DNA of 64,000 nt from assembly GCA_036679605.1 (NCBI GenBank), contig JAZDCZ010000419.1, forward strand, positions 96,001-160,000, written 5' to 3'. Below are positions 1 to 64,000 of the stretch, piece after piece. Under the pieces are notes generated by a model. That model made no database searches. It was not told where the DNA came from and saw only the letters and a list, made by a program, of their open reading frames with translations. This DNA comes from Gemmatimonadota bacterium (GTDB lineage: Bacteria > Gemmatimonadota > Gemmatimonadetes > Gemmatimonadales > GWC2-71-9). The position numbers and the translations under genes were made by a program. Each line of letters begins with the position of its first letter. Position 1 is the stretch's first letter.

Positions 1-1817
1 AACTCGGCGTTTGCAAAGAAGAGCTGGTTACCACCCGTTGCCGAAGTCCGAATAACGCTACCCTCCGATATAGTGAATGTCGTATCTCCATTCACATCGT
101 TCGTGTCAACCGACCCAGCGTCTAATACACGAACGATCGATCCCAGTTCGTTTTGACCGAACCCCCGGACGCTGTTTGGTCCACCGCCATAGAAGCGATC
201 CTCGGGCGGCGTAAATCGCGTGGTGTTGTTGTTGAAATTCTTTGGTGAAACGAGCGATCCCACTCGCACCCTCCAGGCAAACACACTCCGCCGTGCCACC
301 GGATGGTACGAGGCAAATTCCACAACTCCGCGGGCAAACTGAATCAACTCGTTTGACCCGATGGCCGTAGAGGCGTAACGGAAATCTCCTGTCAACCGGG
401 TACCTCTCGTCGGATCGAGCGGAGAGTCAGATCGATCCCATAGCAGGGTCAATTCCAGCACTGACCGGCGCCTAAACTCTTGAAAAACCCTCGTGTCGTC
501 CTCCTGACATACGTTGAGGAACACGCAGAAGGTCGCGGGGTCAGCTTCCGTCTTTCTGGTTGCAAGGGAGTAAGATGCGGTGACAGGTATGTTTGCGGGG
601 GTCAACCAGGTAACTGCGAAATTTCCGCCGACTGATTCACGGAGAAACGCATTGAATTCGCTGTGGCGCTCGCCCGTAAAGGCAACTGTGGCACTCAGCT
701 TGCGCGAAAAAAAGAATGGCTCGCGTAAACTGGCCGTGAGGTTGAAATTCAGCTTCAGTCTCGCATCTTCGCCGTTCAGTCCCGCGCATATATTGTTTTC
801 CAAATCCCCGTCAAGCGGGGTAGCAACACCGAGCTTCGAGACACGTGCCGACAAATCCAGTGTGCGGCCATCGCCAAGAAAATCTCGAACCGTCCAACCG
901 GAAAGCGCACGGAAGCAATCGATGGTCCCATACCCAGTTCCTAATCGAACTCTACGGAGGGCGCCTTCGGTTACTCGTACCCGCACGTTAACAGTCGAAG
1001 CACCCGGCGTAGAAGGCACGGAGTCCGTGAGACCGACGCTGACAAAATTGAACAAATTCGTGCGATAAAGAGCAAGCCTGCTGTCTAACAACTTGCGCTC
1101 GCTGTAGGGATCGCCTGGTTTCACCAGCAACGCTCGGCGGACAACAATCTCATCGATTTCCCTGGTACCAACAATCTCGACCGCAGCTATCGTAGCCTTC
1201 CGTCCCGGCAATACCTCGAATGAAACATCAGCGGAGTATTCATCCAATTTCGCATTAAAGCTTTGGAATACTTCAGGAAACGGATAACCGCGGTCGCGTA
1301 GAGCTGTCCTTATGGTGTCTACCGACGCCTGCAGCAACCCCAGGTTGAACGGACGGCCGAGCTTCAGAACGAGTTTCCCCAACACCGCTCGCACAGAAAT
1401 TATGTTGTCCAGTCCGCTGATCTGGAGCGAGGTAACCCGAACCGGTCTCCCTTCGTCAATTATGAACTTGATACTTACCGCCCCGTCTTCACGCCTCACG
1501 ACCGTGTCGACTACTACCTCGCGGTATCCACTGACTCGATAGATAGCCGCAATGCGAAGCACATCCGTACGAAATTCGGTTTCATCAAAATACCGCTTCG
1601 CTCCAAGTCCGATCCAGCGCACAGTTGCCCATCGTGCGAAAGCGGAAGATTCAGACGTTCCGATGAACGACTTGAGCGTCAAATCGTCGATCTCATGGTT
1701 ACCCGAAAACGATATACCCCGCACTATGAGGGGACTTTCATCCCCTTGCCCACTGAGAGCGCCAGGCCAAAGGGCGACGAGGGAGAGGAGCGAGATGCTC
1801 CTTGCAGCCAAGGTCAT
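1..1817 (-). CDS. BamA/TamA (Omp85) family outer membrane protein, C-terminus runs off the window
   Basis: Manual minus-strand translation from ATG at 1817: signal peptide MTLAARSISLLSLVALWPGALSG, POTRA-like IVRGISFSGNHEIDD...YRVSGY...VSIKFIIDEG, and barrel motif GGNQLFFANAE in the same frame at the window edge. Absent from the ORF track because there is no stop. Confidence 0.85.
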   Translation of the reverse strand, partial: MTLAARSISLLSLVALWPGALSGQGDESPLIVRGISFSGNHEIDDLTLKSFIGTSESSAFARWATVRWIGLGAKRYFDETEFRTDVLRIAAIYRVSGYREVVVDTVVRREDGAVSIKFIIDEGRPVRVTSLQISGLDNIISVRAVLGKLVLKLGRPFNLGLLQASVDTIRTALRDRGYPFPEVFQSFNAKLDEYSADVSFEVLPGRKATIAAVEIVGTREIDEIVVRRALLVKPGDPYSERKLLDSRLALYRTNLFNFVSVGLTDSVPSTPGASTVNVRVRVTEGALRRVRLGTGYGTIDCFRALSGWTVRDFLGDGRTLDLSARVSKLGVATPLDGDLENNICAGLNGEDARLKLNFNLTASLREPFFFSRKLSATVAFTGERHSEFNAFLRESVGGNFAVTWLTPANIPVTASYSLATRKTEADPATFCVFLNVCQEDDTRVFQEFRRRSVLELTLLWDRSDSPLDPTRGTRLTGDFRYASTAIGSNELIQFARGVVEFASYHPVARRSVFAWRVRVGSLVSPKNFNNNTTRFTPPEDRFYGGGPNSVRGFGQNELGSIVRVLDAGSVDTNDVNGDTTFTISEGSVIRTSATGGNQLFFANAE

Positions 1818-1842
1818 GTGTCCATGCGACGGCGCGAGCGCA

Positions 1843-3246
1843 TCAATCTTTGCCAAGCGCTGACAACATCTCCTGAACAGCAGTGAACTTGACTCTCGGT
1901 CGACCGAGTTCCTTGCCTCGCTCGGTTTCCTTCTCATCGAGACGTCGCCAATCGGAGTAGGACACCCAGTTCGGCTGTCCACAAGTCACAAGACGTTCTG
2001 CCGCAGCGGTATCGGGACTCTCCGGTTTGAGCACTGAATCATTGGCAAGATCTTCAATCATTGACTGTACTGTCTCCGCGGCGTCTGGTTTGTTAGTTCC
2101 TATCACACCAGTCGGTCCACGCTTTATCCATCCGCTCACGTACAAACCCCGAACCGTGCCCGCTTTGGTGGCCGCTCCGACTCGCCCCTTGTCGTTCGGT
2201 ATCACCGCCCAATTCGGATCAAAAGGCAGCCCGTCAATAGGCATACCCCGGTAACCCACTGACCGGAACACCAATCCCGCTCGCAGCTCTTCGAACTCGT
2301 CGGTGGGCTCCGGCCGCAAACTTCCGTTCGACGCCAGGGAGAGTCGGTTCTTCACTAACCTCATGCTCGTCACTTTCCCCGCTCCGTTCCCTCTCAACTC
2401 CACGGGTGAGATCAGGAATCGCAGGAACAGTCGCCGCGCCTTCCGGGAGTCGGGGCGCCGGGAGAATTCTTCGAGGATCTTCAGCTTTTTACCTAGCGCC
2501 TTGTCGGTTGATTTCTCGACCACTGCCTTGCTCAGTGAATCGAGCTTGATTTCTTCATCACTAACGTGAATGGCTGCCCCCGCCATTTCACCTAACTCCT
2601 TTACCTCCGGATTCGTGAAGGCGGCCTGAGCAGGACCTCTGCGGCCCAACAAATAGACTTCCTTCACACGACTCTCCCCTAGGCACTCCAAGGCGTATGG
2701 TGCAATGTCGGTCTTCGCCAGTTCGTCTGGTGTACGGCACAGTATCCGCGCAACATCTACCGCCACGTTTCCTACACCTACTATTGCAGCCCGCTCCACC
2801 GATAGATCGAACTCGTGATTGCGGAAGTCTGGATGTCCGTTGAACCAAGCAACGAACTCAGTGGCCGGATGGCTCCCGTTGAGATCCTCGCCAGGAATAC
2901 CCATGCGCCGGTCGGTTTGCGCACCGGTCGCAAAGCAGATCTGATGGTAGTGCCTCCGAAGGTCATCCAGCGAAACGTGCACCCCCACATCTACATTGCC
3001 AAAGAAACTGAAGTTCGAGTTAGACGCGATACGGTCAAAGACGCGCGTCACGTTCTTGATCTTTTGATGATCGGGCGCAACACCGAATCGAACTAGACCG
3101 TAGGGAGTCGGTAACCTTTCAAACATGTCGATTTGGACGGTCAACTCCTTACGTCTAAACAGATGTTCGGCCACATAGAAGCCCGCCGGACCGGACCCGA
3201 TGATGGCAACGCGCAACGGCCGCGAAGCGCTAGCCACAGATGTCAC
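1843..3246 (-). CDS. NADPH-ferredoxin reductase, FprA/adrenodoxin-reductase family
   Basis: VAIIGSGPAGFY, PYGLVRFGVAPDH, GVGNVAVDVAR, GWIKRGPTGVIGTN motifs; GTG start at 3246 with GAGGGGAGG RBS. Confidence 0.9.
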   Translation of the reverse strand: MTSVASASRPLRVAIIGSGPAGFYVAEHLFRRKELTVQIDMFERLPTPYGLVRFGVAPDHQKIKNVTRVFDRIASNSNFSFFGNVDVGVHVSLDDLRRHYHQICFATGAQTDRRMGIPGEDLNGSHPATEFVAWFNGHPDFRNHEFDLSVERAAIVGVGNVAVDVARILCRTPDELAKTDIAPYALECLGESRVKEVYLLGRRGPAQAAFTNPEVKELGEMAGAAIHVSDEEIKLDSLSKAVVEKSTDKALGKKLKILEEFSRRPDSRKARRLFLRFLISPVELRGNGAGKVTSMRLVKNRLSLASNGSLRPEPTDEFEELRAGLVFRSVGYRGMPIDGLPFDPNWAVIPNDKGRVGAATKAGTVRGLYVSGWIKRGPTGVIGTNKPDAAETVQSMIEDLANDSVLKPESPDTAAAERLVTCGQPNWVSYSDWRRLDEKETERGKELGRPRVKFTAVQEMLSALGKD

Positions 3247-3353
3247 ACAACCTCCCCTCGAAAGACGATGCATGATACCGAATCTACGGTACGTCAGCAA
3301 AGGTATCATCCGTCCTTGCAGCGCTTTAGGGCACCGCCTACCTTGTTCCAACA

Positions 3354-3899
3354 GTGAGTATCTACACGCGAACAGGCGATCAAGGGCAAACCTCCCTCTT
3401 CGGAGGTGGGCGTGTGCCCAAAGATGACGTTAGGGTAACGGCCTATGGTGACGTGGACCACTTGAACTCCGTCATCGGCACGGCCATCGCGGCGGAGCCG
3501 CGCGATTTCGAGGCTGACTTGCTGGCGGGCATCCAACGAGACTTGTTCGCCATTGGGGGCAGACTGGCCAGTCCCGATGAAAAAAAGGTCGAGAGCGCCC
3601 TCAAGAAGGCTGCGATTCCAAGCGGCCGAGTCGAAGAACTCGAGGCGGCGATCGACCGAGCAGACAAGGAGTTGCCCGAGCTGCACGCGTTCGTGCTTCC
3701 GGGCGGCTCCATGAAGGCCGCGCTACTGCACTCGGCCCGTTCAGCCTGTCGCCAAGCGGAGAGAAGCGTAGTCTCGCTGGATAGGGAGCAACCGGTTCCC
3801 GTCCCGATCGTGCCGTATTTGAACAGGCTTTCCGACGTCCTATTCACTCTGGCCCGACTTGCTAATCGGCGGGCCGATGTCGCCGAGACGACCTGGTAG
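3354..3899 (+). CDS. pduO: ATP:cob(I)alamin adenosyltransferase, PduO type
   Basis: IYTRTGDQGQT N-terminal motif, FVLPGG, RQAER, YLNRLSDVLFTLAR. Confidence 0.92.
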   Translation: MSIYTRTGDQGQTSLFGGGRVPKDDVRVTAYGDVDHLNSVIGTAIAAEPRDFEADLLAGIQRDLFAIGGRLASPDEKKVESALKKAAIPSGRVEELEAAIDRADKELPELHAFVLPGGSMKAALLHSARSACRQAERSVVSLDREQPVPVPIVPYLNRLSDVLFTLARLANRRADVAETTW

Positions 3900-3900
3900 A

Positions 3901-4818
3901 ATGCCCAACCGCTCGTTTTATCAGATCGACGTGTTCACCAACGTCGCTCTCGCAGGCAATCCACTGGCCGTGTTTCCCGATGCGACAGGACTCGACGCAC
4001 TCACTATGCAGGCGATTGCCCGTGAGATGAACCTTTCGGAAACCACGTTCGTCTTCCCATCGGACAAAGCGACACGACGTATCCGGTTTTTCACGCCGAC
4101 GGCCGAAATCCCGCTGGCGGGACACCCGACCGTAGGCACCTGGTGGCTATTGTCGGAACTGAACGAACTCGACTTTCCGGGAGACGGTGTACATCGTGTT
4201 ACACAGGAGACCGACAGCGGCGTACTGCCGGTTGACGTCCGAATAGAAGGCGGTAAGCCGGCTGAGGTCGTGATGCTGCAGACGCTCCCCAATTTCGGAG
4301 CTAGCTTCGAGGATACGGCACGACTGGGAAAGGCTCTGGGAGGCGACACTAACACAGTACTCGACAATATCGCGCCCCAAGTAGTCTCCACAGCACTACC
4401 CCAATTGATGGTCCCGATCCGCGACCGCACCGCACTCAAGGGACTCCCGTCTGGTGGGGGCGGAGACACTCTCACGACCCTGCTTCGTGAGGTAGGGTCC
4501 GACTGTGCGATGTGCTACGCCATGGAGACCGAGGATTCCGGCTCCACCGTCCATTGCCGCATGTTTGCGCCGGGACTAGGCGTTCCCGAGGATCCAGCGA
4601 CGGGAAGCGCCGCCGGAGCGCTGGGATCCTATCTGGTCTGGCATGGCTTGATCCGGCCCCATGGAGGCTTGGCCAGCATTATCGTGGAGCAAGGAGTCGA
4701 GATCGGCCGACCCAGTCACATCAATGTGGAAATAGTGGTCGGCAACGGCGGCGAGATCTCCGAAGTTCGTGTGGGCGGTGAGGCCGTAACTGTTGTATTG
4801 GGAGAATTGCGGTTATAG
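3901..4818 (+). CDS. PhzF-family isomerase
   Basis: QIDVFT...GNPLAV, EMNLSETTF, RFFTPTAEIPLAGHPT, EDPATGSA, EQGVEIGRPS. Confidence 0.9.
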   Translation: MPNRSFYQIDVFTNVALAGNPLAVFPDATGLDALTMQAIAREMNLSETTFVFPSDKATRRIRFFTPTAEIPLAGHPTVGTWWLLSELNELDFPGDGVHRVTQETDSGVLPVDVRIEGGKPAEVVMLQTLPNFGASFEDTARLGKALGGDTNTVLDNIAPQVVSTALPQLMVPIRDRTALKGLPSGGGGDTLTTLLREVGSDCAMCYAMETEDSGSTVHCRMFAPGLGVPEDPATGSAAGALGSYLVWHGLIRPHGGLASIIVEQGVEIGRPSHINVEIVVGNGGEISEVRVGGEAVTVVLGELRL

Positions 4819-5918
4819 CAACCAAAAACATTACTGTTCCCATCGGCAGCAGTTCCTATCAAGTGGTCCTGGGCCACGGAGTACTGGCAGAAGTCTCGGG
4901 ACTCATCGAGTCCCATACACCCGCAGCCAGATACGCGATCGTGACCGACTCCAACGTTGGCGAACTCTATGGTGAGCGGCTGGCAAGTCAGCTGGGAGGA
5001 GGTGATCGCTGCAGGTTGTTCTCCTTTCGAGCCGGTGAGCAAAGCAAGACCAGAACTACGTGGATTGAGCTAACAGACGAACTACTCTCGGCCGGATTTG
5101 GACGCGACTCTCTGGTCGTGGCCCTAGGCGGTGGAGTGGTAGGGGACATGGCTGGCTTTCTCGCAGCTACGTACCTGCGAGGCGTGCCGCACGTACAAAT
5201 ACCAACATCACTCCTCGCCATGATCGACAGCTCGGTTGGCGGGAAGACCGGTGTCGATACACCGCACGGCAAGAACCTGGTGGGAGCGTTTCACCAGCCG
5301 TCCTTGGTCGTGACGGACGTAGCCACATTGGCAACACTTCCGAAGCGCGAGTTCACAGCGGGTATCGCCGAGGCAATCAAGCATGGCGCCATCACCGACG
5401 CGGCGTATTTCGAGCGGCTGGCCGACCTCCGGGAGTCGATTCTCAACAAAGAGCCGGAGGCTTTGATCGAAATGATAGGGCGAAGCATCTCGATCAAATC
5501 CGAAGTCGTGGCCGACGACGAGCGAGAACATGGGAGACGCGCGATGCTCAACTTTGGTCATACGATCGCCCACGCACTGGAGGTGGCCACGGACTACGAT
5601 CTGCTGCACGGGGAGGCCGTAGCAATCGGGATGCTCGCTGAAGCGAGGCTTGGAACAGCCCTCGGAATCACGGCTCCAGATGTAGCCGACCGCTTGCGTG
5701 AGGCACTTGACGCATTTCACTTGCCGGTGGAGCCCTGTCGCCCGTTGGCAAAAGATCGGATGCTAAGCGCAATGGCACAGGACAAGAAGAACCGATCCGG
5801 CACCGCCAGGTTGACCCTCTTGGAGCGGCTCGGCAAGGTAGCTTCCGACCCTGTGAACGGGTGGACTCACGCTGTTCCCGAGCCCGCAATAGAAGAGATC
5901 ATTCGGTCGCTTCACTAA
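4815..5918 (+). CDS. aroB: 3-dehydroquinate synthase (start uncertain: ATA at 4815 or GTG at 4863)
   Basis: ALGGGVVGD, PTSLLAMIDSSVGGKTGV, KNLVGAFHQP, LNFGHTIAHALE, LLHGEAVAIG. Confidence 0.92.
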   Translation: MATKNITVPIGSSSYQVVLGHGVLAEVSGLIESHTPAARYAIVTDSNVGELYGERLASQLGGGDRCRLFSFRAGEQSKTRTTWIELTDELLSAGFGRDSLVVALGGGVVGDMAGFLAATYLRGVPHVQIPTSLLAMIDSSVGGKTGVDTPHGKNLVGAFHQPSLVVTDVATLATLPKREFTAGIAEAIKHGAITDAAYFERLADLRESILNKEPEALIEMIGRSISIKSEVVADDEREHGRRAMLNFGHTIAHALEVATDYDLLHGEAVAIGMLAEARLGTALGITAPDVADRLREALDAFHLPVEPCRPLAKDRMLSAMAQDKKNRSGTARLTLLERLGKVASDPVNGWTHAVPEPAIEEIIRSLH

Positions 5919-6102
5919 CCGCAATCGGCTCAACGAGTTACCGGTTTTTTTCACACTGCTCATAGCAACATAAGTGATTGACGTCAAAACGTTTACGTCA
6001 CTTATGCACAGTCTAGGCAATGTGGGTAATTTGGCTGTCCGTTGACAAATACCGGAAGCGATTGTCCATCAACTATTTGTGATGTGGATAATTTAGTTTT
6101 GC

Positions 6103-6131
6103 TTGACTGGCCCTGATCCAATCCCTATATT
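6103..6131 (+). promoter_or_regulatory. Sigma70-type promoter for the sigma factor gene
   Basis: TTGACT (6103-6108), 17 nt, TATATT (6126-6131). Confidence 0.6.
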
Positions 6132-6224
6132 CGGCCGGCATTTGTCGGCCATTTTGGCGGGTCCCTTCAACTCGCCACTCTCGCTGCAGGTCGTCCCGGA
6201 ATCAAAATTGTAGGAGCGCCGCCT

Positions 6225-7118
6225 ATGACCCGGCAGTACCCGAGCAAATCACAGGCTTTCTTTCACTCCGGTTCATCCACCGCTTTCGACCTCTACCTTA
6301 AGGACATACAGAAACTTCCGCTGATCAAGGATCGCGAGGAAGAGCGGCGCATTGCGCAACTGGCACGCAACGGTAATCAGAAAGCAGCGGAGCGCCTCGT
6401 GACGGCCAACCTCCGATTTGTCATCTCATACGTGAAGAAATATCAGGGTCACGGCCTCGATTTGTCCGAGCTGGTCGCCATCGGAAATGAAGGCCTCTTG
6501 AAAGCTGTCAAGAAATTCGATCCCGACCACGGCGTCAAGTTCATATCGTATGCGGTTTGGTGGGTGCGTCAGGCGGTCCTCAAGGCCCTGGCCGAGCAGA
6601 CACGCAGTGTGCGGATTCCACTCAACCAAAACAGTCACCTCATCCGGATGTCCCGCACCGAGACGTACCTTTCTCAGGAATTGGGCCGCGAGCCAACTGA
6701 CGGAGAGATTGCAAAAGCCCTAGAAGACACTGTCAAGAATGTGCGCAATGCCCGACGGATGACCGCTGCAGAAGTGTCCCTGGACGCCCCGTTGGACCGG
6801 TCCGACAAAGATGCTGCGACTTTGGGCGAGAGATTTGCTGGACAGCAAGGGGATGAGATCGAGAATATGACCGACGGAAACCTCATGCGAGGTTTCCTCG
6901 ACCGAGTTTTTGAAAAGTACTTGACCCCGCGTGAGCGGAAGATTCTCTATCTCTACTATGGGCTCGAGGAAGGCTCGGAAGGCCTGACTCTCGAGAGGAT
7001 CGGAGCACTCATGGGAGTAACACGCGAGCGGATTCGGCAGATCCGCGAACGGGCGTTTCAAAAGCTCCGTGAGAGCCCCGAAGGCCCCGCACTCTTGGGG
7101 TTCTGGAAGGCCGCGTAG
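6225..7118 (+). CDS. RNA polymerase sigma factor, RpoD/SigA family lacking region 1.1
   Basis: LVTANLRFVIS, GLLKAVKKFDP, KFISYAVWWVRQ, region-4 LTLERIGALMGVTRERIRQIRE; 297 aa. Confidence 0.9.
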   Translation: MTRQYPSKSQAFFHSGSSTAFDLYLKDIQKLPLIKDREEERRIAQLARNGNQKAAERLVTANLRFVISYVKKYQGHGLDLSELVAIGNEGLLKAVKKFDPDHGVKFISYAVWWVRQAVLKALAEQTRSVRIPLNQNSHLIRMSRTETYLSQELGREPTDGEIAKALEDTVKNVRNARRMTAAEVSLDAPLDRSDKDAATLGERFAGQQGDEIENMTDGNLMRGFLDRVFEKYLTPRERKILYLYYGLEEGSEGLTLERIGALMGVTRERIRQIRERAFQKLRESPEGPALLGFWKAA

Positions 7119-7137
7119 AACCCAGACTCGTTGAGCG

Positions 7138-7174
7138 AAAACGGCCCGGGGCCAACAGGCTCCGGGCCGTTTTT
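7138..7174 (+). terminator. Intrinsic terminator, possibly bidirectional
   Basis: AAAACGGCCCGG...CCGGGCCGTTTTT hairpin 20 nt after the sigma stop codon. Confidence 0.75.
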
Positions 7175-7220
7175 CCCATGTTTTCTTGGCTCACCGTTTC
7201 CTCACTGTATTATTCCCTCT

Positions 7221-8687
7221 ATGACGGTCCCGAGTCAGGTAGTCGAAGCGCTCATGGATGTGGTGGGTCCGCGCTGGCTGAGGAGTACTCGCTCTGAGCT
7301 AGGCACCTACGCGACGGATGGGCTTCCCACTCACTACTCACCACCCGGTATCGCGGTTCTCCCCGGATCCCGCGACGAGATCGTTCGTGTGCTCCGCATA
7401 CTCCATCACCACAGAATTCCGTTCGTAGCCAGGGGAGCCGGAACTGGCCTGTCCGGAGGCGCCCTAGCAGCGTCCGACGGGGTGCTGGTCGTCCTCACAC
7501 GCATGACCCACATACTCGAAATCGACCCCCTGAATCGTCGAGCAGTGGTGGAGCCCGGTGTGGTCAATGAGCGGTTGTCGAAGGCGGCTGCGCCGCATGA
7601 CCTACACTACGCCCCTGATCCATCTAGTCAGTCGGCATGCACAATAGGTGGCAACGTAGCCGAGAACGCCGGCGGTCCGCACTGCCTGAAATATGGCGTA
7701 ACGTCCAACCACGTCCTGGCACTCGAGGTCGCGCTTGCCGACGGGAGTCTGGTAACACTCGGTTCAGCAAACGGAGAGCAATGGGGACCGGATCTTGTAG
7801 GTCTCTTCGTCGGCAGCGAGGGCATGTTCGGCATTGCAACTCGGATCACCGTCAGGCTCACACCAACGCCCCAGGAAATTCGTACCCTGCTAGCCGATTT
7901 CCTCTCTGTTCGAGCCGCGGGCGAAGCCGTATCGGCCATAATTGCTTCCGGAATTGTCCCTGCAGCCCTGGAAATGATGGACCGAAACTGCGTGGAAGCC
8001 GTTGAGGCGTCTATCTACCGCGCCGGGTATCCTACCGACGCAGCAGCAGTGTTACTGGTGGAAGTAGATGGACCAACTGAGGCACCGGTCACTGCAGAGA
8101 GTGATCAAGTAGAAGAGATCCTGCGAGAAAACGGCGCAAGGACCGTACGAGCAGCACGTGACCAGAAGGAGCGCGAAATTTTGTGGCAGGGCAGGAAGAA
8201 GACATTTGGGGCACTTGGACGCATTAGTCCCGACTTGGCCGTACAAGACGCTGTGGTCCCGCGCTCCACCTTGCCCGACGTGTTGGACCGCATCGCGGCC
8301 GTGGGCAGAGAGTATGGGCTCCCAATCAGCAACGTGTTCCACGCTGGCGACGGCAACCTTCATCCCAACATCAATTTCGACGGATCTAAGCCTGAAGTGG
8401 TTGCAAGGGTGAACAGCGCATCTGCTGCGATCATGCAGATATGCATCGACGCCGGTGGGACGATAACCGGCGAACACGGCGTCGGTAATGACAAGCTCCG
8501 TTATATGCCACTCATCTTTGACCCAGTGACACTCGGTGCGATGAGAGCTGTGCGCAGGGCCTTCGATCCGAACGAACTCGCCAATCCGGGCAAGGTGATT
8601 CCGCTTCACTCCTGTCGCGAATGGTGGTCAACGAGTTCCGCTAGGACCGCCGGACCGCTTCATCACGTAGCGGGACCCCTATCGTGA
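7221..8687 (+). CDS. glcD: Glycolate oxidase subunit GlcD (FAD-linked oxidase)
   Basis: ARGAGTGLSGG, YAPDPSSQ, NAGGPHCLKYG, HAGDGNLHP, GEHGVG; followed by glcE and glcF. Confidence 0.85.
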   Translation: MTVPSQVVEALMDVVGPRWLRSTRSELGTYATDGLPTHYSPPGIAVLPGSRDEIVRVLRILHHHRIPFVARGAGTGLSGGALAASDGVLVVLTRMTHILEIDPLNRRAVVEPGVVNERLSKAAAPHDLHYAPDPSSQSACTIGGNVAENAGGPHCLKYGVTSNHVLALEVALADGSLVTLGSANGEQWGPDLVGLFVGSEGMFGIATRITVRLTPTPQEIRTLLADFLSVRAAGEAVSAIIASGIVPAALEMMDRNCVEAVEASIYRAGYPTDAAAVLLVEVDGPTEAPVTAESDQVEEILRENGARTVRAARDQKEREILWQGRKKTFGALGRISPDLAVQDAVVPRSTLPDVLDRIAAVGREYGLPISNVFHAGDGNLHPNINFDGSKPEVVARVNSASAAIMQICIDAGGTITGEHGVGNDKLRYMPLIFDPVTLGAMRAVRRAFDPNELANPGKVIPLHSCREWWSTSSARTAGPLHHVAGPLS

Positions 8688-9895
8688 TTCGGCGACTTCG
8701 CTCCATGCTCGGTTCGGATATGGTCACTCAGAGTAACTCTGATCGCATCCCAATGGTGGCACCGCACGATGAAGAGGAGTGCGCGATGGTGCTCCACACG
8801 GCCACAGCCGAAGGCTGGCGCGTCAGGGTGCAAGGGATGGGAACTTGGAATCCGGCAGATGCACCCGCCGATTTTGCCCTTACGACCGAACAGTTCAGTG
8901 GCCCTATCGACGTGGCCCCAGCTGATCTCGTCGCAACCGCGGGAGCCGGCATCCGGTGGGACCGATTCCGCAGCCAATTGGCGGAGCACGGAGTGTGGGT
9001 ACCCTCGGATCCTCCCGGGGAGGGCCGTTCGCTCGGCTCTGTGGTTGCAACTGCAACGGCCGGACCCCTAAGGACTGGTTTCGGACCGCTTCGCGATCAC
9101 GTATTGGGGCTGACACTAGTAGCAGGAGACGGCCGCATCATTCGGGTAGGCGGTAAAGTGGCCAAGAACGTTGCCGGCTTCGACGTGACAAAACTCGCCA
9201 CCGGTAGTTTCGGGGCCCTCGGCGTAATAACGTCGGTCAACTTCCGACTGCGGGCAGTACCCAGGGCCGACGTGACATTGGTGGCGAACAACAAACGTGA
9301 CATACTGTTACAAGCGGCACGGAGCATCATTGCTGAGGGAGTTACGCCCGCCGCGCTCGAAATGATCTCGCCCAAAGCCGGAGCTCGGGACGATTGGACT
9401 CTGGCGATGCGCGAAGTAGGAACGGATACAGCCGTCGAAGCTGCGAGATCAACGTTGCTCGCAGTCACGGCTCCACTGTCCATTCGCATGCTACCCCCAG
9501 AAGATGCCGCACGATTCTGGGGATTGGTACGAAGTCGTGCCGTGCATCCTCCGACTACAATCAGGTGTGGCACTGTACCTTCCGGACTAGACGACGCGCT
9601 CGATGCCTTACAGCACCACCTCGACAAACATTGCGAAGACTGGATCACTGTCAACGCTCTAGCGGGAGTGATCAGATGGAGCGGATCCGCACCTGCGGAC
9701 CGCATCAAGTTGTTCCGCCACGTCGCCGCTCAACGAGAAATGCCCGTAACTCTCGAGCGAGCTGATTGGCAGGTGCGTTCTGAGGTCGGGCATTTCGGGG
9801 CATACAGCGAGGGCGTCGGACGCTTGGTGTCGTCTTTGCGCAGAACGTTCGACCCCGCATCCGTGTTGGTTGTACCGATGAGTAATGACACATGA
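8684..9895 (+). CDS. glcE: Glycolate oxidase FAD-binding subunit GlcE
   Basis: GGKVAKNVAGFDVTKLATGSFGALGVI; GTGA overlap with glcD. Confidence 0.8.
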   Translation: MIRRLRSMLGSDMVTQSNSDRIPMVAPHDEEECAMVLHTATAEGWRVRVQGMGTWNPADAPADFALTTEQFSGPIDVAPADLVATAGAGIRWDRFRSQLAEHGVWVPSDPPGEGRSLGSVVATATAGPLRTGFGPLRDHVLGLTLVAGDGRIIRVGGKVAKNVAGFDVTKLATGSFGALGVITSVNFRLRAVPRADVTLVANNKRDILLQAARSIIAEGVTPAALEMISPKAGARDDWTLAMREVGTDTAVEAARSTLLAVTAPLSIRMLPPEDAARFWGLVRSRAVHPPTTIRCGTVPSGLDDALDALQHHLDKHCEDWITVNALAGVIRWSGSAPADRIKLFRHVAAQREMPVTLERADWQVRSEVGHFGAYSEGVGRLVSSLRRTFDPASVLVVPMSNDT

Positions 9896-11139
9896 CGGCA
9901 AATGGATTCAGCGGACTGGACCCGTGCGTTCATTGCGGATTCTGTTTGCAGAGCTGCCCAACCTATCTGGCGACAGGGGACGAGGCAGACAGTCCGCGTG
10001 GACGCATTGTGTTGATGCAAAACTTGGCCTGCGCACAGCTCGCACCCAATGACGAAAAGCTCCTTTACCACATCGATCGCTGCCTAGGCTGCCAGGCTTG
10101 CGAGACTGCGTGTCCGTCCGGTGTGAACTATGCGGCCGCCTTGGAGTCGACACGCGAGTTGTTAGCTAGACATCGGCCACTACCGCTCGTGTCTCGAGCA
10201 GTCAACAAAATTATGGCTGAGCCCTTGTTGCGAACGCCCCTCTTATGGGTGACTCGGCTCGTCCGGCCCATATCAAGGGTGTTGTCCGGCAAGTCCAGTC
10301 TGGGGTTTGCGTTCGGCATGCTCTCGGCAACGCGCAAGACCAACACCCACGAGAGCGATGTGGCGGTCTCCACTTCCACCAATCCTGAACCGTCGTCCGG
10401 AGCAGCCAGCCTTTTCACCGGCTGTATCATGGAAGGTCTGTTCCCGCACGTGAACTCGGCCTGTGAGAGAACACTGGCCGCAAACAATTATCGAATGATT
10501 TCGACTCCCAATCAATCGTGTTGTGGTGCTCTACATGCGCATGCCGGACAGCATGAAGAGGCGCGAACGCTGGCAAGGAAGAATGTTATCGCCTTCAGTA
10601 CGAACCCGGAAATTCCGATCGCCGTCAACAGTGCCGGGTGTGGTGCCATGCTCAAGAACTATGGTCGTCTTCTGGAAGGTGACCTTTTAGAGCACGACGC
10701 TATCGCCTTCGCCGACCGAGTGAAAGACGTGAGCGAATTACTCGCTGACAGAGGACCCCGAGTGGGTGAAAGTGTGCGAATGCGTGTCGCATACGATCCG
10801 CCATGTCATCTGCTGCATGCACAGCGAGTCAAAGATGCGCCAATTGCCATGATGAGTGCGGTCCCCGGCATCGAGATGGTGGCACATATCGAGGCAGAGA
10901 TGTGTTGTGGCAGCGCCGGGAGCTATTCCCTCACAGAACCCGAGTTATCGCACGCGGTTCTGAATCGTAAAGTGATGGCCATCGAGGAAGCAGCACCAGA
11001 CGTCGTGGTTACCGGCAATCCCGGATGCATCATGCAGATTGGAGCGGGTTTGGCAGCCGCCGGCTCGAGTGTGCTGGTCATGCACCCGGTAGAGATATTG
11101 GATTGGTCATATGAACGCGCGGGCTACTATGCCCAATGA
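9892..11139 (+). CDS. glcF: Glycolate oxidase Fe-S subunit GlcF
   Basis: CVHCGFCLQSCP and CLGCQACETACP ferredoxin motifs, two CCG domains (CCGAL, CCGSAG). Confidence 0.88.
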   Translation: MTANGFSGLDPCVHCGFCLQSCPTYLATGDEADSPRGRIVLMQNLACAQLAPNDEKLLYHIDRCLGCQACETACPSGVNYAAALESTRELLARHRPLPLVSRAVNKIMAEPLLRTPLLWVTRLVRPISRVLSGKSSLGFAFGMLSATRKTNTHESDVAVSTSTNPEPSSGAASLFTGCIMEGLFPHVNSACERTLAANNYRMISTPNQSCCGALHAHAGQHEEARTLARKNVIAFSTNPEIPIAVNSAGCGAMLKNYGRLLEGDLLEHDAIAFADRVKDVSELLADRGPRVGESVRMRVAYDPPCHLLHAQRVKDAPIAMMSAVPGIEMVAHIEAEMCCGSAGSYSLTEPELSHAVLNRKVMAIEEAAPDVVVTGNPGCIMQIGAGLAAAGSSVLVMHPVEILDWSYERAGYYAQ

Positions 11140-12124
11140 ACTGCCAGCAGCCATGGTGGCGACAGTAAGCAAGAACGACCTGACGGCCGCCACTCTGCAT
11201 GCGGTGTTTCATGGAGCGGTGGTGGCCAGAGCTAGCGTCTCAACCATCGAAGTCACTGGTTCTGGTGCGTTGCAGTGCATGCAGGGTGTTCTCACCAACG
11301 ATGTCGTCGGCGCTGGTGATGCTTCGTTCACCTACGGCGCTGTCCTCACCGCCAAAGGGAGAATCCTCAGCGACATGTGGGTCGCTCGCGTCGGTGAGCG
11401 AATAATGCTGTTTCCTCCCCGACAGGGTGGGCAGGTGGCTCTCGATACTTTCCGACGGACCATTCCGCCACGGCTCGCCAAGATTTCTGACCTGTCATCC
11501 AAGATCGACGTACTTCGTATCGTGGGGCCGAATGCGGCAAAAGTTGCGACCGACACGGGTTTTCTAGCACCCGAGCGCGGTGGCACCAGTGCGGTTGGCG
11601 ATTGCATCGTAGCGCGCCCCGCGGATGACCAGCCCTTTGTTCTTCAAATTGCGTGCAGCCCGAACGATACCGACACTCATATCGCTACACTTGCTGCGGC
11701 AGGAGCCATCACGTCGGACGATGCTGCGTTAGAGATCCAGCGAATTGTGACTGGGTGGCCCCGGCTAGGGTCGGAGATCGACGACAAGACCTTGCCCCAG
11801 GAGGTCTTGTTCGATGAACTGGGCGGCATCTCATACTCGAAAGGCTGCTACACGGGACAGGAAACGGTAGCGCGGTTACATTTCCGTGGGCACGTGAACA
11901 AGCGAATCGTCGGACTGCGCTGGGACCGTAAGCCAGACGTGAGCGCGAAACGAATCTTACTGGACAATCGAGACGTAGGTCGAGTCAGCAGCACCGCTTG
12001 GCTGGGCTCCAGTAACGGGTATGTGGGCTTGGGAATGGTCCATAAGGACGTAGGCCTCGGCGAAGGCGTGATCGCGGGAGGTGTGTCGGCGTGCGTCGTC
12101 GGTCTTCCATTCGAAGTGGTTTGA
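11129..12124 (+). CDS. ygfZ: YgfZ/GcvT-family folate-binding protein
   Basis: Signature KGCYTGQE plus GcvT-like N-terminus. Confidence 0.85.
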   Translation: MPNELPAAMVATVSKNDLTAATLHAVFHGAVVARASVSTIEVTGSGALQCMQGVLTNDVVGAGDASFTYGAVLTAKGRILSDMWVARVGERIMLFPPRQGGQVALDTFRRTIPPRLAKISDLSSKIDVLRIVGPNAAKVATDTGFLAPERGGTSAVGDCIVARPADDQPFVLQIACSPNDTDTHIATLAAAGAITSDDAALEIQRIVTGWPRLGSEIDDKTLPQEVLFDELGGISYSKGCYTGQETVARLHFRGHVNKRIVGLRWDRKPDVSAKRILLDNRDVGRVSSTAWLGSSNGYVGLGMVHKDVGLGEGVIAGGVSACVVGLPFEVV

Positions 12125-12136
12125 AGAGGAGACTCC

Positions 12137-12382
12137 ATGGATTTTTGGGTGTTCATTGCTATTATCGTCGTGTGCGGCCCCATCGCCAAGGCAGTGGCTG
12201 TACGCATTCGACGTGGGGACGCTGGTAACCCGGCAGCATTGGGCGAGTCCCGAGAGAGGCTCGACGACATGGAGCAGCGCATCGAAGACACGACCGAGCG
12301 GCTAGCCGAACTGGAAGAGAGACTCGATTTCACCGAACGCATGCTGGCCCAACAGAAAGCCAGCCAACACCTCAACCCTTGA
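12137..12382 (+). CDS. Small membrane protein with C-terminal coiled coil
   Basis: GAGGAG RBS; hydrophobic N-terminal helix, then RLAELEERLDFTERML. Confidence 0.75.
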   Translation: MDFWVFIAIIVVCGPIAKAVAVRIRRGDAGNPAALGESRERLDDMEQRIEDTTERLAELEERLDFTERMLAQQKASQHLNP

Positions 12383-12436
12383 GTCTCCAGGCGCGTGCCC
12401 TGGCCCACGATCTACACCAAGGCTAGACTGCACATC

Positions 12437-13225
12437 ATGACAGACGAACGGACCCGTACTTTTGTCATAGTCCGTCAGGACGGTACCGAGACGACCAGCG
12501 CTACGGACTCGGTCGCGGTAGAGGACCCGCTCGAGATCCGCCTGGGCGAGACGCCGCTGGTCGTGACGATGCGAACGCCCGGTGACGACAAGGATCTGAC
12601 GTTGGGTTTTCTCCTCACCGAGGGGATTCTGTTGACGCCTGGCGAGATACTGACCATCGATCGCATCGACAGCTCTCGCGTGTCGGTACAGTTTGCTGAC
12701 GGCGTCGAAGTCGATCCGGGTCGGTTCCAGCGCAACATGTTCGTGTCGAGTTCTTGTGGGGTGTGCGGCAAGGCCTCACTTGAAGCTGTGGAACTCGTGG
12801 CGAGTCCCGCCAAAGATTTCACAGTGAGTCGTTCCGTAGTATCGGCTCTTACAGATCGTCTGCGAGACCATCAGCCGACATTCGATACGACGGGCGGACT
12901 ACACGCAGCGGGGTTGTTCGATCTGGCGGGGCAGACCCTCGCCGTACGAGAAGACGTGGGTCGACACAATGCAGTTGACAAGGTCATCGGCGCAGTCGCC
13001 GCGACAAGCTGGCCGCTGCCATCTTGTCTGCTGATGGTCTCCGGCCGTCAGAGCTTCGAAATTGTACAGAAAGCGGCAGTGGCCGGTGTGGGCGGCGTGA
13101 TCGGAGTGTCTGCACCATCATCGTTGGCGGTCGATCTCGCCACGCGACTGAAAATGCTACTGGTAGGTTTCTCGCGTGGCGATAGGTTCAACTTGTACGC
13201 GGGTGAGCAGAGGCTCCGAGACTAG
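12437..13225 (+). CDS. fdhD: Formate dehydrogenase accessory sulfurtransferase
   Basis: VTMRTPG, SSSCGVCG, TGGLHAAG, REDVGRHNAVDKVIG. Confidence 0.93.
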   Translation: MTDERTRTFVIVRQDGTETTSATDSVAVEDPLEIRLGETPLVVTMRTPGDDKDLTLGFLLTEGILLTPGEILTIDRIDSSRVSVQFADGVEVDPGRFQRNMFVSSSCGVCGKASLEAVELVASPAKDFTVSRSVVSALTDRLRDHQPTFDTTGGLHAAGLFDLAGQTLAVREDVGRHNAVDKVIGAVAATSWPLPSCLLMVSGRQSFEIVQKAAVAGVGGVIGVSAPSSLAVDLATRLKMLLVGFSRGDRFNLYAGEQRLRD

Positions 13226-13278
13226 ATTCTTCCGCGGGGTAGCATTTTTCGATCTCGCTGGCAAACTTCATTGCAACA

Positions 13279-14949
13279 ATGACAGACCAAACCCTCGTTA
13301 CCCGCTGGAAGAATGAGCCTGCGCCTCTTCTTCCCATGCTGCACGCATTTCACGACCGCGACGGATTCTTGTCGGATGACGCAATCAGGGCGGTGTCAAA
13401 GGCTCTGAAGATCCCGCTGGCCGATCTGTTCGGCACGATCACCTTTTATCATCACTTCGCCCGCAAACCGCCTTCCAAGAGCCGTGCCCGGGTATGCACT
13501 GGTCCGATCTGCTGCCTGAGGGGTGGCAAAGAATTGCTCCAAGAATTGGAGGGTGACGGCGCCACGTCGATGCCGTGCGCAGGACGATGTGACCAGCCGG
13601 TACCCGTCCTGAACGGGGGTGTCGTGTCGATCGGCACATCCGCGGCAGTACTAGATAACGCACCTAGTCCCGTGCCGATCCCGAATCCCGGAAACTCCGA
13701 AGAATGCGTGTTTGCACATATCCGTGAGGCCGATAGAGCGACCATGGACGGCTATCGCAATACCGGTGGCTACGGCGGCCTTATCAAGGCCGTAACGGAA
13801 ATGAGCCCATCAAATGTGCTCGCTCTCATTGCGGAGAGCAAGCTGGCGGGTCGCGGAGGTGCGGGATTCCCCACCGGCGTGAAGTGGAAAGCTGTGGCAG
13901 ATGCTCCCGGGGCACCCAAGACAATCGTGTGTAACGCAGATGAGGGTGAGCCCGGTTGCTTCAAGGATCGCACAATTCTGGATTACGACCCACATGCTGT
14001 CATAGAGGGTATGGCCGCCGCCGCCTACGCTACCGGCGCGACACGTGGTTTCATCTATCTGAGATACGAATACCCCGAAACTCTCGGCGTTCTCGAGCGC
14101 GCCATCTCCGAGGCGTGTGACGCGGGTTTGCTTGGCAAAAACATCCTTGGCAAGAGCATCGACTTCGATATCTACGTGCGGCGTGGAGCAGGTGCGTACA
14201 TCTGTGGCGAAGAAGGCTCGCTGCTCAACAGTTTGGAGGGCAAACACCCGTTCCCACGTAACCGCCCGCCGTTTCCTGTAACACATGGTTTCGACAACCT
14301 ACCGACGGTAGTTAACAACGTGGAAACGCTTGCGTCGGTGCCACACATTCTGGCACGCGGCGCAGAGTGGTATCAGGCATTGGGCATGAACGACCAGGCT
14401 GGCACGAAACTGATCAGCTTGTCAGGTGATGTTCAGCGGCCCGGCAACTACGAGGTACCGCTCGGCCTGCCGCTTAAGACCTTACTGTACGATTGGGCGG
14501 GCGGCCCACACAAAGGTAGGTCGATCCAGGCGCTCACGATGGCCGGCCTGTCGGGTGGCTTCCTGGCGGGAGAGGACATGCACGTGACGCTGGATGAAAC
14601 CAGTATCCGAAGCAAAGGCTCCTTCTTGGGTGCAGGCGGGATAATGGTGTTCGACGACAGTCGCGATATGATGAAGGTTGCCCATGGCGCGATGGAGTTC
14701 TTCGCCGAGGAGTCATGTGGGAAATGTTTTCCATGTCGAATCGGAACACAGCGTCTCACGGAGAGGTTGGCCGGAGATGCGGGGCCTAAGGAGCTAACGC
14801 CCTGGATCGACGAAGTAAGTGATATTTGCACGACGATGAAAGCAACAAGCGCATGCGGCCTTGGCATAGCCGCGCCCCTGATTCCAGAGAGTTTGGTAAA
14901 GTACTTTCCAGATCGGGTGGCTCATCACGTTACCGATTCTAGTAGGTGA
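13279..14949 (+). CDS. Fused NuoE/NuoF-like (FdsG/FdsB-like) NADH-binding subunit of formate dehydrogenase
   Basis: N-terminal NuoE-like region (TITFYHHF, CTGPIC, CAGRC) followed by GRGGAGFPTG, NADEGEPG, GAGAYICGEE, SCGKCFPCRIG. Confidence 0.85.
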   Translation: MTDQTLVTRWKNEPAPLLPMLHAFHDRDGFLSDDAIRAVSKALKIPLADLFGTITFYHHFARKPPSKSRARVCTGPICCLRGGKELLQELEGDGATSMPCAGRCDQPVPVLNGGVVSIGTSAAVLDNAPSPVPIPNPGNSEECVFAHIREADRATMDGYRNTGGYGGLIKAVTEMSPSNVLALIAESKLAGRGGAGFPTGVKWKAVADAPGAPKTIVCNADEGEPGCFKDRTILDYDPHAVIEGMAAAAYATGATRGFIYLRYEYPETLGVLERAISEACDAGLLGKNILGKSIDFDIYVRRGAGAYICGEEGSLLNSLEGKHPFPRNRPPFPVTHGFDNLPTVVNNVETLASVPHILARGAEWYQALGMNDQAGTKLISLSGDVQRPGNYEVPLGLPLKTLLYDWAGGPHKGRSIQALTMAGLSGGFLAGEDMHVTLDETSIRSKGSFLGAGGIMVFDDSRDMMKVAHGAMEFFAEESCGKCFPCRIGTQRLTERLAGDAGPKELTPWIDEVSDICTTMKATSACGLGIAAPLIPESLVKYFPDRVAHHVTDSSR

Positions 14950-14968
14950 TCTCGCAAGGGAAAATGCA

Positions 14969-17725
14969 ATGATCATGAAACGCAAGGACGTTGAACAGGA
15001 AACCATGACCCTGAACGGTCATGAAGTGACTTTCACCCCGGGCGAGAGCATCTATGAGGTGGCAAAGCGGCACGGCAAGTCTATTCCCACCCTGTGCTAC
15101 GACGAACGCCTAGAGGCCTTCGGTGGATGCCGGCTGTGCGTCGTTGACGTCGAGGGTGCTAAGAACCCGGTTGCGTCATGCACTACGGCAGCAACGCAAG
15201 GAATGGTAGTCCGAACGACAACTGATCAGATAGACTCGTACCGTCGCGTGCTGCTGGAGATGGTCGCATCGGAGAATCGCGAAGTCGATGTTGATCCGCT
15301 GCGCGGTTACGCATCGCAGGAGTTGACCGCGCTTGTAGATCAATACGACGCGCGTACCGGTCGGTTTGCCGGCAAGCGGTCCGGCGCCACACGTCTCGAC
15401 GACGACAACCCGTTCATATACCGCGACTATGATCTCTGCATCTCCTGTTACCGCTGCGTTCGTGTCTGCGCTGAGCGAGAGGGAGATTACGCCATCAGTG
15501 TGATGAACCGTGGATTCGAAACCAAGATCGCCACAGAATTCGAGGGCATACTCAAAGAATCGGCGTGTACATTCTGCGGTCAGTGCGTGCAGACATGTCC
15601 TACCGGAGCGCTCGCCGACCGCAAGGCGATGCGCTACGCAGATCTGAATGGCGATATCGAAAAGACGAGAACGATTTGCCCCTATTGCGGTGTTGGCTGC
15701 TCCGTAGATGTTATGACGAAGAACGACACCATGGTGGGTGTACAGCCGGCGATGGACGGTCCGGCAAACGAGGGCGCGCTATGTGTAAAGGGTCAGTTCG
15801 CCTACGATTTCGTACAGCACGCCGACCGTCTGACGGTACCGCTAACGCGCGCCGATGACGGAGAACTACACGAGACCGATTGGGATACAGCACTGGACCG
15901 TGCGGCACACGGCTTCAAGTTGGCGCTGGCAGAACATGGCCGGCATAGCATTTACGGCATCGCATCGGGCCGCGCACCGGGAGAAGCGGCGTATACGATG
16001 CAGAAGTTTATCCGTGCCGGGTTCGGTACGAATTACATAGACAACTGTAGCCGTGCTTGACACTCTCCCACGGTTGCCGGTCTGGCAGCCACGATCGGAC
16101 GAGGGGCCATGTCGAATCCACTGGCCGACATGGACAAACCTGACGTATTCTTCTGTATCGGCACCAACATGACCGAGTGCCATCCTGTGGCAGCGACACG
16201 TATCAAGCGTGCGCTTGCGCAGGGTGCCAAGATGATCGTTGCAGACCCGAGAAGGATCGGATTGGCGGAAATCTCCGATCTGTACCTCCCGATCCGAGTA
16301 GGCTCTGATGTGGCGTTGCTGCTGGGCATGGCACACGTGATCGCTCGAGAGGGATTGATCGATCCCGCATTCATCGCCGACCGTACGGTCGAGAGCGAGA
16401 AATTCCTCGAACATGTCAAAGATTTCCCGCCTGAGTGGGCACAGGAGATCACAGGCGTACCGGCCGGAGACATCGAGCAAGCCGCATTGTGGTTCGGCAA
16501 AGCCGATCGCGGGGCCATTTACTACACACTCGGTGTCACGGAACACATCTGCGGAGTCGACAACGTCCAAAGTCTCTGCAACCTGGCGTTGATGACCGGA
16601 AATATTGGCCGTGAGGGCACCGGCATCAATCCGATGCGCGGGCAGAACAATATCCAGGGTGCGGGCGACTGCGGGGCGTTGCCCAACAACTATCCTGGGT
16701 TCCAACCGGTTACTGACCCCAACAATCAGGAGAAGTTCGAGAGGCTGTGGGGCAAGAAGGTCGACTTGGAGAAGGGCATCACGAAAGTCGCCGCCTTAGA
16801 CCAGTGCGGTGACCAGATCCGAGCGATGTTGATCGATGGCGAGAACACGCTCGTGTCGGATCCCAACCGCAAGCACTGCGAACATGCACTCAAGAGCCTC
16901 GATCACCTGATCGTGATCGACATTTTCTTGACTGAAACTGCACAACTGGCTGACGTCGTGTTCCCTGCGACCGCATGGGGTGAAACCGATGGCACCTGCG
17001 CCAACACCGAGCGCCGAGTGCAGCGGCTGCGGAAGGCGGTAGATCCGCCGGGGGAGGCGAAGCCCGATTGGTGGATCGTTGCACAACTTGCCAAGCGACT
17101 CGGCTGGAGTGGTTTTGATTGGACCGAGCCCAAGGAGATCTTCGATGAACTGTGCGATCTGTCGCCGATTTATCACGGACTCGATTGGGATCGGATAGAA
17201 CACGGCGAGTACCAATGGCCGGTGCCCGAGAAGGGACATCCTGGCACGCCGCGGCTGCACGAGAAAGAGTTTCCCATCGGGCGGGGGATCTTCAAGTTGG
17301 TCAAGTACCGCGATCCCGCCGAAACAATCAGCGATGAATACCCTATATGGCTCACGACCGGCCGCAGGCTAGAGTCGTATCACACTCGTACGCAGACCGG
17401 CCGGGCTGCCGGTATCGATTATCTGTTGCCTGAGGAAACACTCGAGGTTCATCCGGACGATGTAGAGGCTTGGGGCCTAAGAGACGGTAGCTTTTGCCAG
17501 CTTACCAGTCCGCGCGGGTCGGTCGAAATCAAGGTCAAGGCAACGCGCAGGAGCCCCAGGGGCACCGTATTCGCCAGCTTCAGTTTCAGCGACGTTCCTA
17601 TTAACGCCCTAACCGGATCGGGTTACGATCCAATTACTGACACGGCGGAACTCAAGGTCTGCACGGTGAACGTGAGACCATGTGAGAGCGGTGTGGTGGA
17701 GCCGAAGACGAGGATGCAGGTATAG
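14969..17725 (+). CDS. fdhF: Formate dehydrogenase alpha subunit, selenocysteine-containing (UGA at 16058-16060)
   Basis: ORFs 14969..16060 and 16109..17725 are in the same frame and join as DNCSRA-U-HSPTVAGLAATIGRGAMSN. N-terminal Fe-S domains, CPYCGVGC and RGQNNIQG are present. Confidence 0.9.
16061..16100 (+). promoter_or_regulatory. Bacterial SECIS element
   Basis: UGA CACUCUCCCAC GGUUGCC GGUCU GGCAGCC: a hairpin starting about 11 nt after UGA, similar to the E. coli fdhF SECIS (GGUUGCAGGUCUGCACC). Confidence 0.85.
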
Positions 17726-17760
17726 CCGGGAGAGAAGGTGATGACGAGTACAGGTGACAC

Positions 17761-18069
17761 ATGATCCCATTACTTGAACAGAAGCTGGCGGCCATCGCGC
17801 AGCTCTGCCGCCGCTACCACGTCGCGCGGCTCGACGTGTTCGGCTCGGCTGCGACCGGCGCCTTCGACCCCACGAGGAGCGATCTGGATTTCCTGGTGGA
17901 GTTCCAGCGCACGGCCGAGATGACGCTGGCAGATCAGTACTTCGGGCTCTGGGAGGAGATCCGTGAGCTGCTCGGCCGGGACGTCGACCTTCTCACGCCG
18001 CGCTCGCTTAGGAACCCGTACTTCATTGCAGCAGTCGAACGGAGCCGCCAGGAGCTATATGCGGCCTGA
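17761..18069 (+). CDS. Minimal nucleotidyltransferase (MNT) antitoxin
   Basis: LDVFGSAATG...SDLDFLVEF...RDVDLLT; 102 aa. Confidence 0.9.
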   Translation: MIPLLEQKLAAIAQLCRRYHVARLDVFGSAATGAFDPTRSDLDFLVEFQRTAEMTLADQYFGLWEEIRELLGRDVDLLTPRSLRNPYFIAAVERSRQELYAA

Positions 18070-18412
18070 GGCGCTAAAGCTCTTGGAGGACATCCGCGAC
18101 GCCGGCACATTCATCCTGGATACCGTGGCCCGGTTATCCCTGGCGGAGTACCTGGAAAACCGTCTGGTGCGTCAGGCGGTGGAGCGTAATCTCCAGATCA
18201 TCGGCGAAGCGATGAACCGGCTTCACCAAGTAGACTCTGAGGTCGCAGCTCGGGCCGGCGAAGTGGCCCGGATCGTGGCGTTTCGCAACATCCTGGTTCA
18301 CGGATACGACATGCTCGACCACGAGATCGTGTGGCAGGTCATCCGCGATAATCTGCCGACCCTGCTGGAGCGAACAAGCGGGCTGTTGTCGGAACCCGAT
18401 GATGTGTCCTGA
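18059..18412 (+). CDS. HEPN/DUF86 (HepT-like) RNase toxin
   Basis: AVERNLQIIGEA, FRNILVHGY (R-x4-H-x-Y); ATG at 18059 overlaps the MNT gene. Confidence 0.9.
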   Translation: MRPEALKLLEDIRDAGTFILDTVARLSLAEYLENRLVRQAVERNLQIIGEAMNRLHQVDSEVAARAGEVARIVAFRNILVHGYDMLDHEIVWQVIRDNLPTLLERTSGLLSEPDDVS

Positions 18413-18736
18413 ATCTGGCAGGCACCGGGTCCGGGGCTTCCAGACTTGGAATGAACGATAGCGTTTGTCGGGATTCATGGCATCAGCACTCCGTTTCCTG
18501 TCGCGATGTCATCCAATTGTTTGAATATGTTCCCCGCGAGCGATGATCGGTATACCCCAAAATAGTGCGATGAACTCGACGAAATAATTGCCCTCGCGCT
18601 GAAAGGCAGAATCGGCCAGTACTAGAGGTGTGCCCGACGAGTGTCAGGTCGTGTGGGAGGGAAGTGCGAGTCGTGAAGAAGCGGAAGTTCCTAACGGCAA
18701 TTTCAGATCGCAGACTTGTGGTTCTGGCTGCGATGT

Positions 18737-20008
18737 CTAGCCGGCGGATAATAGCGCGCGCAACTTCTCCGCAACCGCGGGAACGGGTGGCACGTCTCGG
18801 GACAAAGTCAGGAAGAGCTTGTCGTAGTCCAGTACAGGGTCGGTCACGGAAAGGCCCTCGAGGAGCGCCCGATCGGGACCGGCGTAGTCGTAGAGCCCGG
18901 CCTCTTCGGTCAGCCGCATGGCGTTCTCCAGGTGGTGCACCGCCTGGCGCGTCTTACGGAAGCGCGCGAACGCCATTCCCAGCGTAACTTCCAGATCGCG
19001 CCGTTCCGTCTCCGTCAGGTCCTCCTCCGATGCCGGGATCCGGAGGCGCAACCGCTCGAAGCCGACCCGGTTGCCCCTGAGGCCCGCAAGCTGAAGGAGT
19101 TGGGTGAGCGCCCGAACCCGTAGCCTTGGCGGCGGCTCCCCTTGCAACACGAAGTTGAACGCATCTTCGGCCGGCTGGTAGTGGCCGGCCTCGGACAGCG
19201 TGTACCCCAATATTTCGACTGACTGCTGACGGTCGAGTGACGTATGGGAGCACGCTACCGCCTCAAATGCCATAGCCACGGCGTCATCCACGCGGTTCGT
19301 AAATCGGCAGACCTCGGCTAACTGCTGGCACACAAGCGCCTCGGCCTTACGGTCACCGCCTTTCTGGGCGTCCTTTCTCAGCTTCTCGAGCGCGCGTTCC
19401 GACTGCTCGAAGTTGCCGCACGCAATCAACACACGTGCCCGGCCGGTCCGGCTGATTAGCCCCCAATGTTCATTCGAGAGGCCCGACGCCAGCTTTCCGG
19501 CTGCCTTGAATGCATCGTCGGCCTCATCGGTTTCGAGGCACGACAACAAGACCGCACCGCAGCGAAGGTGGGTTTGAATGGCTTCCTCGACATCGTCCAC
19601 GTTCGTTACGCGAAGGGCTGTACGCAGCACGTCCAAAATTTCCGCCACGGGCCGGTCTTGCTCCAGCCAATCCGCGTAGCTGACAAGCGGTTGCCACAGA
19701 GGGCGTAGGTGCTCCGCACAAGCACATTCGCCACAGGCCTCAACGATCCCCAGGAGCAATTCGACTTCCTCGGTGCCCTGGGGCAGATCCGTGAGGTAAT
19801 CCCGTGTCGCCTCGATCTGATAAAGGGTTCCCCTGCTTTGGGTATTGCCGCTCGCGAATTGATCGACTAGCCGGAGTGTCAGGAAGGCGCCCAAATTGAG
19901 CTGACCACTCTCCACGCCCGCACTGTCCCCCGCCCGCTCGATGAACGGCATATGCGAAATGGGCCAGGGCGGCCGGAAGTCGGAATCAGTGGTATCGATG
20001 ATTGTCAC
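18737..20008 (-). CDS. Hypothetical all-helical TPR-like protein
   Basis: 423-aa ORF with repeated helical pairs (EADDAFKAAGKLA, LGYTLSEAGHYQPAEDAF, LGMAFARFRKTRQAVHHLENA); start uncertain. Confidence 0.7.
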   Translation of the reverse strand: MTIIDTTDSDFRPPWPISHMPFIERAGDSAGVESGQLNLGAFLTLRLVDQFASGNTQSRGTLYQIEATRDYLTDLPQGTEEVELLLGIVEACGECACAEHLRPLWQPLVSYADWLEQDRPVAEILDVLRTALRVTNVDDVEEAIQTHLRCGAVLLSCLETDEADDAFKAAGKLASGLSNEHWGLISRTGRARVLIACGNFEQSERALEKLRKDAQKGGDRKAEALVCQQLAEVCRFTNRVDDAVAMAFEAVACSHTSLDRQQSVEILGYTLSEAGHYQPAEDAFNFVLQGEPPPRLRVRALTQLLQLAGLRGNRVGFERLRLRIPASEEDLTETERRDLEVTLGMAFARFRKTRQAVHHLENAMRLTEEAGLYDYAGPDRALLEGLSVTDPVLDYDKLFLTLSRDVPPVPAVAEKLRALLSAG

Positions 20009-20479
20009 ACCCCCATGCTAGAGTGCGAATGTGGTCGGCTGCCTAGAACTTGCAACGGATTGCGGGAGTCTGCTAGAGGGGGCAAGCGACGGATCCCAGG
20101 TGATTTCAGATTACGGATCGCCGATTGGCGATTGCGGAGCGGTCGTTCGGCAGCATCGGCGTAGACCGAATTGTCACACCCCCCACCTAGCTTCGACACG
20201 AGCAGAGAGTGCTCAGGTGAACACCACTCAGAATATGAGCGATAATTCAAATGGTCTATCGTACTCACGGTGCAGGTGACCGAGGAGAGATCAAATGCTC
20301 GAAGAACATCGGAGCAGTCCAAGAAATCGGGGGCAAATGTCCCAAGAACGACGTATGATGTCCCAAAAACGCCCTATCGTGGGGAAGGATCGGGGTGCAA
20401 GTTGTGGACTGATGCTTTGTCTACCGGCTCACGCCAAGTCAGATTCACCGTCAAGGAACAACTCTCACAGGAAAAGACA

Positions 20480-23128
20480 ATGGAAGGTGAACCGACGGGC
20501 TTCTGGGGAAAACTTGAACGGCACGATGGGGAAGTCACATGGCATCCTCTTGTAGATCACTGCGCGGACGTAGCGGCGTGCTTTGAGGCACTACTCAACC
20601 AGCCAGTGATTCGAAAACGGCTTGCAGGTCTCGGTGGCCTGGATGACCTGTCCAAGGGGCAGCGCGCTCGCTTGTGTTATCTGGCAGCGCTGCACGACCT
20701 GGGCAAGTACAATATCGGCTTTCAGAACAAGGCCTACTTGAAGAAGACACCTACTGCCGGTCATGTTGGAGAACCATCGGCCTTGTTCGGCTCCGGAGAC
20801 AAGATTGCCAGTCGCTTGGCAGATGCAATCCAGTTTTCCGAGCTATGCTCGTGGTGCACTGAGGCGGAGACCTTTGGAGAACTTCTGGTAGCCGCACTGG
20901 CCCATCATGGCAAACCTGTTGCGCTCGGCTCGCCGGTGCGCTCAGATATATGGCAAACAATGGGGGAACTCCAACCGTTCGAGGGTATCGCGGATCTGGC
21001 ATGCCAAGCGAGATGTTGGTTCCCAGACGCGTTCGGTGGATCCTTAGATCCATTGCCAGCGGATTCAGCTTTTCAACACGCTTTTAATGGATTCCTGACG
21101 TTGGCCGACTGGCTCGGATCCGACACCAAGATTTTTCCATTTTCAGAAGAGGCAGATCACGACCGATTCGCGTGGAGCCAAGAGCGAGCATGCCTGGCAT
21201 TATCCAGGATCGGACTCGATGCCACCGGTGCTCGTGCTTCCCTAGGTTCGGACCGGCCGGGCTTCGCTACAATCTCTGGCTTTGACCCGCGCGACGCACA
21301 GAGGTGTATTGCCAACCTGGATATCGACAAGGAAGGGAGCCTCACCATCCTCGAGGCAGAGACCGGTTCCGGCAAAACGGAGGCGGCTCTGGCCAGGTTC
21401 ATTACACTGTTCCACGCTGGCGTCGTGGACGGTCTCTATTTCGCCCTTCCGACACGAACCGCTGCAACCCAGATATTTGAGCGCGTTTACAAGGCGGTTG
21501 TGCGTGCCTTCCCCGACGAACAGATTCGGCCTCCAGTTATTCGGGCCGTTCCCGGCTACATAGCAGCGGATGACAAGAGAGCCGAACGGTTGCCGCACTT
21601 TGAGGTACTGTGGAACGATGATGAAGACGAGAGGTATCGGTACCGGGGATGGGCGGCCGAGGCACCCAAGCGATATCTAGCTGGCGCGGTAGTGGTTGGT
21701 ACTGTAGATCAGATTCTCCTGTCATCTTTGGCCGTATCACATGCACATCTTCGTGCATCGTCGCTCCTAAGGCAGCTGCTGGTTGTAGACGAGGTTCACG
21801 CATCCGACGCATACATGACGCGGATCTTGGAAGCTGTGCTGCAACATCATCTAGCTGCCGGCGGTCATGCGCTTCTCATGTCGGCGACGCTAGGCGCTGT
21901 AGCCCGATTACGATTGTCGGGTGAAGCTGCGTACGAACTACCGTCACTCGCTACAGCTTCTAGTACACTTTATCCACTTGTTACACACCGTCCTCTGAGC
22001 GAATCTATCCGGCAGATTCCCATTCAGGACAGCGGAACACCGAAGACGATACGTGTCGAGACGTCTCCGATTATGAGCTCACCGAGGAGTGTGGCCGAGA
22101 TGGCTCTCGATGCCGCACGCCAGGGCGCGCGCGTGATCGTCATTCGCAACACAGTTCGAGACTGTATCGCCACCCAGAAAGCGATTGAAGCAATTGGCCT
22201 GGGGTCCGACTCCCAGCTGCTATTCCGATGTGGGAAAATCTCGGCACCCCATCACGCCCGATTCGCCCGGAAAGACCGAATCGCACTGGATAAAGCGCTA
22301 AACGAACAGTTCCAGCCCAAAGCTCTGGACAAGCCCTGTGTTGTGATTGCCACCCAAACAGTTCAGCAAAGTCTGGATATCGACTCCGATTACATGATTA
22401 CAGACCTCTGTCCGATCGATGTTTGGCTACAGCGGTTGGGTCGGCTCCACCGGCATTCTGAACGTCAATGCACTCAAGGGTTCCAGACAGCTGCGGTCAC
22501 GGTTCTGGTACCCAAAGAGCGTGACCTGACACCGCTAATCAAACAGCACGGTTCGGCGTCTGGACCACACGGTCTCGGCACAGTGTACGACGATCTCCGC
22601 GTCCTTGAAGCTAGTTGGCGAATCCTTGAGTATTCGCAAGAGGTGGAGCTTCCCACAATGAACCGGCAACTGGTCGAACAGGCAACCCATCCAGAGGCTT
22701 TGGCCACGATTGTGGCTGAGCTGGGAGATGAGTGGCACAAACATTATCAGCACCGGTCCGGTGTGACTCACGCCGAGCAGGGTCTTGCAAGGCTGAACCT
22801 AGTAAACCGAGAGGTTCCTTTCACTCACAAGGACTGCCTTTTCCCGTCTGGTGACCTGTCGCGCGCTATCAAGACCCGCTTGGGAGTTGACGATCGATTG
22901 GTACGCTTCAGCCATGAGCTGCCTGGGCCTTTTGGAAACGGAATTCGGGAGCTATCCCTGCCGGGACACATGGTGTATCAGGCAGAGCCGAACGAGGAGC
23001 CGAGGAAGATCGAGTCCGAATACAACGAAATCATGTTCACGTTCGGTCGCGTCCGATATCGTTACGACCACCTGGGTCTTCGGAAACTCGATAAACACAG
23101 GTCTACTGAGGAACGCGCAGATGACTGA
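20480..23128 (+). CDS. cas3: CRISPR-associated helicase/nuclease Cas3
   Basis: HD domain (DHCADV, LHDLGK, ADWLGS), Walker A AETGSGKT, DEVH, MSAT, QRLGRLHRH; ATG at 20480. Confidence 0.95.
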   Translation: MEGEPTGFWGKLERHDGEVTWHPLVDHCADVAACFEALLNQPVIRKRLAGLGGLDDLSKGQRARLCYLAALHDLGKYNIGFQNKAYLKKTPTAGHVGEPSALFGSGDKIASRLADAIQFSELCSWCTEAETFGELLVAALAHHGKPVALGSPVRSDIWQTMGELQPFEGIADLACQARCWFPDAFGGSLDPLPADSAFQHAFNGFLTLADWLGSDTKIFPFSEEADHDRFAWSQERACLALSRIGLDATGARASLGSDRPGFATISGFDPRDAQRCIANLDIDKEGSLTILEAETGSGKTEAALARFITLFHAGVVDGLYFALPTRTAATQIFERVYKAVVRAFPDEQIRPPVIRAVPGYIAADDKRAERLPHFEVLWNDDEDERYRYRGWAAEAPKRYLAGAVVVGTVDQILLSSLAVSHAHLRASSLLRQLLVVDEVHASDAYMTRILEAVLQHHLAAGGHALLMSATLGAVARLRLSGEAAYELPSLATASSTLYPLVTHRPLSESIRQIPIQDSGTPKTIRVETSPIMSSPRSVAEMALDAARQGARVIVIRNTVRDCIATQKAIEAIGLGSDSQLLFRCGKISAPHHARFARKDRIALDKALNEQFQPKALDKPCVVIATQTVQQSLDIDSDYMITDLCPIDVWLQRLGRLHRHSERQCTQGFQTAAVTVLVPKERDLTPLIKQHGSASGPHGLGTVYDDLRVLEASWRILEYSQEVELPTMNRQLVEQATHPEALATIVAELGDEWHKHYQHRSGVTHAEQGLARLNLVNREVPFTHKDCLFPSGDLSRAIKTRLGVDDRLVRFSHELPGPFGNGIRELSLPGHMVYQAEPNEEPRKIESEYNEIMFTFGRVRYRYDHLGLRKLDKHRSTEERADD

Positions 23129-24671
23129 AATGCTTCACGATCTATTAAGCGAACCGTCGATAGGTGTGGGGTACAGCGGCGGACGCGAGGCACAGCTAAC
23201 CCTTCCACAAGTGCTGTCCGGTATGGCTAACGATGATGTGCAGTCGTTTACCTCACTGCAGGTCCATCAGACGCATGCGTGGCACGCATTCCTCTGCCAG
23301 TTGGCTGCAATCGTGCTACATCAATCGGGTACAGGAAAGCCGCCGTTGGACACTGACTGGTGGACAGAGCAACTGATTGCGGCAGCAAACGGAGAACGAT
23401 CTGCGTGGTGTTTGGTGGTAAAAGATCTATCAAAGCCTGCGTTCCTACAGCCGCCTGTCCCGGAGGATACGCTGGACAGATTCAACCAGGTCGGTCGTTT
23501 CCCAGATTTGCTCGATGTCCTGATCACCACCAAGAACCACGACGTCAAGGCGCGACGTATCCGCAATGCTAGGCCCGAACACTGGTTGTACGCATTAGTG
23601 TCCCTCCAGACTATGCAAGGCGTCCTCGGGCGGAACAACTACGGCATCGCCCGAATGAATCAAGGATTCGGTAGTCGGCCGTGCGTATCATTCGCCGCTA
23701 GTTTGTCGCGGAGCCACAGGTTTCTACGTGATGTCGCCGTACTTCTCGAGATTCGAGAACAATTGGTTCGCGAGCACGGGTACAAGGTGTCCGGAGGTCT
23801 GGCATTGGTTTGGCTCCACGAATGGGATGGTCTCGATTCGTTGGACATCGGTCGACTCGATCCCTTCTTCATCGAGGTCTGCCGACGCATTCGACTGACG
23901 AACGAGCGTCGATTCACGGCCTTTAAGGCACCAAGCAAGGTACCACGGATCGCCGCTAAGGAACTGAAGGGTGATACCGGTGACCCGTGGACGCCGATCA
24001 GCAAGGATAAGGGAGCAGCACTGACGGTTAGCGGCACCGGCTTTTCCTACAAGCTCACACACCAACTAATTGTTGGCTCAGATTACCGGATGGGACCTAC
24101 CGCCGACCTTCGGCCGGAAGATGGCAATGCCCCGATCTTCCTGGCGTGCACCCTGGTACGTGGCCGGGGAGAAACGGATGGATGGCACGAGCGTATCATT
24201 CCTATACCGCCCAAGGTTCGGCCGCTGCTAGGAGTGGGAAGTGAGCCGAGGAATCGGTTGGCTGACCTGGCGCGGTGGCGGGTGGAACAGACGGCCGCAG
24301 CCGAGCGATATGTGCTCAAGCCTGCACTGTGTGTGCTACTTCAGGGTGGTCCGGATTCGATCGATTTCCGAGACGAACGCCCTCGGGCTTGGCTGGACGG
24401 TTTCGATCGCGCAGTTGATGAGCGGTTCTTCGACTGCCTATGGGAAGATGCCGACCTGGACACGCAGGAAGCGCACCGACGCTGGGAACGAGTGATTCTG
24501 GATCTGGCCGAGCGCCAACTGAAGGGCGCTATGCAATCAGTACCGTTGCCGTCAGTGAGACGGTACCGAGCCTTGAGCGCCGCGGAGCGTATGTTCCGCG
24601 GCGCACGCAGTAAGCGGTTTCCGGAATGGCGACCCTATCAACTCGAAGACAGAAGGTCGGAACATGACTGA
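23121..24671 (+). CDS. cas8e: Type I-E Cascade large subunit Cas8e/Cse1 (divergent)
   Basis: Position after cas3; HDLLSEPSI, PAFLQPP, EVCRRIRL, DPWTP motifs; about 516 aa from ATG at 23121. Confidence 0.8.
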   Translation: MTEMLHDLLSEPSIGVGYSGGREAQLTLPQVLSGMANDDVQSFTSLQVHQTHAWHAFLCQLAAIVLHQSGTGKPPLDTDWWTEQLIAAANGERSAWCLVVKDLSKPAFLQPPVPEDTLDRFNQVGRFPDLLDVLITTKNHDVKARRIRNARPEHWLYALVSLQTMQGVLGRNNYGIARMNQGFGSRPCVSFAASLSRSHRFLRDVAVLLEIREQLVREHGYKVSGGLALVWLHEWDGLDSLDIGRLDPFFIEVCRRIRLTNERRFTAFKAPSKVPRIAAKELKGDTGDPWTPISKDKGAALTVSGTGFSYKLTHQLIVGSDYRMGPTADLRPEDGNAPIFLACTLVRGRGETDGWHERIIPIPPKVRPLLGVGSEPRNRLADLARWRVEQTAAAERYVLKPALCVLLQGGPDSIDFRDERPRAWLDGFDRAVDERFFDCLWEDADLDTQEAHRRWERVILDLAERQLKGAMQSVPLPSVRRYRALSAAERMFRGARSKRFPEWRPYQLEDRRSEHD

Positions 24672-25197
24672 TCAAGTGATGAGCGTCTCCCAGGCGACAG
24701 ACGAACCGCCACACTCGAAAACGTCGATCATGAGCATCGTAAATCGAATCGCCGGTGCATTTGGGCGGGACATAGGTAGTGGCGATATAGCGATGTTACG
24801 ACGAATGGACCTCGATGACCTCGGGGCGTCGGCATTCTGGCGGATCATTTCCACGTATGTCCCTGCCGACACGTTACCAAATCATGATCCTTTGCTCGCC
24901 GAAACTGAACGGAAGTGGGCCATCGTTCTGAACGCACTGGCGATTTTGGCTGGCTTGCACCAACACAATGTGTCTCTGGGCGCTGCGTTGGCCCACGCCG
25001 GGTTTTCAGAGCTGAGATTTGTAAGGTTACTGCGGGCACGTGATGCTACGCTTGGAAGTCACGTTCGGTCTGCTGCATCGTACCTCGCATCCAAAGGACA
25101 GAGCGCCGATTGTGCAGATCTGGCACTTCTCGTGTTCAGCGACGCCGAGCCTGTAAGGCGTAAGCTCGCGCGCGATTACTACTATAACGGTGACTGA
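24664..25197 (+). CDS. cse2: Type I-E Cascade small subunit Cas11/Cse2
   Basis: GDIAMLRR, SELRFVRLLRA, RKLARDYY; position in operon. Confidence 0.85.
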   Translation: MTDQVMSVSQATDEPPHSKTSIMSIVNRIAGAFGRDIGSGDIAMLRRMDLDDLGASAFWRIISTYVPADTLPNHDPLLAETERKWAIVLNALAILAGLHQHNVSLGAALAHAGFSELRFVRLLRARDATLGSHVRSAASYLASKGQSADCADLALLVFSDAEPVRRKLARDYYYNGD

Positions 25198-25229
25198 TGA
25201 TCCAGAACCTCCAGTGGAGAACGTGAACC

Positions 25230-26438
25230 ATGGGTGCAAGATTCTTGCAGTTTCATTTCCTTACTTCCTACCCGTCAGCTCTCTTGAACCGGGACGACGC
25301 TGGCTTTGCCAAACGCATACCGTTCGGAGGTGTTACACGGACGCGCATTTCGTCCCAGTGTTTGAAGCGTCACTGGAGAACCTTCGACGGCGAGCACTCG
25401 CTCAGTAAGCTTGAGGCTCCCCAGACCATCAGATCGCGCCTTACATTCGACCGGTTCATTCTTGGTCCTCTCAAGGACGACGGCGTTGATGGCGAACTGG
25501 CTCGAGCGGTGACCGAGGCGCTGATGGTGGAAGTGCTAGGACAAAGCGCGAAGGCCAAGAAAGCCAAGAAGAAAAAGGAAGAGGAAGACAGCAGCAACGA
25601 TAGTGACCTACAAACCGGCCAGATCACCGTGCTTGGCCGACCTGAGATCGACTACCTCCTCAGCGAAGCTGGAAGAATATGCAAGGATCTATCCGACCCG
25701 AAGAAGGCAGAGAAAGCCGTGAAGGGAACCTTCGATCGAGACGGCTTGAAGAACTTGGCCAGGCTTAGTGCCGGGCTCGGAGTCGCACTATTCGGGCGGA
25801 TGGTGACCAGCGACATACTGGCGCGGGGTGATGCTGCAATGCATGTGGCCCATGCTTTCACTGTCCATGCCGAATCAGCGGAGAGCGATTACTTCTCCGC
25901 CGTGGACGACCTGCTCCAAGAAGGGGATGACGAAAAACTGGGCAGTGGCCACATCGGATCCACCGAACTGACCAGCGGACTCTACTATGGCTATGTGGTG
26001 ATCGATGTGCCGCTCCTGATATCCAACCTCGAGGGTTGCGAGCAGGAGGACTGGGAGAGCGCGGATCGTGATCTAGCTGCGCAGGTAGTGGAGCGTGTCC
26101 CCTACCTTATCGCGACTGTCTCTCCGGGCGCCAAGCTGGGATCGACCGCGCCGTACGCCTACGCACATTTCGTGTTGGGAGAGGCCGGATCCGCCCAACC
26201 GAGGACTCTAGCCAACGCCTTCCTCGAACCAGTTCGCGAACGGCCGAACCTGCTAGCCAACACTTACCTGTCACTGACGAACCACCTCAGCAGCCTCGAT
26301 ACCATGTACCGGAATGGCGTGTCACGGATGCTCTCGGCACAAAACACAGACGAAGATCTCTGCGCTGCGGTAGGCGTCGAACAGGCCGTGTCTCTGCCGG
26401 ATTTGGCACGATGGGCGGCCGACATGGTTCGGGAGTGA
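25230..26438 (+). CDS. cas7: Type I-E Cascade backbone Cas7/Cse4
   Basis: LLNRDDAGFAKRIPFGGVTRTRISSQCLKRHWR, ALFGRM, DYFSAVDD. Confidence 0.95.
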   Translation: MGARFLQFHFLTSYPSALLNRDDAGFAKRIPFGGVTRTRISSQCLKRHWRTFDGEHSLSKLEAPQTIRSRLTFDRFILGPLKDDGVDGELARAVTEALMVEVLGQSAKAKKAKKKKEEEDSSNDSDLQTGQITVLGRPEIDYLLSEAGRICKDLSDPKKAEKAVKGTFDRDGLKNLARLSAGLGVALFGRMVTSDILARGDAAMHVAHAFTVHAESAESDYFSAVDDLLQEGDDEKLGSGHIGSTELTSGLYYGYVVIDVPLLISNLEGCEQEDWESADRDLAAQVVERVPYLIATVSPGAKLGSTAPYAYAHFVLGEAGSAQPRTLANAFLEPVRERPNLLANTYLSLTNHLSSLDTMYRNGVSRMLSAQNTDEDLCAAVGVEQAVSLPDLARWAADMVRE

Positions 26439-26441
26439 CTC

Positions 26442-27194
26442 ATGTTGGATATCCTGGTTCTAAGATTTGATGCTCCGATCTTCAGTTTGGGCGGTCCTAT
26501 AGTTGATAGGAACAACATCACTCGGGAGTTCCCATCTGCATCTGCCATGACCGGCTTGATCGGAAACGCTCTTGGGTATCACCATCGTGACGCAGATTCA
26601 CTTCAGGATCTACAACGAAGACTGCGTTACGCAGCTCGTTCCGACTGCCCTGGCCAGCTAATAGTGGACTACCAAATAGTAGATTTGGGACAATCCTTGA
26701 TGTGCCAAGGAGGATGGACCACATATCGCGTGTTGGAGAAGCGCTCAGGCGGACGTGCCAAGACAGACACGCATCCCAGATATCGGTGGTACCGCGCCGA
26801 TAGCGTTATGACAGTTGCGCTGACGTTGAGAGACACTGGCGCTTCACCAACTACCGACGAAGTTGAACAGGCACTGAAACAACCGGCTCGGCCCTTGTTC
26901 ATCGGCCGAAAGTGCTGCATACCGAGTGGGCCATTGCTTTTTGGTCGCATTCACGCGAAGTCTCTGCTAGCCGCATTACAAGGGACCCCCCTTGCTCACC
27001 GTCCAGGTTACACCAGACAAGCTACAGTCCAGGCATGGTGGCCAGCCGACAAGGATGACCCAATCCAAGATCACCGCATGATGGTAGTCACCGATGAAAG
27101 AGACTGGAAGAATCAGATTCATGCTGGCCAGCGCAACATTCGACATGGCAAGATCCGGGTTTCAGTGGGGGACACTAACGATGACGCAGAATAA
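26442..27194 (+). CDS. cas5: Type I-E Cas5e
   Basis: LVLRFDAPIFSLG, FPSASAMTGLIGNALG, ALKQPARPLFIGRKCCIPS. Confidence 0.92.
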   Translation: MLDILVLRFDAPIFSLGGPIVDRNNITREFPSASAMTGLIGNALGYHHRDADSLQDLQRRLRYAARSDCPGQLIVDYQIVDLGQSLMCQGGWTTYRVLEKRSGGRAKTDTHPRYRWYRADSVMTVALTLRDTGASPTTDEVEQALKQPARPLFIGRKCCIPSGPLLFGRIHAKSLLAALQGTPLAHRPGYTRQATVQAWWPADKDDPIQDHRMMVVTDERDWKNQIHAGQRNIRHGKIRVSVGDTNDDAE

Positions 27195-27927
27195 GCAGCT
27201 GTACATGGTACGCCTCGGCCTAGACATGCGCAGCTTGGTAAAGACAGGCCGGCAAATGCGATTGCCGCTTCACGGTGTCGATGACGGTTACCTCGTCCAT
27301 TGTCAACTAGGTCAGTTGTTCGGCAATGATGCTCCGAAGCCCTTCTCCCTGGGACATGTCCGAAGACGCTGGCTAGACGTAACTGCTTACACAAGCCGTG
27401 ATGTCAAGGACTTAAGCGTACACGCTGACAGCTTTGCAGATCCATACATACACTCGTCTTGTGACTGGGACGTGTTCGCACAAAAGCGGATGCCGATGTC
27501 TTGGAACGAGGGATCGCAGTATCGGTTCGAGGTAAGGATCTGCCCCGTTGTCCGAGCGAATTCTGATAGCCCATGCTACAAACGAGGTTCAGAAATAGAT
27601 GCTTACTTAGCTCAATGTAACACCACGGCCGAGGCATGTCCGGACTCCCGATCTGCAGTGTATATCCACTGGTTGGAGGAACAGTTCCAACGCAGAGAGG
27701 GTGCGCAAATCGAGGCATGTCGGATGACAGGTTTTCGACTGATTCGAATCGCTCGGCGCGCGCAACGGAACGGTCGGCGGGCCTCCGTTCGACAACGTCC
27801 CGACGTAAGGGTGGAGGGCATGCTTACTGTTACCGACGGTGGCAAATTCACCGAACTCTTACGGCGTGGTGTAGGTCGACATCGAGCGTTCGGATTTGGC
27901 ATGCTGCTCCTCATACCCATTGGCTAA
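27181..27927 (+). CDS. cas6e: Type I-E Cas6e/Cse3 crRNA endoribonuclease
   Basis: C-terminal G-rich loop GVGRHRAFGFGMLLL, EGMLTVTD. Confidence 0.9.
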   Translation: MTQNKQLYMVRLGLDMRSLVKTGRQMRLPLHGVDDGYLVHCQLGQLFGNDAPKPFSLGHVRRRWLDVTAYTSRDVKDLSVHADSFADPYIHSSCDWDVFAQKRMPMSWNEGSQYRFEVRICPVVRANSDSPCYKRGSEIDAYLAQCNTTAEACPDSRSAVYIHWLEEQFQRREGAQIEACRMTGFRLIRIARRAQRNGRRASVRQRPDVRVEGMLTVTDGGKFTELLRRGVGRHRAFGFGMLLLIPIG

Positions 27928-28815
27928 TTGGTACTCAAGGGCCGTCTAGGACTTGAGACTGCACGGATCCCGCACGGGGACCGGCACGGTCTGTTGTGGC
28001 TGGGACGAGGCAAACTCTTTGTTGAGGATGGGACCCTGCGATTTACGACGACAGGGGCTGGAGATCTTGATGCTGGTGACTATGCGATTCCGTACCAGAT
28101 GCTTTCATGCATTCTCATTGGGCCGGGTACAACAGTTAGTCACGACGCATTGCGGATTCTCGCTCGCCATAGTACGGGCTTGATCGTTGTCGGGCAGGAC
28201 GGCGTCCGATTTTATGCCAGCATGCCGTCTGGCCCGGACCACTCGGCTCTCGCACGCAAGCAGGTAGCTGCTTGGGCAAGCGCAGATGGTACCCGCCTCG
28301 ATGTCGCTCGACGCATGTATGCTTGGCGGTTGGGAGAGGTCCTCCAGCATTCGGAGATTAGCGTGTTGCGCGGGATCGAAGGAGCGAGAATGAAGGAAAC
28401 CTATCGCCGCTTGGCTGAGGAGTATGAAGTAGATTGGTCTGGGAGGCGCTACGACCGCAGTAACCCAATGTCGACTGACCTTCCAAACCAAGCCATCAAT
28501 CATGCAGCGACTGCAGTCCAGGCTGCTGCGATGGTCGCCGTAGCGACCGTTGGCGCGGTGCCGCAATTGGGGTTTATCCACGAGGATTCCGGTATCGCGT
28601 TCTGTCTCGACATAGCTGACCTGCATCGGGACTCCGTCACGTTGCCGGTGGCTTTTGGCGGGGTGCGTCACTGTCTACGCCGGCCGACAGATTCTGTAGA
28701 GGGAGTAGTGAGACGGCTTGCCGGCAAGACTTTCCGAAAGGTACAACTAATTCCCAAGATGATCGATCAGATCAAAGCATTGTTTGAGACCAATGACGGT
28801 ACTGGTAACAGTTGA
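27928..28815 (+). CDS. cas1: Type I-E Cas1
   Basis: GPGTTVSHDA, LRGIEGARMK, LGFIHE, DIADL. Confidence 0.95.
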   Translation: MVLKGRLGLETARIPHGDRHGLLWLGRGKLFVEDGTLRFTTTGAGDLDAGDYAIPYQMLSCILIGPGTTVSHDALRILARHSTGLIVVGQDGVRFYASMPSGPDHSALARKQVAAWASADGTRLDVARRMYAWRLGEVLQHSEISVLRGIEGARMKETYRRLAEEYEVDWSGRRYDRSNPMSTDLPNQAINHAATAVQAAAMVAVATVGAVPQLGFIHEDSGIAFCLDIADLHRDSVTLPVAFGGVRHCLRRPTDSVEGVVRRLAGKTFRKVQLIPKMIDQIKALFETNDGTGNS

Positions 28816-29116
28816 CGTCGCCGCGCGCTTCCGCGGATTCCTGGCGTCGTGCATGTTAGAGATCGCACCAGGCGTTTATACGTCGCCACGAATGACGAAA
28901 GCTGTACGCGAGCGCGTCTGGTCTGTGCTCGAGGACTGGTTCAGCGAACTCGGCGGGGGCGGGATCGTCATGACCTGGCGAGAACCGGCGCTCGCAGGCG
29001 GTCAGGGAATTGCCACGCTCGGTGTGCCGCCCCGTGAACTGCACAAGGCAGGCGGAATCTTCTTGGCCCGGCGCAATACTGACGGCGAGACGGAGGAGAC
29101 GGTGGAGGTAGATTAA
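28793..29116 (+). CDS. cas2: Type I-E Cas2, no DnaQ fusion
   Basis: RFRGFLASCMLEIAPGVY...VRERVW. Confidence 0.92.
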   Translation: MTVLVTVDVAARFRGFLASCMLEIAPGVYTSPRMTKAVRERVWSVLEDWFSELGGGGIVMTWREPALAGGQGIATLGVPPRELHKAGGIFLARRNTDGETEETVEVD

Positions 29117-29195
29117 ATACGCTCTTTGACAATTGATGTATACTGGATGAATGAGTTCGGCTCGGCACTCCAACCCTCTTGCAAAGTGCAAGAGG
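29117..29195 (+). promoter_or_regulatory. CRISPR leader (short, 79 nt)
   Basis: Relatively AT-rich segment between the cas2 stop and the first repeat. Confidence 0.7.
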
Positions 29196-32100
29196 GTTTC
29201 CCCCGCGCACGCGGGGATAGACCCCGGCCTCGGTCGCGTAGCGTTCCCGTTCCCGGGTTTCCCCCGCGCACGCGGGGATAGACCCAGCCGCTACCTGCAC
29301 CACCCCAGCATCCTGCCGTTTCCCCCGCGCACGCGGGGATAGACCGTAGAAGCCGGGATCGACCAGGCACAGGTCACCGTTTCCCCCGCGCACGCGGGGA
29401 TAGACCCGGTATCGAGCTTGATCAACCTCTGCTGCCGGAGTTTCCCCCGCGCACGCGGGGATAGACCCAGGTCGATCTGTTTGGGTCTGGCTCAAGTCAA
29501 GTTTCCCCCGCGCACGCGGGGATAGACCGCGCTATGCTTTAGCTGTCAAAGATATCCAGCGGTTTCCCCCGCGCACGCGGGGATAGACCCCTGACTGGCG
29601 GTGTCGCGATCGTGCCCGCATTGTTTCCCCCGCGCACGCGGGGATAGACCCAAGAAGGATCCCGAGAGCCCCGGCAGTTTCTGGTTTCCCCCGCGCACGC
29701 GGGGATAGACCCGAAAGAGAATACTGTAGCTCTGGAACGCAAAAGTTTCCCCCGCGCACGCGGGGATAGACCCCGCGAGTCCTCGCAGTAGCAGGGGAAT
29801 GCCGCGTTTCCCCCGCGCACGCGGGGATAGACCGTGGAGGGTGACTACGAAATAGTTGATGACGTGGTTTCCCCCGCGCACGCGGGGATAGACCCTGCCG
29901 GCATGCCGCGACGCACTCAAAATATTAGTTTCCCCCGCGCACGCGGGGATAGACCCTCCTCCCACCCCATCCAAGGATATTCATGGCCGTTTCCCCCGCG
30001 CACGCGGGGATAGACCCTACTTGCAATATCGCGGCTTGAAGGACCCCGAGTTTCCCCCGCGCACGCGGGGATAGACCCCAATTCCTTGCCCTACGCTCAG
30101 GTGGTCGAAGGTTTCCCCCGCGCACGCGGGGATAGACCGCGGTTCGGGATCACCGAAGGGACCGCACACCAGTTTCCCCCGCGCACGCGGGGATAGACCG
30201 CAAGCGACCACTCCGTAGCCTTGCCCGCGCTCGTTTCCCCCGCGCACGCGGGGATAGACCCCGCACCGCGAAATTGAAAGAGGGGCGCGCGAAGTTTCCC
30301 CCGCGCACGCGGGGATAGACCTTTTTACGGATGGGTATGAATATGCCCTACAGGGTTTCCCCCGCGCACGCGGGGATAGACCCACCGAACGAACTCACGC
30401 CGCCCTACGAAACATGTTTCCCCCGCGCACGCGGGGATAGACCCGCCGTCAATGCGCGCGTCGTCCATCATCTTTCGTTTCCCCCGCGCACGCGGGGATA
30501 GACCCTAAGAGCATGAGTCTCGGCCCTTGGGTCGTGGGTTTCCCCCGCGCACGCGGGGATAGACCTCCATTAGTGTGTTCGGCGAAGGTCCGGGCCAGTT
30601 TCCCCCGCGCACGCGGGGATAGACCCTCGCGGCGGCTATCGCGGTCACGGAGCTGGCCGTTTCCCCCGCGCACGCGGGGATAGACCTTTGAATAGTCCAG
30701 TCACTGCGGCCATCACAGCGTTTCCCCCGCGCACGCGGGGATAGACCTCATCCGATTGAGCTAGCAGGTAGGCTCGGCGTGTTTCCCCCGCGCACGCGGG
30801 GATAGACCTTTCCGTCCAGGTCCACTCACAAGCGAGCTAGAGTTTCCCCCGCGCACGCGGGGATAGACCTCATGGAACGCACCCTAGCGCGCCCCCGCCC
30901 CAGTTTCCCCCGCGCACGCGGGGATAGACCCTAGGCACCTTGCGAGTCCTTCCTAGATGCCGGGTTTCCCCCGCGCACGCGGGGATAGACCTTACAAATA
31001 CCACAACTGCGATGATTACCGCCCGTTTCCCCCGCGCACGCGGGGATAGACCCATCTGAGAGGGTTCGCGTCTAAGTTCCTGGCCGTTTCCCCCGCGCAC
31101 GCGGGGATAGACCCTGCGGCACTAGTAGCGGGAGACATTCCCGATCGTTTCCCCCGCGCACGCGGGGATAGACCACCTGATTCGCGGCCCTATTGTGCCC
31201 AACTTGGGTTTCCCCCGCGCACGCGGGGATAGACCCCCAAAACGGCGCCATTACTAACGGTTTCAGTTGTTTCCCCCGCGCACGCGGGGATAGACCTTTC
31301 GCTCATTGAACATCTTCTCCAGATCGTCCGTTTCCCCCGCGCACGCGGGGATAGACCCCGTTTACACCAAGGGCAGCGGAGGCCGGTCACGTTTCCCCCG
31401 CGCACGCGGGGATAGACCGTACGGTATCGAGATCGAGGTCGTACTTGATGAGTTTCCCCCGCGCACGCGGGGATAGACCCCATGCTGTCGTCGGTGATGG
31501 CTGTCACGATTAGTTTCCCCCGCGCACGCGGGGATAGACCGTAAATAGTGGGGCGACAGCGTTTGTAACGGAGGTTTCCCCCGCGCACGCGGGGATAGAC
31601 CGTTGGCAAAGATCGTCCATTGGTGCGAGCAGAAGTTTCCCCCGCGCACGCGGGGATAGACCCACATAGACCTACCGGTAATCGATGGGGACGGGGTTTC
31701 CCCCGCGCACGCGGGGATAGACCCTAGCGGCACAAAGTCGGAGGTAGATATGTGGAGTTTCCCCCGCGCACGCGGGGATAGACCCATTACATTGCATCTA
31801 CCGTTGAAATTGAACTGGTTTCCCCCGCGCACGCGGGGATAGACCCGTCACTGTCGTCAAGGAATTGCTCTAACTGTCGTTTCCCCCGCGCACGCGGGGA
31901 TAGACCTCTCCCCACCGAAGGAAACGCCGAGTCTCCACGGTTTCCCCCGCGCACGCGGGGATAGACCCGGTTCTGTGTCGTCAATGTACACCTGCGCTGT
32001 GTTTCCCCCGCGCACGCGGGGATAGACCGGCCTTGGGTCGTACGAGCGATCCCCTGCCCTGGTTTCCCCCGCGCACGCGGGGATAGACCCTGACTGTCGC

Positions 32101-33919
32101 ATTAGCGCTCGAGGCCTCAGAGGTTTCCCCCGCGCACGCGGGGATAGACCCTTCTTTCACGTCTTCGAGCACGAGCACCTCCGGTTTCCCCCGCGCACGC
32201 GGGGATAGACCCCATTGACGTACATCCAGCTCCCACCATCCTACGTTTCCCCCGCGCACGCGGGGATAGACCCGTTATGCAAGATGGCCCTGTCTCGATC
32301 TTTAAGTTTCCCCCGCGCACGCGGGGATAGACCCCAGAACGGTGAGAGAGCCAGATGACGTATACCGTTTCCCCCGCGCACGCGGGGATAGACCCAGCAC
32401 GCCAGACTGACTCCTCGACCCCTTGACGTTTCCCCCGCGCACGCGGGGATAGACCGTGGTATTAGTGGCGGAATTGAGGCGGGACGTGGTTTCCCCCGCG
32501 CACGCGGGGATAGACCTACGGCGAAGCGGATGCGGTTGACTGGGCCAGAGTTTCCCCCGCGCACGCGGGGATAGACCCTATCATGCCGCAATCCTAAACG
32601 GTGAGGAGATGTTTCCCCCGCGCACGCGGGGATAGACCGTAGCCGGAGTCGACCAAGCGCCGAAATGATCGGTTTCCCCCGCGCACGCGGGGATAGACCC
32701 TAGGTGTGGCCGGTGGGCCGCATACCGGGACGGTTTCCCCCGCGCACGCGGGGATAGACCCTCGCCTCCCTGGTGCATCGACCCGCAGACGTAGTTTCCC
32801 CCGCGCACGCGGGGATAGACCCGTCCCTGTCTCTCGATGTACTCCCCGATCCTCGTTTCCCCCGCGCACGCGGGGATAGACCCGCGACGCGTGGGAGCGC
32901 GCCCAGGAGAAAGCGGTTTCCCCCGCGCACGCGGGGATAGACCCACATCCAAGGTGCTCAAGCTCAATAATGCTGCGTTTCCCCCGCGCACGCGGGGATA
33001 GACCGTGGAGCGGAAGAAGGCCAACGAACACACGCCCGTTTCCCCCGCGCACGCGGGGATAGACCCTAATAGCATCTTACGCCACGTCTCCAACCATAGT
33101 TTCCCCCGCGCACGCGGGGATAGACCGTCTAAATAGTTGACCGCTCGATCACGACGTAAGTTTCCCCCGCGCACGCGGGGATAGACCCAGAACATCTTGG
33201 TCGCCTTCGGACAGATCATGGTTTCCCCCGCGCACGCGGGGATAGACCCGTGGTTGGCAATGGACTCTTACTCGTTGGGGTGTTTCCCCCGCGCACGCGG
33301 GGATAGACCGTGTTTCGGTTACGCGAGCTACGGATCTAATCCGTTTCCCCCGCGCACGCGGGGATAGACCCCAGAGAGAGCTGGACGTGGCGAACGCCTT
33401 CACGTTTCCCCCGCGCACGCGGGGATAGACCGTATACGAACCAACTTGGAAAGTGGCTGCCCGGGTTTCCCCCGCGCACGCGGGGATAGACCGTCCAAAC
33501 CTCGGCCCTGGACTGGGTGATCGTGGTTTCCCCCGCGCACGCGGGGATAGACCGTTTGGTCGACGCGATTCAAACAACGGCGTTAGGTTTCCCCCGCGCA
33601 CGCGGGGATAGACCCCAGACACTTTCACCCTCATACCCAGAATCCCAGTTTCCCCCGCGCACGCGGGGATAGACCCTCAGCGGCGGTTATTCCACCCACG
33701 GCATACGTGTTTCCCCCGCGCACGCGGGGATAGACCCCGTGATAGTGTGATGGCCGAGCGGGACTCTGTGTTTCCCCCGCGCACGCGGGGATAGACCCCA
33801 AGCAGAGGCAACGGCATGGTCTGACAATCCGTTTCCCCCGCGCACGCGGGGATAGACCTTGTATTGCCGCCCGGGGTGTCCCCAAATTGAGGTTTCCCCC
33901 GCGCACGCGGGGATAGACC
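29196..33919 (+). CRISPR. Type I-E CRISPR array, 78 copies of GTTTCCCCCGCGCACGCGGGGATAGACC
   Basis: 28-nt repeat at a 61-nt period (one 60-nt unit at 30538-30597), counted by hand; CCCCGC/GCGGGG stem; adjacent to the I-E cas operon. Confidence 0.98.
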
Positions 33920-33952
33920 CTTCTCAGTCTGTAGGTCCTTGAGGGGCGTCCC

Positions 33953-34049
33953 GTTTCCCGCTCGCACGCGGGCGTGGATTGAAACACGGTGATTGGCCGC
34001 TTTGCCAGCTCCGCAGGTCGCCCGCTCGCACGCGGGCGTGGATTGAAAC
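33953..34049 (+). CRISPR. Two type I-C-like repeats appended to the array trailer (the first is an I-E/I-C chimera)
   Basis: GTTTCCCGCTCGCACGCGGGCGTGGATTGAAAC (33953-33985), a 31-nt spacer, then GTCGCCCGCTCGCACGCGGGCGTGGATTGAAAC (34017-34049). Confidence 0.88.
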
Positions 34050-34289
34050 GGTATGCGTAGTCTCCTAGTTCAATTGTCGATGGCCAGATCTGTGTAGTTT
34101 TCGATGGCCGGTGACAGGGATAGAACCATTTGACGGTGGAGCTTGCACAATGGGTAGACGTTCGCCCCGCGCCCGCTGGAGCGGTGGTGAGCTCGTTTCT
34201 TGCCGTGAACGTATATCGTTCATGCCGTGAAACATCTCGCCACGTCGGCTGCGTCAAGCCGTGTTGGTCACCGATGCCAACCCTCCGCA

Positions 34290-34691
34290 TCAGACCACGT
34301 CAGCTACACCCAACCCCGCGATCCGCTCGGCGAGCCTACGGTCCGCCGTCACCAAACGGCAACCCAACGTGAGCGCCAGAGCCACGTAGCTCGCATCGTA
34401 AACGGTGATCTCATGCGTAAGGGCGAGGTCAAGCGCGGAGCGGTATTCGCGGTCGCCCAAAGCGAAGGTCTCCACCTCGAGTCCCGCGAACCGCTCGTAA
34501 CCCGAGCGCGCAGCTTGTGAATCCAGCGAAGCACCGCACGCCAGGACATTCGCGACCTCGTAGTGCAAGAGTTCCGGCGCCGCCGCCGCCACCCGCCCGC
34601 TCACATGATCGCCCAGAAGATCCTGGTAAGATGTGGGAAGCGGTTCCCGCAGGAGCCACCCCAAGACTACCGAGGCGTCCAGCACCCTCAC
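34290..34691 (-). CDS. vapC: PIN-domain VapC toxin
   Basis: VLDASVVLGW, EVANVL, TVYDASYVALA, LVTADRRL; GTGA overlap with the antitoxin. Confidence 0.9.
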   Translation of the reverse strand: MRVLDASVVLGWLLREPLPTSYQDLLGDHVSGRVAAAAPELLHYEVANVLACGASLDSQAARSGYERFAGLEVETFALGDREYRSALDLALTHEITVYDASYVALALTLGCRLVTADRRLAERIAGLGVADVV

Positions 34692-34960
34692 CGTCGATTC
34701 CGGTCGTCTCGAACGAGCCCGACGGGATCCGCCTTCGCGATCCGGGAAGCGTATTCCGCCCGCCACTCGGCCACGCGCGCCGCCGCCGCATCGAGCCGCT
34801 GCACCCTGGACGAGATACCCGTCTCGTACCGCTCGGCCGGCACCAGCACGACCAGCGGCCGGTTGCGCCGAGTGATGAGAACCGGCTCGCCACCATCAGC
34901 AACATCATCCAACACCCGCCCAAGCTGCCTCCGCAAAGCCAATGCACTGACACTCTTCAT
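34688..34960 (-). CDS. Phd/YefM-family antitoxin
   Basis: MKSVSALALRRQLGRVLDDV...EPVLITRRNRPLVVLVP. Confidence 0.88.
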   Translation of the reverse strand: MKSVSALALRRQLGRVLDDVADGGEPVLITRRNRPLVVLVPAERYETGISSRVQRLDAAAARVAEWRAEYASRIAKADPVGLVRDDRNRR

Positions 34961-34978
34961 AATATCTCCATATATAAT

Positions 34979-34999
34979 ATATAATATTAGCTATTATAT
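34979..34999. promoter_or_regulatory. AT-rich inverted repeat, likely TA operator/promoter
   Basis: ATATAATA-TTAGC-TATTATAT just upstream of the antitoxin RBS, in an otherwise GC-rich region. Confidence 0.55.
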
Positions 35000-35157
35000 G
35001 ATATACCAGCGCGCTGTGGCAAACGGCTGCGTGGTGATCTTGGAAGCGCGCTGCGGCGCCCAGGGCTTCGACTCTCGGAGAACCTAGCCTTTCAACGACC
35101 GCATCGGGTCGGCGGACCCGATCCCGTAAAGGCACGCAATTGCACAGATCGGTTCCC

Positions 35158-35547
35158 CTATTTCGTAACGTCAGGCCCCGGGCTCGCCAACATCGCGACG
35201 AGCACGGACCACAGCTCGGCCAGCTCGAACGGCTTGGCCATGTAGCGGGCGCCGTTAACCCTCGCGAGGTCCTGCGGAGGCCCCAGCGCGCTCATAAACA
35301 ACACTCGAACCGTCATTCCGGGCCGCTCTCGCCGAATCGCCTGCCACATTCCGAACCCGTCTAACAGGGGCATCGATATATCCGACACGATGGCATCAAA
35401 GCGCTCCCGGCGAAGCAGCTCCAGCCCCTCAAGACCATGCTGCGCCTCTCGAACGTCGCAGCCTTTCAAACAGAGAAAGCGCACAAGTACCCGCCGCACC
35501 GCGTTGTCGTCCTCAACTACGAGAATCCTCGGACTCGCTGGGGTCAC
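35158..35547 (-). CDS. Stand-alone response regulator receiver (CheY-like)
   Basis: ILVVEDD, DAIVSDISMPLLDG, VLFMSA, YMAKPF. Confidence 0.88.
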   Translation of the reverse strand: MTPASPRILVVEDDNAVRRVLVRFLCLKGCDVREAQHGLEGLELLRRERFDAIVSDISMPLLDGFGMWQAIRRERPGMTVRVLFMSALGPPQDLARVNGARYMAKPFELAELWSVLVAMLASPGPDVTK

Positions 35548-35615
35548 GAAATGCTCCGGACAAGTCGAAACTGCACAAACTGCACGCCGAGAATACCCTC
35601 GGCGCCCGCGCCGAG

Positions 35616-36032
35616 TCAACCCTGAGCGTCGCCGGGTCGGTCGACCCGGTAGTGGCGGACCAGTTCGCGGACCCAGCGGGGGGGCGGGACCCGCTGTCGC
35701 TCATATGCGTCCAGCAGCAAGCGACTCACTTCCTGACCCAAGGTAGCGGCTTCACGAGGGGGGAGGTCGGGCGTGACATTCTCCAGGAGCCGCAGGAAAC
35801 GGCGAAGCGTGGGCGCACTGCCTGAGGCCGGTCTCGTGGCGAGCCAGCGCTCGATGCGCGCTCGCGTGCTGCGGCGTGGTGTGGACCCGCCAAGGAAGTT
35901 GCGCAATGCGTTCGGGCTCAGACCGATCTCACGCGCAGCCTGCCGCAGCGAGATCCGCGACAACTCACGCTCCACGGCTCCACGCAGTACTGCGATGGGG
36001 AGCGTCGGGGTAGACAACGTCCGGCCGCTCAT
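35616..36032 (-). CDS. Hypothetical HTH protein
   Basis: SLRQAAREIGLSPNALRNFL helix-turn-helix pattern. Confidence 0.7.
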   Translation of the reverse strand: MSGRTLSTPTLPIAVLRGAVERELSRISLRQAAREIGLSPNALRNFLGGSTPRRSTRARIERWLATRPASGSAPTLRRFLRLLENVTPDLPPREAATLGQEVSRLLLDAYERQRVPPPRWVRELVRHYRVDRPGDAQG

Positions 36033-36469
36033 CCGGAACGGCGAGACTGTGCAGTTTGTGCAGTTACGGGTCCGTTACACCGCCAATGCTAAGGCAGGCA
36101 ATCGGACCTTGCAAGGCCTGGTGCTCTGATGCCAATCTCACGCAGACTCTCCCGAACCACGCTAGTCACACGAAACCCGCAACCAGTCCGGCCCGGCTCC
36201 GTCACTACAGACCAGCACCAATTGAAAAAATCCAGCAACGACGTCTAACGCTCATTTTCCGATACGCCAAGCCAACTCCTACAAGAAATAAGTGCATGGC
36301 GCATCGGGAGCAACAGGAGCCAAGCTGCACGCAAACTGAGCATCGGCATGCCAGTCGAGAACATCGAGCCATCCGCTCCAGGGCCGGGGCCTTGTCATAT
36401 AAATCGTCCGCGACCGCCACTCATCTACCGGAAGTGCAAAGGATCCATGCCAGAGCCATCTTTCACCGG

Positions 36470-36988
36470 ATGAGGCCAGATGACCTTAGGGGAGAACTGG
36501 AGCGCAACCACGCTGACGCCTTCGGCTGGGCACTCGCTTGCTGCCGCTGGGACCGCTCGCAGGCCGAGGACACCTTGCAGGCGAGCTACTTGAAGATCCT
36601 GGACGGCCGTGCACGGTGGGACGGCCGCTCTACGTTCCGCACCTGGCTCTTCGGCGTGGTGAGACGAACCGGCGCCGAGCATCGGCGCAGCGTATCGCGC
36701 TATCGCAGGCGACTCGAACGTTGGATCGCACGTGGCACAACCGCTGCCGCATCCACCAACTCCAATCCCGCTGAACAGATGGTGAGTACCGAGATGAGCC
36801 GAGCCCTGATCCAAGCGCTGAACCAGCTACCGCAGAGGCAGCGCGACGTCCTGCATCTCGTGTTCTATCAGGATCTCACAATCGCCGAGGCGTCGGATGT
36901 ACTGGGCGTGTCGCTCGGCACTGCGCGCACCCACTACGAGCGCGGTAAAACGACGTTGCGCCGACTACTCGATGGAAGAATCGACTGA
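36470..36988 (+). CDS. ECF sigma factor
   Basis: AEDTLQASYLK, FRTWLFGVVRR, LNQLPQRQRDVLHLVFYQDLTIAEASDVLGVSLGTARTH. Confidence 0.9.
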   Translation: MRPDDLRGELERNHADAFGWALACCRWDRSQAEDTLQASYLKILDGRARWDGRSTFRTWLFGVVRRTGAEHRRSVSRYRRRLERWIARGTTAAASTNSNPAEQMVSTEMSRALIQALNQLPQRQRDVLHLVFYQDLTIAEASDVLGVSLGTARTHYERGKTTLRRLLDGRID

Positions 36989-37359
36989 TGACCGACCGCA
37001 ACCACGATATCCACGAAGACGGACTGGCTCATTCGTTCCACCGCTTGCGCGACGAAATCGGCGCGCGCATACCGAGCTTCGCAAAGATGCTCGCGTCACC
37101 CCGTCCAGTCGCCCGGCGACTTTCTCCCGCATGGGCCGCGATCGTGCTGGTCGCGATCGCAGGTGGAACGACGCTGTGGCTCGCGAGAGTGGATAGCTAT
37201 CCCAGAATTCCGGATACCTACAACGTAGCAGTCTGGCGCGCACCAAGTGATTTCCTGATGAACTCGCGAAGTCGTGAGATGTTGAGCGAGGTACCCGCCG
37301 TGGGGGAGTTGAGCATTCCGCTTTACCGACCGAATCACTTGGGAGCTCAAAATAACTAA
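36988..37359 (+). CDS. Putative single-TM anti-sigma factor
   Basis: Overlaps the ECF sigma stop codon; one TM helix (AWAAIVLVAIAGGTTLW). Confidence 0.6.
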   Translation: MTDRNHDIHEDGLAHSFHRLRDEIGARIPSFAKMLASPRPVARRLSPAWAAIVLVAIAGGTTLWLARVDSYPRIPDTYNVAVWRAPSDFLMNSRSREMLSEVPAVGELSIPLYRPNHLGAQNN

Positions 37360-37388
37360 GATACGGCAACACAAGGGAGGATGTAACC

Positions 37389-37904
37389 ATGAAACGATAC
37401 GCCGCAGTTCTGATCTCGCTTGCTGTAGGAAGTACGGTTCCCGCATTGGCCCAAGAGGGTATTGAGGAACACGTCTTTCCTCCCGAAGTCGTAATGCAGG
37501 CACGGCGACAAATCGATCTCCAAGGCGAACAGCGCGACGCAATCACCAAAGTGATTCGCGAATTCCAGCGGGAACAACTCGAACTCGACTGGGATCTCCA
37601 AGATCAGACGCAGAAGCTCACCGAACTCATGAGCCCGGCCAAGGTAGACGAGAAGGCGGCAATGGAGCAGGTCGCTCGCCTGATGCAGGCCGAAGAACAG
37701 ATGAAGCGCGCGCACCTACGCATGCTCATCAGGATCAAGAATCTCCTAACCGAAGATCAGCAGATGAAGCTGCACAAGGTGATGGCCGAGCGTCACCGAC
37801 AAGGACAGGTCAGACACCAAAAAGAACTGCACGACCTCAAGCTGAAGATGACCAAACAGGAATTACACGAACAACACCTAAAGGAGAAGCTGCCCCATGA
37901 ATAA
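37389..37904 (+). CDS. Spy/CpxP/ZraP-like periplasmic protein
   Basis: Signal peptide, helical body, LLTEDQ (LTxxQ) motif, His-rich C-terminus, GGAGG RBS. Confidence 0.75.
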   Translation: MKRYAAVLISLAVGSTVPALAQEGIEEHVFPPEVVMQARRQIDLQGEQRDAITKVIREFQREQLELDWDLQDQTQKLTELMSPAKVDEKAAMEQVARLMQAEEQMKRAHLRMLIRIKNLLTEDQQMKLHKVMAERHRQGQVRHQKELHDLKLKMTKQELHEQHLKEKLPHE

Positions 37905-38144
37905 CGCGAATAACTGCCGCTGTGCTTACCGCCCGCGCCGCAACCGCGAGTCGATGCCCGAACTCGCCATGGGGATGCCCCACCCGCCATGGGACAGCAT
38001 CCAGCCAATTGGATCGTGAGTCGAGGCCTAACGAGGCCTCGCTCGGCTGCTTAGTGCCGGAAGTGCGTCCTGTAAGGACGCTTTTCTTGGCCGAGCCGGC
38101 CCTCGTCAGGGCTGGACTCTCATAGCCGGAGATCGGGCGTAGGG

Positions 38145-38522
38145 TTACAGTTTGATCAACGCTACGACCGTCCCTAGAGTACCCACCCAGAAGAGGAACA
38201 TCCACTTGATGAGCCTGCTCTCAAGTCCCGAGAGCTTAGAACTAAAATCGGCCCGCAAAGCCGCGATCTCCTCACGCAGCTCGGCTTTGAACTCCACAAG
38301 CCGCTGCTCCAGCGCCGCGATCTCCTCGCGCAATTCGGCCTTAATCTCCGCAAGCCGCTGCTCCAGCTTCGCATCAAAACGCGCGAAGTTGACCTCGAAC
38401 AACTCTCTGAACTCTGAGCGGTACGTCGCGTCCACTTTGTTGAACCAGTCTACCAGCTCGTCGGCGATGCCATGGCCGAGCTTAGCGTAAAACTCTTTAG
38501 AAAACTTGGCAGCAATTGGCAT
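38145..38522 (-). CDS. Coiled-coil protein with C-terminal membrane anchor (DUF1640/CCDC90-like), long paralogue
   Basis: 125 aa; tandem 18-aa repeat LEQRLxExKAELREEIAA; ends LIKWMFLFWVGTLGTVVALIKL. Confidence 0.75.
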   Translation of the reverse strand: MPIAAKFSKEFYAKLGHGIADELVDWFNKVDATYRSEFRELFEVNFARFDAKLEQRLAEIKAELREEIAALEQRLVEFKAELREEIAALRADFSSKLSGLESRLIKWMFLFWVGTLGTVVALIKL

Positions 38523-38691
38523 CTTTCCCTCACAAATCTTGTGTTGCTGCCACAGTACCAAGATACCCTCGGCATGGCATAACCGAAATGCCGCAAGGTG
38601 GTACTTGATTCCGCATACGGTTGAGGGTGCGCCGGGGCTGGATTCGTAACATCAGCGGTTCGTTGAACCAACCGACATTTTGTGGCTTGAT

Positions 38692-39390
38692 TTAGCCAGC
38701 GAGTGCGGCAACGACCGCCGGCACCTCACTGATAGCCTGCACGCTGGCAAATTCGTAGGTCCGTATGACGTCATCCGGAACCGTTTCATGCACCCATACG
38801 GTGGCGTAGGGAACGTGGATCGCGCGTCCGCCCGCATCGATCACCGGCAGGATGTCCGACTTGAGTGAATCACCCACCATTAGAAACTCCTGTGGCTCGA
38901 TTCCTCTCTTGGCTGCGATCCCTTCGTACGTGGCCTGGCTCTTCTCGGTTACGACCTCGACATCCTTGAAGAAGTCACCCAAGCCGGATCGCGCGAGTTT
39001 CGATTCCTGATCGAACAGATCCCCCTTGGTCACCAACATGAGATCGTGGGACTCGGCAAGCTGGGATACCGCCTGCTCCACGTCATCAAGCAAGCACACG
39101 GGAGCTTTCAGCATGTCCGTGGTAAAGTTCATTATCTCTTGGATCTCGGAGCCACTGACGCGCCCTTCGGTGAGTTCGATGGCCGTCTCGATCATGGAGA
39201 GCGCAAAACTCTTGATGCCGTACCCGAAGTGCCGGAGGTTCTTGATCTCCGTCTCGTACAACCGTTCCTCTATCCACTCTGGCGAGTGGTATCCAGCCAA
39301 CAAATCGCGAAAGCGGTTCTTCGTCTCTGTAAAGAGCGGCTCGTTGTGCCACAGGGTGTCGTCGGCGTCCAATGCTACGACCTTGATCAT
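38692..39390 (-). CDS. HAD-superfamily hydrolase
   Basis: ALDADDTLW motif I, VTKGD, MVGDSLKSD. Confidence 0.9.
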   Translation of the reverse strand: MIKVVALDADDTLWHNEPLFTETKNRFRDLLAGYHSPEWIEERLYETEIKNLRHFGYGIKSFALSMIETAIELTEGRVSGSEIQEIMNFTTDMLKAPVCLLDDVEQAVSQLAESHDLMLVTKGDLFDQESKLARSGLGDFFKDVEVVTEKSQATYEGIAAKRGIEPQEFLMVGDSLKSDILPVIDAGGRAIHVPYATVWVHETVPDDVIRTYEFASVQAISEVPAVVAALAG

Positions 39391-39535
39391 GGCGAAAGGG
39401 TAATCCAAGGTATCGATCCGAGCAAACGCTCGCGCGGCTGGGACGCACGCTCGGAACCTGCCAACAATTCCGCTGACGCATTCCTTTTCCTATCCAAGAG
39501 AACGCCTCTATCGTGCTGAGAACTCGCCACAAATC

Positions 39536-39584
39536 GACCAACTTGACCAACTAGAGGGAAACGAGTAGATTGGTCAAGTTGGTC
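39536..39584 (+). promoter_or_regulatory. TA promoter with overlapping 15-bp perfect inverted-repeat operator
   Basis: GACCAACTTGACCAA-N19-TTGGTCAAGTTGGTC; TTGACC (39543), 17 nt, TAGATT (39566). Confidence 0.7.
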
Positions 39585-39593
39585 AGGAGAACT

Positions 39594-39839
39594 ATGTCCA
39601 AGCCAGTCAACATTTACGAGGCCAAGACCCGACTGTCGGAGTTGGTCGAGCGCGCCGCTTCAGGCGAGGAGATCATTATCGCCCGGGCCGGCGAGCCACG
39701 CGCACGCCTGGTGCCAATGCCCGGCACAAACGGCCCACGGATGCCCGGGGGTTGGGAGGAAGGCGTGTGGGTGGCGGATGACTTCGATGCACCACTCCCG
39801 GCCGATATTCTCTCCGCGTTCGAGGGTGGCGAACCCTGA
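39594..39839 (+). CDS. Phd/YefM-family antitoxin
   Basis: VNIYEAKTRLSELVERAASGEEIIIARAGEPRARLVP...DDFDAPLP; AGGAG RBS. Confidence 0.9.
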   Translation: MSKPVNIYEAKTRLSELVERAASGEEIIIARAGEPRARLVPMPGTNGPRMPGGWEEGVWVADDFDAPLPADILSAFEGGEP

Positions 39840-40210
39840 GCCTCCTGCTCGACACTCATGTTTTCATCTGGTGGCGCCAGAAAGCCCCGCAACTGAGCGT
39901 GGAGGCACGGGAGGCCATTGCGGGTGCCGCACTCGTATATGTGAGCGCCGCATCTGCCTGGGAGGCCGCCATCAAGATTGCTCTGGGTAAGCTTCGGATT
40001 CCGGGATCTTTTGGGCAGGCTGTCCAAGACAGTCAGTTCAGCAAACTGCCCGTGGACTTCGACCACGCGGCTGCCGCCGGCTCATTGCCCACCCACCACA
40101 CCGACCCGTTCGACAGAATGCTGATCGCTCAGGCTCAGTTGGAAGGTCTCGCGATCGTGACGCACGACCGCAACTTCGGTCAGTACGACGTGCGCGTGGT
40201 TTGGACGTGA
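39836..40210 (+). CDS. vapC: PIN-domain VapC toxin (apparent CTG start)
   Basis: In-frame LLLDTHVFIWW lies upstream of the ORF-track start; SAASAWE, HTDPFDRMLIAQA, VTHD. Confidence 0.88.
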   Translation: MSLLLDTHVFIWWRQKAPQLSVEAREAIAGAALVYVSAASAWEAAIKIALGKLRIPGSFGQAVQDSQFSKLPVDFDHAAAAGSLPTHHTDPFDRMLIAQAQLEGLAIVTHDRNFGQYDVRVVWT

Positions 40211-40302
40211 CGTTCAGGGCAACTTGACGTTCAACCCAAACACAATGTTATCGCCAAAGTCCCCCGCGTCTTGCAGGAGAAGATCGCCTGAGCGGTATGG
40301 CA

Positions 40303-40560
40303 CTAGAATTTGAGTAACGCTATCACAGTCCCCAGAGTCCCCACCCAGAAGACGAACATCCACTTGATGAGCCTACCCTCAACCTCCGCAAGCCGCTGCT
40401 CAAGCTTCGCATCAAAACGCGCGAAGTTGACCTCGAACAACTCTCTGAACTCGGAGCGGTACGTTGTGTCCACTGTGTTGAACCAGTCTACCAGCTCATC
40501 GGCGATGCCGTGGCCGAGCTTGGCGTAGAACTCTTTAGAAAACTTGGCAGCAATTGGCAT
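40303..40560 (-). CDS. Coiled-coil membrane-anchored protein (DUF1640/CCDC90-like), short paralogue
   Basis: 85 aa; nearly identical to 38145..38522 but lacks 40 aa of coiled coil. Confidence 0.75.
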   Translation of the reverse strand: MPIAAKFSKEFYAKLGHGIADELVDWFNTVDTTYRSEFRELFEVNFARFDAKLEQRLAEVEGRLIKWMFVFWVGTLGTVIALLKF

Positions 40561-40687
40561 CTACCCTCTCAAATCTTGTGTTGCCGCCACAGTACAAAGA
40601 TACCCTCGGCATGGCATAACCGAAATACCGCTACAGGGTACTTGATTTTGCAAACGGCTGATGTGCCGGCATTAAGAAAGGAGCAGA

Positions 40688-42109
40688 TCAACGAAAGAAA
40701 ATCCCGATATTCGCCTTCGGCACGGGTTGCGTAAACCTCGACACCACTACGAAAAGAATCAAACTCGTTGCGACACCTACCTCAACGGCGTCTATGCCAT
40801 GGGACGCAAACCCCGCCTGCCCGGTGAACTCCCAGATCAGGCAAGCCAGGAACCCGCCGAGCATCGCCGACACAGCACCAGCCGCCGTACCGCGCCGCCA
40901 GTTGAGACCGATCACGACTGGCACGAAGAAGAAACTCGCAATGAACTTGGTTTGCTCCACCACGATGGTCTGCACGTCACCATATTTTTGAAGCGCAAAG
41001 TAGATTGGGATCAACGCCAAGACCACAATGCTGATGCGGTTCACCATCACCAGGCGACGCTGGCTCGAACCGGGCCGCACAAACTTACCGTACAGATCGT
41101 GTGCGACCGACGCGCCGGTAACCAAGAGCACCGAGTTGACGGTGGACATTATGGCACTCACCATGGCAACTATGAGCAATGCACCAACCAACGGCGGCAG
41201 TACCTCGAACGCCATGACAGAACTGGCCTGGTCAGGCGACACTAGGTTCGGGAAAAGAACCCGAGTGAGCATTCCAATAAACATGACGCTCACACCGATT
41301 ATGAACTGGAACCCGATCGAGATACCGATGGCCTGCTTGACTGTGCGCTCGTCACGCATCGAGTAGTATCGTGTCATCTCGTAGGGCGCGGCAGCGATCG
41401 AAAAGCCGAAACTGATAGCGAACGCCGCCAGTTCCTTGGGGCCGTAATACCAGCCCAACAGTCTAGGGTCGAGCGACTTCAAGAACTGCACTGACTGGCC
41501 AAGTCCGCCCGCATGACTCAGCAGCACCGGGACCGCAATGGCCAGCCCGGCTACCATGACCAGCGTTTGCATGAACTCGATGTACGAGCTGCTCCTGACG
41601 CCGCCGAGCAACGTGTAAAGCGCGGTGCTACCAACCAACACGAGCATTGCCGTCAGCGGCTGAATGCCGAAGATCGCGAGCGCAATTTCACCGCTTGCCT
41701 GGAACTGTGCTACGAGATAGATCGTGTAGGACACTACGATCAGGATCGCGGCCAGGGCACCAGCCTTCGCGCTCCCAAACCGAGCGGCAATGTAGTCTGG
41801 AACGGTAAGTGCACCGAACCGCCGGAGTTTTGGTGCGACGAAGAAGGCCGACACCAGCCAGCCAGACCACACACCGAACCAGATAAACCACCACGATACA
41901 CCCGCCAGATAATGTCTGCCGATGGTTCCCACCACCGTTCCGGCGCTCATCTGTGTAGCCGCCAATACTGCGCCGCCCACGAACGGACCGATCGAGCGGC
42001 CTGCTGCGATGAAGTCGTCTTCGGTCTTGGTTCTGAACGAACTCCACACCGCGATGCCCAACACCAGTACGAAATAGACGACCAGTACAACACCCAGGGT
42101 CAGTCCCAT
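40688..42109 (-). CDS. Sodium:solute symporter family transporter
   Basis: DFIAAGRSIG, ALTVPDYIAARFG, YTLLGG, SAIMSTVNS; about 13 TM helices. Confidence 0.9.
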   Translation of the reverse strand: MGLTLGVVLVVYFVLVLGIAVWSSFRTKTEDDFIAAGRSIGPFVGGAVLAATQMSAGTVVGTIGRHYLAGVSWWFIWFGVWSGWLVSAFFVAPKLRRFGALTVPDYIAARFGSAKAGALAAILIVVSYTIYLVAQFQASGEIALAIFGIQPLTAMLVLVGSTALYTLLGGVRSSSYIEFMQTLVMVAGLAIAVPVLLSHAGGLGQSVQFLKSLDPRLLGWYYGPKELAAFAISFGFSIAAAPYEMTRYYSMRDERTVKQAIGISIGFQFIIGVSVMFIGMLTRVLFPNLVSPDQASSVMAFEVLPPLVGALLIVAMVSAIMSTVNSVLLVTGASVAHDLYGKFVRPGSSQRRLVMVNRISIVVLALIPIYFALQKYGDVQTIVVEQTKFIASFFFVPVVIGLNWRRGTAAGAVSAMLGGFLACLIWEFTGQAGFASHGIDAVEVGVATSLILFVVVSRFTQPVPKANIGIFFR

Positions 42110-42119
42110 GGTCTCCTAT

Positions 42120-42737
42120 TTAGCCTGAGTCCGAGTGCCGCGCGCTGACGTAGCGTTGCCGCAGTAACCAGAGGATGGACGAAAGCACAATCAAGAGCGC
42201 GACCGACAGATCGGACAGCCGGTTGGTGCTCCAATCTCCCATCGCCGCAGGCAGGCGGACTACACTCGGCAGGTTCGGCAGCGTGGCCGACACCGAGCCG
42301 TCCCTATCGCGAACCAGTCTGGGGAACGCGTCGCTCAAAGCCGCACTCGCAGGAACTCCCCGAATCTTTATTGAGACCGCGCCCGTTGCAGGGTCGGTTG
42401 GAACGTCGGGATTGAGAATCGGAATTCGATCGACCTTTCCCGACACTTCGTACCGCACGCTCACGGTTCTGATTCCCGAGTTCGACGGGATCACGGTAAA
42501 CTCGTATAGGCCGGCTTTAGAGTGCACGTCGACGATCGAGCTATCACCCGGCGCGGCATCCAGTCGAATTTCTTGGCCACGTAGCTTGATCAAGACGAAC
42601 CGGACCGGGCGAGTGGCATTCACTATCTGGTAGCGCGCCAGGATTACGGCCGACCGCTCATTCAGATCTATCGAAATGTCGGACGACTCGAGCTGCCCCT
42701 GGGCAACAGCTATGACGCTGACAAGAGCCAAGAGCAC
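42120..42737 (-). CDS. Hypothetical exported protein with C-terminal TM
   Basis: Hydrophobic N- and C-termini; tightly coupled between the peptidase and the symporter. Confidence 0.6.
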   Translation of the reverse strand: MLLALVSVIAVAQGQLESSDISIDLNERSAVILARYQIVNATRPVRFVLIKLRGQEIRLDAAPGDSSIVDVHSKAGLYEFTVIPSNSGIRTVSVRYEVSGKVDRIPILNPDVPTDPATGAVSIKIRGVPASAALSDAFPRLVRDRDGSVSATLPNLPSVVRLPAAMGDWSTNRLSDLSVALLIVLSSILWLLRQRYVSARHSDSG

Positions 42738-44500
42738 TAGATGTAACGCAACACCATTTGGCGAGCGCCATAAATAATGTCAGCTACTTCGTTGATATGA
42801 CGTCGTAGCCCGGCCTGAAGAAATGGTAGCTGGTCCAGCGCATTCTTGGAGCACGCCGCCAACCGAGTGATCCCATCGAGCTTAGGAATGATGCCGAGTG
42901 ACAGTGCAGGATCATGTTGGAATCGAGCACCTCGGGCATAATTCAGTGGCACCAACGCTCGCGCCAGTTCCTTCAATGCTTCATTGACAGACGCAAACTC
43001 GGCCTCAGACAAGTCTGACGCAATCTTGCGATAGAGATCGTCGAGCGCGCCTTGAAGACCGATGAGTTCCTCCCTGATGCTCGACAGATCTATTAATCCC
43101 TTGGCCTGTTGTTCGTACTCGCCTACCGCCTCGGACAGTTCTGCTATGGTCGCGCGGTAATCGAATGGCAACACGGAGGCATTCAAAACCCGCACAATGG
43201 CCGTCACATAAACCGACAGGTCTTGCTTCAGATACTTGCGGTCAGCCACATCGAGTCGATCGTCTTCAGTGTGCCACGCGATGTTTCCGCCACATCCCCC
43301 CACCGGATAGAACCCCAACTCATCGCGCAGCTCCTTGGGGATGTTGGACAGCAACATGAAAAAAGATGTGAGACCTACTTGGTTGAAAGAGTAATCTCCC
43401 GCACGTATGGGTCTGCGCCTGCCGGCCTCCAATCCTGTGCGGTCCCTTATGGCTCCGCGGCATAAGTCCCCTGCCTCGGCCATCCACATCACGTCATCGT
43501 ACCTGCTCGCTTCCCAGCATCCGGGTGAGTCTATGTTGACAGCCGCAACACAACGCTTGCGCAACTCTAGCCCAAACTCGTCAGCATACCAGGTGGACCC
43601 CGCGTAGCGGCCCATCGAGTGTCCCGGCCACCATGCCACCTTGAGCGTCCGGCATAAGTCGTCCCGGTGTGTATGGAATATGCGCGCCAACTCGAGCAGC
43701 GTGGCGTCACCCACGGCGTTGTCACCAATTCCCACATCCCAGCTGTCATAGTGCCCATGCACCAGGAGAAAATCGTCCGACTTACCACGAATCGTAGCGA
43801 CCGGAATTTTGCACTTGAACCATCCTTCGTCCAGCGAGGCCCGCACGGTCAGATTCTGCCGACCGTTCGACAAGAGCGCCTTAATCTCCTCGCCGTCGCT
43901 GCGATTCACGGCAACCACTGGAGTCTTGGGTTTCTGACCAAGGTTCTCGTCGGTGGGCATGCCCCAGATGGGCGTACATATCCCCCAATGGATGTTCTTG
44001 CCGGCATTCACATAGATCTGTCCTACTGCACCGGCCCGCTCGAATCGCTGAACCGAACCCGGCATGGCGTATCCGTCCGTAACGACGATCTTACCGCGCA
44101 CAGCCTCGTCACCGCTGACCTGCTTGGTCTCAAAGAGTTCGTCGATGTCCTCGATGGGAGGCGCACTCAGATACACGGCCTCTGCTGTGAGTCCATCCGA
44201 TTCCGTAGGTACGGCAAAGGCCGGCGGCTTAGCACGATATTCCTTGCCGTCGCTACCCGGCACGATCACTGCCGACTCGCGCGGCAGGGACAGGTATAGC
44301 TCGGGCTCGTACACGACGTGCTCCACTCCCAGCCGCTCCAGCTCATCAACGATATATTGGGCCGCTGCATGCTCGTCCGGCATCCCAGATTCCCGCCTCA
44401 ATTCGGCGAACCGCTCTAGCAATTTCCAACCGACGTCAACGGAAACGTCGGCAAGCAGTCTTGATTCCACGTTCGTGAGCGTATCACCTCTAGCAGTCAT
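42737..44500 (-). CDS. M28-family metallopeptidase with PA domain
   Basis: VHGHYDSW, GIGDNAVG, NIDSPG, WHTEDD. Confidence 0.8.
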   Translation of the reverse strand: MTARGDTLTNVESRLLADVSVDVGWKLLERFAELRRESGMPDEHAAAQYIVDELERLGVEHVVYEPELYLSLPRESAVIVPGSDGKEYRAKPPAFAVPTESDGLTAEAVYLSAPPIEDIDELFETKQVSGDEAVRGKIVVTDGYAMPGSVQRFERAGAVGQIYVNAGKNIHWGICTPIWGMPTDENLGQKPKTPVVAVNRSDGEEIKALLSNGRQNLTVRASLDEGWFKCKIPVATIRGKSDDFLLVHGHYDSWDVGIGDNAVGDATLLELARIFHTHRDDLCRTLKVAWWPGHSMGRYAGSTWYADEFGLELRKRCVAAVNIDSPGCWEASRYDDVMWMAEAGDLCRGAIRDRTGLEAGRRRPIRAGDYSFNQVGLTSFFMLLSNIPKELRDELGFYPVGGCGGNIAWHTEDDRLDVADRKYLKQDLSVYVTAIVRVLNASVLPFDYRATIAELSEAVGEYEQQAKGLIDLSSIREELIGLQGALDDLYRKIASDLSEAEFASVNEALKELARALVPLNYARGARFQHDPALSLGIIPKLDGITRLAACSKNALDQLPFLQAGLRRHINEVADIIYGARQMVLRYI

Positions 44501-44602
44501 GTTCGCCTCTGGTTTGTCATAGCGATGCAGGAAATTTGACGGTCCGATTACTCACCAATGTTCCCGTCAGCACCCTAGCGGGCAAGTGGTAGCGGTGTAG
44601 CT

Positions 44603-44767
44603 TCAGCGCTCGACCTTGGCGGTGTCGCGTGCCATGATCGAATCGGGTGGACGCTCCGGTGCGTCCTGCTCGTTCCCCTTTTGTGGATCGCGGTCACGAC
44701 ACCCTGTCAGGGCCATAACGATGAGAAAGCAACCAATGACACGCACGGCGTGTAAATTACCCTCCAT
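44603..44767 (-). CDS. Possible small lipoprotein
   Basis: Hydrophobic stretch and lipobox LTGC followed by a charged tail. Confidence 0.45.
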   Translation of the reverse strand: MEGNLHAVRVIGCFLIVMALTGCRDRDPQKGNEQDAPERPPDSIMARDTAKVER

Positions 44768-44818
44768 GAGCAGCTCATTCCAAACGTGGCATCGTCGACC
44801 TACCATGATGGCTTGCAA

Positions 44819-47104
44819 GTGACCGACCGCCGTAGCTTTCTGTCGGCGCTCAGCACCTTTGCCGGTACGGCGATCGTTAGCGGTAGCCGCGGAGCAACAC
44901 CGGATACGCCCATCGTTGACGCCGAGTCCACCATCTTCTATTCCCACCCCGACGGTTCCAAGAACCTGGTGCGTTTTCAGATCCAAAACATCGATGTGCC
45001 CGCTGGGCGACTCAGGGTCTACAACGGGAGTCGAAAACTACTGGGCACGGCCGGTGTTCTACGCACCGGCAACGTTCTCCTCGGAGAACTCTGGCTGGAG
45101 GTGAACCGCCCGACGGGCATAGTATCTGAGCTGGAAGCGCCCGGACTGCGGCGGCCGCTCCGCACGACTCATCGCCTGGTGCCCAACCGCCGGTGGACAC
45201 TCAATCTCCTCATTGCAGTCGACGCCGCATCGATCCTGCAGGAGATTGAAACACTTTCGCCGATCCGCCGCGCTGTGCAGGCAGTCACGTACCGGCGGGC
45301 AAATGTAACGGTGAACCCACTTCCCACCTCATTGGACCTCGATCACATGGATCACCTTCCGTTCCTCCGGATGGCGGTCCCAGCGATGGAAATCGAACGC
45401 AGATTCGGAATCCCGGTCAGTAGCGTGACGATTGTTCCAGATGGATGGAGGTTGTCCCAAACCAGCGCGATGGCTCTATCGGGATCGGGAGTTCGAATCC
45501 TGGCACTAGAACAACGCGGTGGCGAACCATCGCAAATCTGGAACGTGCCTGGAGGAGGGAAATTGCTCGTCGTAACCGTTCCGTGGAACGGTACACCAGG
45601 TGACTTGAAGTTCGGTGCATCCTACGACGAAATGCGAGGCGCCGTCGAGAAATGGCTCACAACGTCACCTCTTCTGCTCTCGCCAACATACGACTCGGAC
45701 ATCGCCTACCTCTTAGGCACGGTAGCGGAGGAAGCCGTGACGAAAATCCCCGCCGCGGTGGCTGCATGGAACGCCCGCGTGGCCTATCCCAAGCTAGTCA
45801 TAGGCGACACCGCCGAACTCCGGGAGCGCGTCGAACGGCGAGCCTCTGCCGTACCCGTTCCGAAGCTCGAGCCGCGGTCGGCAGACGACCTTACGCCGGC
45901 ACAGCTGGCGTCGATAGCGACTTTGCGCGTTGCGGCGCGAACCGACCGTGCAAACAACATGATGGCGGTGCTCGGCGGAATCGCAGGGATCACGTCAAGG
46001 ATCCCCGTAGTGATTCCTGGCACTCTGGTTTTCAACTCGGCGCCATATGCTAGATCGGGCCTGGTCCGCATGACTGATGGTACCGATCAAATCGCTACCG
46101 ACGTACCGGCTCTTGGATACGCGTATTTCCTTGATAGCGAGGACGGGGGCAACAGGTGGAGGACGAATGACCGCGGCAGTACGCTGGAGGGCAACAGGTT
46201 GTCGGTACGAGTCGATGAAACCACCGGCGCGCTTGCGTCCCTAATCAACAAATCAGACGGACGCGAGCTAGTATTGGACGGTTCGCCTGGATTGAACGAA
46301 CTAGAAGGATCGCAACTGGAGCGCATTTCGCGTCAACGGCTTCCTGGCGTAGCATCGCGACTCGAACTGCGACGTTGGTCACCCAACCTGGGATCTTTCA
46401 TCACCACCGTTACAGTATACGACGACCTGCCCTGGCTGGATATCGAGAACCAAGCCCAGGGCGTGGGCTCACAGGCAATGGAGTACCGCTTCGCGTTCTC
46501 TCTCGGCGAACCTCAAGTCACCTGGGAAACTCCCGCTGGATACGACGAGTCCGCAGCTCCGCTCGATCGTATCGAGCACTTGCGCTGGATTCAACTGTCG
46601 GACGACAACACGCATGTGCTGTTCCGAGGAATGACCGCTCCGATTGCATCGGTAACACGTGGGGGCATTCTCACGAGCTACGCCCCGCGCGGACTGTCCC
46701 GCTATCGACTCCAGCTTGCGTCACCCTTCTCACCTGCCGACACCCCATGGGTCTTCGGATGGGAGGCGGAACCATTTGCTACGGCGCGCATAGTTGAAAA
46801 TCGGGCCGGCAACCTACCAACGTACGGATCAATCTTCTCGGTAGACCAAGTCGGTACGGCGGTCCTTGGACTCAAACCGGCTGACGACGACCGCGGCGTG
46901 ATACTCTACATCCAGGAACTCCTAGGCGTGGACCGCGAAATCTCGATTGGCAGCGAGATTCTTAGTTTTACATCTATTAGAATGGTTGACTTCCTGGAGC
47001 GAGATTTGGCGGAACTCAGCCCACCGACGGCAGGCGTGGCTCGCGTACCGATACCAGCCAATGGAATTGTGGCGGTCAGATTACTTGGCGTGGAACAACC
47101 GTGA
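44819..47104 (+). CDS. Tat-exported protein with GH38-like C-terminal architecture
   Basis: Tat motif TDRRSFLSAL; WNARVAYPKLVI, DVPALGY, TLEGNRLSVRVDETTGALASLINK, LKPADDDRGVILYIQE resemble GH38 mid/C-terminal domains. Confidence 0.55.
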   Translation: MTDRRSFLSALSTFAGTAIVSGSRGATPDTPIVDAESTIFYSHPDGSKNLVRFQIQNIDVPAGRLRVYNGSRKLLGTAGVLRTGNVLLGELWLEVNRPTGIVSELEAPGLRRPLRTTHRLVPNRRWTLNLLIAVDAASILQEIETLSPIRRAVQAVTYRRANVTVNPLPTSLDLDHMDHLPFLRMAVPAMEIERRFGIPVSSVTIVPDGWRLSQTSAMALSGSGVRILALEQRGGEPSQIWNVPGGGKLLVVTVPWNGTPGDLKFGASYDEMRGAVEKWLTTSPLLLSPTYDSDIAYLLGTVAEEAVTKIPAAVAAWNARVAYPKLVIGDTAELRERVERRASAVPVPKLEPRSADDLTPAQLASIATLRVAARTDRANNMMAVLGGIAGITSRIPVVIPGTLVFNSAPYARSGLVRMTDGTDQIATDVPALGYAYFLDSEDGGNRWRTNDRGSTLEGNRLSVRVDETTGALASLINKSDGRELVLDGSPGLNELEGSQLERISRQRLPGVASRLELRRWSPNLGSFITTVTVYDDLPWLDIENQAQGVGSQAMEYRFAFSLGEPQVTWETPAGYDESAAPLDRIEHLRWIQLSDDNTHVLFRGMTAPIASVTRGGILTSYAPRGLSRYRLQLASPFSPADTPWVFGWEAEPFATARIVENRAGNLPTYGSIFSVDQVGTAVLGLKPADDDRGVILYIQELLGVDREISIGSEILSFTSIRMVDFLERDLAELSPPTAGVARVPIPANGIVAVRLLGVEQP

Positions 47105-47168
47105 TTCAGACGGGATAGATTACGATGGGTCCTTCCTTAGTCATGAACACGCAAGCATACTTGGTAAG

Positions 47169-48635
47169 ATGAACTCTACGATACGAACTTTGGGTGAACT
47201 GCGGCAGTCAGAGTGGAGCGATCCACAACGGCGTGCTCGGTCTGTCAAGGATGAGATGAGGGAGAATCTCATCTGCATGCTCGAGGGCGGTCAAACGGTT
47301 TTTCCCGGCATCGTGGGCTTCGAACAGACTGCCATTCCGCAAATTATCAACGCAGTGCTCGCCAAGCACAACTTCATTCTGCTGGGTTTGCGCGGTCAGG
47401 CAAAGAGTCGACTCTTGCGTGCGTTGGCAAACCTCTTGGATCTCGAACTGCCGATCATCGCCGGTAGCGAAGTGAACGACAATCCATTCAAACCGTTGTC
47501 CAAGTACGGGAAGCAGTTGAGCGAGGAACATGGCGACAATACACCCATTGAGTGGATTTCACGCGACGCCCGCTACGTAGAAAAGTTGGCTACTCCCGAC
47601 GTGACGGTCGCAGATCTCTTGGGCGATGTAGATCCAATCAAGGCGGCCCGCGGCGGTCACGTCCTCTCCGACGAGTTAACTATCCATTTCGGGTTGCTGC
47701 CGCGCAGCAACCGTGGAATCTTCGCAATCAACGAACTACCCGACCTAGCCGGAAAGATTCAAGTGGCGTTGTTCAACATAATGCAGGAAGGCGATGTCCA
47801 GATCAAAGGGTATCCGATACGCCTCCCGCTAGATGTCATGTTGGTCTTCTCTGCAAACCCGGAGGACTACACAGCTCGCGGCAAGATCATCACCCCTCTA
47901 AAAGACCGCATCGGTAGCGAAATCCACACGCACTATCCGCCCACGCTAGCGCATGGCATGGAGATCACGCTGCAGGAAGCATGGCTAGAGCGAAACGGGC
48001 GGCCGCTCCACGTACCCGACTTCATTCAAGAGCTGATCGAACGCATCGCATTCGAGGCCAGAGAGGACAAGCGGGTAGACCGACGTTCAGGCGTGAGCCA
48101 GCGCTTACCTATTAGCGTGCTGGAAAACGTCGTATCCAACGCGGAGCAACGTGCTGTGACGGTAAAGGAAAAGCGAGTGGTGCCGCGTGTGTCCGACATC
48201 TATGCGGCACTCCCTGCGGTCACCGGAAAGCTCGAACTCGAATACGAGGGAGAAATGCAGGGAGCACTCGCTGTCGCCACTGACATCATCGGTCGTGCGG
48301 CGGGCAACACGTTTGAAGCACGTGCCGGGGGAGCCGATTGCGATGGTATAGTTGAGTGGTTCGACACCGGAGGTGCTCTCAAGGTATCGCCAAACGAGCG
48401 TTCCGACGTGTGCATTCAGGGGTTTTCAGCAGTAGACGGATTGCTCGATCTCGTTTACAACACCGGTCTCGCTCCCATGAAGGACCCGGCTACCGTGGTT
48501 GCAGCATGCGAACTCGTACTCGAAGGATTGGTTGCGCAAAAGCGCATTACCCGTAGCGACGAGCTGGGATACGGGCGCGCCCGGCCTAAGCCACCGCCGT
48601 ATGGACACGACGGGAACATGACGCTGGATGTGTAG
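47169..48635 (+). CDS. Mg-chelatase-like AAA+ ATPase
   Basis: GLRGQAKS, RGIFAINELPDL, SANPEDYTARG; paired with a vWA gene. Confidence 0.85.
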   Translation: MNSTIRTLGELRQSEWSDPQRRARSVKDEMRENLICMLEGGQTVFPGIVGFEQTAIPQIINAVLAKHNFILLGLRGQAKSRLLRALANLLDLELPIIAGSEVNDNPFKPLSKYGKQLSEEHGDNTPIEWISRDARYVEKLATPDVTVADLLGDVDPIKAARGGHVLSDELTIHFGLLPRSNRGIFAINELPDLAGKIQVALFNIMQEGDVQIKGYPIRLPLDVMLVFSANPEDYTARGKIITPLKDRIGSEIHTHYPPTLAHGMEITLQEAWLERNGRPLHVPDFIQELIERIAFEAREDKRVDRRSGVSQRLPISVLENVVSNAEQRAVTVKEKRVVPRVSDIYAALPAVTGKLELEYEGEMQGALAVATDIIGRAAGNTFEARAGGADCDGIVEWFDTGGALKVSPNERSDVCIQGFSAVDGLLDLVYNTGLAPMKDPATVVAACELVLEGLVAQKRITRSDELGYGRARPKPPPYGHDGNMTLDV

Positions 48636-48646
48636 GGCATAGTAGA

Positions 48647-49942
48647 ATGCGCTACACGACCTACTCCAAGTATCTCCCGCAACTCCTGGACGCAATAAAC
48701 CTGGAACAACTGCTCGAGGACCTGAGTGATTTCCTCCTCCAATCCGGCTTTGCCGGCGGACCGTGGTATCACCCAATCTTCGGGCCGTCGGACGCCGAAA
48801 ATCCAGACCGATCATTGGAGGCGCTCAAGCAGGCGATCCTCCAAAAACTCATGGAGTCGGGCAGGCTCACTCCTGAAATGCTGCAAGCGCTCCGAGGCGA
48901 GTCTACAGGTGATGAGCAGCGCGACGCCCAGTTAGAACAACAGATTGCCGACCTGCTAGACCAGATAATCCAACGCCTGATAGACGAAGGATACCTCAAC
49001 ACCCAGCAGCTGCCACACATGCCCGGGAATCACCAGAAGATGGATGGAGTAGACGGGCAAGGACAGAGCGCAGCGCAGCAGGTCCAGTTCAACTTGTCCG
49101 AAAAGGGAATCGATTTTCTTGGATACCGTGCACTGAAGCACCTCATGGGAAGCGTGGGCAAGTCAAGCTTCGGCAGTCACGAAACACCGTACCTGGCCAC
49201 GGGCATAGAAGCAGATTCGATTTCGAAGCCCTACGAATTCGGGGACACCCTGAACCTAGATGTAAACGCAACGCTCTCCAACGCGATCGCCCGCAACGGA
49301 CTGCGAATTCCCCTCGAAATCGACTATCCCGATCTAATGGTCCACCAATCAGAGTACCGCTCGAGCGCGGCGACAGTCCTGATGCTCGATTGCTCACACT
49401 CGATGATTCTCTACGGGGAAGACCGGTTCACGCCCGCCAAGAAAGTATCTCTGGCGCTCACGCACCTGATTCGAACTCAGTTCCCCGGCGATTCCATACG
49501 TGTGGTTCTATTTCACGACACGGCTGAAGAGATCCCGCTTGGCAAGCTGGCTCACGCACAGGTGGGACCGTATCACACGAACACTGCCGAAGGACTGAAG
49601 CTGTCTCGCCGCATTCTCATGACACAGAAGAAGGACATGCGGCAGATAATCATGATCACCGACGGCAAACCTTCCGCTCTGACGCTGCCCGACGGCCGAA
49701 TCTACATCAATTCTATGGGGTTGGATCCCAAGATACTCCGAGAGACCTACCGTGAGGTCGCCGCGTGCAAACGGTCAGGAATAATGATCAACACATTCAT
49801 GCTGGCGCGCGAACGTGCGCTCGTCGACTTCGTCAAGAAAGTATGCGAGATCTCCCGTGGTAAAGCCTACTTCACGAATTCGATGACCTTGGGACAATAC
49901 ATCTTAATGGACTTCATGAAGCGAAAAACTCGGCGAGTGTAG
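48647..49942 (+). CDS. vWA-domain protein
   Basis: MIDAS DCSHSM, TNTAEGL, MITDGKP. Confidence 0.85.
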
Positions 49943-50041
49943 GGGCAATCGGTTGCCCGAGTTACTTGTCCGTGACTTCTGCTAGGCGCTCAGATATCTT
50001 CTGTCTGTGTTCACTCTCATTACCACAACCTCAGGACCTAG

Positions 50042-53000
50042 GTGTTTGAGAACGTCTTCGAAACTGTAAATTCGGGCTTCGTGCAAGCACTGTACGAAGA
50101 CTATCTCCGCGACTCAACGTCAGTGCCTTCGGAGTGGAGGGAGTTGTTCAACGCTGGACTCCACGGAGAAGCTCCTATTGAAACGCCCAACAAGGCGGCT
50201 GTTGCGCCACCGTCAGCGACGCGGTCGCAGAGCCCCATAGTAGGGCCTGCCCTCCGACTGCTAGAAAACATGGAGGCGAGCCTTGCGGTCCCAACAGCCA
50301 CGTCCTTTCGCGACATAGACGCCGCCAAACTTTGGGCCACTCGAAAAGCTCTGAATGAGGCTCTTCAGGCCCAGAGCAAGAAACTCTCGTTTACGCACCT
50401 CATTGGGTGGGCCATCGTCCGTGCCGCACAAGCGTACCCCACTATGACCCACGCAGTAGCGGAAGTAGAGGGTGTGCCACACCGAATCGACTCTGGAGTG
50501 TTGAATCTTGGTCTTGCAGTAGATGTCGAGGGCAAGGACGGCAAACGCAAACTCCTCGTACCCGTAATCAAGAACGCAGCGGCCGGGTCGTTTGGTGATT
50601 TTCACCAGGAGTACGAACGACTGGTCGCCGGTGCCCGTGCTAACAAGCTCCTGCCCGATTCGTTCATGGGCGGCACGATCACGCTCACAAATCCAGGGAC
50701 GATAGGTACCGTGGCTTCGGTGCCCCGGCTGATGAAGGGGCAGGGCTCCATAGTCGCAACGGGCGCCATCCAAACGAACTCCGGTATCAAGGTCATGACG
50801 CTCACGAGCACATACGACCACCGGATCATCCAAGGCGCCGAGTCGGGCTTGTTCTTGCAACTCATCGATAGACTGCTGCAAGGCGAGGAGGGGTTCTACG
50901 ACGAAGTCGCTGACTCAATGAATGTCGCGCTGGCCGACGCCCCAGCGATTCCTACGATTGCCCCTGAATCTCCCACGGCTGCGCTTATCCCAAGTGCGGA
51001 GTCCAAGAGTGCCTACTGGCTGTTGCCCCACGTCGCGGCAGCGATGTCCATAGTGAAGGCGCACCGTACACACGGCTACTTGGCCGCAAGTCTCGATCCT
51101 TTGGGCCGTCCAGCAGTGGGCGATCCGGCACTGCGTCCAGAGGAACTAGGTCTAACACCCGAAATAATGCACCGGATCCCTGCCGACGTGCTGCGCGTCT
51201 ACGTCGAGGGTAACACGATGGCTGAGGTCCTGCCTCGGCTACAGGAAGTCTACAGCGGCAGCATCGCCTATGAGATAGAGCACATAGGAAGCCACCAGCA
51301 ACGTTTGTGGCTCCGCGAAGTAATAGAATCGGGAAGACATCGCACCGATCTTACCGACGATGAGCGGCGGGAGTTACTCACCAGCCTAATTCGGACTTCC
51401 ACTTTCGAGCGCTTCCTGCAACGAACTTATCTGGGGCAGAAGCGTTTTGGGATCGAGGGACTGGACATGCTCGTTCCGATCCTCGAGTTGGCGCTGCGGA
51501 TGGCAGGGCGGCAGGGAGCACGCGACGTGGTCATGGGGATGGCGCATCGAGGGCGACTCAACGTTCTGACCCAGATAGTAGGTGTGCCGTACCAATCGGT
51601 ATTGGCCGAGTTCGAAGGCGGATGCGACATTCAGGATACTCTGGCCACGGGACGCGGTACCGGCGATGTGAAGTATCACTACGGTGCAAGCGGCGCGTAC
51701 AAGGTAGTGAAGGGTGACGAGGTCTATGTCGTGCTCATGCCGAATCCGAGCCACCTAGAGGCGGTCAATCCTGTGGTTGAAGGGCACGTCCGCGCAAATC
51801 AGACCGATCGGTCGGGCAAGGAGATCACTCACGACCCGAACTGTGTGGTGCCGATCCTCATGCACGGCGACGCGGCCTTCGCTGCCCAGGGAGTGGTGGC
51901 CGAGACGTTGAACCTTGCATGTCTCGAGGGTTATGACACCGGAGGTACGCTGCATATCATCTGCAACAATCAGATTGGGTTCACGACCGACCCGACACAA
52001 GCGCGTTCCACCGAATTTTCGAGTGACTTGGCCAAGGGTTTCGACATCCCGATCGTCCACATCAACGCCGATGACCCGGAAGCATGTCTGGCGGCTGTGC
52101 GGCTGGCCATGATGTACCGTGCGAAGTGGCACGACGATTGTGTGATCGATCTAATCGGATATCGGCGACTGGGCCACAATGAAGGCGACGAGCCGCGATA
52201 TACCCAGCCGCTAACCTACGCCCGCATCGACTCGCATCCAGAAGTCACCGATATATACGCCAAGCAACTCATTGCGGCCAACATCGTGACTGAGGACGAC
52301 GTCGAGCGACAGAAGCAGGATCGATATCAGGAGTTGGCCCGCGCACACGAAGCGCTCAAGAGCGAAAAGAGCCTAGATCACAGCGAAGATTTGGTTCGAC
52401 CGAGCGGAGAGTGGCGGATGGTATCTGAGCCTGTCACTGCCGTCAGCGCAGATACACTACGCCAGCTCAGCGAGGAACTCTTGCGAGTCCCAGATGGATT
52501 CACGATCAACTCCAAGCTAAAGAGAGTACTCGAACGGCGCCCCAGGGCGTTCGAAGAGGGTGGAGGATTCGATTGGGCACACGCCGAGGCTCTTGCCCTG
52601 AGTTCGATGTTGGTCGAGGGTGATTCCGTTAGAATGGTAGGCCAGGATGTCGAGCGGGGAACTTTCAGCCAGCGTCACTTGCGCTTCCACGACTCCAAGA
52701 CAGGCGAGACCTATGCTCCGATCCAGCACCTTACCGGGTCACAAGCGCCGTTCGAACTCCATAATAGCCCGCTTTCCGAATATGCTGCGCTCGGCTTTGA
52801 GTACGGATACAGCGTAGCTGCTACAGAGACCATCGTGATGTGGGAAGCACAATTCGGCGACTTTGTGAACGGCGCAGAGATAATAATCGATCAGTTCATC
52901 ATTGCTGGGCTCGCAAAATGGGGGGAGACGTCCAGGCTGGTCCTCCTTCTACCACACGGCTACGAGGGACAGGGACCGGAACATTCGAGTGCCCGGCTCG

Positions 53001-53596
53001 AAAGGTTTCTCGCTCTCGGAGTAGAGGGCAACATTCGGGTAGCTAATTGCTCGACGCCAGCCCAGTACTTTCACCTGTTGCGCAGACAGGCCAAGCATCT
53101 GCAACTCAGGCCTCTCATCCTCATGACACCCAAGAGTCTTCTGCGACATCCGAGGGCCGTTTCACCGCTATCTGATCTCACAGCAGGGGTGTTCCAATTT
53201 GTGCTCGATGATCCAACCATTCCCGGTTCGCGCGACGAGGTGACGCGCATAGTTTTCTGCACTGGAAAAATCTACTATGATACCGTCACAGCCCAGGAGC
53301 GTAGTAGAGCAAAGCATGTGGCCGTAGCCCGGATAGAACTGCTTTACCCGTTTCCGACGCAGGAAGTGGACACTCTGATCGCCAACTACCCCAACGTTCG
53401 CGAGTTCGTATGGCTGCAGGAGGAACCCACCAACATGGGTGCTCGTAAGTGGATAGTCCCTAAGCTGGAGCGGCTCGCCGCTAACGATGTTGCTGTCAGG
53501 TACGTCGCGCGCCCAGAACGATCGAGCCCGGCCGAGGGGTACCTGAAGCGACACCAGAGCGAGCAGGCGCGGCTCGTAGGCGATGCCCTGTCGTGA
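50042..53596 (+). CDS. sucA: 2-oxoglutarate dehydrogenase E1 fused to an E2 acyltransferase domain (Kgd/OdhA-like)
   Basis: N-terminal acyltransferase (TYDHRIIQGAESG), then GMAHRGRLN, HGDAAFAAQG, WEAQFGDF, HGYEGQGPEHSS. Confidence 0.92.
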   Translation: MFENVFETVNSGFVQALYEDYLRDSTSVPSEWRELFNAGLHGEAPIETPNKAAVAPPSATRSQSPIVGPALRLLENMEASLAVPTATSFRDIDAAKLWATRKALNEALQAQSKKLSFTHLIGWAIVRAAQAYPTMTHAVAEVEGVPHRIDSGVLNLGLAVDVEGKDGKRKLLVPVIKNAAAGSFGDFHQEYERLVAGARANKLLPDSFMGGTITLTNPGTIGTVASVPRLMKGQGSIVATGAIQTNSGIKVMTLTSTYDHRIIQGAESGLFLQLIDRLLQGEEGFYDEVADSMNVALADAPAIPTIAPESPTAALIPSAESKSAYWLLPHVAAAMSIVKAHRTHGYLAASLDPLGRPAVGDPALRPEELGLTPEIMHRIPADVLRVYVEGNTMAEVLPRLQEVYSGSIAYEIEHIGSHQQRLWLREVIESGRHRTDLTDDERRELLTSLIRTSTFERFLQRTYLGQKRFGIEGLDMLVPILELALRMAGRQGARDVVMGMAHRGRLNVLTQIVGVPYQSVLAEFEGGCDIQDTLATGRGTGDVKYHYGASGAYKVVKGDEVYVVLMPNPSHLEAVNPVVEGHVRANQTDRSGKEITHDPNCVVPILMHGDAAFAAQGVVAETLNLACLEGYDTGGTLHIICNNQIGFTTDPTQARSTEFSSDLAKGFDIPIVHINADDPEACLAAVRLAMMYRAKWHDDCVIDLIGYRRLGHNEGDEPRYTQPLTYARIDSHPEVTDIYAKQLIAANIVTEDDVERQKQDRYQELARAHEALKSEKSLDHSEDLVRPSGEWRMVSEPVTAVSADTLRQLSEELLRVPDGFTINSKLKRVLERRPRAFEEGGGFDWAHAEALALSSMLVEGDSVRMVGQDVERGTFSQRHLRFHDSKTGETYAPIQHLTGSQAPFELHNSPLSEYAALGFEYGYSVAATETIVMWEAQFGDFVNGAEIIIDQFIIAGLAKWGETSRLVLLLPHGYEGQGPEHSSARLERFLALGVEGNIRVANCSTPAQYFHLLRRQAKHLQLRPLILMTPKSLLRHPRAVSPLSDLTAGVFQFVLDDPTIPGSRDEVTRIVFCTGKIYYDTVTAQERSRAKHVAVARIELLYPFPTQEVDTLIANYPNVREFVWLQEEPTNMGARKWIVPKLERLAANDVAVRYVARPERSSPAEGYLKRHQSEQARLVGDALS

Positions 53597-54165
53597 TTCT
53601 CTTGACGATCGTCAGGATGGTGGTCTTTGTGATCTTCGCATTGAGTGCCGTCGTCGCAGTCGGGTCATGGGCAGTGCGATCTCGCCGGATAGATCCTTTC
53701 AGTTCCGTCGGACAGTTGACGCGCAGGTTCACCGATCCTGTGATACAGCCATTCGAACGCTGGATACTGCAACGAGGCGGAAATCCGCAGAGCGCACCCT
53801 GGTGGGTGTTGGGAACGAGCGTCGTCGGTGGAATCGTCGCGGTCACATTCAGTCAGTGGCTTGTCGTCCAAGTGCTCCGGGCCGCCGCCGCAGGAGCAGC
53901 CGGACCGAAGGGCATATTGTGGCTCATAGTCCTTTATTCCGGCCAATTCATATCGTTCGCACTGTTCGCCCGCGTGATCGGCTCCTGGTTCGGCGTCGGC
54001 CGCTACAATCGGTGGATGAGACCCGCCTACGCTCTAACCGACTGGCTGGTCGAACCGTTGCGCAGAATCATCCCACCCTTCGGCATGATCGACGCGACTC
54101 CCCTCGTTGCATGGTTCCTTTTGCAGTTTCTCATCATGCCGTTGTTGCTCAACATCCTGCGATGA
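53593..54165 (+). CDS. yggT: YggT-family membrane protein
   Basis: Two YggT repeats (FTDPVIQPF; LTDWLVEPLRRIIPPFGMIDATPLV). Confidence 0.85.
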   Translation: MILLTIVRMVVFVIFALSAVVAVGSWAVRSRRIDPFSSVGQLTRRFTDPVIQPFERWILQRGGNPQSAPWWVLGTSVVGGIVAVTFSQWLVVQVLRAAAAGAAGPKGILWLIVLYSGQFISFALFARVIGSWFGVGRYNRWMRPAYALTDWLVEPLRRIIPPFGMIDATPLVAWFLLQFLIMPLLLNILR

Positions 54166-54443
54166 GCCCCGCGACGCCGACGGCGCTGTGGGTACACGTG
54201 CAGCCGCGAGCCAAAAAGACGGAAGTCACTGGATGGTACGGAGACGCCGTCAAGATCAGAGTTCACGCACCGCCGGTAGATGGGGCAGCAAACGACGAAC
54301 TTGTTAGGTTCATCGCGAAACGAACTGGCTTACCACGCAGCTCAGTCTCAATCGTCAGCGGTGCTGCGGGCAGGAGGAAGCTCGTCACCGTGGCAGGCCT
54401 GAAGACCAACGACGTTCTGGACGCCCTGGGACTGGGACATTGA
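54162..54443 (+). CDS. yggU: DUF167/YggU protein
   Basis: VHVQPRAKK...APPVDGAANDEL...GAAGRRK. Confidence 0.88.
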   Translation: MSPATPTALWVHVQPRAKKTEVTGWYGDAVKIRVHAPPVDGAANDELVRFIAKRTGLPRSSVSIVSGAAGRRKLVTVAGLKTNDVLDALGLGH

Positions 54444-54503
54444 ACCCAAACCTCTTCCGCTTTGCCGGCCGAGCCCATATATTTGTCTGCAACAACTGAG
54501 TAA

Positions 54504-54555
54504 CGTGGTGATTTGCAGCGTATTGCGGCCACGCTAAACAAGTCGCTAAAAAGCT
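54504..54555 (+). ncRNA. SAM-II (SAM-alpha type) riboswitch
   Basis: CGTGG TGATTTG CAGCGTA TTGCGG CCACG CTAAA CAAGTCG CTAAAAAG: P1 stem, pseudoknot TGATTTG/CAAGTCG and GCTAAA tail; directly upstream of metH. Confidence 0.8.
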
Positions 54556-54556
54556 C

Positions 54557-54589
54557 GCCCCGATGCCCACAAGCGACGGGGCTTTTTTT
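54557..54589 (+). terminator. Intrinsic terminator (riboswitch expression platform)
   Basis: GCCCCG-N14-CGGGGC followed by T7, 20 nt before the metH start. Confidence 0.7.
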
Positions 54590-54609
54590 ATCTACCAGAC
54601 GGAATTGCC

Positions 54610-57600
54610 GTGGAAACAATTACAGATCGCATAGAGATGCTGCGCAGTTGTGTCGAAGATCGCATTCTGGTACTCGATGGTGCGATGGGTACGATGATCC
54701 AACGCTACGAATTGGATGAATCAGACTTCAGAGGCGAGCGATTCAGTGATCATGCCACTTCCCTCAAGGGTAACAACGATCTGCTCTCACTGACCCGCCC
54801 GGATGTGATTGAAGCAATTCATCGCGCATATCTCACAGCCGGCGCCGACATTCTAGAAACCAACACTTTCAACGGTACGGCTATATCGCAATCCGACTAC
54901 AACGTCCAATCCGCGGTACGGGACATCAATGTTGCCGCCGCAAGCATCGCACGTAGAGTGGCGGACGAGTTCACGGATATGCAGCCAGACAAGCCTCGCT
55001 TCGTGGCGGGTAGTATCGGACCGACGAACCGCACAGCATCCATGTCGCCTGACGTCAACAACCCAGCGTTTAGGAACACGACGTTCGACGACCTCGTGGT
55101 TGCATACACTGAGCAGGCAAGGGCGTTGATCGACGGTGGCGTCGACCTGCTACTGATTGAGACAGTGTTCGATACACTGAATTGCAAGGCGGCCATATTT
55201 GCCGTCCGGCAGTTACTGGACAACGGCGGTGGCGACGGTCCACTAGTTTGGATTTCCGGAACTATCACCGACGCCAGTGGTCGCACATTGTCCGGTCAAA
55301 CAACAGAGGCATTCTGGTATTCCATAAGCCACGCCAATCTGTTCAGTGTAGGACTCAATTGCGCACTCGGTGCCAAGGATCTACGACCGTACGTGGAGGA
55401 ACTCTCGTCTATCAGCGATACATACGTGAGTTGTCATCCGAACGCCGGACTGCCCAACGAGTTCGGCCAATACGAACAGGAGCCTGACGAAATTGCCGAG
55501 ACGTTGCGGGAATTTGCGCGTAGCGGATTTCTGAATATTGTGGGCGGATGCTGTGGTACCACCCCGGATCACATAGAGGCAATAGCGCAGGCAGTAGCTG
55601 ACGTAACTCCTAGACCGATACCCACCATTGAACCTCTCACGCGTCTCAGCGGCCTCGAGCCACTCGTGATCGGTCCCGACAGTCTCTTTGTCAACATAGG
55701 GGAGCGCACCAACGTCACCGGCTCGTCTCGATTCGAGTCATTGATCAAGGATGGAGACTATGAGACTGCGCTCGAGGTAGCCCGCCAGCAGGTCAGCAAC
55801 GGTGCCCAGATGATTGACATCAACATGGACGAAGGTCTGCTGGATTCCGAGAAAGTCATGGTGGACTTCCTGAACTTGATAGCCGCAGAACCTGATATCT
55901 GCAGGGTGCCTATTGTCCTAGACTCGTCGAAGTGGAGTGTGATCGAGGCTGGCCTCAAATGCGTGCAGGGCAAATGCGTCGTCAACTCGATCAGCCTCAA
56001 AGAGGGAGAGGATTCCTTCATCGAACACGCCCGACAAGTCCGGCAGTATGGTGCAGCAGTGATCGTGATGGCCTTTGATGAACAAGGCCAGGCTGACACA
56101 GCCGATCGCAAAGTCGCAATCTGTGAGCGCGCACATCGTATCCTAGTCGAACGCGTAGGCTTCAAACCGCAAGACATAGTCTTCGATCCCAACATTTTTG
56201 CAGTAGCCACCGGAATCGAGGAGCACAACGATTATGCGATGGCCTACATCGAGGCCTGTAGACAAATAAAGCAGAAACTGCCCAACAGCCTGGTGAGCGG
56301 CGGTGTCAGCAACCTTTCTTTTTCATTTCGCGGCAACAATGCGGTTCGCGAGGCGATGCACGCGTCGTTTCTCTATCATGCAATCGGCGCCGGCATGGAT
56401 ATGGGAATAGTCAATGCAGGACAACTAACCATCTATGACGACGTTCCCAAGGAACTATTGACGGCGGTCGAGGACGTTCTCTTCAACCGCAGTCCGGATG
56501 CAACAGACCGGCTCACCGATATTGCCACCCGTGTGCAGGGAACTACCAAGACCAAGGAAGCAGATCTAGAATGGCGGCAAAAAGGTGTCGAGCAAAGACT
56601 CTCGCACGCACTGGTCGAAGGAATCCTCGATTTCATAGTGGAGGACACCGAGGAGGCCCGTCAGGCATGCGAACACGCAGTCCAAGTAATCGAAGGTCCA
56701 CTCATGGATGGCATGAGCATCGTCGGCGACCTGTTCGGGAGCGGTAAGATGTTCCTGCCTCAGGTAGTCAAGAGCGCTAGGGTGATGAAGAAGGCCGTAG
56801 CACATCTAGTCCCCTATATTGAGAGCGAAAAGGCGGGAACGGGCGCAGGGATTTCTAGGGGCAAACTAGTACTAGCTACGGTCAAGGGAGATGTCCACGA
56901 CATCGGCAAGAACATCGTGGCTGTCGTGTTGGGTTGTAACAACTACGATGTAGTAGACCTGGGTGTCATGGTACCCGCAACCAAGATCCTGGCGACTGCG
57001 CGGGAGGTCGGCGCGGATATCATTGGGCTCAGCGGGCTCATAACACCATCCCTAGACGAGATGGTACACGTAGCAAAGGAAATGCAACGTGAAGGCTTCG
57101 ACATCCCGCTCTTGATCGGCGGTGCAACTACTTCCAAGGTTCATACCGCGGTCAAGATCGAACAAGGGTATAACGGGCCTACCGTGTATGTCGAGGATGC
57201 GTCACGCAGCGTGGGAGTGGTGGGAAGTCTACTCAGCAAAGACAAGCGTGATGAATTCGTCCAGAAGACCGCGACTCGCTACGCGGGAATTCGGGATTCA
57301 TATGGCGATCGAGTGAGCCGTACCAGGCTCATTCCCATAGGCACAGCGCGCCAACGAAAAATGCAAATTGACTGGAGCAACTACGAACCGGTAACTCCCA
57401 ACCTCGTGGGCACCCAACCGATAGATGACTGCAGGCTTGCAGATCTGGTCAACTACATCGACTGGTCACCATTTTTCAAGGTCTGGGAACTGCGTGGTAA
57501 CTACCCGGATATCTTGGATGATCCGAAGACCGGGACCGAAGCCAAAAAACTGCTTGATGACGCTAGGGAACTCCTGCAACAAATCGTTGAGCAGGAGATG

Positions 57601-58320
57601 CTCCTTCCTCGTGGCGTCGTGGGCATTTTCCCGGCCAACGCAAGGACAGATGATATCGAAATCTATGCCGACGACTCCCGATCCCAGGTCCGCGGCGTAA
57701 TTCACAACCTTCGGCAGCAGATAGACAAACCGCCCGGACGAGCCAATTATTGCCTCACCGATTTCATTGCGCCACGAGAGAGCAACGTCCAAGATTTCAT
57801 CGGCGCCTTTGCTGTGACCGCGGGTAACGGCATCGACGAGCTGTGTGCCAGATTCGAACGCGAATACGACGATTATAACAGTATCATGGCCAAGGCCCTC
57901 GCAGATCGGTTGGCTGAGGCCTTTGCTGAGCGGTTACACGAGCGTGTCCGTTGCGAACTGTGGGGCTATGCCTCTGCCGAATCGCTTTCCAACGAACAGC
58001 TCATCGGGGCGAAGTACCTCGGCATCCGCCCCGCCCCCGGTTATCCTGCGTGCCCCGACCACCGAGAGAAACGAATCTTGTTCGAACTACTCGATGTGAC
58101 GACACACAGCGGTATTACGCTCACAGAGAGTTGCGCGATGCTGCCGGCCGCATCAGTAAGCGGGTGGTATTACGCCAATCCAGAGTCGCTCTATTTCGGA
58201 CTTGGGAAGATCAATCGCGATCAAGTGGTTGAGTATGCCGGACGCACCGGAACGGGAGTACTCGAAGTAGAGCAATGGCTCGCACCCAATCTCGGTTACG
58301 ACGAGACTGAGGAGCGATGA
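54610..58320 (+). CDS. metH: Cobalamin-dependent methionine synthase
   Basis: [50 protein letters not shown]; 1236 aa. Confidence 0.97.
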
Positions 58321-58324
58321 AACA

Positions 58325-60163
58325 GTGAGCAACATACTGTCAGACCTGCTATCGGATGGCCGCGTCCATGTGATGGACGGCGCTATGGGGACAGAACTCT
58401 ACAACAGGGGCGTATTCGTCAACATCTGCTATGACGAATTGAACCTAACCAATCCGGATCTCGTCCGGGCGGTTCACGAAGAGTATGTCGCTGCCGGCGC
58501 GGAGATAATCGAAACCAACACCTTCGGCGCCAACCCGGTAAAGCTTTCAGGATTCAACCTGGATGATCGCACCGAAGAGATAAACCGCGCAGCCGCCAAG
58601 CTCGCCATCGGCGCTGCCACTAGGAACGTGGCGGTACTAGGAGCGGTTGGACCACTCGGAATCCGGATAGAACCGTACGGACCGACATCTCGAGACGAGG
58701 CAGTTGAACTTTTCAATCGGCAAGTTCAAGGTCTAATTGAAGGTGGAGTTCACGGGTTCGTTCTGGAGACATTCTCGGATCTTGACGAGATCCATGCTGC
58801 TTACAGAGCTGTCCGAGAGCTATCCGACCTCCCAATTATCTCCCAAATGTCATTCGGCGACGACGGCAACACTTCCTACGGTACGAGCGTCGAGACTGCA
58901 GCCCGCAAGCTAGCAGATTGGGGCGCCGATGTCGTTGGACTCAATTGCTCGGTGGGCCCTGCCGCAATGCTTGACGGTGTTGTGAGGATGGCACAGGTGA
59001 CAGATCTTCCGATTTCGGTTCAGCCCAACGCGGGACTGCCGCGAAACGTAGGTGATCGCAAGATCTATCTGGCAGCTCCGGAGTATATGGCTCGGTACGC
59101 CGCGCGGATGATCGAAGCAGGGGCCCGCTACGTTGGTGGATGCTGCGGAACTACCCCTGACCATGTTAAGACGATCGCAAACTTCGTGGCCAGCGTTCAA
59201 CCTCGCCAGACATCGGCCTACGTCTCGCGTGAGGACACAGAGACACCAGTCGGCGTAACATCAATCCCACTCGAGCAACGCTCCAAGTGGGGAGAGAAGA
59301 TTGCCACTGGCAAATTCGTTACAAGCGTCGAGGTAATTCCGCCTCGCGGCTGGGCGGCAGAGACAATGTTGGAGCAATGTCGACTGCTCAAGGGCGCAGG
59401 CGTAGACGCGGTGACTGTGCTGGACGGCCCCAGGGCACAAAGCCGAATGGGCGTTCTTCCGTCTGCCATCATCATCGAGCGCGAAGTCGGTATAGAAGTC
59501 GTCATGTCGTACACGTGCAGAGACCGCAATATGCTTGGAATGATAAGCGACTTATTGGGTGCCGCAGCGGCAGGACTGCACAACATCGTCATCGTGACCG
59601 GCGATCCTCCTTTGATTGGACCGTACGGTTCCACGGGAGTGTTCGACATCGACAGCATCGGCCTCACAAATGTCGTCTACCAACTGAATCACGGTCTAGA
59701 CCCCGGTGGTAACGCGATAGGGGAGGCCACCGAGTACGCGATTGGCGTCGGGGTTAATCCGTGTGCAGTGGATATGGAACGCGAGTTGAATCGGCTCGCT
59801 TGGAAGGTAGATGCCGGTGCCGAATTCGCCATTACTCAGCCAATCTTCGATGTTCCCGGTTTCGAGGTTTTTCTGCAAAGCGTCGAGGGTCATGGAATCC
59901 CCATCATCGCCGGCATCTGGCCACTGCGTTCACTGCGAGGTGCAGAGTTTCTCGCCAACGAGGTGCCAGGAGTCGTCGTACCGGAGTTCGTCCTCAATAG
60001 AATGCATTCGGCGCAGGAAGCGGGTCCGGAATCCGCAGCTGCCGAAGGCTTGGCTATTGCGATGGAGGTCCTTGCGCAGGTAAGAAAATCAGCACAAGGA
60101 GTGCAAGTGAGCGCGCCGGCGGGGAACACCGAATTCGCGCTTCGGGTGCTAGACGGAGAGTGA
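58325..60163 (+). CDS. yitJ: Bifunctional homocysteine S-methyltransferase / methylenetetrahydrofolate reductase
   Basis: [25 protein letters not shown], then MTHFR domain TCRDRN, KVDAGAEFAITQPIFD. Confidence 0.9.
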   Translation: MSNILSDLLSDGRVHVMDGAMGTELYNRGVFVNICYDELNLTNPDLVRAVHEEYVAAGAEIIETNTFGANPVKLSGFNLDDRTEEINRAAAKLAIGAATRNVAVLGAVGPLGIRIEPYGPTSRDEAVELFNRQVQGLIEGGVHGFVLETFSDLDEIHAAYRAVRELSDLPIISQMSFGDDGNTSYGTSVETAARKLADWGADVVGLNCSVGPAAMLDGVVRMAQVTDLPISVQPNAGLPRNVGDRKIYLAAPEYMARYAARMIEAGARYVGGCCGTTPDHVKTIANFVASVQPRQTSAYVSREDTETPVGVTSIPLEQRSKWGEKIATGKFVTSVEVIPPRGWAAETMLEQCRLLKGAGVDAVTVLDGPRAQSRMGVLPSAIIIEREVGIEVVMSYTCRDRNMLGMISDLLGAAAAGLHNIVIVTGDPPLIGPYGSTGVFDIDSIGLTNVVYQLNHGLDPGGNAIGEATEYAIGVGVNPCAVDMERELNRLAWKVDAGAEFAITQPIFDVPGFEVFLQSVEGHGIPIIAGIWPLRSLRGAEFLANEVPGVVVPEFVLNRMHSAQEAGPESAAAEGLAIAMEVLAQVRKSAQGVQVSAPAGNTEFALRVLDGE

Positions 60164-61033
60164 GTCGTTCGTCAGCGCCGACAGAATGCTCTCGTAGCGG
60201 CGATATACGTGACGAAATCCTAGGTTGCTAAGGTAGATCTTCTGGGCTCCTACATCGCGCAGGGAGCGTATTGTAAGAGCGCAAATTTCTTCGGCAGTAA
60301 AACCAGATTCGAAATCGCGCGCGATGCCGCGAGCCGGCACGGGGAAATAGTTGCTCAACCGCTCGAGCGTCTTCGGGTTGGCACTCCGATAATAGAACAC
60401 ACCGAAAACACCTGGGTACGGTACTTCACGTCGTGCGGCCTCGGCCAGAAATTGCTCTACTTGGCTGATAGTGTGGTGTGAAACAATCTGGGTCAGGTAA
60501 AATTCTGCCGTGTAATCGTCGCGGAGCACAAAATCGACCTGCTCTGAAGGATCCCGATGAGTATTCACCCACCCCCCCAACCTGAGAGACGGAACTTGCT
60601 CTCTTATGGCTCGCCGAAGCTCAAACGCATGCGGCACACAACGTGGTGCTCCTAGCGATTTGTCCCCTCCCAAAACTGCCAGGGCACGTATGCCCCGCGA
60701 CGCAGCCCTCTTGGCATACATCAAACAGTAGTCCAGCGAGTGCTTACAGGTCAAAAACGGCACTACCTTCGCCGGATCGAGTTCGCCGGCAAGGTTCGTG
60801 GTCAGGTGTTGAAGATTCTCCTCTTCGGACTGCCCGACCGCATTGTCCGTGATGAGGACAAGGGTATCGTCAGCGGCGAGCCGGCGAAGGGAGTGATGCA
60901 TGTCGATCCACGTATCCATACTATCGGCAGTCGACAGGTCCGCACGCGGTGGACGCAGCTCGACCGAGATCAGGGGATCCTGGCCTGCAAGCCCGTCCAA
61001 CGGTTCTGCCCGAGCCGAGTTAGGGATCGTCAT
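60149..61033 (-). CDS. Divergent MTHFR-fold protein
   Basis: ISVELRPP, ITDNAVG, VPFLTC, LAVLGGD, FYLTQIV align with MTHFR core motifs. Confidence 0.6.
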   Translation of the reverse strand: MTIPNSARAEPLDGLAGQDPLISVELRPPRADLSTADSMDTWIDMHHSLRRLAADDTLVLITDNAVGQSEEENLQHLTTNLAGELDPAKVVPFLTCKHSLDYCLMYAKRAASRGIRALAVLGGDKSLGAPRCVPHAFELRRAIREQVPSLRLGGWVNTHRDPSEQVDFVLRDDYTAEFYLTQIVSHHTISQVEQFLAEAARREVPYPGVFGVFYYRSANPKTLERLSNYFPVPARGIARDFESGFTAEEICALTIRSLRDVGAQKIYLSNLGFRHVYRRYESILSALTNDSLSV

Positions 61034-61203
61034 GGGCAGAAGAAGGTACACCTTGTAGGGCTACCGCGCCACGAGATCTACAGCAATACGCGCTGCGGTT
61101 GCCAGCACCCGCCCAAGGCACCATTTTTGCTTCCCGTTGGAACCGATTACCCTTAACAGGGGTTCAAGGCTTGAAGCCCACAGACGATAGGCGGAGGGTA
61201 GAT

Positions 61204-62796
61204 ATGAGGCCTCGAAAAATTGCGCTCGGTGCAGTTGTCATTTTCCTCGCGTTCCTGTCGGGCGGATGGTTACTACAGCGCCCGCCTGCATCCGAACGAG
61301 ATGTCAAGGACAAGGCACAGCTCTTCCGGCAGGTGCTGAGCTATGTCTCCGAATATTATGTCGACACCCTCGATAGAGCCGACCTCTACGATATGGCGAT
61401 CGAGGGGCTCCTCGACCGCATCAACGACCCCTACACCTCATACCTGCGCCCCGAGGCATTCGAGGAACTCAACCTCAGCACGACCGGTAATTATGGAGGA
61501 GTAGGTATTCAAATCGACACTCGCGACGGCTGGATCACGGTTGTGACTCCGCTCGCCAACACTCCGGGAGAGAGAGCCGGCCTGTCATCGGGTGACCAAA
61601 TAAGAAGCATTGATGGCCAGTCCACCGAAGGCTGGACGACCCAACAGGCCGCCAACGTAATGCGAGGGGTTCCGGGAACCGATGTCCATCTCTTGGTGAC
61701 ACGCGTAGGCCTGCCTGAGCCTGTGCCGTTCAGCATTACCCGCGCTCGAATCCACGTGAATTATGTCGAGACACCAATGATGCTTGCACCAGGCATCGGG
61801 TATGTCCGGATCACCTCCGTGAGTCAGTCTGCGGGCGAGGAGTTAAGGCAAGCTATCAATCAGCTCCGGCAGGACGGCGCCCGCGCGCTCATCCTAGACC
61901 TACGTGGTAACCCGGGTGGAATCCTAGAGCAGGGAGTGGCCATAGGCGATCTGTTTATCGACCGCGACGATATCGTAGTAGAGATGAAAGGGCGCGCACC
62001 TCGCGCATCGCAGGTTTATGTCGCGGAGCATACGCAGGCGTGGCCGGACATGCCAATCGTAGCACTGGTTAATCGCGGCACCGCCAGCGCTGCAGAGATC
62101 ATTGCGGGAGCGCTCCAAGACCACGACCGTGCGCTCATCCTGGGAACACGTACGTACGGCAAGGGAGTAGCCTACGTAGTTCTGCCGCTTTCGAGTAGCA
62201 GGAAGGAGGCGCTAAGCGTAACGACATCCAGATGGTATACGCCCAGCGGCCGCTCCATCAACCGTCCCCTATACCGCAAACTGAGCCAGCGCCAAGCAGA
62301 GGCACTCCGAGACAGCGCACTAGCTGATTCCGGTGTGACCTTCCTATCCGATGCCGGCCGGATTTTGAAGGGCGGCGGCGGGATCATGCCTGACATTGAG
62401 CTGCTCGATACTCTTTTGACATCGGAACAAGCGTTCGCGCGCGCGCTGGGCACCAACACACAGAAATATCGCGATGCCATGTCACGCTATGCACTCGATC
62501 TCAAAGGCGCCCAGACAATTACGGATGAGCAGTTTTCCGTAACTGATGATATGGCAGGTGAGCTGCTCGTACGTTTGAGGCAGCGTGGTGTAGAGATGCC
62601 TGACTCAATATGGAACGGCGCAAGCAGCTACATCGCGCAACAGTTGGGCTTCGAAGCCACCCGCTACGTGTTCGGCAGACCTGCTGAGCTTAGGCGGCGA
62701 GCCCGTTCGGATATCCAGATCAAGCGCGCAATCGAGCTGCTGACGCAAGCCAAAACTCCGGCAGAGGTGTTCGCCTCCATGAAAAAGGGGAACTGA
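61204..62796 (+). CDS. S41-family carboxy-terminal processing protease
   Basis: PDZ GVGIQI, LILDLRGNPGG, TASAAEIIAGALQD, RTYGKG, WYTPSGRSI. Confidence 0.93.
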   Translation: MRPRKIALGAVVIFLAFLSGGWLLQRPPASERDVKDKAQLFRQVLSYVSEYYVDTLDRADLYDMAIEGLLDRINDPYTSYLRPEAFEELNLSTTGNYGGVGIQIDTRDGWITVVTPLANTPGERAGLSSGDQIRSIDGQSTEGWTTQQAANVMRGVPGTDVHLLVTRVGLPEPVPFSITRARIHVNYVETPMMLAPGIGYVRITSVSQSAGEELRQAINQLRQDGARALILDLRGNPGGILEQGVAIGDLFIDRDDIVVEMKGRAPRASQVYVAEHTQAWPDMPIVALVNRGTASAAEIIAGALQDHDRALILGTRTYGKGVAYVVLPLSSSRKEALSVTTSRWYTPSGRSINRPLYRKLSQRQAEALRDSALADSGVTFLSDAGRILKGGGGIMPDIELLDTLLTSEQAFARALGTNTQKYRDAMSRYALDLKGAQTITDEQFSVTDDMAGELLVRLRQRGVEMPDSIWNGASSYIAQQLGFEATRYVFGRPAELRRRARSDIQIKRAIELLTQAKTPAEVFASMKKGN

Positions 62797-62808
62797 ACCG
62801 CCAGCCAG

Positions 62809-64000
62809 CTAGAGTCGTCCTCGTCGCTTGAGTTCGAGATACTTCTCGACTACGGCGGCACTTGCCCGCTCTGGAGGTACGTCCAACACAACAGCACCGG
62901 AGCGGCGCATCCGCGTTAGCGCCTCATCACGGGCGGAGAGTAGCTCCTCCGCTGCAGCCTTACGATAGGCTGCTGCCACCGTAACCGGTCGCGCCTCAGC
63001 AACTTGATCTAGCTCAGGATTCCGCAGTGTAACGACGAGAGGAAGGTGTCTCGGGCGAAGAGATCCGACATTGGCCACTAACGCCTCCGAGGCCGTTCGA
63101 TCGATCACGTCGGTGAAAAAAACTGTTAGCGCTCGCTTCCGGTTCCTAACTGCCAGGTAGCGAAACCCCGCAGGATAATCGGATTCGACCAGCCTGGGTT
63201 GAACCACTGAAAGCACCTCTAGTACTTGCCGCAGCCCTCTTCGCCCTCGCTGTGGCGTTACGTAATGCATCACTTCGTCGGCCAGCGTCATGACCCCGAT
63301 GTTGTCATCGTGCCGTGTCGCTGCCAGAGCAAGTGACAGCGCCGCCTGAACCACATACTCCATTCGTGCTCGGCCAGCAACCTCAGCAGTGAGAAGACGG
63401 CCGGCGTCTAGCACCAGCAGTACTTGCTGACGGCGCTCCGCTTCGAACTGACGTGCGATAACCTTGTTGCGTCGTGCGCTGGCCTTCCAATCGATGTGCC
63501 GAGTGTCGTCGCCGGGTACCCATTCCCTGAGACTCTCGAACTGGCGGCCCTCTCCCAAGCGGCGAAGTTGACGGAGACCGGCCTCGCGACGCCGAGTGGC
63601 CTCTGCGATCGAAGCCTTGAGTCGTGACACTGGAAGACTTGGGAAGATTATTACCGCCCACTCGTGGGCGACTCGCCTCTGCCGCTGGCCCAGACCGAGA
63701 GGTCCGTGGCTACGGATCGCGAACCAGCCCGCCGTCTCCCGGCCACGTAGGACTGGTACTGCCAACTGTTCTTCACGCACCATACTCTTGGCGCCGATCA
63801 CCAACTTGCGAGACGGCATGACACCCCCTAGCAGACGAGGACGGGTCTCACGAATCAGCAGCCGAGCCGTTCGCACAAGTGGATTAGCCCACCGGTAGGA
63901 GAAGGCAACATTCTGGCCTACCGAAAAACTGTTTTGAGCAACGCGGGAAACCGACAGTCGCGCAGGATCGACGGCAAGCTTGGCGTCACTCCAGACGGCC
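62809..64000 (-). CDS. DUF58 (vWA-like) protein, N-terminus beyond the window
   Basis: FESLREWVPGDDTRHIDWKASAR; the frame stays open to the window end. Confidence 0.88.
   Translation of the reverse strand, partial: AVWSDAKLAVDPARLSVSRVAQNSFSVGQNVAFSYRWANPLVRTARLLIRETRPRLLGGVMPSRKLVIGAKSMVREEQLAVPVLRGRETAGWFAIRSHGPLGLGQRQRRVAHEWAVIIFPSLPVSRLKASIAEATRRREAGLRQLRRLGEGRQFESLREWVPGDDTRHIDWKASARRNKVIARQFEAERRQQVLLVLDAGRLLTAEVAGRARMEYVVQAALSLALAATRHDDNIGVMTLADEVMHYVTPQRGRRGLRQVLEVLSVVQPRLVESDYPAGFRYLAVRNRKRALTVFFTDVIDRTASEALVANVGSLRPRHLPLVVTLRNPELDQVAEARPVTVAAAYRKAAAEELLSARDEALTRMRRSGAVVLDVPPERASAAVVEKYLELKRRGRL

What the first reader, a model, noticed from the sequence alone, without database searches (positions are those of the whole stretch)
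33892..34049. Hybrid CRISPR array: the type I-E array ends in a chimeric I-E/I-C repeat and a full type I-C repeat
Seen: the unit after the 78th I-E repeat starts in register (61 nt later) with the I-E start GTTTCCC but continues as GCTCGCACGCGGGCGTGGATTGAAAC. After a 31-nt spacer comes GTCGCCCGCTCGCACGCGGGCGTGGATTGAAAC. Both repeat types share the core CGCACGCGGG and are co-oriented. Known: GTCGC...GTGGATTGAAAC is the typical type I-C repeat processed by Cas5d, and no I-C cas genes are in this window. Inference: an I-E leader/cas module was grafted onto an older I-C array by recombination in the shared CCC at repeat positions 5-7, recording an in-place subtype replacement. Alternatively, one transcript feeds two Cascade types in trans, or the I-C unit acts as a regulatory or decoy crRNA.
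Basis: partly seen in the sequence, partly recalled or inferred. Interest (0 to 1): 0.8.

Follow-up and report, generated by a model that had tools for sequence, protein, structure and literature searches.

The report
Scar of CRISPR system replacement
A bacterial CRISPR immune array ends in two leftover repeats of a different CRISPR type because a newly arrived system overwrote the old one at the same spot, and the same kind of scar turns up in dozens of unrelated bacteria, giving a readable record of how these immune systems replace each other.

Summary
After 78 type I-E repeats come a chimeric repeat (I-E first 7 nt, I-C-type last 29 nt, 3-nt overlap), a 31-nt spacer and a full 33-nt I-C-class repeat; unitigs of one run bridge the junction. 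No I-C cas gene was found in the genome, and no target for the relic spacer. It reads as a dead scar of in-place replacement: a sister species has a type I-G system in the same slot, and a family relative has a near-identical repeat behind an I-C-like operon with the same upstream toxin-antitoxin pair. The scar recurs: 56 of 88 hits of one species-level genome scan are I-E arrays ending in chimeric or foreign repeats; 43 of 50 tested genomes lack I-C cas7. Two single-contig congeners show the reverse case: I-G replaced I-E, keeping half of the I-E terminal repeat. Most likely mechanism: short-homology recombination between the new and old arrays (stack-then-delete or one-step transfer; not separated). 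Subtype replacement at one locus is known; I found no paper on these chimeric-repeat scars. This scan noted single related cases on other DNA.

The parts
17761..18412 (+). MntA/HepT-like toxin-antitoxin pair, left neighbour of the CRISPR slot
   Evidence: 82% identical pair lies directly upstream of the I-C-like operon of G393
18527..18614 (+). Two degenerate I-E-like units 60 nt apart; possible older relic
   Evidence: the only match of a 16-nt I-E-start pattern in the assembly; no stable fold; 18585-18614 matches 25 of 30 the loose end joined to the I-C repeat in run X4 (counted by hand)
18737..20008 (-). TPR-like protein gene; a similar gene sits in the same place in G001
   Evidence: weak TPR hits, below cut-off; G001 context
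20270..29116 (+). Complete type I-E operon: cas3, cse1, cse2, cas7, cas5, cas6e, cas1e, cas2e
   Evidence: all above NCBIfam cut-offs except the full-length Cas3 model, 338 of 569 bits; both Cas3 domain models pass
29117..29195 (+). Leader (inferred from position between cas2 and first repeat)
   Evidence: inference
29196..33952 (+). Type I-E array, 78 repeats and 78 spacers, period 61
33953..33985 (+). Chimeric repeat, I-E 5' part and I-C-class 3' part, 3-nt overlap at positions 5-7
   Evidence: folds into a hairpin unlike either parent
33986..34016 (+). Relic spacer of the older array (31 nt)
   Evidence: spacers of 29-32 nt in G393; no target found
34017..34049 (+). Full 33-nt I-C-class terminal repeat (7-bp stem, 11-nt 3' tail)
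   Evidence: 95 exact copies in array L030; 1 mismatch to the G393 repeat
34290..34960 (-). PIN toxin and Phd antitoxin pair, right neighbour of the slot
   Evidence: a decayed piece lies at the syntenic place in G001

Best explanation
The last two repeats are a non-functional relic of a type I-C(-like) array that used to fill this chromosomal slot. A horizontally acquired type I-E system (cas genes, leader and at least one repeat-spacer unit) took over the slot, and the downstream joint was made by short-homology recombination between an I-E repeat and an I-C repeat, removing the I-C cas genes, leader and most of the old array. Shown: the joint, the repeat classes, the lack of I-C genes in the assembly, other subtypes in the same slot in relatives, and recurrence. 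Inferred: the order of events and the enzyme. Two routes fit equally: (A, about 0.45) the new system lands upstream of the old one and a deletion between the two co-oriented arrays follows; (B, about 0.35) one-step transfer anchored by flank homology on one side and a few G+C-rich shared bases in the repeat on the other.
For: No I-C cas in G000: TIGR02589, TIGR01876, PF09709 0 matches and tblastn with I-C proteins of two family relatives finds only a 26% Cas1 hit elsewhere. Close Cas1e relatives in 11 of 400 phylum genomes, best 62% identity, 1 of 166 in the family: the I-E module is an import. Same slot in G001 (same genus): after the shared formate dehydrogenase operon comes Csb1/Cas7 of type I-G, and on the other side a 36-nt I-G-type repeat, then a relic made of a degenerate I-E repeat, 26 nt and an I-G repeat tail. 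G393 has the same MntA/HepT pair directly before cas5c-like...cas4, cas1c and an array of the 33-mer with 1 mismatch. Runs X3 and X4 (another study) join the left flank straight to the last 26 nt of the I-C repeat and the right flank. Census: 56 of 88 hits are I-E units followed by a chimeric or foreign repeat at the array end; in 22 of the first 50 the I-E prefix is 5-23 nt long, clean overlaps of 1-6 nt in 7 of 15, one foreign unit only in 27 of 50, I-C cas7 in 7 of 50 genomes. G257 versus G411 (same genus, one contig each): 95.9% identity over 10.9 kb upstream and 98.9% over 7.8 kb downstream; G411 has I-E, G257 has I-G with hepT cut after 7 codons and half of the I-E terminal repeat left.
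Against: No genome was found with the intact I-C system between both flanks of this very slot; G393 shares only the toxin-antitoxin neighbour, which is itself mobile. G001's two sides are on two contigs. The overlap here is only 3 nt although a 10-nt shared core was available. 8 of 15 overlaps were not clean. A tandem intermediate was seen in 0 of 7 loci with DNA upstream of cas3, which weakens route A but does not exclude it. The terminal 33-mer is still perfect, which fits a recent event but also selection. Most census genomes are incomplete assemblies, and some cases share flanks (L035, L114), so they are not all independent.
Confidence: 0.8

Rival explanations
1. The joint was made by a Cas1-Cas2 integrase: the resident integrase joined the end of incoming DNA to a repeat border, and recombination on the other side completed the swap.
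Against: Here and in 22 census cases the joint lies inside the repeat at positions 5-23. Gap lengths before whole foreign repeats were 7 below 30 nt and 3 of 38 nt or more: no clear skew towards one fixed end.
Confidence: 0.08
2. The foreign units are kept for a function: one transcript feeding two Cascades in trans, or a regulatory or decoy crRNA.
For: The terminal 33-mer is intact and equals a repeat of long arrays elsewhere; no difference in its last 26 nt is listed for runs X3/X4, whose flank is about 92% identical (the table was cut).
Against: No I-C cas found; 43 of 50 census genomes lack I-C cas7; no self-target for spacers 77-79 or the sequence behind the last repeat; no match to cas or toxin-antitoxin 5' regions beyond 10 of 16 for spacer 79; no promoter- or terminator-like site; joints and relic lengths vary between genomes.
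Confidence: 0.07
3. No recombination inside the repeat: an I-C repeat gained two point mutations, or the I-E repeat evolved in place from the I-C repeat.
For: The chimera differs from the 33-mer at only 2 positions; the parents are 19 of 28 identical.
Against: Both changed bases equal the I-E bases and the unit is in exact 61-nt register; no intermediates among 78 identical repeats; similar I-E repeats go with related Cas1e in other families; longer I-E prefixes occur in census cases.
Confidence: 0.03
4. Assembly chimera between two arrays of different organisms.
For: Run X1 holds other arrays with the same 33-mer; the bin is larger than its relatives and 6.3% contaminated.
Against: A 92-nt unitig spans spacer 78 and the whole chimera at flank depth; a 3-nt overlap cannot join 31-mers; X3/X4 tie the I-C repeat to both flanks of this slot; hybrids also occur in chromosome-level records (L059, L096), an isolate (L048) and G257.
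Confidence: 0.02

Closest known systems
Different CRISPR-Cas types at one equivalent locus in Mycobacterium canettii and the M. tuberculosis complex (PMC8262963, PMC3884719; passages read)
   Same: One chromosomal slot holds III-A, I-C, I-Cvar or I-E; a III-A locus replaced a I-C locus by DNA transfer in the laboratory.
   Different: [quoted passage not shown] Here the downstream joint falls inside the old array.
CRISPR-associated regions as recombination hotspots in Escherichia and Salmonella (PMC2886076; passages read)
   Same: Proposes that recombination may occur at the CRISPR itself and that arrays out-live their cas genes and act as integration hotspots.
   Different: That was a hypothesis for exchange within the I-E subtype without a physical scar; here repeats of different subtypes are fused and the joint can be read.
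Homology-facilitated illegitimate recombination (as summarised in PMC8504540; passage read; original papers not read)
   Same: Joints at 3-10 nt identities, favoured in G+C-rich segments.
   Different: Described for transformation in Streptococcus pneumoniae and Acinetobacter, not for CRISPR repeats; not shown to be the route here.
Co-occurring systems with compatible spacers or shared arrays (PMC8482600; passages read) and hybrid fused cas loci (PMC1282333; passages read)
   Same: Two subtypes meet at one locus.
   Different: Those keep both gene sets and use separate arrays or one repeat; here one array holds two repeat types and the second gene set is missing.
Cas-regulating mini-arrays (CreA/CreR), solitary repeat units (Racr) and atypical terminal repeats of CRISPR-associated transposons (recalled, no call)
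   Same: An odd repeat-spacer unit next to a cas operon or at an array end.
   Different: No target and no promoter-like site were found, and the odd repeat is a normal repeat of another subtype.

Membership tests
Type I-E CRISPR-Cas | cas3, cse1, cse2, cas7e, cas5e, cas6e, cas1e, cas2e | tested here: met
Type I-E CRISPR-Cas | 28-29-nt hairpin repeat, 61-nt period | tested here: met
Type I-E CRISPR-Cas | PAM from protospacers | tested here: inconclusive
   one weak phage record for the whole array; no PAM derived
Type I-C repeat (33-mer) | 7-bp stem with an 11-nt 3' tail | tested here: met
   that this shape marks I-C is recalled
Type I-C repeat (33-mer) | Forms arrays beside I-C cas genes elsewhere | tested here: met
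   G393 (1 mismatch): cas1c above cut-off, Cas5d Pfam above cut-off, Cas5c and Csd2 NCBIfam models below cut-off, so an I-C variant; G007 (29 of 33 identical, counted by hand): canonical cas5c, cas8c, cas7c, cas1c; exact-copy arrays L030-L032 have no I-C gene shown
Type I-C repeat (33-mer) | Rfam repeat family | tested here: inconclusive
   CRISPR-DR9 28.6 bits, gathering score 45
Functional type I-C system in this genome | cas5c, cas8c, cas7c present | tested here: not met
   (controls weak); assembly 96.5% complete
Functional type I-C system in this genome | TTC PAM at the target of spacer 79; 11-nt 5' handle RNA | not testable with these tools
   no protospacer in viral contigs; no RNA holder listed
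Cas-regulating mini-array (CreA/CreR) | Partial match of the spacer to a cas promoter | tested here: not met
   best 10 of 16 for spacer 79 in 19900-20500
Solitary repeat unit / Racr | Lone repeat with own promoter on a mobile element | tested here: not met
   two units in register at an array end; no promoter-like site
CRISPR-associated transposon homing unit | Terminal spacer matches a host attachment site | tested here: not met
   no self-match of spacers 77-79
CRISPR-associated transposon homing unit | Tn7-like transposition genes | not tested
   not searched genome-wide; none among the 28 window proteins scanned

The most novel reading that the evidence does not exclude
Old CRISPR arrays are the landing and exchange sites through which one CRISPR-Cas subtype succeeds another: repeats of different subtypes recombine across a few shared bases (possibly helped by Cas1-Cas2), so repeat likeness decides which subtype can overwrite which, and array trailer ends are layered records from which the order of past immune systems can be read (I-G over I-E over I-G in G001; I-C over or around I-E in L048 and L068; I-G over I-E in G257).
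Probability: 0.25. Interest if true: 0.75.

Novelty: new variant of a known kind. Interest (0 to 1): 0.55.

Why it matters
How CRISPR-Cas subtypes come to occupy the same chromosomal site in close relatives has been argued from gene trees without a physical trace. Chimeric terminal repeats give the joint to the base and give the direction of the swap, so the old proposal that arrays out-live their cas genes and serve as integration hotspots (PMC2886076) becomes countable across genomes and testable in a laboratory strain. In practice, foreign terminal repeats can mislead subtype calls and make the oldest spacers be assigned to the wrong PAM. The unit in this window itself is most likely dead.

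Tried and rejected
Self-targeting of all 78 spacers, spacer 79 and the post-terminal sequence: only chance-level matches. Anti-cas spacers: window and census spacers against 11 cas-bearing loci gave only 13-21-nt matches (low power). CreR-like match for spacer 78, spacer 79, the post-terminal sequence and the 18551-18586 spacer: none convincing. Protospacer search: 0 viral contigs for the first 21 nt of spacer 79; 1 weak phage record for the array. No RNA holder listed. Reciprocal chimera (I-C start, I-E end) in G000: none, only 78 I-E matches at up to 4 mismatches, so simple single-crossover insertion is not supported. Resident repeats or I-C genes upstream of I-E cas3: 0 of 7 loci. Cas genes of other types near 11 hybrids: no cas family among the 75 selected open frames scanned of 125 listed. 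Toxin-antitoxin genes as a general homology anchor: window MntA/HepT/PIN queries hit only 2 of 80 census loci plus G411, so not general by this test. Fixed-end (integrase-like) joints: inconclusive. Relatives of census genomes could not be drawn. Family search for the right flank: 4 of 260 genomes, none with the slot intact. Controls: 0 of 7 phylum I-E arrays with a visible trailer end in a foreign tail; 1 of 12 I-G arrays with a visible 3' end carries an I-E half repeat. Reverse pattern in viral contigs: 2 hits, both lone mixed units. Rows dropped from the 88: 11 internal spacer matches or REP-like continuations, 4 whose own repeat ends in the tail motif, 13 non-CRISPR hairpins, 3 terminal matches without a foreign-repeat signature (L038, L041, L070) and 1 borderline case (L095).

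Full report
Observation. The window holds a complete type I-E operon at 20270-29116 and 78 repeats with an invariant 28-nt core at 61-nt period (one interval of 60) from 29196. The unit at 33953-33985 starts in register, matches the I-E repeat for 7 nt and the 33-mer at 34017-34049 for its last 29 nt, a 3-nt overlap at positions 5-7. The 31-nt spacer between them is at 33986-34016. The parents are 19 of 28 identical without gaps. Unitigs of run X1 cover the junction without a difference at depth 18-19, like the flank; X1 may be the source sample and holds other arrays with the 33-mer, so this excludes a join at the 3-nt overlap but does not prove every link.

Class of the foreign repeat. It folds as a 7-bp stem with 11 free 3' bases, and the chimera folds in a register unlike either parent. 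Exact copies build arrays of 95 and 21 exact repeats in metagenome contigs. In 400 phylum genomes, 2 match at up to 3 mismatches: G393 has four copies with 1 mismatch behind a Cas5d-family gene, a Csd2-like cas7 (below cut-off), cas3, cas4 and cas1c. G007 has a sister 33-mer behind canonical I-C genes. So it is an I-C-class repeat, its nearest known operon being an I-C variant. Rfam gives only a sub-threshold hit. In the window's genome (96.5% complete, 6.3% contaminated) no I-C gene was found by three profiles with weak controls or by tblastn with those relatives' proteins, and no other array. The other two Cas1 genes are a solo Cas1 near a weak family B polymerase hit and a reverse transcriptase-Cas1 fusion.

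The slot. The array is flanked by an MntA/HepT-like pair and a Phd/PIN pair. G001, the one congener, shares the formate dehydrogenase operon on the left and the genes from 35154 on the right; between them, on two contig ends, it has a type I-G Csb1 gene and a 36-nt repeat whose tail is that of most arrays beside Csb1 in the phylum. About 1 kb further it carries a relic: a degenerate I-E repeat sharing a 13-nt core with the window's repeat, 26 nt, and an I-G repeat tail; neither motif occurs outside the array in G000. G393 has the MntA/HepT pair (82% identical) directly before its I-C-like operon. In runs X3 and X4 of another study, contigs about 92% identical to the right flank start at base 8 of the terminal repeat and continue upstream into sequence matching 18585-18614 (25 of 30 for X4, counted by hand): there the whole cas-bearing middle is missing. 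Only 28-30 letters of those loose ends were shown. Close Cas1e relatives occur in 11 of 400 phylum genomes, at best 62% identical, so the I-E module is a newcomer.

Recurrence. One scan of 185,579 species genomes for an I-E hairpin followed 46-74 nt later by the I-C-type tail gave 88 hits. An automatic sort of the first 80 gave 52 terminal, 10 internal, 14 non-CRISPR and 4 non-I-E; 48 of 52 terminal but 1 of 10 internal hits have a foreign-repeat signature. I kept 50 (the 48 plus L057 and L064 by hand) and 6 of the last 8: 56 of 88, from about a dozen phyla by record title (mapping of names to phyla recalled). One of them (L034, G413) is an unpublished genome. Some foreign repeats are 36-37 nt long and probably of other types (recalled; not typed by a tool). 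In 22 of 50 the last unit has an I-E prefix of 5-23 nt; overlaps were clean, 1-6 nt, in 7 of 15 cases with both parents at hand and unclean in 8. The relic is one unit in 27 of 50 and seven or more in 3. I-C cas7 was found in 7 of 50 genomes (that set held L095 instead of L109). Upstream of cas3 there was no resident repeat or I-C gene in 7 of 7 loci. Two loci are nested, with the same I-C repeat on both sides of an I-E remnant (L048, an isolate; L068). The feature is uncommon: 0 of 7 unselected phylum I-E arrays show it. The pattern sees one direction only, most records are metagenome bins, and some cases share flanks.

A matched pair. Among 12 I-G arrays with a visible 3' end, one (G257) is followed at once by half an I-E repeat. 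G257 and G411 are congeners with one contig each, 95.9% identical over 10.9 kb upstream and 98.9% over 7.8 kb downstream. G411 has mntA, hepT, a full I-E operon and its array; G257 has a full I-G operon, its hepT cut after 7 codons and only the 3' half of the I-E terminal repeat. No I-G repeat lies in the G411 region. This shows in-place replacement with the downstream joint inside a repeat, in the reverse direction.

Mechanism. The joint position wanders along the repeat and uses few shared bases, which fits short-homology recombination rather than a site-specific enzyme (inference). Stack-then-delete and one-step transfer anchored in a shared flank give the same scar; I could not separate them. 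A Cas1-Cas2 joint is not excluded for cases where the foreign repeat is whole, but gap lengths gave no clear support. Function is unlikely: no cognate genes, no targets, no promoter-like site.

Known work. Replacement of one CRISPR type by another at an equivalent locus is known and was seen in the laboratory (PMC8262963, passages; PMC3884719, passages). Arrays out-living cas genes as integration hotspots was proposed in PMC2886076 (passages). Short G+C-rich joints in homology-facilitated illegitimate recombination are summarised in PMC8504540 (passage). PMC1282333, PMC8482600 and PMC12814883, passages only, treat fused loci, shared spacers and multiple arrays; the passages shown do not describe arrays with two repeat types. 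Ten full-text searches listed no paper on chimeric cross-subtype terminal repeats; the library lacks most subscription journals and I read no supplements. Earlier notes of this scan describe a single I-C repeat capping an I-B array (e1-6376299) and fused I-G and I-C orphan arrays (e1-3732501) on other DNA; they are unchecked and not independent support.

Verdict. Real, most likely non-functional, a new variant of a known process. Its value lies in the recurrence and in the matched pair, which turn an old hypothesis on subtype turnover into something countable. Interest 0.55.

Noticed in passing
window 18527-18614: Two degenerate I-E-like repeat units upstream of the cas operon; possibly a still older layer of the slot. 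No promoter target found.
   Followed up: partly
L213:1418-8303 (G000:C365): Solo Cas1 (501 aa) near a 1073-aa frame with a weak family B DNA polymerase hit, no array: casposon-like arrangement; ends not sought.
   Followed up: partly
L214:717-3128 (G000:C130): Reverse transcriptase-Cas1 fusion on a 5.4-kb contig with no array found.
   Followed up: partly
L026/L163 (G393:C9:39100-51300): I-C-like operon in unusual order, with a 749-aa gene without family hit after cas5, two unassigned genes before cas3 and a HEPN gene before cas4; spacers only 29-32 nt.
   Followed up: partly
L028:202-234 and L029: A lone exact copy of the 33-nt repeat with no array around it, in two metagenome contigs; possible solitary repeat unit.
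   Followed up: no
L121, L122, L126: Viral contigs with pairs of repeat-like units of two subtypes at spacer distance; possible mixed decoy units.
   Followed up: no
L059, L096: Chromosome-level records with short I-E arrays running straight into 7 foreign 37-nt repeats, no cas nearby and transposase genes close by.
   Followed up: partly
L209 versus L172 and L175: Another same-slot set in one genus (I-G in G261, I-E in G093 and G148, downstream flanks 72-83% identical) with no relic found.
   Followed up: partly
window 29196-33920: Repeat position 29 varies (about 60% C, then G, T, A), so the first spacer base is not fixed as in many I-E arrays.
   Followed up: no
G000 whole assembly: 6.7 Mb against 3.7 Mb for its congener and 6.3% contamination: the bin may hold foreign contigs.
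   Followed up: no
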